Source of the DNA: a virus
Lineage: Duplodnaviria; Caudoviricetes
Length of the DNA: 40,279 nucleotides
Strand: one strand, 5' to 3'
IMG/VR virus record: IMGVR_UViG_3300027834_000297
Span: 1 to 40,279 of that record
Of this stretch, positions 1-40,279 are shown piece after piece (the stretch's first letter is position 1; every line of letters begins with the position of its first letter). The notes beneath the pieces were generated by a model, which worked only from the letters and a program-made list of their open reading frames with translations, made no database searches and was not told where the DNA came from. The translations under genes were made by a program, and so were the position numbers.

Positions 1-900
1 TCATTTCTTGCGTTTCAAGCTGATCCGCTCACCCAAGTTCAAAACGTGTTCCGCAATATCTAGACCCGTCGGATGACCTGCCCATATCAAGTAATACAGC
101 GGCGCACCTTTTGTGTTGGTGACTAAACTCGGCTTTGCCACCGCTTTAAACACCGTTTTAAGACGGTCTGTGTATAGCCTGAGCAGCCTCTCAGCAGTGT
201 CTTTGCGCTTCTGTGTATCTTCCACACCAAACAGATCAACGTCTGTACTATATGCCCGGTCTTCCCATTCAGGTGTTCCAAAGCAGTTGTCGAGCTGGTC
301 ACGCCATTTTTTTGGAATTTCGCCGTCTCTGGTGATCAGCCGATTGATTGCCATTCCAAGGGGAAAGTTAATAATAACATCCACGCTCTTGGTTTTAGCC
401 AAGGCTTCGATCGTGCTCCAATGCAGGTGAGCGCCGTATGGGTCTAGAAATGCCACACCCTTTCGATTCCATCTGTCAAAGTGCTTCGCCACCTGTACGA
501 CCGAAGTGTTGGCATCTCCGACTCTGACGATCATCTTTCGATCTGGAAAGTCACCTTTCATGTCTTCCAAAAGAGCGACGCGCCGGGGATCTTCATCGAA
601 GAAATAGTAGCGATTGAAGGGGCGGTTCAAACCTAATGCTCGCAGCGGTGAACCTTTTATGTACTCGTCTTGACGCTCTACATCGTCCTCATCGATGACC
701 TCAAAAAGCTCACTCTCTGCCTCTTCGTCGTTGACATTACGGACCCGTGAGAGGCCCGCGCCAGCGAAAGCGTCGATGAATGTTAAATCAAAAGGCTGGT
801 TCTGCATGACCAGCATATAGGCCTGAAGATAGGCTTCTAACGCGTCCAATTTTTGTTTGGCCCATGGGCCGACAGTGTTCTCGGAATGAGATTTCTTCAA
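1..900 (-). CDS. tcmP: Three-Cys-motif partner protein (TcmP family), SAM-dependent methyltransferase-like fold
   Basis: N-terminal GPWAKQKL..L..YL, SAM-binding FIDAFAGAG, FLDPYG, C-terminal PLYYLIWA. TTG start with AAGGA upstream. Adjacent to DUF5131. Confidence 0.85.
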   Translation of the reverse strand: MKKSHSENTVGPWAKQKLDALEAYLQAYMLVMQNQPFDLTFIDAFAGAGLSRVRNVNDEEAESELFEVIDEDDVERQDEYIKGSPLRALGLNRPFNRYYFFDEDPRRVALLEDMKGDFPDRKMIVRVGDANTSVVQVAKHFDRWNRKGVAFLDPYGAHLHWSTIEALAKTKSVDVIINFPLGMAINRLITRDGEIPKKWRDQLDNCFGTPEWEDRAYSTDVDLFGVEDTQKRKDTAERLLRLYTDRLKTVFKAVAKPSLVTNTKGAPLYYLIWAGHPTGLDIAEHVLNLGERISLKRKK

Positions 901-926
901 AATTTATTCCTTGAAAATTAGTGCGT

Positions 927-1685
927 TCAGGCTCGTAGAGCGTCGAATATGGGCTTGGGTACAATCTGCCACGGGAACCCGTTCCACTCTTCTCCTTCAA
1001 GCAACCGACCGCCTGATTTGGGTCTCGGACCACCCCATTGTTTGAAGAAAAACGCGACGGAATCGCGGTCGCAAATATCCCTGATTTCAGTCGCCCACTC
1101 TGGTTCCATAGGACGTGCGCCTGGTCCGCTCTCCCCACCTACTATCGCCCAGGCAATGCCGGTCAAATCAATTTCCCCTATTCGCCCAATCAATGGCTCA
1201 AACGAAATGAAACGCGCTTCAGAGTTGATCTTTTTCAAATGTGCAATGCGTCCATTGTGGGCGCGATCTTCAACGGACACGCCCAGCCAAATGTGACTTG
1301 GAACTTTGCCGCCAGCATAACGTTTCTCTACATATTTCAGCATCAACGAGCTGCGTTTTGTAAGCACTTGATAGACATGCCAATCCGCGCTCTCCATGGC
1401 GTCGAACACCGCATCCACAAAATCGCGATCAATCTCCTTTTGAAACAAATCACTCATGGAATTGACGAAAATCATTTTCGGCTTTTTCCACTTCGCCGGT
1501 TGCACAAGCCTAGAAGGCCACAGTCGAAGATCAAAGCCTTGCTCGTATGGATGGTCTGGAATGCCCCGCCAACGCTCAGCAAATCGCTCTGCATAACAAT
1601 TGTCGCATCCGGGTCCAACCTTGATGCAGCCTGTTACAGGGTTCCAGGTCGCGTCGGTCCATTCGATATCAGAATTCTGTGCCAT
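927..1685 (-). CDS. DUF5131 / phage Gp37-Gp68 family protein (radical-SAM-like, three-Cys motif)
   Basis: IEWTDATWNPVTGC, CxxxxxxCxxC (CIKVGPGCDNC), FVNSMSDLF, QVLTKR, SFEPL, VGGESG, FFFKQWGG. Confidence 0.92.
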   Translation of the reverse strand: MAQNSDIEWTDATWNPVTGCIKVGPGCDNCYAERFAERWRGIPDHPYEQGFDLRLWPSRLVQPAKWKKPKMIFVNSMSDLFQKEIDRDFVDAVFDAMESADWHVYQVLTKRSSLMLKYVEKRYAGGKVPSHIWLGVSVEDRAHNGRIAHLKKINSEARFISFEPLIGRIGEIDLTGIAWAIVGGESGPGARPMEPEWATEIRDICDRDSVAFFFKQWGGPRPKSGGRLLEGEEWNGFPWQIVPKPIFDALRA

Positions 1686-1772
1686 GACTGCTCCATCGTT
1701 TTTCGAGCGATTCTCGCATAGATACTTCTAAATTCATAGCTGCGCATTCGCTGGCCACACACTCTTATGGAT

Positions 1773-2690
1773 TTAGAGTGCCGTGTTTTCAGTTCCCGAG
1801 TTCAGCTCGCAAAGAGCAATACGCGCGTGCTGCAGCCAAAGGGACCACTCCGTTACCGGCTGCAGCGGATCGGTCCATCCCGTAGGCCAACCCATCATCC
1901 AATCGGTGAAGGCAGGGTTTAAGGTCAGGGCGTCGGTTGAGTGCTTCTCCCCATTCAGCAAGATCACTCGGTGCCGGTGGGAAGATTGGAATGGTGCAGG
2001 CGTCCAACCCGCAGCCTTCAGGAAGTCCCACATCAAGGTCCATGCCGACGCGGCATTCTTGATCCCGGTTTGCGATCCCGTCTGATTCAGGTCGTTCTTG
2101 AACTGCACTCCGGCCGGGCTTGCCACGATGCATGCCCGATTGCCCGATCCCTTGAACGTCGGCGTGGGCCAGAATGAAGAGCCTTTCACGGGTGTGCGAC
2201 CCGCCAACTTCCGCCGCTGATACGACGCGCGCTGCAACCCGGTAGCCCATTGACTGAAGGTCGCGCGTGACGTCCTGGAAGCCGAGGGAGAGATGGCCGG
2301 GGACATTCTCAAAGAAGAGCCATTCCGGCGCGATCTCGCCTGCGATCCGCGCGACGTCCGGCCATAGGTGGCGGGGGTCGTCCGCGCCGCGACGCAAGCC
2401 GGAGAGTGTGAAGGGCTGGCAGGGATAACCGGCAGTGAGGATATGAATGCGTCCGCGCCACGGTCGGCCGTCGAAGGATTTGAGATCGTCCCAGACAGGT
2501 GCCGGTGCCAGTGACGCGTCCGCCATCCGGGCCACGAGTGTCGCCGCGGCGAAACTGTTTCGCTCGACATAGCAAACAGTTCGATATCCGGGTTCTGCGA
2601 TATGCAAACCGAGATCGAGTCCTGCGACACCGGCGCAAAGGCTGATGCCGCAAAGTTGGTCATGTTTTGGGGTGGGATGAAGAGCCACAT
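1773..2690 (-). CDS. Alternative-frame polypeptide overlapping the methyltransferase; putative second subunit carrying motif IX
   Basis: 305 codons open across the whole methyltransferase gene. ATG at 2690 shares the same SD. Contains WPTP and LNPAFTDWMMGWPTGWT, which resembles motif IX. Confidence 0.65.
   Translation of the reverse strand: MWLFIPPQNMTNFAASAFAPVSQDSISVCISQNPDIELFAMSSETVSPRRHSWPGWRTRHWHRHLSGTISNPSTADRGADAFISSLPVIPASPSHSPACVAARTTPATYGRTSRGSQARSRRNGSSLRMSPAISPSASRTSRATFSQWATGLQRASYQRRKLAGRTPVKGSSFWPTPTFKGSGNRACIVASPAGVQFKNDLNQTGSQTGIKNAASAWTLMWDFLKAAGWTPAPFQSSHRHRVILLNGEKHSTDALTLNPAFTDWMMGWPTGWTDPLQPVTEWSLWLQHARIALCELNSGTENTAL
1789..2688 (-). CDS. C5-cytosine DNA methyltransferase, catalytic polypeptide
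   Basis: Motif I SLCAGVAG, IV GYPCQPF, VI ENV, VIII HTRERLF, X-like GNGVVP. Motif IX not seen in this frame. GTG start at 2688 behind AAGAGG (ORF track starts at 2706). Confidence 0.88.
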   Translation of the reverse strand: MALHPTPKHDQLCGISLCAGVAGLDLGLHIAEPGYRTVCYVERNSFAAATLVARMADASLAPAPVWDDLKSFDGRPWRGRIHILTAGYPCQPFTLSGLRRGADDPRHLWPDVARIAGEIAPEWLFFENVPGHLSLGFQDVTRDLQSMGYRVAARVVSAAEVGGSHTRERLFILAHADVQGIGQSGMHRGKPGRSAVQERPESDGIANRDQECRVGMDLDVGLPEGCGLDACTIPIFPPAPSDLAEWGEALNRRPDLKPCLHRLDDGLAYGMDRSAAAGNGVVPLAAARAYCSLRAELGN

Positions 2691-2866
2691 AGAACCTCTT
2701 TTCCATCGCGATCTTGTCGCTTGGGGTAAGGGCTCTGTTGTGGCCTCAGGATATTCAGGGATCGGCAGCGCGGGCATTTGATCGTCATTTGCCCCGCAAG
2801 GGCGTCCTCTTCCATTTTGAATAACAGCCTGCGACATTCTGGGCAACGAATTTCATGTTCTTTCAA
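2660..2866 (-). CDS. com: Com family zinc-finger translational regulator
   Basis: EIRCPECRRLLFK...IKCPRCRSLN. Overlaps the start of a DNA-modification gene, as in Mu com-mom. TTG start at 2866 behind GAGG (2881 is an alternative). Confidence 0.85.
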   Translation of the reverse strand: MKEHEIRCPECRRLLFKMEEDALAGQMTIKCPRCRSLNILRPQQSPYPKRQDRDGKEVLCGSSSHPKT

Positions 2867-2883
2867 GTCGAATCGCCTCAATC

Positions 2884-2991
2884 TGGCCGTCCCTTCGAAG
2901 GGTGGAAGCGGCCATAAGGCTTTTGCTGGTCGGCGGGGTCGGTGTTGAGAATTTCGGCCCCGTGTCGAGGGGTGTTAGAGCACCCCTTGGC
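2884..2991. ncRNA. Candidate structured RNA (three hairpins) upstream of com
   Basis: Stems TGGCCG/CGGCCA around CCCTTCGAAGGG, CGGGGTCGG/TCGGCCCCG and GTCGAGGGGTG/CACCCCTTGGC. The G-U pairs work on the plus strand. Confidence 0.45.
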
Positions 2992-2998
2992 CTTCCTT

Positions 2999-3024
2999 AA
3001 AAGGGCGGTTTAAGGCCGCCTTTT
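2999..3024. terminator. Probable bidirectional intrinsic terminator
   Basis: AAAAGGGCGG-TTTAAGG-CCGCCTTTT, with a T-tract on both strands, at the stop of the DUF1353 gene. Confidence 0.55.
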
Positions 3025-3390
3025 GGGCTTCTCAAACCTGAACACCCAACGCCAGAACCGGCGTGCGCGCATGAAACTGTAGCCCAGCCACGTTCGCAGA
3101 GGTGGCGCGTGTTCACTAAGGGCCGCTTCGAACCACTGGCTGTCCGCAAAGGCCTGTCGAAATCCTTTTTCGAGCAGGTAGTCGTGAATCGCGGCGGATT
3201 TCAGGAAGAACGGATCGTCCGGCGAAAACACCCAGTGCAGAAACCACGGAACGGAGCTTTCGAATTCCCATCCCCCGGGCACTCTTAATGTCCAATTGCT
3301 GAACTTTTTTCCAATTGCCCAATTGAGCGGCCGCGTGGTCACATACCCACGCGAACCGCCCTTCCTACACCAAGAGGCAAGGCTCGGCAT
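3010..3390 (-). CDS. DUF1353 domain protein
   Basis: VPGGWEFESSVPW...AAIHDYL...ADSQWFEA pattern; usual position after tail fibre genes. Confidence 0.75.
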   Translation of the reverse strand: MPSLASWCRKGGSRGYVTTRPLNWAIGKKFSNWTLRVPGGWEFESSVPWFLHWVFSPDDPFFLKSAAIHDYLLEKGFRQAFADSQWFEAALSEHAPPLRTWLGYSFMRARRFWRWVFRFEKPKRRP

Positions 3391-3393
3391 CGT

Positions 3394-3798
3394 TTAGAAC
3401 TGCGCGACTAGAGCAATGACTTCTGCTGGGCAGTTGGGCCAGTTCGCATCATCACTTGGGTCCAGAGATGGATCAGCCGCCAGTGTCGCAATGTTTGCGC
3501 GCATCGCACCGACCCAGCCAGTCGCCGCTTCCAATCCGTCAAGCGTGGCGGTTTCCTCGGTTGAACGGGACGCGGCTGTTTTGGCGGAAATCACCGCCAC
3601 AACAGAAGCCATGTTCATTTGTGTTTCTGCGGATGCTTTCGCATAGATGCGGCGACGACATTCGTCACTGATCTTGCCGACGGCAACTATCGTTTCTGCG
3701 GCAGCAATTACCGCCTCTGGGTAGCCAAGAGCCTCGGCTCCTTCGCGGTCAACGTTCAACGTTTTACGACCTTCATGTTCAATGTCAAAATACGTCAT
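3394..3798 (-). CDS. Putative tail fibre assembly/chaperone-like protein
   Basis: GAGG SD, follows fibre-like genes, ends in DDANWP motif. Function inferred from position. Confidence 0.55.
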   Translation of the reverse strand: MTYFDIEHEGRKTLNVDREGAEALGYPEAVIAAAETIVAVGKISDECRRRIYAKASAETQMNMASVVAVISAKTAASRSTEETATLDGLEAATGWVGAMRANIATLAADPSLDPSDDANWPNCPAEVIALVAQF

Positions 3799-3806
3799 AG
3801 TTTACC

Positions 3807-4607
3807 TCAATTCATTAGAAGGGTTGTTCCGAGAACGCCGCCTGTTTGAAGCGTTCCTCCATTAGTCAGGGTAGGCGAGTAGTGCGCGATCAACGCAATT
3901 CCATATGCCGCGTCCACGAGATTTACCGTGTCGATTTCAGTATTATGGACACTGACCGAAACTATGCCCCCGACAAAATTTGAAATAAGCGAAAGAGTGG
4001 CGTCAGAACCGAACACACGAGAATTGTAAAACTCGAAAGCAGATTGAATGCCGTTGAACCATCCAGTGAAACTGTGAGGCACAATCCAAGGCTGCCCAGC
4101 GTCGATCTTCGCGGGGAGTTCGACAAAAACACTTCTGAAAATGATTTTGCACCCGGTATCGGGGCGGATGTATTGGAGAAGATTGTTACCACCAAAAAGC
4201 ACAGCACCGAACTTTAGTCGTGGTTCACCACCGGGCGGTGCTGACCCATCAACACCGAAGAATTCAAGCGTCGTATGCATTTTCATTACGACATAGCCGC
4301 TTGTCTCGAACACTTTTGCCGCTGCCATCTTGACCCGAATGTGACTGCCGATTGGCGCGTCATTAATGATTGCCTGCAAGTCGTTGTATACACCGTCATA
4401 ACCACTGGTCGGCGCAACCTCATCGGGATCAAGCGTCACTTGGAAATACAAACGATGGTCGGCCACCAGATCGAGGTTCGCGGCCAACGCATCATACGCC
4501 GCTTGACGGGTGGCGACATCAGCATCGATGCCGTCCCAAAAACCATTCATGCGCGTGGTCAGCGTGTTCATGGCGTCGGCGGCAGAGTTAAAGTTAGCAA
4601 GGCTCAT
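3807..4607 (-). CDS. Putative tail fibre / receptor-binding protein
   Basis: ATG at 4607 behind AAGGAG; N-terminal coiled coil followed by a beta-rich region. Confidence 0.55.
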   Translation of the reverse strand: MSLANFNSAADAMNTLTTRMNGFWDGIDADVATRQAAYDALAANLDLVADHRLYFQVTLDPDEVAPTSGYDGVYNDLQAIINDAPIGSHIRVKMAAAKVFETSGYVVMKMHTTLEFFGVDGSAPPGGEPRLKFGAVLFGGNNLLQYIRPDTGCKIIFRSVFVELPAKIDAGQPWIVPHSFTGWFNGIQSAFEFYNSRVFGSDATLSLISNFVGGIVSVSVHNTEIDTVNLVDAAYGIALIAHYSPTLTNGGTLQTGGVLGTTLLMN

Positions 4608-4620
4608 TTTATTTCTCCTT

Positions 4621-5313
4621 TTAAGCTGCCTGTAAGGCGCGAATTGCAATGCGCTGATCGAACTGTTCAGCGGCTAATATTGCGTTGGTTTGAAGGTTGA
4701 GAACGGCGTGCTCCAAAAGGTACGCGTCCATGTCGAGAAGAAGCGTGAGTGCCGCTCCAGAGTAGAGATATCGAATGCGGTGATCGTCGCTGGTCTCGTC
4801 GATCTGAACCTCGACAACGTCTCCCTCGACCCATGTCGCGGCGTCTGCCAAAGCTTTTGTCGCAACGATGTTCACCTGTCCTTGGGCATTGACGGCCGCC
4901 AAGACTGCAGCTTGTGCCAACAACACGACTTGTTCTGCTGCAGCGGACTCGGTCGCGGAGCCTGCAGACGCATTCTCGGATGCCAGCGCATTGCCAGCCG
5001 CGGCCTCTGCCGCATTCCGATGCACCAACGCTTCGGGTACAAGGACGTCGGCGGCCATGAGCGGCAGCCAAGCTGTGTTTTCGGAATTGCGGACATTGAA
5101 CGTTGGGTTGCCCGGATCAGACAAATCAAGCCAGTGTCGTCCGGGCCATGTCACGGTGGGTGGCGAACCGCCAGTTGATGTGCCGATCAAGCCGAGAAGT
5201 GTTCCGATGGTACCGCTGGAAAGGCTCACTGAGCCATCCGCCGGTCCGTTCATGAACTGGTCCAGCCGCGCAATATTGGTTTTGAGGTTGTTTACGTCGT
5301 CGGTAAAGCTCAT
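4621..5313 (-). CDS. Putative tail fibre adaptor/shaft protein
   Basis: AAGGAG SD; Ala-rich coiled-coil stretch; directly after the tail tip gene. Confidence 0.55.
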   Translation of the reverse strand: MSFTDDVNNLKTNIARLDQFMNGPADGSVSLSSGTIGTLLGLIGTSTGGSPPTVTWPGRHWLDLSDPGNPTFNVRNSENTAWLPLMAADVLVPEALVHRNAAEAAAGNALASENASAGSATESAAAEQVVLLAQAAVLAAVNAQGQVNIVATKALADAATWVEGDVVEVQIDETSDDHRIRYLYSGAALTLLLDMDAYLLEHAVLNLQTNAILAAEQFDQRIAIRALQAA

Positions 5314-5339
5314 TGATTTTCTCCTTTCCTAAAGGGTGG

Positions 5340-8300
5340 TTATTTGCCCGGAGGGGGCGGTTGATACGGATTGGTGTATGACGTGCCAGGGCCCGTGCCG
5401 ACGCTGTCGATTGCGCGAACTGTCGCTGTTCCTTGCTGCGCATACGGCCAATAAAAACTGTTTGTGGTGACGATTTCGGGCATCGAAAGCCACGGTGCCG
5501 AAATCTGCCAGCTGCTCACATCTGCTTCCGGCGCAACGTCCCAAGTGAACGTAATGCCTAGAAGGATCACGCCCGTTGGCGCTGAAGGAGCCGGGTTGGT
5601 GAGAGGCAACGATGCAGCCGCACCCGGTGATCCTGCGACATCGATGCCCTTCAGGCTGACTTCGCAGGCGCGCCACGGCCCACCAAGGCCGCTCAAGTCA
5701 CCGGCAGACAAGTCAAGTTCCGGTGTAAATCTGCTGATTGTTCCGGCCAGAGCACCGCCGTCGTCGCGCACTTCAAACTGGTAGGAAACCGCACCTACAA
5801 CAACATCGGCCGTCACATGAAGACGTGCGGTGCTGTCATAGTCGCCAGCGGTAGCCTCAGCGAGCCCTGTGGGTGCGGCAAGGCCTCCTGCAATGCCAGA
5901 GATCGGTGCACTCACCCATGGCCCTCTGGTCGCGCTTACAGCGGCAGAACGCACATTGGTGACGCCCACTGGCGCAATCATGCTGATCATCGTCAATGAG
6001 GTTTCAGCTAGAGGAAGCCAGACAATCCCGCCGTCAGTTGAATACTCATGGACGAAGTCCAGCATGGCCACATCAAAGCCTGCAGAAATCGACAATTCGA
6101 CATTGAGCATCGTGTCATTACCCACAGTTTCAAGTGTGGCTGTAAGTCCCGCGATTGCGCCCTCTAGCGAAGAATTTACATCGACCTCGAGATCATGCGC
6201 GCGCGGATCATCGATAAGGCAACTCACAGGCGCGTATCCGTCCCGCTCTTGGCCAACCGATTCAACAATAACGCGCTGATACTTTTCCGTGTCCGGACCA
6301 ATGACGGCCCGAATTGCCTCTTCTCTGGCGGCAGATTGCGGCACCCAATCACGAGGATCAGAACCTGATTCATCAATCACCAACTGCACGTCGTTGGGAT
6401 CAAGGTATATCCGGTCGGTGGGTGTGTCCGGATCGTCTAAGATCACCGCCACCGGACCCCACACCATCCCGTCTGGTGCAGTAAGCGCCAGTCTGGGTGT
6501 GTCGCCAAGCTCTGACTGAAGAATAGGAAACGACAGGTGCACTTCATTCAAAGCAAACTCAACCACTCCGACTGAGAACCCTTTGGTGATCTCGCGGTGA
6601 GCAATTGCGATAGGATCACCGCGGCGCAAAAGCCGGTTTTCGAGCTCCGCTTCAAATTCGACCCGCAATGATCGCACTCTGGATGCGCGCCAGTCATGGG
6701 CCACCTCGCGGGCTAAATGCGCCTTGTTGACGATGCCAAAATATCTCTCGCGCCGTTCTCGTCCGGTCAAAGCACCGACAGAGATTTCATTTGCGCGCCA
6801 TGTGGTTTCGTCCATGAACGGGGCGACGAGTTTTTCAGGGCGTGTGGACACGGAAAGGATCGGGCGCATCACAAAAGAACCGCGCCGGATATTGCGTTCA
6901 CTGAAAAGCTGACGTGGGATCGGAGCAGGTTGATCCCGCCAGATGCGAATAAGCCGGCCGAGTTGATCCGGTTGGGAACGCCCCGTTCTTAAAACTGCCT
7001 GCAACGCTTCCCAAAAGCTCAAACGCTGATCAAAAATGGTGTCAAACTTGTCGCCGCGCACAGTCCACGTTTCGTGCAGAGCAAGTAATTCATCAAGATC
7101 AATGTCATCCAACCGATTATGGCGGCGCAAAATTTCAGCCGCGGCCCAAGCGATCTCACGGGTGGGTTGCGGTGCTGTCCAGGCATCGTTGCTGTAGATT
7201 GGCAGTTTGCGTGTTTTGATCGCACTGACACGCCGTGCATTTTGGGCCGCGATCTGCTCACCAACCTCAACACGCACAGCCAAAACTTCCATATCGCCAT
7301 AGGTGCGGCCCGGTGGCAATATGGCCTTCAGACCGGCCCATGCCGCCTCGTCGAATGTCTCGGCGGCACTTTCGGCGGTCAGGCGTGATACGCGAACCTG
7401 ATAGCGCCCTTTGGGCAGGAACCACCTGTGGCTGCTACGCACGGCTGATCGGCTGGCGGCTGTGAAACTGAGGTCATCAAGCGCAATGACACTACCCAAC
7501 GGATCATCGTTCGCATCGAGCATTTGCGCCTCAACGCGAAGATCAACGGTCGTGTTTTGATCGTTACCGTTTGCGTCGATGTGAACGAGTTGCCGGAACA
7601 CGATATCAATCTCGATGATCTCGGCGAAAATCCCCACGGGCGGCGCGATGTGCCAGCCAACCGGTGTGCCATTTTCCACCGTCTGACCTGCAACATCGGG
7701 TTGCGTGTAAACCTGATCTTCAAACAATGTGACGGGCTGATTGACCGCGACGTGCTGGATTTGAACACCGGGCAAGTTTTCCGTGGCTACCCCATCCTTC
7801 CAAACAGCCACGCTGCCCAGACGAACTTCTTCAAGATCGTGTTCGCCTTCGCCAAGCGACAGGACCTGATAAAGAATTTGGGTATTGCCAGAGTAATTTG
7901 CCCACGCGGGCCCGATGTCATCAAGCAGATGCAAGTGTCGTCCAAACTGGATTGGAACGGGTGCGCCGGGGCGCGCCACGGACGTTTGCGAACCGGCGGT
8001 GAATGTTGGTGAAACGTCCTGGCTAAAATTGGCCACGCCAGAAGGCGATGGGGGTGGCAAAAGTGCACTCACGGCAAGACGGCCGAGAATAGAAACAGCG
8101 CCAAATACGAGCTGACCGCCAAAGGCCGCACTGACACCAAGGGTATTTCCCAAAATGGCACCAACACCAAGTGGGCCCGCAACGAATGCGGCGGCGGCCG
8201 TAATTGCGATCGTCAGAAGAATTCTCAGTGGATCGGACCCACCGCCGCCACGTGGTACCGACTGCACCAAAAGTGTCTCATTGACTGCGAGCTTGCGTGA

Positions 8301-8996
8301 GGACCAATCCGAAGGCGACAGAGCTCCCAGATCGTCCAACATTGCCTCTAGGGATGCGGTGTCACTTATTGCAGCCGCCAAATCCGGCAAAGCTTCCTGT
8401 GGCCCGGAGACAAAACAGATAACGTCGTCCGAACTTAATCCGGCGCGCTTCAGGATGGTGGAAACGGTTTCTCCGGTGCGCGCCCGAATTGGCAAAACGT
8501 GTTCTGCGGTTATCAATTCGTCCGGTGCACAGTCTGGTGCCAGCAACCCACCCAATCCAGATGAATAGATCGCCCGGTGGTTTGCTGTGGCGCGTTTTTG
8601 TAGAGCGTCGGGTGTCCAGAACTGGATTTGCCAGCCCATGAAACGGATCGCATCAAGGCGGTCACACACCACGCCAGCACCTTCCTGACAATGAAGCACC
8701 TCACCACCAACCATGACACCGACATGATTGACACGACCAAAACGGCGCATCTCGACAATGTCACCGTCAATGGGCGTGTCAGTGCGGCGCCAGTTTTGGC
8801 GCTCTGACGCGACGGCACGGCCGGGCTTTGTACCTGCGGTCAGATATGGCAAAGTCCGGCCCATAAAACTGTCCTGGAACATGGCCGCAAATGACCAGCA
8901 CTCAAACCCGTCAGGACCGAGCCCACCACGCTCCCATGGCAGGCCGATCATCTTGGCGATCTGGTCAGAGGCCGAGGAGAGGGAAACGCTGGTCAT
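5340..8996 (-). CDS. Tail tip / host-specificity protein (lambda J-like) with N-terminal NlpC/P60 domain
   Basis: N-terminal GLPW...FECWSF...NHVGV...LHC (NlpC/P60), then PVPIQFG, GRYQVRVSRLT and FN3-like C-terminal repeats. Confidence 0.8.
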   Translation of the reverse strand: MTSVSLSSASDQIAKMIGLPWERGGLGPDGFECWSFAAMFQDSFMGRTLPYLTAGTKPGRAVASERQNWRRTDTPIDGDIVEMRRFGRVNHVGVMVGGEVLHCQEGAGVVCDRLDAIRFMGWQIQFWTPDALQKRATANHRAIYSSGLGGLLAPDCAPDELITAEHVLPIRARTGETVSTILKRAGLSSDDVICFVSGPQEALPDLAAAISDTASLEAMLDDLGALSPSDWSSRKLAVNETLLVQSVPRGGGGSDPLRILLTIAITAAAAFVAGPLGVGAILGNTLGVSAAFGGQLVFGAVSILGRLAVSALLPPPSPSGVANFSQDVSPTFTAGSQTSVARPGAPVPIQFGRHLHLLDDIGPAWANYSGNTQILYQVLSLGEGEHDLEEVRLGSVAVWKDGVATENLPGVQIQHVAVNQPVTLFEDQVYTQPDVAGQTVENGTPVGWHIAPPVGIFAEIIEIDIVFRQLVHIDANGNDQNTTVDLRVEAQMLDANDDPLGSVIALDDLSFTAASRSAVRSSHRWFLPKGRYQVRVSRLTAESAAETFDEAAWAGLKAILPPGRTYGDMEVLAVRVEVGEQIAAQNARRVSAIKTRKLPIYSNDAWTAPQPTREIAWAAAEILRRHNRLDDIDLDELLALHETWTVRGDKFDTIFDQRLSFWEALQAVLRTGRSQPDQLGRLIRIWRDQPAPIPRQLFSERNIRRGSFVMRPILSVSTRPEKLVAPFMDETTWRANEISVGALTGRERRERYFGIVNKAHLAREVAHDWRASRVRSLRVEFEAELENRLLRRGDPIAIAHREITKGFSVGVVEFALNEVHLSFPILQSELGDTPRLALTAPDGMVWGPVAVILDDPDTPTDRIYLDPNDVQLVIDESGSDPRDWVPQSAAREEAIRAVIGPDTEKYQRVIVESVGQERDGYAPVSCLIDDPRAHDLEVDVNSSLEGAIAGLTATLETVGNDTMLNVELSISAGFDVAMLDFVHEYSTDGGIVWLPLAETSLTMISMIAPVGVTNVRSAAVSATRGPWVSAPISGIAGGLAAPTGLAEATAGDYDSTARLHVTADVVVGAVSYQFEVRDDGGALAGTISRFTPELDLSAGDLSGLGGPWRACEVSLKGIDVAGSPGAAASLPLTNPAPSAPTGVILLGITFTWDVAPEADVSSWQISAPWLSMPEIVTTNSFYWPYAQQGTATVRAIDSVGTGPGTSYTNPYQPPPPGK

Positions 8997-9519
8997 AAAA
9001 CTGCCTGTGAAACGGGGTGTTGATGACGTCGGGCGGCTGCGCTGCCACTTCGACTCGAAGGGTGTCTATTTGTGGATCAACCAGCTCAAAGCCATCCAGC
9101 ACTTCGGGCTGGCCTGCGAGGCGGGTTTTGTCGGTGAATACGCGCAAGGAGATTTCAATCGGCACATCACCGCTTGCAGCGATCAGAAGGGCCTCAGATA
9201 TAGCAGGGTCAACATTTGCAAAACGGAACCGGGCGCGCGGCACGGCCGAGCTTTCGCGTGCCGGGCGAACAATCTCAATCGGGCCACGAATGAATTTGAC
9301 GATCTGATCCGCTCCAAGGGGTGCATCAGCCTCAAGTTTGGCCTCAAAATAGGGTGATGTTTCCAACTCGGATGGGGCAACAAATGCGGCGGCGATTCTG
9401 ATAACACCCACGTCGCCAGTTTCGGATGTCAATTCCGGATGACGCGCTTCAACGGTCAGGATTTCTATATCATCTGTGGCATAGGCATAATGTTCGATGA
9501 TATCCGGGTCGATGGTCAT
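8965..9519 (-). CDS. Minor tail protein (DUF1833 / lambda L-like)
   Basis: ILTVEARHP start, C-terminal F.R..Y..RFP.L; lies between distal tail and tip genes. Confidence 0.7.
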   Translation of the reverse strand: MTIDPDIIEHYAYATDDIEILTVEARHPELTSETGDVGVIRIAAAFVAPSELETSPYFEAKLEADAPLGADQIVKFIRGPIEIVRPARESSAVPRARFRFANVDPAISEALLIAASGDVPIEISLRVFTDKTRLAGQPEVLDGFELVDPQIDTLRVEVAAQPPDVINTPFHRQFYDQRFPLLGL

Positions 9520-10019
9520 GACGCCGCCCCTTTCAGATCAACATTGATCGCCTGATCGAGCAAATCACTAAGCGGCACAGTCTCGTAAAACAGATCGCGA
9601 TCTGCGGCATGCGGGAGATAGATTGCGTCCGAAATTTGAGGCAGTTCACGGATTTCAAGCGACAAAGATACACGCCAGTTGATGTCATCAATCAGCCGGG
9701 CGGTGTACATTTTGTCGCCGTCAGCAATTAGGCGCGCTTCAATGATCTGGTAAGTGTCATCGATAAACGCCGGCATATTGAACCAGAGCCGCCCGTGATC
9801 GATGTCATCCGAAAGCCAGCGGCGAAACACGCCCATCTCGGCGCGAAGAATATCAAATTCAGCGCGAAACGTGGACGGTTTGTGGTGGCCAGTACGCCTG
9901 ACGCGATCTTCGCCGTCTTCAAAGTCAGTGCGTCGAACAAGACTTGGAGACGACAATTCGTAGCCGTTAAATTGCGGCTTAAAGGCGTCTGTAAAGGGCC
10001 AGTTAACGGTTGCCATCAT
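9516..10019 (-). CDS. Distal/minor tail protein (lambda M-like)
   Basis: WP...P...GY...RTDFEDG..RVRR pattern; directly after the tape measure gene. Confidence 0.7.
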   Translation of the reverse strand: MMATVNWPFTDAFKPQFNGYELSSPSLVRRTDFEDGEDRVRRTGHHKPSTFRAEFDILRAEMGVFRRWLSDDIDHGRLWFNMPAFIDDTYQIIEARLIADGDKMYTARLIDDINWRVSLSLEIRELPQISDAIYLPHAADRDLFYETVPLSDLLDQAINVDLKGAAS

Positions 10020-13000
10020 GTGCCCCCGGTTCTGAGACCAAAGCGGCCCGCTATTGCCGGTGCGACACCTTCGCCACGGGACGTTTCGCTGTTCAGACGG
10101 CGTACGAACTGGCCAAAGATCACGTCAATATCAAGGTCACCATTGGGCTGTTTGCGCTTTTCTACTCGCGGCTCTTCTTTCGCCCCGTAAATGTTTACGT
10201 TGACGTTGGGTGTAGCTGTGCCAGCGCCGGAAGATGAACCGGCCAAACGGGCAAGGCCCATAATTGTGTCGGCGGTTGATTGCTGTTGCGCGCGCGTCAA
10301 AACGCGCTCGTCATCTTCCAGAATGGCGGCTTTTTCACCGGGCAACAGACCGCCAGAATGCAGTTTAGGCGCACCGCTCAGTAAGGCTGCAGGCGCAATG
10401 CGATCGATACCACCAGATGCAACGTCACCACCTTCGTGAAAGAGCGAAAACGCGGCACTGCTACCGCCTCCGGAGCCGCCGCCAAATAACCCGCCGATCA
10501 GGCTGCTGATAATTCCACCACCGCCACCGCCGCCAGTCAGGTCACCCTGTGCCAAGCGCATCGCCAGACGGAAAAGCTGGCGCAAAGCAAAATCGACCAG
10601 GTCTTGCGTCTGAATTTTGCCGGTCTTTGCGAATTGGACAAATGCATCTTCTGCCCCCGATAAAGCGGTCTTAATGGCACCCTCGGCCCGATCAGCCATG
10701 GTTTCGTGTGATCCGGCAATGTCGTCCATTGCCCGTTCCACACCTGCGCGCCAATCGTCTCGGTTTGCGAGATCCTCGCGGTAAGCATCAGCGATGCGCG
10801 CGCGTGTGACAGCATCGACTTTGTCGGCAAGCTCACCGTGGCCTAGGCCTACTGCGCGCAGGTCTGCCATGGCGCTCTCACGCCATTCCAGTATGTCCTG
10901 TTCAGCCTCTTTAAAGGTACCGCCGAAACGATCTCCAAATTCCTTTACGGCTTCCTGCAGTGCTGTGAGTTCGGCTTTGGTTCGCCCACCACCGCCGCCA
11001 GCCGTTGTTTTGCGGTCCTTCAGTATCGCGTTAATTTCGCGCTCAAGGCTGACACGTGTCTCAAGTCCAGCCTGTTCGCGTTGCAATTCAGCAATGACGG
11101 GCGGCGCTTCTATTGAAGAAGGAAGGCCATCACCTGGACGCCGCGCAGGCCCTGCAATGAGCGGCCCAACACTGGCACGACTTTCAGCGAGCTTGCCGGC
11201 AAGAATGGCATCGGCGCGATCAGCACCGCCTTTTAGGGCTGATAGCTGTGCTTCCAAGCCGACATTGCCAATCTCAGTGGACAAGGCGCGAGCGCGCAGC
11301 GCCTTAAGAGCACGGTTTGCCCGTTCAATCTCGCCGGTCAGCGCAGAGGCGCCGGAAATGGCATTGTCAAAATTGATGTCATCGGCTGTGGCTGCAACGT
11401 CTTGTGTAACTTCAAGCGTACCGTCCAGCGCAGAAGTGATCTTGTCGATTTCTTCTTGTGTGGCACCGGCCGCGGACAGGATGTCTCTGAAGGCCGTGCC
11501 GCCACTGCTGCGCAGGACTTCACCGGCCTGAGACAACCGGGTAATTTCAAATGCCAAGGCTTGTAGAGCTTCGCCGCGAATAACCTCATTTGGGGCAGAC
11601 TGCACGGCAGCAATTTCGGCTTCCAAGCCGCCGATCAATTGCGAAATCCGCAACATGTCCGCGACGGCTTCATCCAGATCAAACAGGTGCTGAACGTCCG
11701 GAGTGGCGTTCAGTGCCGCGTTCAGTTTTGCGGCTGCATTGGCGGACTCTTCACCAACCCCGGAGATACGGGCTAATTCTTCATATAGTGGCCTCAGGAC
11801 GGTCGCCTCGCCACCGTTCAAACGGTCCATCATCTCAACAAGGTCGCCAAACACTGCCCCAAGGCGTTCAGGGTTTTCAGAAGCAACATCGAAATTTTGC
11901 AGCGGTGACAAAGCACCGATGATATGCCCGCCCTGCGCTTTGATTCCTTCGGCGATCAAAGATGATCTCAAATTCGTAGTTTGAAACCCGGATACCTTTT
12001 CGAAAGCGGCGTCCAGTTCGCTTTGTAGTAAGACCAACTGATCCTGAAGACCGGCCCGGCTTTGCTCAAGCATTTTTTGGGTGGTGTCGCTGACCTTGCC
12101 ACCTAAAAGCTCTTGTTGTTCTGCGGCCTTTCTTGACGCACTGGCGTATGCGTCCAGAGCGACCTCACTGTCATTCAGTGTGCGCTCCATACTGGCAAGG
12201 CGTTCGTCATTGCTTTCGATCAGAAACGGCAGAGCGGCGATCGCGAGAGCGGCCACGCCAAGTGGACCACCAAGGCCTGCGGTAGCTGCGCGCAGTATTC
12301 CTACGTTGCGCGCCGCACTTAAGGCACCGCTGCCCCATCCGATTAAGACCCCTGCGAATTTGGCCGCAACCAAGCCGCCGATCGCGAGGCTCAAGTCGTT
12401 GGCATGGTCTGTAATGAAGCCCAGGCCACCACCCAGTAAGGCACTAAATTGAGCCGCGGCCTCCTGAGTGGCCGGATCCGTCAAAAAGTCGGTGCCGCGC
12501 TCCATTGAGACGGCAAATTCATCCATGAGACCGCCAGACGACAAATCGCGGACGCGGTCGGTCAGACCGTTAAAGAAGCGATTGACCGATGCGCCTGCTT
12601 CATCTGCAGCCGCCACCGCAGACTCGCCAAATTCGATTTTCAGTTGGCGTGCAAATTTGGGCAGGAAGTCATCCGATGCGACCTGACCAAGTTCGAGCAT
12701 TTTGCTGAGTTCAGCGGTTGTGACACCCATAGCGCGTGCCGCAATCTGGAATGCGCCAGGAATGCGCTCACCAAGCTGCCCCCGCAATTCTTCTGCCTGC
12801 ACCGAGCCCTTTGACATGATCTGTTCGATTGCCCGCAAGGCACCGCCAGTTTGTTCTGCCGGAAGCTGAAGCGCTGTCGCAGCCGTGGCGACACCCTCAA
12901 AAATATCACGCGCCTGATCTTCAATGCCCGTGCCACGTGACGCCGCAAGAAGCCCTGAATATCCCTGTTCAACAACTTGCAGACGTTGCCCGTAGAAATC

Positions 13001-13390
13001 CGCAATTTCAGCGGCGTTTTCCATCTCGTCAGCACCAGCTTTTATGCCGCCCGTCGCAGAGCGAAAACGCGCTGTCGTCGACGTCAGCCCTAAGCCGGTT
13101 TGCAGGATTTCGCGTGAAACAATGCCAATACCTATGCCGCCAATCAGTGACTTCACACCTCTTAAGGATCGATCAAATGCGTTGACATCCCGACTGGCCG
13201 AACGCGAAGACCGTCCGGCTTTTCGCGCTGATCCGGAGAATTTGTCAGTTTTACGCGCCGCACCTTCAGCGGATTTACCAGCACTGTCTGCGCTCTTTTT
13301 GAAACGACCCAACTCCTCGCGGCCGCGCTTGGTTTCCTTTACCAGCTCGCCTGCATCAGCGTCATATCTTGAGCGGAGTATAAGTGTCAT
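10016..13390 (-). CDS. Tail tape measure protein
   Basis: 1124 aa, Ala/Gly-rich; tape-measure domain QIMSKGSVQAEELRGQLGERIPGA; C-terminal FHEGG/LHSGG. Confidence 0.92.
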   Translation of the reverse strand: MTLILRSRYDADAGELVKETKRGREELGRFKKSADSAGKSAEGAARKTDKFSGSARKAGRSSRSASRDVNAFDRSLRGVKSLIGGIGIGIVSREILQTGLGLTSTTARFRSATGGIKAGADEMENAAEIADFYGQRLQVVEQGYSGLLAASRGTGIEDQARDIFEGVATAATALQLPAEQTGGALRAIEQIMSKGSVQAEELRGQLGERIPGAFQIAARAMGVTTAELSKMLELGQVASDDFLPKFARQLKIEFGESAVAAADEAGASVNRFFNGLTDRVRDLSSGGLMDEFAVSMERGTDFLTDPATQEAAAQFSALLGGGLGFITDHANDLSLAIGGLVAAKFAGVLIGWGSGALSAARNVGILRAATAGLGGPLGVAALAIAALPFLIESNDERLASMERTLNDSEVALDAYASASRKAAEQQELLGGKVSDTTQKMLEQSRAGLQDQLVLLQSELDAAFEKVSGFQTTNLRSSLIAEGIKAQGGHIIGALSPLQNFDVASENPERLGAVFGDLVEMMDRLNGGEATVLRPLYEELARISGVGEESANAAAKLNAALNATPDVQHLFDLDEAVADMLRISQLIGGLEAEIAAVQSAPNEVIRGEALQALAFEITRLSQAGEVLRSSGGTAFRDILSAAGATQEEIDKITSALDGTLEVTQDVAATADDINFDNAISGASALTGEIERANRALKALRARALSTEIGNVGLEAQLSALKGGADRADAILAGKLAESRASVGPLIAGPARRPGDGLPSSIEAPPVIAELQREQAGLETRVSLEREINAILKDRKTTAGGGGGRTKAELTALQEAVKEFGDRFGGTFKEAEQDILEWRESAMADLRAVGLGHGELADKVDAVTRARIADAYREDLANRDDWRAGVERAMDDIAGSHETMADRAEGAIKTALSGAEDAFVQFAKTGKIQTQDLVDFALRQLFRLAMRLAQGDLTGGGGGGGIISSLIGGLFGGGSGGGSSAAFSLFHEGGDVASGGIDRIAPAALLSGAPKLHSGGLLPGEKAAILEDDERVLTRAQQQSTADTIMGLARLAGSSSGAGTATPNVNVNIYGAKEEPRVEKRKQPNGDLDIDVIFGQFVRRLNSETSRGEGVAPAIAGRFGLRTGGT

Positions 13391-13391
13391 T

Positions 13392-13769
13392 TCACCGCCT
13401 TTTTGCGCGCAACCTGATTTGCGCCAGTGTTTCTTGTTCCAACGTGCGCACGTGCGTGAAATCTGCAGGCGTCGTTGTTATCCCCATCATGCGCGCCGCC
13501 GCCTCGAGCCCGTCGTAATTCAGAGCAACGGGGCGACCATCGCCGTCCCTGATCCACTGTGACGCGGCGCTCATGAACCAAGTCAAAGGCACGTTGAGCC
13601 ATGAGAAAACCTCGGTCCTGTTGGTTTCGTTTTCACCGGCCTGGTCCGCCAAAACCTTCACTTGGGTATCGGGAACTCCGAACAGCTTCAGCTCTGCTTC
13701 AAAGGCGTTGCGATCGGCGACACGGGCACTGTTTTTACTCAGCAGAGACCGCGCCGCCGTTTTTAGTTT
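13392..13769 (-). CDS. Tail assembly chaperone C-terminal part (gpT-like, DUF1799-like), reached by -1 frameshift
   Basis: Open from the slippery site to 13392; SQW...ALNY..L motif; no good start of its own. Confidence 0.7.
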   Translation of the reverse strand, partial: KLKTAARSLLSKNSARVADRNAFEAELKLFGVPDTQVKVLADQAGENETNRTEVFSWLNVPLTWFMSAASQWIRDGDGRPVALNYDGLEAAARMMGITTTPADFTHVRTLEQETLAQIRLRAKRR

Positions 13770-14086
13770 TTTGCCTCAATTCCCATCGTGACGCGGGAGT
13801 AAGCCTGAGAAACGGCCATGACGATGTAGTCGTATTCAAGAAAATCTCTTCGAACCCGTTCCGAGAACGGAATGGGTTTCTTGTCGATGTCCTGAATGCC
13901 ATCCCAGCCCAACCAGATCACTTGAAGCGCTTCTTTCGGGTCTTCCATCAATGCTTTGCGCTCCTCTGAGGGAAGAACCAAAAACCGCGCTTCAAAGGAC
14001 TGTGTTTCGAGACCGTTAACCGTGGGAGTTTTGACGTCTACCTTGGTCGTGACTTCCGGACGCGGATTGAATTGAAAACCACTCAT
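13763..14086 (-). CDS. Tail assembly chaperone (gpG-like)
   Basis: Between tail tube and tape measure; GWDGIQD...PIPFS motif; ends EAKN. Confidence 0.8.
   Translation of the reverse strand: MSGFQFNPRPEVTTKVDVKTPTVNGLETQSFEARFLVLPSEERKALMEDPKEALQVIWLGWDGIQDIDKKPIPFSERVRRDFLEYDYIVMAVSQAYSRVTMGIEAKN
13766..13772 (-). other. -1 programmed ribosomal frameshift site A AAA AAC
   Basis: X XXY YYZ heptamer immediately before the chaperone TAA; the -1 frame is continuous with the downstream ORF. Confidence 0.75.
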
Positions 14087-15063
14087 CAGCGCACCAGTAT
14101 CGACACTTCGTCGTCCCCGGCACTTGGTGTGAAGACCAGGTCAAACGTTGCGGTGACTTCGTTGTCGTCTTCGCCCAGATCAGACAGGAACGATTGTACG
14201 GCCGGGGCCGCAATCTCAACGATATCGCCCGCGCCAGACCCGTGAACTAAGCTGAGAACCGACGTCGCACCGTTGATCGATGCCGCAAAGTAATCAAAGT
14301 CGGCAAGCGCGGGCGCTGACACCACCATTCGTCCGGTGATGTTTCGGCGTCCGCGGCGTGTGGAGAGCTCGTTTGGCCGATCCGCCGAAATTACTGGGGC
14401 CTGATCTGCAAAGTTTAACTCGCGAAGTTTCAGCGCCTGACCGGCAAAACTGAATGCCGTATTGTCAAAGTTCACTTCCTTGGTTTCGCGATAAAGCGCG
14501 TTTTGCAGAGCACCCAAATCCAGAGGTGCGTTGGCCGCAATTGTATCACGCGCCACGGGCGCGCCATAAATGCCTCGAAGATTTGCAGAAAACTTTGGCA
14601 ACTCGCCTTCCTGCGCGTCAAAGCTGAGCGATCCGACTGCATCCAAAACTTCCTGCAACAGATCATCGGCACTGCCCGGTGCACCTTGTGTGCCACCAAA
14701 TCCACCAACCAGCGTCGCGTGTTCAGACACTTTAATCGGCGTGTAAGTTACCTTTTGACCAGCCGTGATTGCCGCCGAAAATCCACAGGCGCGCAAAAGC
14801 GGGTCGTAAAATGGCGCGGTTCCCGCCGCACCGGACCCGGCCGCTTCCACTGAGGCCTCAACAATCGTGCGTGGTCTTTGCAGGAAGTCTTTGCTGGCCC
14901 CTGCCTTGCCATCGACCAGATCGCGTGTTCCACGGTCTGCCTCTAACATTTTGTGATTGAGCGTCATGGCCGGTATCAGATCCGAACCTGTGTAGGCTGC
15001 AGCTACACCAGCGCTTGCCTGAACTTTTGCGATCAGAAATCGCGTGTCGTGGGACATTGTCAT
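14086..15063 (-). CDS. Major tail tube protein
   Basis: ATG at 15063 behind GGAGG; AGTAP.Y.PLLRACG motif; position. Confidence 0.8.
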   Translation of the reverse strand: MTMSHDTRFLIAKVQASAGVAAAYTGSDLIPAMTLNHKMLEADRGTRDLVDGKAGASKDFLQRPRTIVEASVEAAGSGAAGTAPFYDPLLRACGFSAAITAGQKVTYTPIKVSEHATLVGGFGGTQGAPGSADDLLQEVLDAVGSLSFDAQEGELPKFSANLRGIYGAPVARDTIAANAPLDLGALQNALYRETKEVNFDNTAFSFAGQALKLRELNFADQAPVISADRPNELSTRRGRRNITGRMVVSAPALADFDYFAASINGATSVLSLVHGSGAGDIVEIAAPAVQSFLSDLGEDDNEVTATFDLVFTPSAGDDEVSILVR

Positions 15064-15064
15064 G

Positions 15065-15514
15065 TCAACCTCCTGTGATGGTCCGGCGGAACCGGATTGA
15101 AAATTCGTCTTGCCAGCCGAGCAAACCGCCCGGCATGGGCCCGGCAACCAACTGACCTTTTTCGTGCCACGCTGGACCGTCTGCAAAATCGGGGTTCCAC
15201 GTCGCCAATGCTTGGATCAGAGACCCTCGCAAAGCTTCAAGTTTTGTGACCGCGCCAGCACCTGCATCGCGCGCCAAATCTTCCTCAATCGAGATCACGG
15301 AAAATGTCGCGGTAACCTTTGCGGACAACACACCACCCGAAACGCCTTGGCGGCTGGTTCGCTCAACGGCGGGGAGAACAAATCCATATCCTGCGGCTGC
15401 GTTGTTGCGCCGCAAAGCTTCGGACAGATCAAATGCGCCGCCAATCTTGCGATACACCTCTGCGGTTTGAAGCTGGGCAACCACGTCACCAATGGGCAGA
15501 ACTATCGCACTCAT
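15065..15514 (-). CDS. Tail terminator (Mu gp37-like)
   Basis: Position; LRGSLIQAL..W.P and C-terminal WQDEF. Confidence 0.7.
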   Translation of the reverse strand: MSAIVLPIGDVVAQLQTAEVYRKIGGAFDLSEALRRNNAAAGYGFVLPAVERTSRQGVSGGVLSAKVTATFSVISIEEDLARDAGAGAVTKLEALRGSLIQALATWNPDFADGPAWHEKGQLVAGPMPGGLLGWQDEFSIRFRRTITGG

Positions 15515-15999
15515 TGCCATTGCCCCGCGAAATAATCCTCGGTAATTTCGCTGATCTCTTCTTTGTCCTGATCCGAAAATCCAAGGAACGGCCGGGCGGG
15601 CAGCGTAACCTCGCCCTTTGTTACAAATTGCCCGTTGGGCAGGCGGAACTGCAGGGCCTTTGAATTCACCGGAACAATGGTTGCACCAAATTGATGTGAA
15701 CTGCCGTAGTGCACGTTTGTGCCTGTCTCGGTAAAGTTCGGACCGGCATCACTTACAATGCTGTCGCGCAAACGCGCGCTTTCAACCAAAGTGGGTCGGC
15801 CGCGTTCTCGGGCTGCATGGGACTGAAGCCACGGGCCGTCAGGGCCTTCGCCCTTTTCAAATCGCTCTGACACACTCAATTCCATTGCTGCACCGATGAG
15901 GCGCATCAGATCCGATTGATCTTGTCCTGTGCGCTCGATGTTCAACAGCCCGCGCTCAACGCCAAGGTCCTGAAGGGTGAGAGATAACGTGACACCCAT
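15511..15999 (-). CDS. Phage virion morphogenesis protein (Mu gpG-like)
   Basis: RF....PDG.W, L..S..LRDSI, HQFG, LPARPFLG. Confidence 0.88.
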   Translation of the reverse strand: MGVTLSLTLQDLGVERGLLNIERTGQDQSDLMRLIGAAMELSVSERFEKGEGPDGPWLQSHAARERGRPTLVESARLRDSIVSDAGPNFTETGTNVHYGSSHQFGATIVPVNSKALQFRLPNGQFVTKGEVTLPARPFLGFSDQDKEEISEITEDYFAGQWQ

Positions 16000-16424
16000 C
16001 AGTAGCCCTCAAACGTTTCACGGCTGAATGTTGGAGGTGGCGCTGTAAACTCTGGTGTATCTGTCGGCGCGGCTTCGGTGTCTGCTGGCGTTTCATCGCC
16101 AAGCGAAGCCTTGCCTGCGCGAACGGCCTTCAGGAAGTCGATCGCGTCGTCGTAATTCTCTTTTGCGCCATCGATGTTGTGGGCCCGGTCACCGAGCAGC
16201 CGATACCAGGCTATTGCGGCGCAGTGCACGATCAGAATGCGCGGCGTATTGGTCGTTTCAAACATGCCGCCGACATAGCTTTCCACCTCGGCGGTCGCGT
16301 CATTTAGAGCGGTTTGAAGAACACCTGAAACAATACCGTTGATCGACCCCGAACGGGTTGTGACCTCGGCGAGTTGATCCTCACCAAAGCGGTCAATCAT
16401 GTCTTGTTCGGCTGCGATGCTCAT
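15999..16424 (-). CDS. Head-tail connector (Mu gp36 / DUF1320)
   Basis: DMIDRFGE.L, AL.DA.AEVESY, IAWYRL, Y.DAI.FL..V..GK.SL. ATG at 16424. Confidence 0.88.
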   Translation of the reverse strand: MSIAAEQDMIDRFGEDQLAEVTTRSGSINGIVSGVLQTALNDATAEVESYVGGMFETTNTPRILIVHCAAIAWYRLLGDRAHNIDGAKENYDDAIDFLKAVRAGKASLGDETPADTEAAPTDTPEFTAPPPTFSRETFEGY

Positions 16425-16440
16425 GATCGGGTTACCCTCT

Positions 16441-16728
16441 TTACTGGCTTTTGGCCTTCGCGACGTCTCGTTCAAGCTCGCGCTTGTGCTGTTCGTCTGC
16501 GAGCTTCTTCAGCTTGGGCTCTTTGATCCAGTCGTAGACCGGGTCGTGCAACGTCGATGAATAGATCATGATTTCCGCACCCAGTGCGACAACAACCACC
16601 AACAAGCTTGCCCACCAGACACCACCGGCAAACGCACTCAACGCCCAGAGGGCGACCAGCGCCATTCCGGTAACGGCTGCGGTCAACAGGATGAAGCCCA
16701 ATGCGGCTCGCGAAAATGTACTGTCCAT
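16441..16728 (-). CDS. Hypothetical two-TM membrane protein
   Basis: Two hydrophobic segments and a charged tail; AAGGAAAAG SD. Confidence 0.65.
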   Translation of the reverse strand: MDSTFSRAALGFILLTAAVTGMALVALWALSAFAGGVWWASLLVVVVALGAEIMIYSSTLHDPVYDWIKEPKLKKLADEQHKRELERDVAKAKSQ

Positions 16729-16731
16729 GGG

Positions 16732-16891
16732 TCTTTTCCTTTCGTTGATGGATGCCCGTCTCTCCGGGCCGTCACGTCCATTCCTCAGACGTTGCAGGCT
16801 CCAACTCGCGTGGGCCTCGCCTACTCAGATCGGCTGCGGCGGGGTCACATTTTGCCCGTTACTCCGTCAGCTTCGCGAACGATCCTTTCGC
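16732..16891 (-). ncRNA. Candidate structured RNA downstream of the capsid genes
   Basis: Dense series of stems, including CCCAC-GCGA-GTTGG (GNRA loop) and GCCCG-GAGAGA-CGGGC. Confidence 0.45.
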
Positions 16892-17281
16892 TCAGGAATT
16901 TTGGTCGCCGGGCGTGGGTGCTTTAGGTGCAGTGACACCCTCAGCAACCAATGCCGCCCAAACGGTATCGCGCAGTTTGGCCTTCACATGGCCTTCAAGC
17001 GTCGCGTCTGCCGCAATGATCGCCTCTACAGACGGTTTGGGGTCTTTGCCCTTGGTGAAACCCTCATGGGTCAGGCCGTTGATTGCGGCCTTGATGCGAT
17101 CAGTGAGATCGGCAGGCGGTGCGTCCTGGACAGACTCGCCATCCAATTCGGTCAGCGCACCCATCTCGATCATTTCGTCAATGTCGATCCCCTTCAGATT
17201 ATCCGCTGTCAGAGGACTATCGTCAGCTTTGAAGCGCTTGCCCGCGCCAAGGATCGTGTGATTTACTTGGTAAGTATTCAT
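16892..17281 (-). CDS. Hypothetical head-associated protein (Mu gp35 position)
   Basis: GAGGAG SD; follows the capsid gene. Confidence 0.65.
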   Translation of the reverse strand: MNTYQVNHTILGAGKRFKADDSPLTADNLKGIDIDEMIEMGALTELDGESVQDAPPADLTDRIKAAINGLTHEGFTKGKDPKPSVEAIIAADATLEGHVKAKLRDTVWAALVAEGVTAPKAPTPGDQNS

Positions 17282-17292
17282 GGGAGCTCTCC

Positions 17293-18255
17293 TCAGGTCG
17301 TGGCTTGGATCAGGTAGCCGGTGGAAGGGGCCGCAACGACTTCGATAATTTGCCGCCCGACACGAATGGTTTTTGCGCCCTTCAAGCCCACCTTGGGATC
17401 AAAGAAAGTGCTCGAGAACCGGCCATCATATTCAGCCGTCCAACCCCAGCCCATCTGAGCACTGTCAGGCCCGGCCATTTGGTTGCGATGCAGCAAGGCC
17501 ATTGAATTGCCCCAAACGCGCTGATAACTCACCGCCTGGCCTTTGGCTGCGGTGTTGAGGAAACTGTCGCCGACAATGATCTCTTTCAGCTCGAACAATT
17601 CCGCGACGGCTTCACGTGATGCGACACCACGATCACCAGCCGTGCGGTTAATCGCCTTCAGAATGTCAGGGTGCGTAGACAGAGCGGTCCAGCCCAGGCG
17701 ACCAATGACACCGATATTCGGACGGGCGATGAACGTGGCATCCATAGCATTTTTGATCAAGGTGATCGGCTTGGACGTGGCATGGTCTGAAAATTTATCA
17801 CCAGCACCCAGTGAGGTTTTCTTGTCAGCGTCGTAGTTGCTCTGGTCCTGCACAACATCCGCAACGCGTTTTTCGCGGCGCAGGTCTAACAGGTGCGTCA
17901 GGCCTTCGGTCGCCCGTGCCTCAGGGTCAAAGGCCGATGTGCCGCTCGCACGGCCAGCCGCAGCCTTGTCGATGTCGCTTTGCGGAACAACATCATCCAG
18001 ACCATGATCTTCGACCGACCCGGTGCGTTGCTCACCCGAAAACTCGACTTGCGGCACGACGCCTTTGCGACCAACAAGAGTATCAGGCACCGTGAACATC
18101 TGATCCGGTGGATAGAACGTCCACTTGAAATCCGGACCCATGACGGGAACAATTGGCATCACATCATCTGCAACAAGCGAGACATCGGGGTTTTTGAAGT
18201 CAACCGCGATCGCTGTCAGGACCGGATCAACTGTAAATGGGGTTGGTGAAGTCAT
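17293..18255 (-). CDS. Major capsid protein
   Basis: PF.VDPVLTAIA..., ADDVMP.VPV, RVWG; 320 aa; after protease and decoration genes; AAGGAG SD. Confidence 0.85.
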   Translation of the reverse strand: MTSPTPFTVDPVLTAIAVDFKNPDVSLVADDVMPIVPVMGPDFKWTFYPPDQMFTVPDTLVGRKGVVPQVEFSGEQRTGSVEDHGLDDVVPQSDIDKAAAGRASGTSAFDPEARATEGLTHLLDLRREKRVADVVQDQSNYDADKKTSLGAGDKFSDHATSKPITLIKNAMDATFIARPNIGVIGRLGWTALSTHPDILKAINRTAGDRGVASREAVAELFELKEIIVGDSFLNTAAKGQAVSYQRVWGNSMALLHRNQMAGPDSAQMGWGWTAEYDGRFSSTFFDPKVGLKGAKTIRVGRQIIEVVAAPSTGYLIQATT

Positions 18256-18266
18256 ATGAATTCTCC

Positions 18267-18626
18267 TTATGCGACCGTGTGACGGCCAAGTTTGACGTCG
18301 ATGATGTCGCCAGCCACACCCGTGGCCAAGGCAACCGCACCTGCAATGTTTCCGGTGGCGCCAGTGACACCAGCACCGGCCGCATCCGGCACCAGCGAGT
18401 CGCCAGCCGTGACTGCGCCGCCCAGAACCAGCTCGGCCGTGTCGGACATGATCGTGTCGATCAGTTGGCCGTCGGCACCATCAAGTTTTTCATTCACGCC
18501 GATCGTCTTGTCGGTTGCCGCCGTGGCAACTTTGACCTGTTTGTCTGTGGTGCCAAATTTCACGAACCGACGGGCGACTACCGCGCCTTCGGCCAAAAAT
18601 GATTTGGTAAATCCGGGATTGGACAT
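18267..18626 (-). CDS. Capsid cement/decoration protein (DUF2190-like)
   Basis: Gly/Ala/Val-rich; LGGAVTAGD, GVAGDIIDV. Confidence 0.75.
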   Translation of the reverse strand: MSNPGFTKSFLAEGAVVARRFVKFGTTDKQVKVATAATDKTIGVNEKLDGADGQLIDTIMSDTAELVLGGAVTAGDSLVPDAAGAGVTGATGNIAGAVALATGVAGDIIDVKLGRHTVA

Positions 18627-18628
18627 GA

Positions 18629-19108
18629 TCAGTCCTCCAATGTTGCTTCGACCTGCCGGGCCGCTTCGGAGAAGTTCAGGTTGCGGCCCTCTGCTTCTGC
18701 TTCTTTGATCAGCTTGTTGGCAGCGGCCGTGATGTCGGCGGATGTGTTGGACACTGCTTCCGGCCTCTTCTCATCACCGCTCACCTCGCCAAACGAGATC
18801 AGCTTTTGCGTTTTGCTTTCCAGCAAATTACGGAACCATGCGCGCCGTGAAATTGGCGTGGCACCTTCCGCAAACGAGATCTCGTCGTCGCCATCAAGGT
18901 TTTCCATGAAGGCAAGCATTTCGCCCTTCAGGCCGGGCGCAATACGTCCATCCTCGGCCAGTTGATCAAGAAATGCCTGATCCTTTTCGCGCCGGGCTGT
19001 CGCTTGCTCTTCAGCAAAAGCGGCCAGCCGGGTTTTGAGATCCGTTTCACGTGCTGCCAATTCCTCGGCAGTGGGCGTTTTCGCGCCGGGTTCGTTGGAA
19101 CCGCTCAT
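18629..19108 (-). CDS. Internal in-frame scaffold protein (Mu gpZ-like)
   Basis: GGAGG SD ahead of the in-frame ATG at 19108 (MSGSNEPG). Confidence 0.55.
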   Translation of the reverse strand: MSGSNEPGAKTPTAEELAARETDLKTRLAAFAEEQATARREKDQAFLDQLAEDGRIAPGLKGEMLAFMENLDGDDEISFAEGATPISRRAWFRNLLESKTQKLISFGEVSGDEKRPEAVSNTSADITAAANKLIKEAEAEGRNLNFSEAARQVEATLED

Positions 19109-19771
19109 ATCGGCTTCCTCCTGATTTTCTGTGATTTGATTTTCCGACTCGCTAAAGCCCTCAGCCGCTTCGCGAAGCTGTTCTTCAGCAACGCGCAGCC
19201 CTTCAATTTCGTAATCCGGCACGACACGATCGGCGGCGTCCTGACCATCGGTGGCCAACAGATGATCGCGCAGACCACGAGCAATGCGGCGCATCGCACC
19301 CAGCACGCCACCCGACACTGATAAGGCGTCGGAAAATTCGAGCTCGATTACCAAAGCGTCGTCGTCTTCAGCAAACTCTGCCTGCTTGAGACCTTTAACC
19401 GCTGGCGGCTGGGCCCCAAGAAACCCGACATGCTTCAGGTAATGTTTGCCCGGCACCGGGTTGTTTGGACTAAGTGGTGTGTAGAATGACGCGCTGATCT
19501 TCTTGAAACGACCATCTCGCACCATTTCTGCAAACTGAGGTTCGACTTGCTTTGGCGAGGCAATCAGATCGCCCGTGTCCGCAAACAAGCTATCAACCCA
19601 ACCATAAGCCGGGCCATCTGTTTTCGGATGGCCGATCACAATTGGAGCCTCATGGAGCGCCGGATCATAGACCTCGGCCATCTCCGAAATCTGATCTTCG
19701 GAAAACGCCGCTGTCGCTCCGGACATGGCGGTGTGCTCACCAGCACGGAAAATGTGGATTGCTTTCACCAT
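18629..19771 (-). CDS. Mu gpI-like prohead protease/scaffold
   Basis: IHIFRAG.H, APIVIGHP, AYGWV, KKISASFY, LKHVGFLGAQPPAVKGL; charged helical C-terminal half. Confidence 0.88.
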   Translation of the reverse strand: MVKAIHIFRAGEHTAMSGATAAFSEDQISEMAEVYDPALHEAPIVIGHPKTDGPAYGWVDSLFADTGDLIASPKQVEPQFAEMVRDGRFKKISASFYTPLSPNNPVPGKHYLKHVGFLGAQPPAVKGLKQAEFAEDDDALVIELEFSDALSVSGGVLGAMRRIARGLRDHLLATDGQDAADRVVPDYEIEGLRVAEEQLREAAEGFSESENQITENQEEADMSGSNEPGAKTPTAEELAARETDLKTRLAAFAEEQATARREKDQAFLDQLAEDGRIAPGLKGEMLAFMENLDGDDEISFAEGATPISRRAWFRNLLESKTQKLISFGEVSGDEKRPEAVSNTSADITAAANKLIKEAEAEGRNLNFSEAARQVEATLED

Positions 19772-19828
19772 TACATGATGTCCCGCCTCTCGCTTGAAAT
19801 CGTTCAGTCGCAAAACTGCAATGAGGCG

Positions 19829-19873
19829 ACACTACGTGGCGGGTTGAGGGCTGTTCAGATGAAGGATTTCGCA
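19829..19873 (-). promoter_or_regulatory. Activator-dependent late promoter for the head operon (PI-like)
   Basis: TGCGAAATCCTTCATCTGAA (19873-19854), then 19 nt, then TAGTGT; same layout as the site at 27906-27950. Confidence 0.7.
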
Positions 19874-20114
19874 AGGCCGATGGTGAAACATGCGGTAGAT
19901 GCAAGCTTTACCGTAGTGAGCAAATTTCGACCCGGCAAGCGCGCAGGGGCAAAATTCGCTCAGACGCGCCACCAGACAAATTATCTGGCGATCCTAGCTA
20001 GACACCCGTCAAAACGGACAGAGACCCTTTAAATGGTATTTAAAGCGGCGCTGAGGAATGAATGCGTACCCATCAAACAGTAGAAATACCGGATATCAGG
20101 CTGGTTTGATGTTT

Positions 20115-20396
20115 TCAGGCCGGTGCTGCGCTCAGAAGCGCCCTCAGACGTTCCACGCGCGCGGTGTGATCGTATGGCATGCGGCACACAACAGAAATCA
20201 CCTCGTCGATGCGCTCGGCCGATTCCGGTCGCCCGGTGTCAAAAAGCTGCATGGCGCGCTCATAGGCTTCTGGCACCCACGTCAATTCCTGACCATTGCG
20301 CAGCATCGCATCAAAGCGCGGCCACGTTTGCCCATCTTCCATTGGAACGCCAAGGAAGACGTCGCCATAAATGCTATCGAGAGAATTATGTTTCAT
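20115..20396 (-). CDS. Hypothetical protein; candidate immunity protein of the MuF toxin
   Basis: 93 aa, overlaps the muF stop by 11 nt. Function inferred from position. Confidence 0.55.
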   Translation of the reverse strand: MKHNSLDSIYGDVFLGVPMEDGQTWPRFDAMLRNGQELTWVPEAYERAMQLFDTGRPESAERIDEVISVVCRMPYDHTARVERLRALLSAAPA

Positions 20397-21738
20397 CTTG
20401 GATCAACTCAATATCATAGATTTTGATCCGGCGCATCTGGCCCGGCGCATCGATATCGTCAAACTCAATTTCCTGAACAGCAATCACCCGATACCCCAGC
20501 CTGCGGCGCAACAGCACTTCGTTTTCAAATCCACCTAAGTAAATTCCGGACGTGGCATCTGGAACGCGCATGCGAAGCATTACGTTTTCAGATTGGCGGC
20601 GCGAAATCCCGGTCAGATTGCCGTGACCGGCAAATCGCATAGCCATGCCGGAACTGAGCGAGAACGACCCATAGGATTTCTCCGACAGCCGGTCTCCAAC
20701 GTCCGGCAACGAGATCCGTTGAAGTCCGCGATAAAGCATCGTCTCAGGAGGCACAGAGTTTGCAGCAATGGTTTTGTCCAGGTCATCGCGCCAGCCCACA
20801 AGCTCGCGCGTCATCGGCTCGTGACCGCGCAGCGCACGATTCAGGGCTCCATAGCCTGTGCCGTTGTAGAAACGTGCACCTAGGTTGCCAGACGCAATCA
20901 TGTCTTCCATCGCGAAAGCACCGTCAAACGACTGATAGGCGAACTGCAAAGGGTTGCTGATTGCGCCAAATCCAGCCTGACTTGGAATTGCGCCCGATGC
21001 GGGAAGGCGATCCATACCAGCCCAGATCATGCCCGGATTGCCATCCCAAGCAGGATCAACGCCAAGGGCTGTCGGTTCAATCTCTCCGGTGCGCTTGTTC
21101 AACACACCGCGTTCCTGAAGCACGAAATCCCCTGTGACCTTGTATCCGCGTTTGTCGAGCTGGCGTTGAGAGAGTTGCTGGATCGTGCAACCACATCGCC
21201 AACCATTGGGCGGATAAATGCGCGCCCAGATCGGATCATCAACTTGACGAATAATCTGGTGATAAATTACATGGTCAGGGCGCTTGGTCTCTCTCTGGAT
21301 TTGCACATATCGCAAATAGGGAAATGAACGTTTGACGCGCTGAATGCGCGCCCATTTACCGGCAGCATGCGCCGCGCGCATGTTTGCATCAAAGATCACA
21401 GACAGGCGACGATTTGATCCAAGCTGAACTTTTTCGAGTGCGCCGGTCATCGGATCGCGGACCATCTTGCGACCCCACCATCCCAATCGTTTGAGTTCAG
21501 GTTCCAGTGCTTCTGTGAACTGGCGTAGGTCTTGGCCGTTTGCCAGGGCATCGTCTACGGCATTTCGAAGTGTTTCCAGAACATCTGTGCGCATCGCCTT
21601 GGCGACGACAAAGGCGCGCGCATGCTCGTTGCGCCAAACATCGCGGAAATCAAAGCGCTGATCAGGCGGTGCCAACCCCTTAGAGCGAAAGAATGCCAGG
21701 GCATCTTGTGGTGGAAGGGCCTGCAATCCAATTGTCAT
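20386..21738 (-). CDS. MuF head morphogenesis protein with C-terminal ADP-ribosyltransferase domain
   Basis: MuF core AFVVAK...R..H...YPPNGWRCGC. C-terminal Y..LN..LR, LYRG, SFS and ENE fit the R-S-ExE VIP2-like ART pattern. Confidence 0.85.
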   Translation of the reverse strand: MTIGLQALPPQDALAFFRSKGLAPPDQRFDFRDVWRNEHARAFVVAKAMRTDVLETLRNAVDDALANGQDLRQFTEALEPELKRLGWWGRKMVRDPMTGALEKVQLGSNRRLSVIFDANMRAAHAAGKWARIQRVKRSFPYLRYVQIQRETKRPDHVIYHQIIRQVDDPIWARIYPPNGWRCGCTIQQLSQRQLDKRGYKVTGDFVLQERGVLNKRTGEIEPTALGVDPAWDGNPGMIWAGMDRLPASGAIPSQAGFGAISNPLQFAYQSFDGAFAMEDMIASGNLGARFYNGTGYGALNRALRGHEPMTRELVGWRDDLDKTIAANSVPPETMLYRGLQRISLPDVGDRLSEKSYGSFSLSSGMAMRFAGHGNLTGISRRQSENVMLRMRVPDATSGIYLGGFENEVLLRRRLGYRVIAVQEIEFDDIDAPGQMRRIKIYDIELIQDET

Positions 21739-23267
21739 GGCTGAGCGGTACCGCCTGCGATCCCGGCGATTTCCTCCTCGTCCTCAACTTGGGCTCCAAA
21801 TTCACCAGCAAGACGGGTGGCAAGCATCCCGCGCCCCAGCAGATCGGCAAAGCTGCGCGCGTCCGGTTGCGCGTCTGCCAATTCGGTAAGCTTGTCTTTT
21901 AGCGCTTCCAAATCACCATTTTCGATCCCTTCAAGGGCGGCTTTAATATCCGCTAAAAGGGGCTCTAAAGCGCTGTCTGCGTATCCGTCGCTGACCATTT
22001 CGCGCACCAGAGCGTCGATTGATCCATCATGCGTGTGCTCGGAAAACTCGCTTGATGCGTTATTGAGGTTTGGTTTCGAGTTCTCGGCTTCATAACCCTC
22101 ACCATAGCTGTCTTTCACCCTTTCCGGTGTCATGCGCCAGCCCATTTCGTAGAGCGTCTTGTCGCGCTCAACCGCTGCCGTGGTGTCTTCGGGGTCAGTC
22201 ATCACGCGTTTGATCTGGGGCGGTGCGACACCGGGAAAGTTGAACTCTGAAAGTTTGGCAACCGGCCCGCGGCTGAAACTCTCACAAATCAAGTCAGCGT
22301 CAGATTTGGCCACATACTCCGCCACGTCCTGATGCACCTCAGCTTGCGAAAGCGACGAGCCGTCGTCGGTGGTCATGGTTTGCGCGCGAATGACTTTGGC
22401 AATGGCCGCGTCCATGCGCCCGTGCAAGGTTTCAAAACTCAACGCACTGCCGTTGGAAGGGGCCGAAAGAAGCTCGATGTTCATGCCTTCGGGCACAATA
22501 ATCCCGGCCTCAGACCGGATCGCATTCACGGCTTCCAGTAGTATCTTCTTTTCGGGTTCTTCTGCGCCTGAAGAATAGGTCCCTTTGGCCGTTGGCATGC
22601 CGAACTTGTCGAGCGCTATTAACCAGAGCTTCAGGCCGTTGCGTTTGAACCAGACAGGCCAATAGAGCCAATGGGCAAGGCCGATACCATAGGGTTCGTC
22701 GTCGTGATCAGCACCCGTTGAAAAGGTCCAGAACTTGCCTGCCGGCATAAGCTCGCCGTTCAACATGTTGTTGCGCGTGATCAGGCGCAGTTCGCATTCT
22801 TTGTCAAAACGGAACCGCACGCGGTCGCGCACCTTGATTTCATCCCAACCCCAAAATTGCCCGTCCCGGCGAAACATCTGTTCTGACACGGCGTAGCCAT
22901 AGAAGATGCCCCACATCATTTTTTCGGTCAGACGATCCCAATCAAGATTGGTGATTTCGTCCTTCAGCCAATCGGCCGCTTTCTTGGCCTGAGCGGTGTC
23001 GTCACCCGCCTCAACGGTCCATTCCCGGCTCACAACAGCAGCGATGCGTTGTGTGAAAACCGCCTTGACTTGCGGATCCGTTAAAATCGGTTTGTAGATA
23101 TCGAAACTGCCCCGGCCACGCCCTTTCAGGATGGAGTCCGTTGGTTCCAAAAGTGGGCCAATCCACGGCCGTGTGATGTCCCGGCCGTCAGCAATGCCAG
23201 CAAGCTCTCCCATAGGGTTGCGGAGCTTGATATTGCGGACGCGCGGGTAACTGGTTTTAGTTGCCAT
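21735..23267 (-). CDS. Portal protein (Mu gp29 / DUF935)
   Basis: PYGIGL..LYWPV.FK, DKFGMP, SQAEVH..V. Confidence 0.92.
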   Translation of the reverse strand: MATKTSYPRVRNIKLRNPMGELAGIADGRDITRPWIGPLLEPTDSILKGRGRGSFDIYKPILTDPQVKAVFTQRIAAVVSREWTVEAGDDTAQAKKAADWLKDEITNLDWDRLTEKMMWGIFYGYAVSEQMFRRDGQFWGWDEIKVRDRVRFRFDKECELRLITRNNMLNGELMPAGKFWTFSTGADHDDEPYGIGLAHWLYWPVWFKRNGLKLWLIALDKFGMPTAKGTYSSGAEEPEKKILLEAVNAIRSEAGIIVPEGMNIELLSAPSNGSALSFETLHGRMDAAIAKVIRAQTMTTDDGSSLSQAEVHQDVAEYVAKSDADLICESFSRGPVAKLSEFNFPGVAPPQIKRVMTDPEDTTAAVERDKTLYEMGWRMTPERVKDSYGEGYEAENSKPNLNNASSEFSEHTHDGSIDALVREMVSDGYADSALEPLLADIKAALEGIENGDLEALKDKLTELADAQPDARSFADLLGRGMLATRLAGEFGAQVEDEEEIAGIAGGTAQP

Positions 23268-23277
23268 GGTCAGCTCC

Positions 23278-23379
23278 TCATTTGTCGAAAATCATTGAAA
23301 TTGCGAAAGCAAAAATGAGCATCCCGACCCACCCAAAGGGAGTTAAGAAAATCAACATAAAAACTTCAGCACACGTCAT
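23278..23379 (-). CDS. 33-aa hydrophobic peptide (not in ORF track)
   Basis: MTCAEVFMLIFLTPFGWVGMLIFAFAISMIFDK; GGAAGG upstream; fills the gap before the portal gene. Confidence 0.5.
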   Translation of the reverse strand: MTCAEVFMLIFLTPFGWVGMLIFAFAISMIFDK

Positions 23380-23572
23380 TTTTTCTTCCTTCCAATAGCG
23401 CCATAAACCCGCAATTCGGGCATGCGAACTCGCATCCGGATGTTGAAAGTTCGACAATGTCGGCTAACTCGTCGTCGAAGAAATCCAAATCGCAGAGACA
23501 CTTGGCACATTCGAATTCGCCCCATTTGTCGCCATCGTGTGTGTGTTGGCTGATTTGGTGTGTCTTTGACAT
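23366..23572 (-). CDS. Small acidic zinc-ribbon protein
   Basis: ATG at 23572 behind GGAGG; CAKC...CPNC. Confidence 0.65.
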   Translation of the reverse strand: MSKTHQISQHTHDGDKWGEFECAKCLCDLDFFDDELADIVELSTSGCEFACPNCGFMALLEGRKNDVC

Positions 23573-23573
23573 G

Positions 23574-24983
23574 TCAAAACCCTCCGAAATCCAAACCGCC
23601 ACCAGCTCCACCAAATGACCTGCGCCGATCCAGCTCAGACGCAAAGGCATCCGCATCGACTGTCTGACGATCACCCGTCGACTCAAACTCAATCGGGCTG
23701 TGGCCGTGGTCTGCCGCGGTCGTTGCAAGCGCGCAGGCCCAAAAGCGGTCAGCGTGACCGTCACTGTCACCGTCTGCAATCAAGCGGCGAATGCCAGTGG
23801 GACCCACGCGGCTGCGAATGGAATGCAAGTCAGAGCGCAAAAGAGGATCGCCTGCCGGAATACGTAAACGCCGATCCTGCATCCTCTCTTTCAGGACGGT
23901 TGCCATGTCGAGCTTGGCTCCGGCTGTGAACAGCACGCCTTGAACTCGCGTCTCGCCATGTGAACGCTTGGCATCCTCAACCGGCTTTTCACCCATGCCA
24001 GTTTGATCCATCGCGTGGCGAACGATGTTGTATCGGCGAAAAGCATTGGCGCGAAGCTGATCTTGTTCGGCGAACGTTGCACGCTTGCGCACAATGACGT
24101 CTCGGCACCACAGCACGTCGCCAACCTCTTCCCAAATCCAAAGTACGTAAAGGTCATTACGCGCGGCGATATCCTCGCCCATGTAGCAGCGACCGCCTTG
24201 GTACAAGTCGGGCTTGCCTGCGTCGGCATGTTCGCAACCAGCGATTAATTCGTAATCGAGCCAGCTTGCGGCCTCATCCAACCATTTAAGCTCAAATTCC
24301 TGCGCCCAGGCATCCTCGTCTGCCATGCCGGCGCGCAGCTCTGCGATATCCACGTCCAGCCCCTGTTCGACGGCCTGATAGATATCAACGTGATGTTTGG
24401 ACCATCCGTTATCCGCGGTGGTCATCAGCTCGTGGAATTTGTTTCCCTTGCCGTTGGGCGTGGAAATCACTCTGATCTTGTGACCACCACGCGCAGCCAC
24501 GGGAAAAGCAGAGGCCCAGATGCGCCGGCTATCTTGATGAAACGCAAATTCGTCCAACAACAGATTGCCGCCAAATCCACGTGCGGCGTCCGGGCTGGCA
24601 GACAGTGCGACAACGCGACTACCACCGGGAAACCGGACCTCATGCGTTTTGTAAACAGCATCCAGCTCGCGGCTGTAAAACGAACCTTCTTGAAACTCCG
24701 GCTCACCGATCCGGCTTAGTTCGTTATAGACAGCATAAAAGCCTCTTGTGATGGGCTTTAAAGCATCTTCTAAAGCCTCTTTAGCGGTTGCCTCGGACCG
24801 AGACAAAATGGTCCATCGCTCCTTACGTCCAGCAATCTCTGCCTGAATGCATTGATCAACAACTTCGGCTGAAGAGCCAAAGGTTTTCCCGCCACGACGG
24901 GTGAACATCCCGATCTTGAAACGCGAATCGTCGCCGATCCACGCAGATTGGTAAGGTAGGAATGTGATGACCGAGTCAGCCAT
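23574..24983 (-). CDS. Terminase large subunit (Mu gp28-like)
   Basis: LPYQ..W, RRGGKT (Walker A), LLLDEFAF (Walker B), ISTPNG, DQTGMG, HADRFWA. Confidence 0.95.
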   Translation of the reverse strand: MADSVITFLPYQSAWIGDDSRFKIGMFTRRGGKTFGSSAEVVDQCIQAEIAGRKERWTILSRSEATAKEALEDALKPITRGFYAVYNELSRIGEPEFQEGSFYSRELDAVYKTHEVRFPGGSRVVALSASPDAARGFGGNLLLDEFAFHQDSRRIWASAFPVAARGGHKIRVISTPNGKGNKFHELMTTADNGWSKHHVDIYQAVEQGLDVDIAELRAGMADEDAWAQEFELKWLDEAASWLDYELIAGCEHADAGKPDLYQGGRCYMGEDIAARNDLYVLWIWEEVGDVLWCRDVIVRKRATFAEQDQLRANAFRRYNIVRHAMDQTGMGEKPVEDAKRSHGETRVQGVLFTAGAKLDMATVLKERMQDRRLRIPAGDPLLRSDLHSIRSRVGPTGIRRLIADGDSDGHADRFWACALATTAADHGHSPIEFESTGDRQTVDADAFASELDRRRSFGGAGGGLDFGGF

Positions 24984-25173
24984 GCAGACCTCGCGGTTTT
25001 GCGCCAGCCTTAAGCGCCAGATTTTCAGCCTTCAGAGCACGCACGCCGCGCGCCATTTCCCGGATGGTTTCCGCGCCACGCCGGATCGCTGCGGCGCTGT
25101 CCGGCATGCGCTTCTTGTTCACGATCCGCGCGTGTGCATCCAGATCATTTGCGATTTCTAGGGGCGAAGCCAT
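24976..25173 (-). CDS. Hypothetical coiled-coil protein
   Basis: ATG at 25173 coupled (TAATG) to the upstream small ORF; overlaps the terminase start. Confidence 0.55.
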   Translation of the reverse strand: MASPLEIANDLDAHARIVNKKRMPDSAAAIRRGAETIREMARGVRALKAENLALKAGAKPRGLHG

Positions 25174-25316
25174 TACAGCGCGTCCGCAGCGGCGGCGGCC
25201 AAAAGCAACAGGGCAAATGCGCCGGCATAAAGCCAAGGTTCAGCGTTGCTATCACCGGGCGCAAACACGAATGCAGCGACGACAAATGTTAGAACAATTA
25301 TTCCTACGACGGCCAT
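25173..25316 (-). CDS. 47-aa two-TM membrane protein (not in ORF track)
   Basis: MAVVGIIVLTFVVAAFVFAPGDSNAEPWLYAGAFALLLLAAAAADAL; GAGGTG SD; stop overlaps the next ATG. Confidence 0.6.
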   Translation of the reverse strand: MAVVGIIVLTFVVAAFVFAPGDSNAEPWLYAGAFALLLLAAAAADAL

Positions 25317-25317
25317 G

Positions 25318-25509
25318 TCACACCTCGCGAATTCGGATCAAATAGGGTTTTCCGTGTCGCCACGCGATGGTGATGCGCATACCCAAATGCTCAAACCGCT
25401 CACGTTGCCCGAACAACAAGGCAGCCATTGCAGGCCAAAACGGGCCTTTGCGCCAGTTGTGATCACCCACAAACACTTTGGTGCCGTATGCCATGTCGCG
25501 CGCCGTCAT
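25318..25509 (-). CDS. Hypothetical protein
   Basis: ATGA overlap with the upstream stop; tight gene packing. Confidence 0.55.
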   Translation of the reverse strand: MTARDMAYGTKVFVGDHNWRKGPFWPAMAALLFGQRERFEHLGMRITIAWRHGKPYLIRIREV

Positions 25510-26045
25510 GCCGTCAGCCCCATAATCTCGCGCGCTCGCTGCGCAGCCACTTCTTCGATCAGGCCTTCGCCAACAGCTTCGTCCAACTTCTCGGATTGAA
25601 CCTTACGCTCTGCCGCAATCAGGCTGTCGCGCAGAGACGTGGAACGGATCAGGTTGTTGAGGGCGGTGGTGAGGTCCTTCATGCCACGCGGATCGGGCAA
25701 ACTATTGGGATTCACCATCGCCATTTGCAGCTTGAACTGAATGGCCGTGAGCTGTTGAAAGAGAACGGACGTAACGTCTACTTCGTCCTTCAGGCTGGCC
25801 TCTTCCAGAAAGGCGCGCATCTGATCCTGCGACTCTTCCTGCAGCTTGGCATATTCCTTGAATTCCGAGCCGTAGGCATGGACAGCCGACTTGCCCAGGC
25901 GAAGTTCAAAACCCTCTTCTTCGAGACGGAAGTTCAAAGCCTCAGTTACGTCTTCGTAGCCGGAAAATCCGCGCTCTTTCAGCTCGTCCTGAAGCCAGCG
26001 GCGAAGCTCTGACGGTAAGAGATCAACTTTGCGGGGCGGCGGCAT
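25506..26045 (-). CDS. Terminase small subunit (Mu gp27 / DUF3486)
   Basis: MPPPRKVDLLP.ELR.WL...L..RGF..Y, KSAVH.YG. Confidence 0.88.
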   Translation of the reverse strand: MPPPRKVDLLPSELRRWLQDELKERGFSGYEDVTEALNFRLEEEGFELRLGKSAVHAYGSEFKEYAKLQEESQDQMRAFLEEASLKDEVDVTSVLFQQLTAIQFKLQMAMVNPNSLPDPRGMKDLTTALNNLIRSTSLRDSLIAAERKVQSEKLDEAVGEGLIEEVAAQRAREIMGLTA

Positions 26046-26046
26046 A

Positions 26047-26343
26047 TCAACGCCTCGCTTTTGGTTTTTGAATATCTGGGTGTGAACCGATACCTTGGGC
26101 GATCTCTACACCCGACCGTGTTGTTGTCGCCACGACAACGCTGCCGTGATCAACGTAGTCAACAAATCCGTTTTCCTTAAGCCAGACCAGCTCAGTTACA
26201 ACCTGATCATAGGTGGACGGCAGGCCGACATTATTAAGAACGTCGGCGAGGATCGACGCGTTCGCCGTGTACTGAGGTGCTTCGCTGAGATGCAGCAAAA
26301 TGCTCAGGCGGCGATGCTTTCGATTGAAATCTTCATAGCTCAT
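26047..26343 (-). CDS. Mu gp26-like winged-helix protein
   Basis: RRL.IL..L, Y.AN.SIL, L.WL.E.G.V, G..IA.G. Confidence 0.8.
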   Translation of the reverse strand: MSYEDFNRKHRRLSILLHLSEAPQYTANASILADVLNNVGLPSTYDQVVTELVWLKENGFVDYVDHGSVVVATTTRSGVEIAQGIGSHPDIQKPKARR

Positions 26344-26687
26344 TTATCGTTACCTCTGAGATAATCTTCATGCCTCGAAACTGCCGTTTCGGTTCTGACC
26401 TGACTTTCGGCCATGCCTCTCATAGTTGCTCGCATTGCCTTCATGTCGCCGCCCATTTCAGCGAGGAGGACTTCCAGCTTGTGCATGTCATCTTTGGCTG
26501 GCATCACATCGACAGTTTGCTCAGTTTTCTGGATGCGAAGCTCAAGCCCATCCATCCGGTCGGACCCTTTTTTGAACTGGCTATCGACGTCCTTGCGACG
26601 GGTTAGAAACCACGCAAGGACAATTGCCCCAATCGAAAATACAAAGCTGATCAGTTCGATAAACGGCTTAAGGTCTGCAATTGTCAT
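26340..26687 (-). CDS. Mu gp25-like protein (DUF2730)
   Basis: N-terminal TM, coiled coil, MP.KDDMH.L motif; position after holin. Confidence 0.75.
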   Translation of the reverse strand: MTIADLKPFIELISFVFSIGAIVLAWFLTRRKDVDSQFKKGSDRMDGLELRIQKTEQTVDVMPAKDDMHKLEVLLAEMGGDMKAMRATMRGMAESQVRTETAVSRHEDYLRGNDK

Positions 26688-27277
26688 CTGTCTCCGGGCC
26701 CACCTGCGATTTGAGTGCGCGCCTTGGTCAACGCGGGGTTAAGATCGGGTTCACTGACTGCCAGAGACAGTGCCGCGTCAGTTCCGGTATCAGCGACACC
26801 CGGCGTGTCGTGTGACAACGCACGTAAAGCGGCGATGTTGGAGACCACGGTTGGGGCCATCGCAAGCGTCTGGGCAATAGATTTCTGGAATTCCTGCCCT
26901 TTGATTTGGTGACGCGCGCCAAAGTAAAAACTGACGATAACGCCCAATAGCCACCAGAGAGGTTCCGGCACCAAGGCAAGGCCCACCATACGTTCGGCAA
27001 ACCAGATTGGGTCGAACATGGCAGACACAAATAGGGCAAATACACCCATCACCATAATTGGGCGCGGCAACCGATTAACGGCATCCATGAACCGATCAAA
27101 CAAGCCACGCTGTTCTGCGCGAAACTCTTGCCCGAATTGGTTCAGTGCTTCGCCGCGCATTCCTGCTTCGCGGGTCGCGCCGGACTCTGCATTTTCGCGG
27201 AACACCTCGGCCGTTTCTTTGACCAAATTCCGCCCACCACCAAAGATGAGCGACAGAGCACCCTCAATCAAACCCAT
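26684..27277 (-). CDS. Holin (GTA-type 3TM family)
   Basis: FDRFMDAVNRLPRP, VPEPLWWLLG.IVSFYFGAR. Confidence 0.88.
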   Translation of the reverse strand: MGLIEGALSLIFGGGRNLVKETAEVFRENAESGATREAGMRGEALNQFGQEFRAEQRGLFDRFMDAVNRLPRPIMVMGVFALFVSAMFDPIWFAERMVGLALVPEPLWWLLGVIVSFYFGARHQIKGQEFQKSIAQTLAMAPTVVSNIAALRALSHDTPGVADTGTDAALSLAVSEPDLNPALTKARTQIAGGPGDR

Positions 27278-27876
27278 CCCGAAATCCTCTCCTGAAACTC
27301 TGCATCACTCATGCGATATTTGGGGGAAATGAATTCTTCGGCGCGCTTGATCCAACCGCCTTTGCCACCGGCGCGCGTCCGGGCATACTTGCGCTGTGAT
27401 GGCTTTCGATCAGCCAGCCGGAAATAGTAATTGCGCCGGGCAACCCCATAGGCATCAACCAAAGTGGTCCCCGCCTTTTCAAAGGCAGTTCGAACAGCCT
27501 TCAAAGTATTGGGACCGATCACACCGTCAACGGAAACATTTAACCCTAGATCATTCAATAGGCGTTGCAGAATTTTGACCGCGTTCACACCGGCATTGAC
27601 GTACATATCAAACACGGTTGCCTGCAGTGCTTCGGGCAGTTTCGCAATGCGCGGACGTTCAAAATAGTGGCGCAAGAAAATGCCGACCGCGAGCTCAGGT
27701 GTGATCAATCTGACGTCGGCGATATCGATATCGCCGTCATGGTCCAGGTCAATTTTCAGACGACGCATTGTATGGATCGTCACACCGCGATTTGTGGCCC
27801 CGCCTGCATCGTCGGGGTCATTCACAAAGCCACCCTCACGGGCGACAATACCTTCTGCAATTGCCCGTGGTGTCAC
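27268..27876 (-). CDS. Endolysin, glycoside hydrolase 108 N-acetylmuramidase
   Basis: EGGFVNDPDD.GGATN.GVT, FDMYVNAG, DGVIGP.T, GW..R. Confidence 0.92.
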   Translation of the reverse strand: MTPRAIAEGIVAREGGFVNDPDDAGGATNRGVTIHTMRRLKIDLDHDGDIDIADVRLITPELAVGIFLRHYFERPRIAKLPEALQATVFDMYVNAGVNAVKILQRLLNDLGLNVSVDGVIGPNTLKAVRTAFEKAGTTLVDAYGVARRNYYFRLADRKPSQRKYARTRAGGKGGWIKRAEEFISPKYRMSDAEFQERISGWV

Positions 27877-27905
27877 TGGCGCGCTCCCGTCCTAAATGCC
27901 TTTCG

Positions 27906-27950
27906 ACATTACAACGCACGCGGATCACTTTTCAGATGAAGGATTTCGCA
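27906..27950 (-). promoter_or_regulatory. Activator-dependent late promoter for the lysis/packaging operon (Plys-like)
   Basis: Same 20-mer (27950-27931), then 19 nt, then TAATGT; the 20-mer lies in the 3' end of the activator gene. Confidence 0.7.
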
Positions 27951-28326
27951 TGTAGCTGAGAAGCGGTGGGTCTTCTTTGGTGTCTTCAAGGACCTTCGCC
28001 CGGAGCTGATAGACACGGCGATGCGTTACGCCAAAAGCATTGGCCACCTCATTTACGTTCGCATCGGGATTTTCGGCGATGACACGCTTGAGAGAGCTTG
28101 TTCGCCGCGCATGGGCAGAGGGAACCTCAACATATTCGCCAACGTATCGTTCAGATAGCCACGAGGCAATCGGGTGACCGACAACGCTTAGAATAACACT
28201 TTTGTTAAGGTGTTCGGGGGCCGGAACGTAAAGCCGCATTCCGCTGGCAGTGGACAGCACACGTGAGGCCGCACTTTCGCCCAATTCCTCGCACAGTTCT
28301 TCCAGCCATTCCGCCCCGATACCCAT
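27925..28326 (-). CDS. Mor/C-like late transcription activator
   Basis: G.RLYVP, G..VEVP, C-terminal HTH (VNEVANAFGVTHRRVYQL); directly before lysis genes; TAATG-coupled start. Confidence 0.75.
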   Translation of the reverse strand: MGIGAEWLEELCEELGESAASRVLSTASGMRLYVPAPEHLNKSVILSVVGHPIASWLSERYVGEYVEVPSAHARRTSSLKRVIAENPDANVNEVANAFGVTHRRVYQLRAKVLEDTKEDPPLLSYMRNPSSEK

Positions 28327-28568
28327 TAGCGGCCTCGGCGTCTGTATTTGCCGCGATCTGGGCGACATGTTTCGTGAATTGTGATAACTGTGCCGTTGTC
28401 GATGACATACCTGAAACCGCAGTGGTGCACACCGGACGCACCTTGTTCGACTGCCTCATCCACGCGGCGACCGATGCCTCGGCGGATTGCCTCGATATCG
28501 ACCCCATACACCCGCTCCAAAAAGCGCAGGACGGCGTGATCTGTGATGGGATGCATCGGCTTTTTCAT
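28326..28568 (-). CDS. Conserved hypothetical phage protein
   Basis: ITDHAVLRFLERV.G.DIEA motif. Confidence 0.7.
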   Translation of the reverse strand: MKKPMHPITDHAVLRFLERVYGVDIEAIRRGIGRRVDEAVEQGASGVHHCGFRYVIDNGTVITIHETCRPDRGKYRRRGR

Positions 28569-28602
28569 CGATCTGCATTCTCTCTTGTTGGTTTCAGTTT
28601 GT

Positions 28603-28672
28603 CAGCGAGAGTGGGATTTGAACCCACGGCCTCCCACGAAGTGGGTGCGCTACCGGACCGCGCCATCTCGCC
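28603..28672 (-). ncRNA. tRNA-like RNA with intact acceptor, D and T arms but a 3-nt anticodon loop
   Basis: GGCGAGA-TG-GCGC-GGTCCGGTA-GCGC-A-CCCAC-TTC-GTGGG-AGGCC-GTGGG-TTCAAAT-CCCAC-TCTCGCT-G. No encoded CCA. Confidence 0.8.
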
Positions 28673-28735
28673 TATTCCTTGTCGGTTCCCGGCATCCCTA
28701 TTTTATTCAGGAAGGTTTATCCGGGCGCACTCCGC

Positions 28736-29188
28736 TCAAGGCGTCTCCCAATTGAAGTCGATATCTTCGCGTTTCCCCCATGCCTTTAAGGCCTGAATCA
28801 CGGCGTCTATTTTCTTGTGATCGCGCAGCATATCGATGTCTGCCGGTACCGCATGCCAGGTGTCCCCGAATTGGGCGCGAATGAAGGCATTCAAACCAGC
28901 GCGGCCGGGACGTTCCAAAGCGCCAACCTCACCCAACTTGGCCCAGAGCACATGACAAAGCCTGAGATCGGCACGAGGGGCGGTTGCGCGCCGCTTGTTG
29001 GTTTTGCGGGCGTAAGGTTTGAACCCGTCAGCCTTCAGGCGGATAATGATTTTGTTGAGCTCGTCTTCGGTCATATCGCTCATGCTGGCTTTGCCGGTTT
29101 CAGCAACCTGCAACGCATGGCGCGAATCCTGATCGAGACCCAACTCGCGGCACCCAACATGGATCAAGCGTTTGAGGGAAGCGGTCAT
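28736..29188 (-). CDS. gemA: GemA / Mu gp16 family protein (DUF1018)
   Basis: LIHVG..ELGLD...R..L...TGK.S...MT..EL, L.AF, VIQALK.W. Confidence 0.88.
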   Translation of the reverse strand: MTASLKRLIHVGCRELGLDQDSRHALQVAETGKASMSDMTEDELNKIIIRLKADGFKPYARKTNKRRATAPRADLRLCHVLWAKLGEVGALERPGRAGLNAFIRAQFGDTWHAVPADIDMLRDHKKIDAVIQALKAWGKREDIDFNWETP

Positions 29189-29844
29189 TTGCGACCCCCG
29201 TGGTTCTTCTGTTTTGAGTTGGCTCGTTTGGCCTCGCGCACTTCATGTTCCAGCTTTGCTGTTGCCAGTAAAACCGGCTTCACTTCAGGTGGGGCCGCAT
29301 CATAATCGCGACCAAATCTACCGTTCAGGCGCGGCAGCATCGCCCGCGGGATGCAGGTCCAGTTTGACGGATCAGTATTGGATTTGTCGCCGTCGCGGCT
29401 CTTGAGGCACATGCCTTCCGGTACCGGGCCGTTTTCTTGTTCCCAAAGGTGGCGGTGCTTTTGCACATAGCGACGGGGAGCGCCGGTATGAGGATTTGTT
29501 TCTGCTACACTGATCTCGACGTAGCCGTCTTTCGTCACGTGCTCATGTCCGAGATATTTCGTGTTGTGTGGCATCTGCCCTTTCTTGAATTGCGTACGCG
29601 CGCAATTGGCGTTGAACGGCATCTTTTTGCCCTTGTTCGCTGGAACGCTTCCCGGCTCATAACAACCGGTCCGTCCTGTCAGCCAACCATTGCGCTTGCA
29701 GAGCGACTTCAAGTGATCATGCGACACATCTGTCCGGTTGAACCGCGCGGTGAATTTGGCATGCAGGTCACGGCGTGGCAGTTCCTTGCGCGCCTCAATC
29801 CACGTCAATTCTTGGACGCTGTATTTGACAGCCGCGCGCTTCAT
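29185..29844 (-). CDS. HNH-like endonuclease-family protein
   Basis: QFKKG..PHN, KDGY.EI.V, HR.LWE..NGPVP.G, DGD.SN...SN. The usual catalytic His appears to be missing. Confidence 0.75.
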   Translation of the reverse strand: MKRAAVKYSVQELTWIEARKELPRRDLHAKFTARFNRTDVSHDHLKSLCKRNGWLTGRTGCYEPGSVPANKGKKMPFNANCARTQFKKGQMPHNTKYLGHEHVTKDGYVEISVAETNPHTGAPRRYVQKHRHLWEQENGPVPEGMCLKSRDGDKSNTDPSNWTCIPRAMLPRLNGRFGRDYDAAPPEVKPVLLATAKLEHEVREAKRANSKQKNHGGRK

Positions 29845-30080
29845 TTCGTCGAGTTCCCGATCATTGGAAGGTGCGGTAATACGGTTTGTCCGTGCCGTGC
29901 ATAAAGCTCGGCCGCCCGCAATTTCAGAGTGGCGTTTCCTGTGACCTGATCGGCGACCTTCACGATAGCCTCAGCGCGTTTAACTTCATTTTCGATTTGT
30001 TCTTCGGTCAAGCTATCGTCAGATAAGCGTCCAAGCTGTGCAAACAGGTGGTCGTTGAGATCACTAAGATTGTTGGACAT
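29841..30080 (-). CDS. Conserved hypothetical protein, usual partner of the HNH-like gene
   Basis: N.L.DLN.HLF.QL.RL.D, E..RA.AI..VA. Confidence 0.75.
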   Translation of the reverse strand: MSNNLSDLNDHLFAQLGRLSDDSLTEEQIENEVKRAEAIVKVADQVTGNATLKLRAAELYARHGQTVLPHLPMIGNSTK

Positions 30081-30687
30081 GTTTCAACTCCTCAAATTTG
30101 GTGGTCTGATTGCCCCACACGTCGTTGTCGCCCCATGGCTCGCGGGCAAATAATTCGGCCTTGTGAGCATTGGGTAAGAGCCGATCGATCATTTCGCGCA
30201 TTTGGATCGGTTTGCGGGAATGCTCGCGGCGGATCGCTTCGATTTTGTCGGGCACGTCATCTATGTGAAGTGGCGCATCAATCACGTTCCGCTCTGATCT
30301 GCTTGTAATCTGCGGCCGGCCAATTTTGCCGATCAAATACGGCTCAGTCGCCGATCGCTGAATATACCCCGTGCCGAAAACCAGCTTCCAGTTCACAGTG
30401 CGCTTGATCCACGCACCGCCCGTTACATAGTCAAAGCCCCAGCTCTCCATCAGATCCTGTGCCTGTTTAAGATGCGGCCATGTCGACCACAAAAAAAGAT
30501 AACAATGTTGGTCAGAAAGATGCGCGATCGGAAGCTTTTTGCCTTCCGCAATCGGCATGGTTTCATAGTGCGCTTCAGGAGATTTCTCATAGCCCTTTGC
30601 AGACCGCATTTCATAGGGCCACGGATAATCAACGAGGATCGCGCCGTACTTCATCGGTGTGAGATGATCGAAAGGCCAATCGTTCAT
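30064..30687 (-). CDS. MT-A70 family (class beta amino-) methyltransferase
   Basis: YGAILVDYPW, HYETM, LFLW.T, WGF.Y, W.K, GTGY..R..TE, REHSRKP, ELFAR, WGNQ. ATG at 30687. Confidence 0.88.
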   Translation of the reverse strand: MNDWPFDHLTPMKYGAILVDYPWPYEMRSAKGYEKSPEAHYETMPIAEGKKLPIAHLSDQHCYLFLWSTWPHLKQAQDLMESWGFDYVTGGAWIKRTVNWKLVFGTGYIQRSATEPYLIGKIGRPQITSRSERNVIDAPLHIDDVPDKIEAIRREHSRKPIQMREMIDRLLPNAHKAELFAREPWGDNDVWGNQTTKFEELKHVQQS

Positions 30688-30836
30688 AGCGCCGCCACCA
30701 ACTGCACCAGAAGGAGCATGTAACCAGCGCCAAAGAGCGCAGATATAGCCGCTTCTTTCATCCGCGCGAACACGACTGCGCCAAGGAGGAACAAGGCCAT
30801 CGTAGTGGCGTGTGGTATGAGTTGATCCAGCGCCAT
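30684..30836 (-). CDS. Small two-TM membrane protein
   Basis: 50 aa, hydrophobic, ATGA-coupled to the methyltransferase gene. Confidence 0.55.
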   Translation of the reverse strand: MALDQLIPHATTMALFLLGAVVFARMKEAAISALFGAGYMLLLVQLVAAL

Positions 30837-30838
30837 TT

Positions 30839-31489
30839 TCAGAGCTTCGCCATATCCAGAGAGACGGGCTCCCAAAGCCCATCATTCGTGGCGCGTTGGT
30901 AGCCTCGAGTATAGGTTTTTGATCCAACGACCCGCATGGCATCCCGGATTGCGTCCATGGCGCGTTTCCAGCGTGGATCATCGATATCCAGACGCAAAAG
31001 CATGAAAATTTCAGACCGGTTGATCTGGCCTTCTTTGTCAGTGTTGAAGGCGCGCGTCACGACGGTGCGTATCTCTGGGCGACTGCTTTCCGCCCATTCG
31101 GTTAGGCATTCATCAATCAGCGTTTTGGCAACCTGCAATTCAGGCCCAAAATCAACCCGGTCGGCAACCTGCACAGTTACTTTGTAGAGCCCGTCAAAGC
31201 TCATCAAAGTCATGTTGCCTTTCTTGCCGCCGAGCGGCGTGTCATATTCCTGCGCGAGAATGGCCTCAAGTGCACCAATGTCGTTAAATGTGTGCACTTT
31301 TGATCGACTCATTTGATTTGAAAGCCCAATCCAGTAACCCATAATCTTGCGCACTGTTTCGTCTTGAAGGAGGTCCTGTGGTTTGATCATTTCGACGGGC
31401 ACAGGGTTGCCTTTAGCGTCTTTCATGAAGACGTCTCCGCCGTGTTTAAAGCGGCCGTCCGGGATAGGGTGAGGAGTGAATTCACTCAT
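30839..31489 (-). CDS. DUF3164 family protein
   Basis: GGKKGN.TL.SFDG, F.PELQ.AK.LIDECL.EW, AF..DKEG, W..AMDAI. Confidence 0.9.
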   Translation of the reverse strand: MSEFTPHPIPDGRFKHGGDVFMKDAKGNPVPVEMIKPQDLLQDETVRKIMGYWIGLSNQMSRSKVHTFNDIGALEAILAQEYDTPLGGKKGNMTLMSFDGLYKVTVQVADRVDFGPELQVAKTLIDECLTEWAESSRPEIRTVVTRAFNTDKEGQINRSEIFMLLRLDIDDPRWKRAMDAIRDAMRVVGSKTYTRGYQRATNDGLWEPVSLDMAKL

Positions 31490-31491
31490 GA

Positions 31492-31674
31492 TTAATCTCC
31501 TGTTGAAGAGGTGTTTAAAGGGGTGTTTTGGCCTGCCATCGCAATGAGAACGCACATCGCAATGATTTCCTCATGCGTGACTTTCTCGGCGCCGCGTTTG
31601 CCGCCAGCATCGACCTTTGCAATCGCGCTGGATGAAAGACGGATCAGGTCATCGTTGGTGAAGCGATCAGCCAT
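31492..31674 (-). CDS. Hypothetical protein
   Basis: ATG at 31674 with GGAG upstream; tight packing. Confidence 0.6.
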   Translation of the reverse strand: MADRFTNDDLIRLSSSAIAKVDAGGKRGAEKVTHEEIIAMCVLIAMAGQNTPLNTSSTGD

Positions 31675-32032
31675 CTTGATTGAGCTCCTCTGCATCGTCC
31701 AGAACCGCGTCAACGAGGTTATTTTCAGCCACCGTTTTGAGGATTTTGGAGGCGAGTTCGTGCGTTGTGAGGTCGCGGGGTTTCGCATGCGGTGCCAGTG
31801 CCGCCATGACTTGTTTTTCGGTATAGACGCGCGGCGACGAAGTACCCGATGGGAACTTCGAACCGAGTTTTGGGCCAGATTTCAGATACGGTATATTCAC
31901 CCCTTGACGCCGCGCTCGTGTGATAACTGAAAACACACTCGAAGTGTGGCAACCGGCCATTTTGGCAATAAGGGTTCTTGGCTCTTCGTTTATCGCCATC
32001 GCAATGATTTTGGCCTTTGTGGCGTTATCCAT
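31667..32032 (-). CDS. Putative HTH DNA-binding protein
   Basis: IAKMAGCHTSSVFSVITRAR (HTH-like); GGAGG SD. Confidence 0.65.
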   Translation of the reverse strand: MDNATKAKIIAMAINEEPRTLIAKMAGCHTSSVFSVITRARRQGVNIPYLKSGPKLGSKFPSGTSSPRVYTEKQVMAALAPHAKPRDLTTHELASKILKTVAENNLVDAVLDDAEELNQDG

Positions 32033-32438
32033 GATTGCCGCCTCCGGTAAAGTGTATGCAGTTGTTGCAAGCCCGGTACATGCGCACACGCATCACATTT
32101 GCGTTGCCAAAATTCTTGGCTTTTTTGCGCCAATCCCGGCACTCGTTTTGTGGAAGTTTGCCTAAAGCGGGGCAGGTAATTGTCCCGTTCATGAAGACGC
32201 CACGCACACTGGCCTCGACAGCCTGTATGTCGCCACCGGCTCTGTGATACGTGTTGCCAACCACCTGGCTAATTGCCGCCGTCGACCAGTCCAAACGCGC
32301 GGCCACCTTGCCCTGAGAGGACATGTTGCATTGCTCGGCAAGCGTCAAAACCCAATCGGGCAGGCCTTTGCCCCAAGCTGCGTCAGCTTTTTCTACATGG
32401 TCGACCTTGCCAGAGACGGCAGTTGTTCCGCGGCTCAT
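32025..32438 (-). CDS. Phage transcriptional regulator-like protein (HTH plus Cys cluster)
   Basis: AWG..LPDWV..LA, SQ..VA.RL.WS.A.ISQV, CP.LG...C, AC..C. Confidence 0.75.
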   Translation of the reverse strand: MSRGTTAVSGKVDHVEKADAAWGKGLPDWVLTLAEQCNMSSQGKVAARLDWSTAAISQVVGNTYHRAGGDIQAVEASVRGVFMNGTITCPALGKLPQNECRDWRKKAKNFGNANVMRVRMYRACNNCIHFTGGGNHG

Positions 32439-33028
32439 ATCCGGCCCTCCTGACGATACGTGACTTCGTTCAGATTGGGGTCAAAAACCTGTTTGACGCG
32501 CTGGATTTTCGGCGGCTTTGGGCCAGTGTCGCGAATGAAGCGATAGGTTGCCTGACGCTTACCCGGAACGGCTTTTTGCATGACGCGCAAATAGCCCGCC
32601 TTCAGCAACATTGAGCAATATGTCTTGGCGGTTTGCTCAGAAACTTTGACGGTGTCGGTATTCGAATACGCGACCAATTCGCGCGGAGTAAATGCCTTTA
32701 TGATCCGCATCGAGCGCCACATATTCGCGTTGACGCCACCCTGTGTGACCGGGGTTCCGTCCATGCGAACGCGCGGTGCGTGAACGCCAGCATCGCGAAG
32801 CAGGGTAAACACATGAACCCCATGTGGTTCTGCGGGCACTGTCTGTTTCAGGTACCCACCCGCCACCAATCGCTTGATGTAGTCGGTGACTGTTTTCTTC
32901 GTGATGTCCGTCGCCTTAACGATATCAAGGGCGGTGAACGTTTTCATGCGCCGAATTTCTACCCAGACACCATCTTGGCCTTGGGGTTTCGGTTCTCTAA
33001 CTGACTGATCGATAGGTTTGCGACTCAT
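32435..33028 (-). CDS. Conserved double winged-helix early protein
   Basis: Two repeats of W..R....FT...L..AGYL; RDTGPKPP, VFDPN. Confidence 0.75.
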   Translation of the reverse strand: MSRKPIDQSVREPKPQGQDGVWVEIRRMKTFTALDIVKATDITKKTVTDYIKRLVAGGYLKQTVPAEPHGVHVFTLLRDAGVHAPRVRMDGTPVTQGGVNANMWRSMRIIKAFTPRELVAYSNTDTVKVSEQTAKTYCSMLLKAGYLRVMQKAVPGKRQATYRFIRDTGPKPPKIQRVKQVFDPNLNEVTYRQEGRI

Positions 33029-33207
33029 CCCTCAGGTTCCTTCCCGATGGTGCGAGTGACCTCGTCTGCGATCCGGCCCTTGCAGTTTGGGCAAAGATCA
33101 ACAGCCCAGGCTTTGTTGCGCTCGTCGCTTTCGCCTTTTGAAATATCGACAATCGAGATCACTTGTTCCGCCGCACCGGGGCGATCGCAAATGCTGCAAA
33201 TGCTCAT
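33025..33207 (-). CDS. Small zinc-finger protein
   Basis: CSIC...DLCPNC; ATGA-coupled on both sides. Confidence 0.6.
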   Translation of the reverse strand: MSICSICDRPGAAEQVISIVDISKGESDERNKAWAVDLCPNCKGRIADEVTRTIGKEPEG

Positions 33208-33947
33208 GCCAGTTCCCTCCGAGGTTTTGGAGCGGTACATGGGGCAAATGCTTGATTGCCCCATGCGTCTGCCGTGACTTCGCTCACCCCGCGAACAGCC
33301 GCAAACTCGCGAATTTTGCCCAGATTAATGCACACCCGTCGAATTGAGTTTTGCGACGATTGCAAAAGGTGCTGTTTAAGGGCGTCATCCAATGAAACGT
33401 CAGGGCAATAGATCGGTGCCAGATGATCAATGTCACTAAGACAGGCCGGAAGTGCCGCCACCCAGTCAAGCATGCGGCCGTGAATGTTTTCCCATTCCTG
33501 AAGGTCCTGCGGCAAACCTTCTTCTCCAACAAGAATGACCGTTCCGCCGCTGCTTTCATATATGTCACGCACGATGCCAACGATCCTGCTTTTGACGAGG
33601 AATTGAGCATCGTCGATGATCAAAACACGTTGGGACAATGTTAGTTCTTGTGCGATTTGGTCGATCATGTCCGCGATGACTTTGTCGGGCTTAATGCCCA
33701 TCTCACCAAGGATCGACTGGCACAGTTTTTTGCCCTTCCAGCTTTCTTTGACCTGAACCTGAAGGGCGTTGAACCTGTTTGCGGCGTAGACCGCCGCAAA
33801 GGTTTTGCCATAGCCGGAATAGCCGTGGAATGTGGCCATGCCAGGCAGGCCTATGGCGCGGTTTTCAACCCGTTGAACCATGTCAACAAACGCCGTCACA
33901 TTCCTGAGCGGCGCAAAAGAGTTGTAAAGTGGGGTTCCCTCTGGCAT
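33204..33947 (-). CDS. MuB-like transposition AAA ATPase
   Basis: Walker A GYSGYGKT, Walker B LIIDDA, ILVGEE; GGAGG SD before ATG at 33947. Confidence 0.9.
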   Translation of the reverse strand: MPEGTPLYNSFAPLRNVTAFVDMVQRVENRAIGLPGMATFHGYSGYGKTFAAVYAANRFNALQVQVKESWKGKKLCQSILGEMGIKPDKVIADMIDQIAQELTLSQRVLIIDDAQFLVKSRIVGIVRDIYESSGGTVILVGEEGLPQDLQEWENIHGRMLDWVAALPACLSDIDHLAPIYCPDVSLDDALKQHLLQSSQNSIRRVCINLGKIREFAAVRGVSEVTADAWGNQAFAPCTAPKPRRELA

Positions 33948-34021
33948 CTTTCCTCCTGTTTCTGGGCCTCTTGGCCCGTTCATTGCCGTCGCGCTGGTCT
34001 CAAAACATGCGCGGCGGCACC

Positions 34022-36172
34022 TCAGCCCCCTTTCAGGTAGCTTTCTCCAAATTCTCGGTACATGTCCGCGCGCGTCCGATATTCTGCTGTGTCGCGGTAC
34101 CGCGCGTACCAACTGGCCTCAGCCTCGCCGATGCGTTCACCAGCATTTGAGAGCCGTTCAACTTCCAGCGCGCGTTTGAAACGATCCATTGGGCCTTCTT
34201 CAGCCTCAATTGCCGCGACTTTTCGGGCTTTGTCGGCGTAAAACTCTTTCTGGAAATCAACGAGCTCTGCGGCTTGTTCCGGCGTTGTTTTTTCGGTGTA
34301 TGTCGGGCGAACAACCCGGGCAGAATCCGAACGGGCATCGCCCTTTGGCATCGCCACAATTTTGTTTTCTGGAACAACCGGGTCCAAGACGGGGTTTGCG
34401 TCCAACGTTGCCGCGAGGTCTTTCTGGGTCATGCGCCGCTCTTGCTTGAGCAACTTGCGTTGTGCGCGCATGTAAGCGGACTTGGCGCGCGCGTTCTCTT
34501 TTGCAGCCGTCAGGCTGTAGAAGCCGCTGGCCAGTTTGCACGGTGCAAACCCTAGGAATTCACCTGTCAGCTCGTAGATGTATGCGCCCGAGTGCAGATC
34601 ATCGATGTCGAAACGAACAGACACTTTTTTGCGTGGGTATTCGGCCATCCAGTCTGACCAATACATGTTGCCAAACATTGTGAGGCGACCATGATTTTTC
34701 TGCAGGGTGCGCGTGATGTGACCCATGAGCCAAAGGCGTTTTTGTTCGTCAGATGCACGGCGAATGGCGGAATGCTCATAGCTTTCGTTGAATGTCTCGT
34801 CGAAACTGCGGCCATTGGCCGTTTCCGACAAGCGGCCCAAACGTGCATTGTGCTCTATGATCCGCTCGTCGACGACGCGGACAAAGTCCTTGATCGGTAC
34901 GGCGTGTGATTTGTAATTTTCCGGCTTTGCATCAGGTCGATTGCCCACATACGCTCCCGCAAATCGAATGTCTTTTGCAATGTCGCTGGCCAGATCGCGG
35001 AACGCGCGTTCAATGGGTTTCGATTGACCGCTTGCAGGCCGGGCCCAATGCACTTTGATGCCCAACAGTGGCAGAACGCCCAATGGGTCATCGTCCCTTA
35101 CTTTGCCGCGATATCGTGTCTTGCAGCCGCCCGTAAGCCATTTGGCAGCGAACTCACGCCCGTTATCAAAGGTGCAGTGTTCTGGAATGCCCCATGTTTC
35201 GATCATCTCGCCAAATGCCGCCATGACAGCGACCTCATTGGGCGTGTGATCAATCCGCCAGCTTAGAATTTTGCCAGAATACAAATCCTGAAACGCGATG
35301 ATCTGACACCGCTCGACCGCGCCATCTTCCCATTCAACAAACACGTCGAACTTGTGACAGTCGGCATTCACACCCTGCAACGCATGCATGTCCGCTTTTG
35401 AGCGGATCATGGGCGGGAAACACCTTTCCAGCCCTGTGACACCTTCGCGGGCATAGACCTGCACCACACGAGGCACCTGAGCGCTTAGACGGCGGCGCGC
35501 AGTGCGATTACACAGCGCGTTCCAGCCTTTCGCTTTGGCGACTTTAACCGCGTCGCGAAAGCATTGCGCGAAAGTAGGCGCTTCCAATTGGAGAAAGATG
35601 CTCTTCAGAAAGTCCATGAATTCCGGGCTGCATTCGGCCTGTTTGTCGGCGCGCTGTGCGGCCCGGTTCTTTGGGGCAAGATAATACAGCCAATCAGACA
35701 CCGTCTGACCGTCAACCAGCTTGAACCAGTTCCACACGGTCCGATCACTTACACCGTGATCGTGGGCGACCTGATCAACTGCCACAAAACGGGTGACGCC
35801 GGACTGTTCAAGTGCCGACACCTTTTGCAAAACCGACAACCGGGCCAGCGTCTTTTCCTTCACGGCTGAAGGCAGACCTTCATAATACGCCTGAAGCTCG
35901 GCAATGGCTGGCACAACTGGCTCTGCCGTTTCCATCGTGGTTGAGGCTTCTTTCAACAGCGACTTGCGCGCGCGCAGAGGGAACAACTCCCAGGCATATT
36001 CCCAACCACCACCCTTGCCAGCGCGTTGCCGCGCATTGTCGAGGCTCTCGCGCCAGCCTTGGCGCTTGGCATAGGTTTCGACGCCTTGTCGTGTACCGGG
36101 AAGATCAGGCAAGCTTTCACCAGCTATCTCTGTCGCGGTCCACCACGTTTTATGAGGGCGTAAAACGCTCAT
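34022..36172 (-). CDS. MuA-like DDE transposase
   Basis: N-terminal Mu DNA-binding domain (W.TA.EIA...LP, GKGGG.EY), AD.H.FDV, FDNGREF, KPIERAF, Mu transposase C-terminal domain. Confidence 0.95.
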   Translation of the reverse strand: MSVLRPHKTWWTATEIAGESLPDLPGTRQGVETYAKRQGWRESLDNARQRAGKGGGWEYAWELFPLRARKSLLKEASTTMETAEPVVPAIAELQAYYEGLPSAVKEKTLARLSVLQKVSALEQSGVTRFVAVDQVAHDHGVSDRTVWNWFKLVDGQTVSDWLYYLAPKNRAAQRADKQAECSPEFMDFLKSIFLQLEAPTFAQCFRDAVKVAKAKGWNALCNRTARRRLSAQVPRVVQVYAREGVTGLERCFPPMIRSKADMHALQGVNADCHKFDVFVEWEDGAVERCQIIAFQDLYSGKILSWRIDHTPNEVAVMAAFGEMIETWGIPEHCTFDNGREFAAKWLTGGCKTRYRGKVRDDDPLGVLPLLGIKVHWARPASGQSKPIERAFRDLASDIAKDIRFAGAYVGNRPDAKPENYKSHAVPIKDFVRVVDERIIEHNARLGRLSETANGRSFDETFNESYEHSAIRRASDEQKRLWLMGHITRTLQKNHGRLTMFGNMYWSDWMAEYPRKKVSVRFDIDDLHSGAYIYELTGEFLGFAPCKLASGFYSLTAAKENARAKSAYMRAQRKLLKQERRMTQKDLAATLDANPVLDPVVPENKIVAMPKGDARSDSARVVRPTYTEKTTPEQAAELVDFQKEFYADKARKVAAIEAEEGPMDRFKRALEVERLSNAGERIGEAEASWYARYRDTAEYRTRADMYREFGESYLKGG

Positions 36173-37044
36173 TTAACAACCTTTAAATCCGGTTTCTTGG
36201 GGGCCAACATGTCGAGCAACTCAGCCTCGCGGCTTTCGACAAATTGCCGCTTCACCGCCATTGGTGCGCGCTTCCACGCGGTCAGCAGTTTTTCAAAAGC
36301 TTTGTCGTCGGGGCTTTGCGTGGGTTTGGCGGCTGGCTGAACTGCAGCTATGGCATCCCCAACAGAGCCAGCTTTGCCGCTGGCCAGTTGCCCGATCACT
36401 TCCGCGCGCTGCTTAGGCTCATTGATCTTGGCAAAGGCCATCAGGTCCTTCAGCTTCAGCGGCTCCTTGGTGGATGCCAGCGTCGTCACATCTTCCGGTG
36501 AAAGGGCGTTGCCAATCTGTACGAAGGTGCGGATATGGCGGTCACTGAGGTCGCGTTTTTCGGCGACGGACTTTGCGAAGGAAATAATTTCCGTCGCATC
36601 TTTATCCCAACGTTTCCGGGCCAAATCCGCGCCGCTTAATTGCTTCGTCTCTGGGTGTAACCGCTCATAAACGCGCTTTCGTTCAGCTAGGAACACGCTC
36701 AGTTCGAGAATGCTCAAGTCGGCACCTGACAGGTTGTCGTCGATCTCCATCAGGCGCGCAAAATCGTCGGTCACATCGGCCCAGACACGCGCAGGGATTG
36801 TTGTCCACCCGAGCTGCTTGGCGGCTTCTAATCGGTGTGCGCCTGCCATCAGGACGATGATGTCTTCGCCATTCCTACGCTTTTTGCGCAGGTGTATCGC
36901 GTCCTTGATAATGCCCAATTCGGTGATTGATGCGATCAGGCTTTGCACGCCGGTTTCGGAAACCGGGCGCAGACGCGCCGCCGCATCCATATCAATCAAA
37001 TCAATATCCAGACGTTGGATTTTCGGCTCAGATTTCGGTGTCAC
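36169..37044 (-). CDS. ParB N-terminal domain protein
   Basis: RLRPV...V..L..SI...G, L.AG.HRLEA...LGW, EIDDNL, central HTH. Confidence 0.85.
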   Translation of the reverse strand: MTPKSEPKIQRLDIDLIDMDAAARLRPVSETGVQSLIASITELGIIKDAIHLRKKRRNGEDIIVLMAGAHRLEAAKQLGWTTIPARVWADVTDDFARLMEIDDNLSGADLSILELSVFLAERKRVYERLHPETKQLSGADLARKRWDKDATEIISFAKSVAEKRDLSDRHIRTFVQIGNALSPEDVTTLASTKEPLKLKDLMAFAKINEPKQRAEVIGQLASGKAGSVGDAIAAVQPAAKPTQSPDDKAFEKLLTAWKRAPMAVKRQFVESREAELLDMLAPKKPDLKVVK

Positions 37045-37046
37045 GC

Positions 37047-37283
37047 TTAATATCCTTTCGGGCTTTTGATCAGGCTGTAGTAAAATCGGCGCTGGCCGTT
37101 TTTGACGGCTTGCCGACAGGTGATTTCGGCTCCGTTGACGCGCAGTTCAGCAACAACGGAATTGACCGCACAGATACGTGCGCGTCGGTCAAATTCCTGT
37201 GTGCTCAGCTCTCCCTCTGCTTGCTGCAAAGCCTTGAGGGCGCGTGCCAGTCGTGGGCTGGTGTTCAGGCGGGCGTTATGCAT
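37047..37283 (-). CDS. Small HTH-like protein
   Basis: MH.A.L..SPRL.R.L, ICAVNS.VAELR.NG..I.C. Confidence 0.7.
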   Translation of the reverse strand: MHNARLNTSPRLARALKALQQAEGELSTQEFDRRARICAVNSVVAELRVNGAEITCRQAVKNGQRRFYYSLIKSPKGY

Positions 37284-37296
37284 CAGACAGTCACTT

Positions 37297-37941
37297 TCAT
37301 TGTGTCGCCCACACGATGAAAATCCCCACAAACAGAATGCCAAACAGGCTGGCTGCGCCGATGACGTCGCCGATCCAATGATCATCAAGTGATTGCAGGA
37401 ACCGAATTAGGTGGCCCCGACGCCGCGCTGCCTGAAAACGAGCGTCGGGACCGTCACCATCTGCGAAAGCGTGATCAAACACAGATGGGGTCTCGGGGAC
37501 CAGTTTATGAAAAGCCCCCGGAGTCGAGCAGCACTCCGGGGTAGTGAGCAAGCCGGGGACAGATGACGCAGCTTGCTTGTTAGGGGAGGGGCGGGGAATG
37601 TCTGTAGGCCATTCCAGCATGGCGTCCGGCCAATGATCTGAAAACCATTGAGCCGCCATTAGCGAAGTGCTGAGCGTACAGCTCTTGCCGTCAGCCAAGC
37701 GCGAAAAAAGTCGCGTATGGTCGCAAATCTTATTCGATATCGTGGCTTGGCTGATTTTGCTCTGTTCCCCGAACATGTCCGCGAGAACCACCAATTGTTC
37801 AGCAGAAAGCAGAACAGCATCCGGACAGAGTACCTTGGGACCTTTTTTATAAGATGGTTCGACGCACAACACAGCCTCATGCAGCAAGTGCATGGCTAGG
37901 CGAGTGGCAGACAATTCCTTCTGAATAAATGGACGCAACAT
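37297..37941 (-). CDS. Cro/Ner-like regulator paralogue with C-terminal extension ending in a TM segment
   Basis: TGATG-coupled start; HTH-like S.ATIS..I...RLF.RL..GKSCT; WFSDHWP...WP.DIPRP. Confidence 0.6.
   Translation of the reverse strand: MLRPFIQKELSATRLAMHLLHEAVLCVEPSYKKGPKVLCPDAVLLSAEQLVVLADMFGEQSKISQATISNKICDHTRLFSRLADGKSCTLSTSLMAAQWFSDHWPDAMLEWPTDIPRPSPNKQAASSVPGLLTTPECCSTPGAFHKLVPETPSVFDHAFADGDGPDARFQAARRRGHLIRFLQSLDDHWIGDVIGAASLFGILFVGIFIVWATQ
37510..37541 (-). terminator. Intrinsic terminator-like hairpin inside the ORF
   Basis: CCCCGGAGT-8 nt-ACTCCGGGG (9 bp) followed by GCTTTT on the minus strand. Confidence 0.55.
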
Positions 37942-38031
37942 CACGCGGCATCCTTCTTGCTTGGGGTGGGACGGGGAATGTCGGCCGGCCATTCGAGCTC
38001 AGCGTCCGGCCAATGGTCCGAAAGCCATTGA
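37576..38031. repeat. Imperfect 76-bp direct repeat (37576-37651 and 37956-38031)
   Basis: 62/76 identical by manual alignment; encodes the shared C-terminal motif of the two Cro-like domains. Confidence 0.85.
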
Positions 38032-38216
38032 ATCCCTCCATCTACTCGGTCCGTCGAAATTTTGTGGGCTGGCTTTCCATCTGGGCGATACTTTTGAAGA
38101 CGCCTGTGAGTAAGACCACTGCCCGTGGATAGACGAGAAATGGTCGTGACCGACCGGTTTGTCGCCGACGCTAAAGCCTCTATTGCGAGGCAAAGGTTAT
38201 TTCGTGTGCTGCTCAT
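37941..38216 (-). CDS. Cro/Ner-like early regulator
   Basis: First early gene, divergent from the repressor; RSVTTISRL.TGSG HTH-like; WLSDHWP...WP.DIPRP. Confidence 0.72.
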   Translation of the reverse strand: MSSTRNNLCLAIEALASATNRSVTTISRLSTGSGLTHRRLQKYRPDGKPAHKISTDRVDGGIQWLSDHWPDAELEWPADIPRPTPSKKDAA

Positions 38217-38290
38217 AACACGTTTAGTTGTGTCACACACAACACACTAGGTCAACTGGCGATTTGTGTTATGTGTCATGCATGACACGA
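38202..38290. promoter_or_regulatory. Immunity region with candidate operators
   Basis: Perfect palindrome GTGTCATGCATGACAC (38273-38288); inverted pair CATAACAC (38214-38221) / GTGTTATG (38266-38273); minus-strand TTGACC at 38255-38250. Confidence 0.55.
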
Positions 38291-38704
38291 TTCGGAATGA
38301 CTGAAATCAACCGGCGGATTTCTGCGGGAGTTGAGGGAGAAGGGCTCCGTCCGTTTGCGCGTCGATTGAACCTTCCGATTGGTGTTCTTCGAAGCGTTTT
38401 GGATGACAGAGATATTTCTGTTTCAAATCTCAAATTGCTAAGCGATGCCTTCGGGCTGGAACTCTACGTTGGCCCACCCATTTCACCTGACGTGAAATCA
38501 CGCGCCGCAGCGGCGGGAACACCCCTTACAGACGACAACCGCCTGCTTCAGGCGATAACGGCCGTCGAAGAGGGATTTGCTAAATCACGCAAGCGCATTC
38601 AGCCGCGCAAGAAGGCTGAAATCATCATGGCGGTTTACGATCTTCTGGGCGAGAGTGACCAAGGGTCGGACGACAAGATCATCCGACTCGTCAGCGCCAT
38701 GTAA
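38282..38704 (+). CDS. Prophage repressor (HTH, no S24 peptidase domain)
   Basis: Only clear plus-strand phage gene, divergent from the early operon; LRPFARRLNLPIGVLRSVL HTH; C-terminal AI.AVEE...P.KKAE.I...Y.L. Start uncertain. Confidence 0.72.
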   Translation: MTRFGMTEINRRISAGVEGEGLRPFARRLNLPIGVLRSVLDDRDISVSNLKLLSDAFGLELYVGPPISPDVKSRAAAAGTPLTDDNRLLQAITAVEEGFAKSRKRIQPRKKAEIIMAVYDLLGESDQGSDDKIIRLVSAM

Positions 38705-39440
38705 GGAGATTCATTTTGCGTGATTTTGAAACACCGTCTGACAAGGTCAAACGGTTGATTGAAGAAGCTATTGAAACAGGTACCGACGATTCCACAAGCG
38801 CAGCCGGCCAATCTGTCGTAAACAATTGCAAGGCCATTACAGTTGCATCTGGTGATATATTTATGATCAACGTTTTCGTTAAAAAAATCGCAAGTGAATT
38901 CAGGCAATCACTAGGACGCGCCCAAAACAGTTGCTTGGAAATTCAGCCCAGCCAACCATTGCCAAGAGAAATACTAAAGCGCGAGTTTGCCTCGCTATTT
39001 CTAGCGTAAGTAGATTCGCCTTTAAGCTGCAATGCGGCATTATGGTTCGACCATTGCGGCTTTTTCTTTTATGTAGATCAGCGCCATTTTTGTGGCGATA
39101 TATGCCGAATCCGTTGCATGTTGTGGATTGGCAATGTCGCGTGGCGGCTTGGTAATATGCCTTTAAAACCAACGGCGTAGGACAACATGCAACTGGAATA
39201 CGCAACCTGCAACGCGATTTGCATGTTCGGAAAGTGGCAATTCACCTAAATCCGCCCTTAAAAGGTCGTTTAAGCCCAATAAAACAAGGCGATTGTCGCG
39301 CTCTGCCTGTTGTTGACAACGTTTTCTTCAGTGGCTCGCAACAAGCAAAAACGCCCGGTTTTTGAGTTTACTGAAGGTCACGCCAAATTTGCGCTGTTTG
39401 TGGCCAAACCTTCCAAAAACCCCTTATTTCACTGGCTCTA

Positions 39441-39480
39441 TCCGACTTCTTCCGCGTTCATCCGGGGTCTTCCGGTTACT
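39441..39480. repeat. Four TCCG motifs at exact 10-bp spacing
   Basis: tccgacttct tccgcgttca tccggggtct tccggttact. Confidence 0.7.
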
Positions 39481-39559
39481 GCAATAAACTGTGTCCAACT
39501 ACAGCGCGCGATATCCAAAAGGTCACTTTCATTTTTGCCAGCCAAGTGCAGCCCGCTTG

Positions 39560-39802
39560 TTAGCGGTCGTAGCATCGTACTTTTTCGTCCGCCTCGAGGT
39601 AACAATCCTGATCCTTAGGCAAAGGCTCATCGAAGCAATGCCGCTTATCTTCACCAAAGGTATAGCAGTACCCTTGCTTCTTATCATCGTCATCATCGCA
39701 GAGAGCTAACAGAAGAACGATTCCGATTGCCCAGCGCCACCATCGACGGCGTTTAGGTTCGTCAGATCGGGGTGAGTTGAAGTGGTCTTCGTCGTTTCTC
39801 AC
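39560..39802 (-). CDS. Hypothetical membrane-anchored small protein with four downstream cysteines
   Basis: KRRRWWRW, hydrophobic stretch, acidic run, Cys-rich tail; GTG start. Confidence 0.45.
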   Translation of the reverse strand: MRNDEDHFNSPRSDEPKRRRWWRWAIGIVLLLALCDDDDDKKQGYCYTFGEDKRHCFDEPLPKDQDCYLEADEKVRCYDR

Positions 39803-39895
39803 AATTGTCGCCTATGGAAACTAGCTTCGTTCAAACCTTAGGAGTGAAGGCGACTACAAGCAACCCATGCGCGATATCTCATCAAGGTCGACATG

Positions 39896-40279
39896 TTACG
39901 AGCGAACTTGGCCATTTCTCATTTGTTGCGCCTTCACGGCCCTGATCCGCTGACGCACTTTCTTGGTGTAGTGCAAGACCATCGCCGGACTTTGCCCCGT
40001 AATCGAGGCGACCAGATCGTCACTACATCCTGCCTCAACTAGCTCGCAGGCGGCATTGTAGCGCCAGCTATGAATATCGTAGCGAACCGCTCCAATGCGT
40101 TCCCTGACGTTTCTGACGGCCTGTGAGGCCCCGCGATAGGACCAGCGATTGGTTCCCTGTTCATTGGTAAGAAGGAAGACTGAATGCCGACTGGCGGCGT
40201 CAAGTGCCGCTTGCAGCTCGGACAGGATTGGAACCCAGAGTTCCTTACCAGTCTTGTTTTGGCGCACGGCGAACCCGCC
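39896..40279 (-). CDS. Tyrosine recombinase/integrase, C-terminal part (5' end beyond window)
   Basis: RQ.KTG..L.VP, HSWR (H-x-x-R), ITGQ, catalytic HY. Frame is open to the window edge. Confidence 0.85.
   Translation of the reverse strand, partial: GGFAVRQNKTGKELWVPILSELQAALDAASRHSVFLLTNEQGTNRWSYRGASQAVRNVRERIGAVRYDIHSWRYNAACELVEAGCSDDLVASITGQSPAMVLHYTKKVRQRIRAVKAQQMRNGQVRS

Follow-up and report, generated by a model that had tools for sequence, protein, structure and literature searches.

In plant mitochondria, t-elements are tRNA-shaped and non-decoding, lie between cistrons, and are proposed to direct cuts by RNase P and RNase Z. In phages, the tRNA-like stable RNAs of T4 and T5 are RNAs handled by the host tRNA machinery. 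RNase P reads the acceptor, T arm, and elbow of its substrates, while PrrC, VapC, and RloC are nucleases that read the loop. Phage RNAs and mRNAs are among the substrates of RNase P, including M3 RNA and the C4 RNA of P1 and P7 (PMC11143913, in the part available). Short-loop phage tRNA genes are absent from the available parts of PMC7824862, PMC4810235, PMC11662646, and PMC5389517, and the available text of PMC10690425 mentions tRNA-like viral candidates without an anticodon analysis. In the openly accessible main texts covered, tRNA genes with a short anticodon arm have not been described as a phage class. Two roseobacter Mu-like phages that have been isolated lack tRNAs according to the accessible portion of PMC5488378.

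The window, meaning the whole stretch of 40,279 nucleotides analysed, is that of a marine Mu-like phage, with roseobacters as the source of GemA relatives at 60-70%. The order on the minus strand is an HNH gene, gemA, a tRNA-shaped element, an 80-aa phrog_8252 gene, a Mor-family late activator, and an endolysin (Table 1). HNH endonuclease and MT-A70 methyltransferase genes lie upstream of gemA (29185-30690, minus), and within the flank retrieved the HNH gene recurs in just 8 of 180 loci. The phrog_8252 gene adjoins gemA in most roseobacter Mu-like phages. The DHAxxRY motif of its product is conserved, and the protein is modelled with confidence as a small alpha/beta fold (pLDDT 87), with no Pfam match and no credible PDB sequence or Foldseek match; leads to the RelE superfamily (Atlas 0.81; ParE/RelE chains among VIA rows at Z 2.5-3.3, the best RelE/BECR-related row having Z 3.3, rmsd 4.7, and 60 aligned) are all below the bars of the tools. 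The phage looks intact and possibly active, not a decaying prophage. A 30-mer at 39474-39503, ending in CA like a Mu end, is found at both ends of a 39.6-kb unitig, and a second unitig (depth 11.4 versus 17.5) runs on into the flank; this looks like a prophage junction alongside an end-joined form of the phage, either circular or tandem. The flank beyond the phage end (39896-40279, minus) holds a 5'-open fragment presumably resembling a tyrosine recombinase.

Table 1. Coordinates of the element and of the features around it, numbered from the first letter of the window.
Feature	Position	Strand	Basis
Anticodon-less tRNA-shaped gene, tRNA-Met-like body, no encoded CCA	28603..28672	minus (28672 to 28603)	Rfam RF00005
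Anticodon arm, putatively rebuilt: 5 Watson-Crick pairs and a 3-nt loop (28638-28640)	28633..28645	minus	parse
165-bp lineage-specific insertion in the gemA 3' end, providing the current gemA stop codon	28579..28743	minus	
4-bp GAGA direct repeat at the insertion junction, left copy (right copy 28579-28582)	28744..28747	minus	
Displaced old gemA 3' end, its stop overlapping the phrog_8252 gene start as in relatives	28565..28582	minus	
TAAAAT, candidate -10-like box that precedes the tRNA body by 27 nt, without a recognisable -35, in a weak hairpin (28693-28714)	28700..28705	minus	read from sequence
Weak sigma70-like site (9/12) from insert 3' end and junction, facing the phrog_8252 start	28577..28605	minus	promoter scan
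gemA (Pfam GemA, phrog_286)	28736..29188	minus	
phrog_8252 gene, 80 aa, small alpha/beta fold (model)	28326..28568	minus	
Mor/C-family late transcriptional activator	27925..28368	minus	

The element matches the Rfam tRNA family RF00005 at 53.1 bits (gathering threshold 29; E-value 9e-9 for the window), which is far beyond chance and is the sole Rfam match in the whole window. The acceptor stem pairs at 7/7 positions, including a G1-U72 wobble; U8, a 4/4 D stem, and a D loop with G18G19 are present; the anticodon stem is 5/5 Watson-Crick with the loop UUC; and a 5-nt variable loop, a 5/5 T stem, the T loop UUCAAAU, and G15-C48 complete the body. An earlier note, made from the letters, had described the same four fully paired stems, 3-nt loop, and retained tRNA features, and both the Rfam match and the parse confirm it. 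At default settings ARAGORN makes no call. The 7/4/5/5 cloverleaf, U8, G18G19, and T-loop consensus are those of a canonical tRNA, but that assignment was rejected for want of a 7-nt anticodon loop (3 nt here) and of A14. Position 14 is G, which loses the U8-A14 tertiary contact; 94 of 95 normal genes have A14, as do 74 of 78 with a short arm. The discriminator is G73. The earlier description of the element as tRNA-shaped and non-decoding is supported. Its anticodon stem contains A30-U40 with C31-G39, a combination found in 2 of 713 intact tRNAs, so it is not established that the arm is a normal one minus 4 nt.

The cloverleaf is the minimum-energy fold of the element alone (-30.6 kcal/mol, probability 0.47), and the closed anticodon stem is predicted at 0.98; the folding energy is unexceptional (z -1.6), with 34 of 500 shuffles folding as well. 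As had been pointed out before, the anticodon and T stems share the same two pentamers. The 5' strand of the former is identical to the 3' strand of the latter at 5/5 positions, which is seen in 0 of 98 normal tRNAs, with 4/5 in 13. An alternative fold proposed on this basis, with the anticodon strand paired to the T strand, is unfavourable at -21.8 kcal/mol, about 9 kcal/mol worse than the cloverleaf. Assembly error, also raised earlier, is an unlikely source of the 3-nt loop because the element has the same letters in two other contigs (loci L001/L002 and L169, 100% over 4.8-5.5 kb) and, free of indels, in the 39.6-kb unitig of depth 17.5, these sequences possibly being all from one sample.

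In relatives, gemA usually runs into the next gene: of 180 distinct loci whose downstream DNA is long enough, 158 have a gemA stop that this gene overlaps, and 58 of 86 relatives have a gemA product ending in W and five further residues. In this phage the overlap of gemA and phrog_8252 is lost, and an empty site would restore the W-plus-five-residue ending, overlapping the next start. Because gemA of relatives overlaps the next gene and the old tail survives behind the insert, the element is, by sequence comparison, a lineage-specific insert and not a conserved part of the operon. The extra DNA separates genes that adjoin in relatives, as in a moron; the only moron-type signal of its own is the -10-like box, and no sense-strand terminator is called. 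The promoter scan makes no call at this TAAAAT box; the scan finds 4 sites against 1.2 +/- 1.1 expected in shuffles. The 165-bp insert has no integrase, the tRNA body is whole, and the best match of roseobacter chromosomal tRNAs to the element is just 81-86% over 28-36 nt, which upholds the earlier view that an att remnant is unlikely. An att-site tRNA fragment was rejected on its internal position and on the lack of near-identity to a host tRNA end, as compared with roseobacter tRNAs rather than the actual host genome.

With the anticodon arm set aside, the element comes closest, among intact genes, to phage tRNA-Met(CAT) genes that have a C11-G24 pair, from which it differs at 7-8 of 56 positions. 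Genes of this kind are 20 of the 30 top matches among 758 intact tRNAs, a set biased by the search patterns; reference tRNAs came from a pattern scan with a gap range covering normal-length tRNAs only. The best intact match is identical at 55 of 70 positions, which places the element at least 15 differences from any of the 758, and despite this not one of its pairs is broken. The acceptor stem is nearly identical to that of a roseobacter elongator-type tRNA-Met (L604), while the anticodon stem, though fully Watson-Crick, is unlike every Met stem listed. Loops beginning with TTC are frequent in intact tRNAs, and the remnant is compatible with loops of Met, Thr(CGT), and Pro(CGG), which leaves more than one candidate for the lost anticodon. 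Either a copying event or compensated changes may have rewritten the arm.

A covariance model of our own, built from normal and short-arm tRNAs and applied to 246 gemA/phrog_8252 loci, returns only the copy in this phage at 74.6 bits, with the next score at 19.8; in the 245 other loci it finds no tRNA of any kind, contrary to the conserved homologues that had been anticipated between gemA and mor. Low-threshold ARAGORN on related loci gives noise, and viral pattern scans for similar bodies return only the copy in this phage. BLAST against 401 family and 401 class genomes finds pieces of ordinary tRNAs and no relative of the element, and the five matches to a D/T pattern in 151 family genomes are all of normal length. 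Neither a relative nor a donor was found in the phage and plasmid records searched. The element is a singleton in the searches run, and since no relative was found there is no covariation with which selection on this copy could be argued from sequence.

The short-arm architecture itself is more widespread. A generic short-arm pattern is found in ~790 stored viral stretches (estimated from 10/64 parts) and in 0 of 401 roseobacter genomes, while a normal-length control pattern gives 2-8 matches per genome in 5/5 roseobacter genomes; short-arm bodies are therefore not the usual product of tRNA decay in roseobacter chromosomes. In a sample of 126 distinct viral matches from 153 loci, the acceptor, D, and T arms are intact in 78, and 16 of these 78 encode CCA. 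Nine short-arm genes, the element and eight others, have a 5-bp stem with a 3-nt loop. Five families from unrelated phages were picked by eye for analysis of their pairs. In a three-member family with a TTT triloop on a 5-bp stem (L404:1490-1558, L382:1490-1559, and L383:1490-1559, minus), 0 of 60 stem cells are broken and five pairs have changed on both sides. The corresponding values for the other four families are 12/140 broken cells with 7 such pairs (a family with a partly mis-parsed acceptor register), 0/40 with 0, 10/180 with 3, and 12/80 with 3, and in two of the five families several cells are broken. A family of L370, L389, L410, L379, L484, L479, and L455 (about 1489-1564 in L370) has variable 4-6-nt loops on compensated stems and sits between phrog_18243 and phrog_10740 genes where checked. 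No proteins are common to the short-arm loci and this phage. UUCG or GNRA tetraloops cap the short-arm bodies of L391, L611, L413, L476, L425, L478, and L518, which suggests deliberate closure of the anticodon arm. Initiator-type tRNA-Met bodies with GTT or CCC anticodons are also found in viral contigs (L539, L562, L593; L558, L574).

Because some families keep their pairs with compensatory changes, anticodon-less bodies are selected in some phages, which extends to this copy by analogy only. Among the sequences compared, there is no related copy from which deliberate retention of the element could be read, and comparable genes without an anticodon turn up in numerous unrelated phages. In a bolder proposal, which we consider unlikely, the element would belong, as a recent transfer, to a large phage-specific class of anticodon-less tRNA bodies that has gone undescribed (hundreds in IMG/VR, several compensated families); these would be tiny mobile cassettes exploiting host tRNA-handling proteins, here re-wiring late activator expression as well as releasing an uncleavable decoy.

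Our tentative preference, which we hold at somewhat under an even chance, is that this is a processing element of the RNase P type that separates gemA from the phrog_8252-mor message; among the roles listed in the earlier note, a processing signal appears to fit best. A tRNA-Met-like gene would have been captured from another phage by recombination at short repeats, and its anticodon arm would have been remodelled once decoding was lost, because the rare 30-40 pair implies release from the constraint that normally applies, with base pairing either maintained or restored. The element would be transcribed together with the early/middle operon, in which it lies on the sense strand between cistrons, as a t-element does. 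The parts needed by RNase P are all intact, including G18G19, the T loop, and G15-C48, so the RNA, if folded, is likely to be cut by host RNase P at 28672 and trimmed by 3' nucleases near 28603. Cutting would separate the gemA message from that of phrog_8252 and the late activator mor, with a processed 5' end and uncoupled translation of the activator cistrons as the predicted effect and a small, uncharged tRNA-shaped RNA as the predicted by-product. The recurrence of the short-arm architecture in viral contigs, compensated in some families, is consistent with such a role, but those families are from unrelated phages and were chosen by eye. The predicted folding depends on the leader. Acceptor pairing is 0.72-0.97 with short leaders or after 5' cutting, and leaders of no more than about 20 nt, which would result from a start behind the TAAAAT box, favour the cloverleaf; leaders of at least 45 nt, as in long read-through, argue against processing with acceptor pairing of 0.00-0.18, the cloverleaf then being within 0.7 kcal/mol of the best fold. 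The operon operates in relatives that lack the element, and the conserved position and fold of a t-element are lacking across their loci. G14 and the missing CCA also count against processing, which is lowered by tertiary disruption and by lack of CCA in the part of PMC11143913 available.

A neutral history is doubtful but has to be taken seriously: a captured phage tRNA with a Met-, Thr(CGT)-, or Pro(CGG)-type loop would have recently lost four loop bases, or had its arm overwritten by one template switch from the T arm, and would be unselected even if perhaps still processed. This explains the singleton status, A14G, G73, and the missing CCA, and a copying event would give the 5/5 identity of anticodon and T strands with no need for selection. 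TTC-starting loops are common in intact tRNAs, and a Thr(CGT)-type loop would, judging by its letters, lose the 4 nt between GT repeats. The earlier argument that decay would damage stems is weak without a dated ancestor, as two neutral hits miss all 42 paired positions with a probability of 0.16, and the U8-A14 contact has in fact gone. However, a neutral relic would not be expected to have a fully Watson-Crick stem unlike any listed Met stem, the same architecture is conserved with compensation in other phages, and the apparent integrity of the phage does not suggest a prophage in decay.

A trans-acting decoy, an excised and CCA-completed RNA that competes for a host defence or toxin gripping the elbow, D arm, or acceptor end, seems to us rather improbable. 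In the sources as available, the contacts made by AriB lie distal to the anticodon loop and certain viral tRNAs may act on it as competitive inhibitors (PMC12409363), Cas12a3 loads tRNA through the T arm, acceptor stem, and CCA (PMC12851939), and tRNA-Met, which the element body resembles, is a target class of VapC (PMC10264068); short-arm genes are moreover enriched in viral contigs. The decoy for anticodon nucleases proposed earlier is nevertheless the least natural of the suggested roles, the part that is cut being itself missing, and with it the recognition site for PrrC, VapC, and RloC. A single small gene with no clear promoter would also face the large host tRNA pool, CCA is not encoded, and relatives facing the same hosts have no copy. 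Two minor readings are very improbable. If the insert were kept for its effect on DNA, as a promoter of phrog_8252-mor with the tRNA shape as baggage, the sigma70-like site across its end and the AT-rich -10-like box would be accounted for, but promoter matches are near the chance level and the intact stems are left unexplained. We give similarly little weight to a partnership with phrog_8252, in which the RNA would be an antitoxin or substrate mimic of a RelE/BECR-like RNase, or to a decoding tRNA with a 3-bp stem and 7-nt loop. The DHAxxRY motif and weak RelE-superfamily leads point to the former, yet the protein occurs without the RNA in more than 120 loci and its fold scores are all sub-threshold; opening two pairs would give the latter a 7-nt loop centred on UUC, but with C33, an arm two pairs short, and a stem that is predicted to stay closed.

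It is not settled why phages carry tRNA genes, and whole bodies that lack an anticodon part the roles of shape (processing, decoy) from decoding. The empty site of relatives is a clean natural with/without comparison at the gemA locus. A single copy limits the value of the locus, and more importance attaches to the class, of which default ARAGORN misses the present member.

Two other tRNA-like RNAs were considered and rejected. The tRNA-like domain of tmRNA has a G3-U70 pair and no D stem, whereas the element has C3-G70 and a 4-bp D stem, with no tmRNA call, so neither this domain nor a mini-tmRNA applies. For bacterial Y RNA (YrlA), RF00005 is the only family matched in the window, the element is not permuted, and Ro60 is not among the 20 ORFs scanned. 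Phage tRNA-Met(CAT) (RF00005; for example L286 and L290, annotated as tRNA-Met/fMet in phage records) is alike in the acceptor, D, variable, and T regions, but the element has no 7-nt loop or anticodon, an atypical anticodon stem, A14G, G73, and no CCA. Nuclease-resistant phage tRNAs, as described in the available parts of PMC10264068 and, for T5 tRNA-Lys, PMC12409363, also have an altered anticodon arm on a phage body; they still decode and rescue translation, while the element cannot. The tRNA fragments at attR (PMC9897764, in the part available) are another case of a non-canonical tRNA-like call in a temperate phage, but are partial copies of host genes at the end of the integrated element, whereas the present element is full length, diverged from host tRNAs, and internal to an operon. 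M3, C4, and the T4 and T5 RNAs are similar as phage non-coding RNAs handled by host tRNA machinery; unlike the element, they are not shortened cloverleaves, and C4 is an antisense regulator. The plant mitochondrial t-elements (the subject of PMC1920247) are likewise tRNA-shaped, non-decoding, and placed between cistrons. The element differs from them in belonging to a bacteriophage, in its full four-arm body, and in that its cleavage is predicted only, and it probably works like a t-element.
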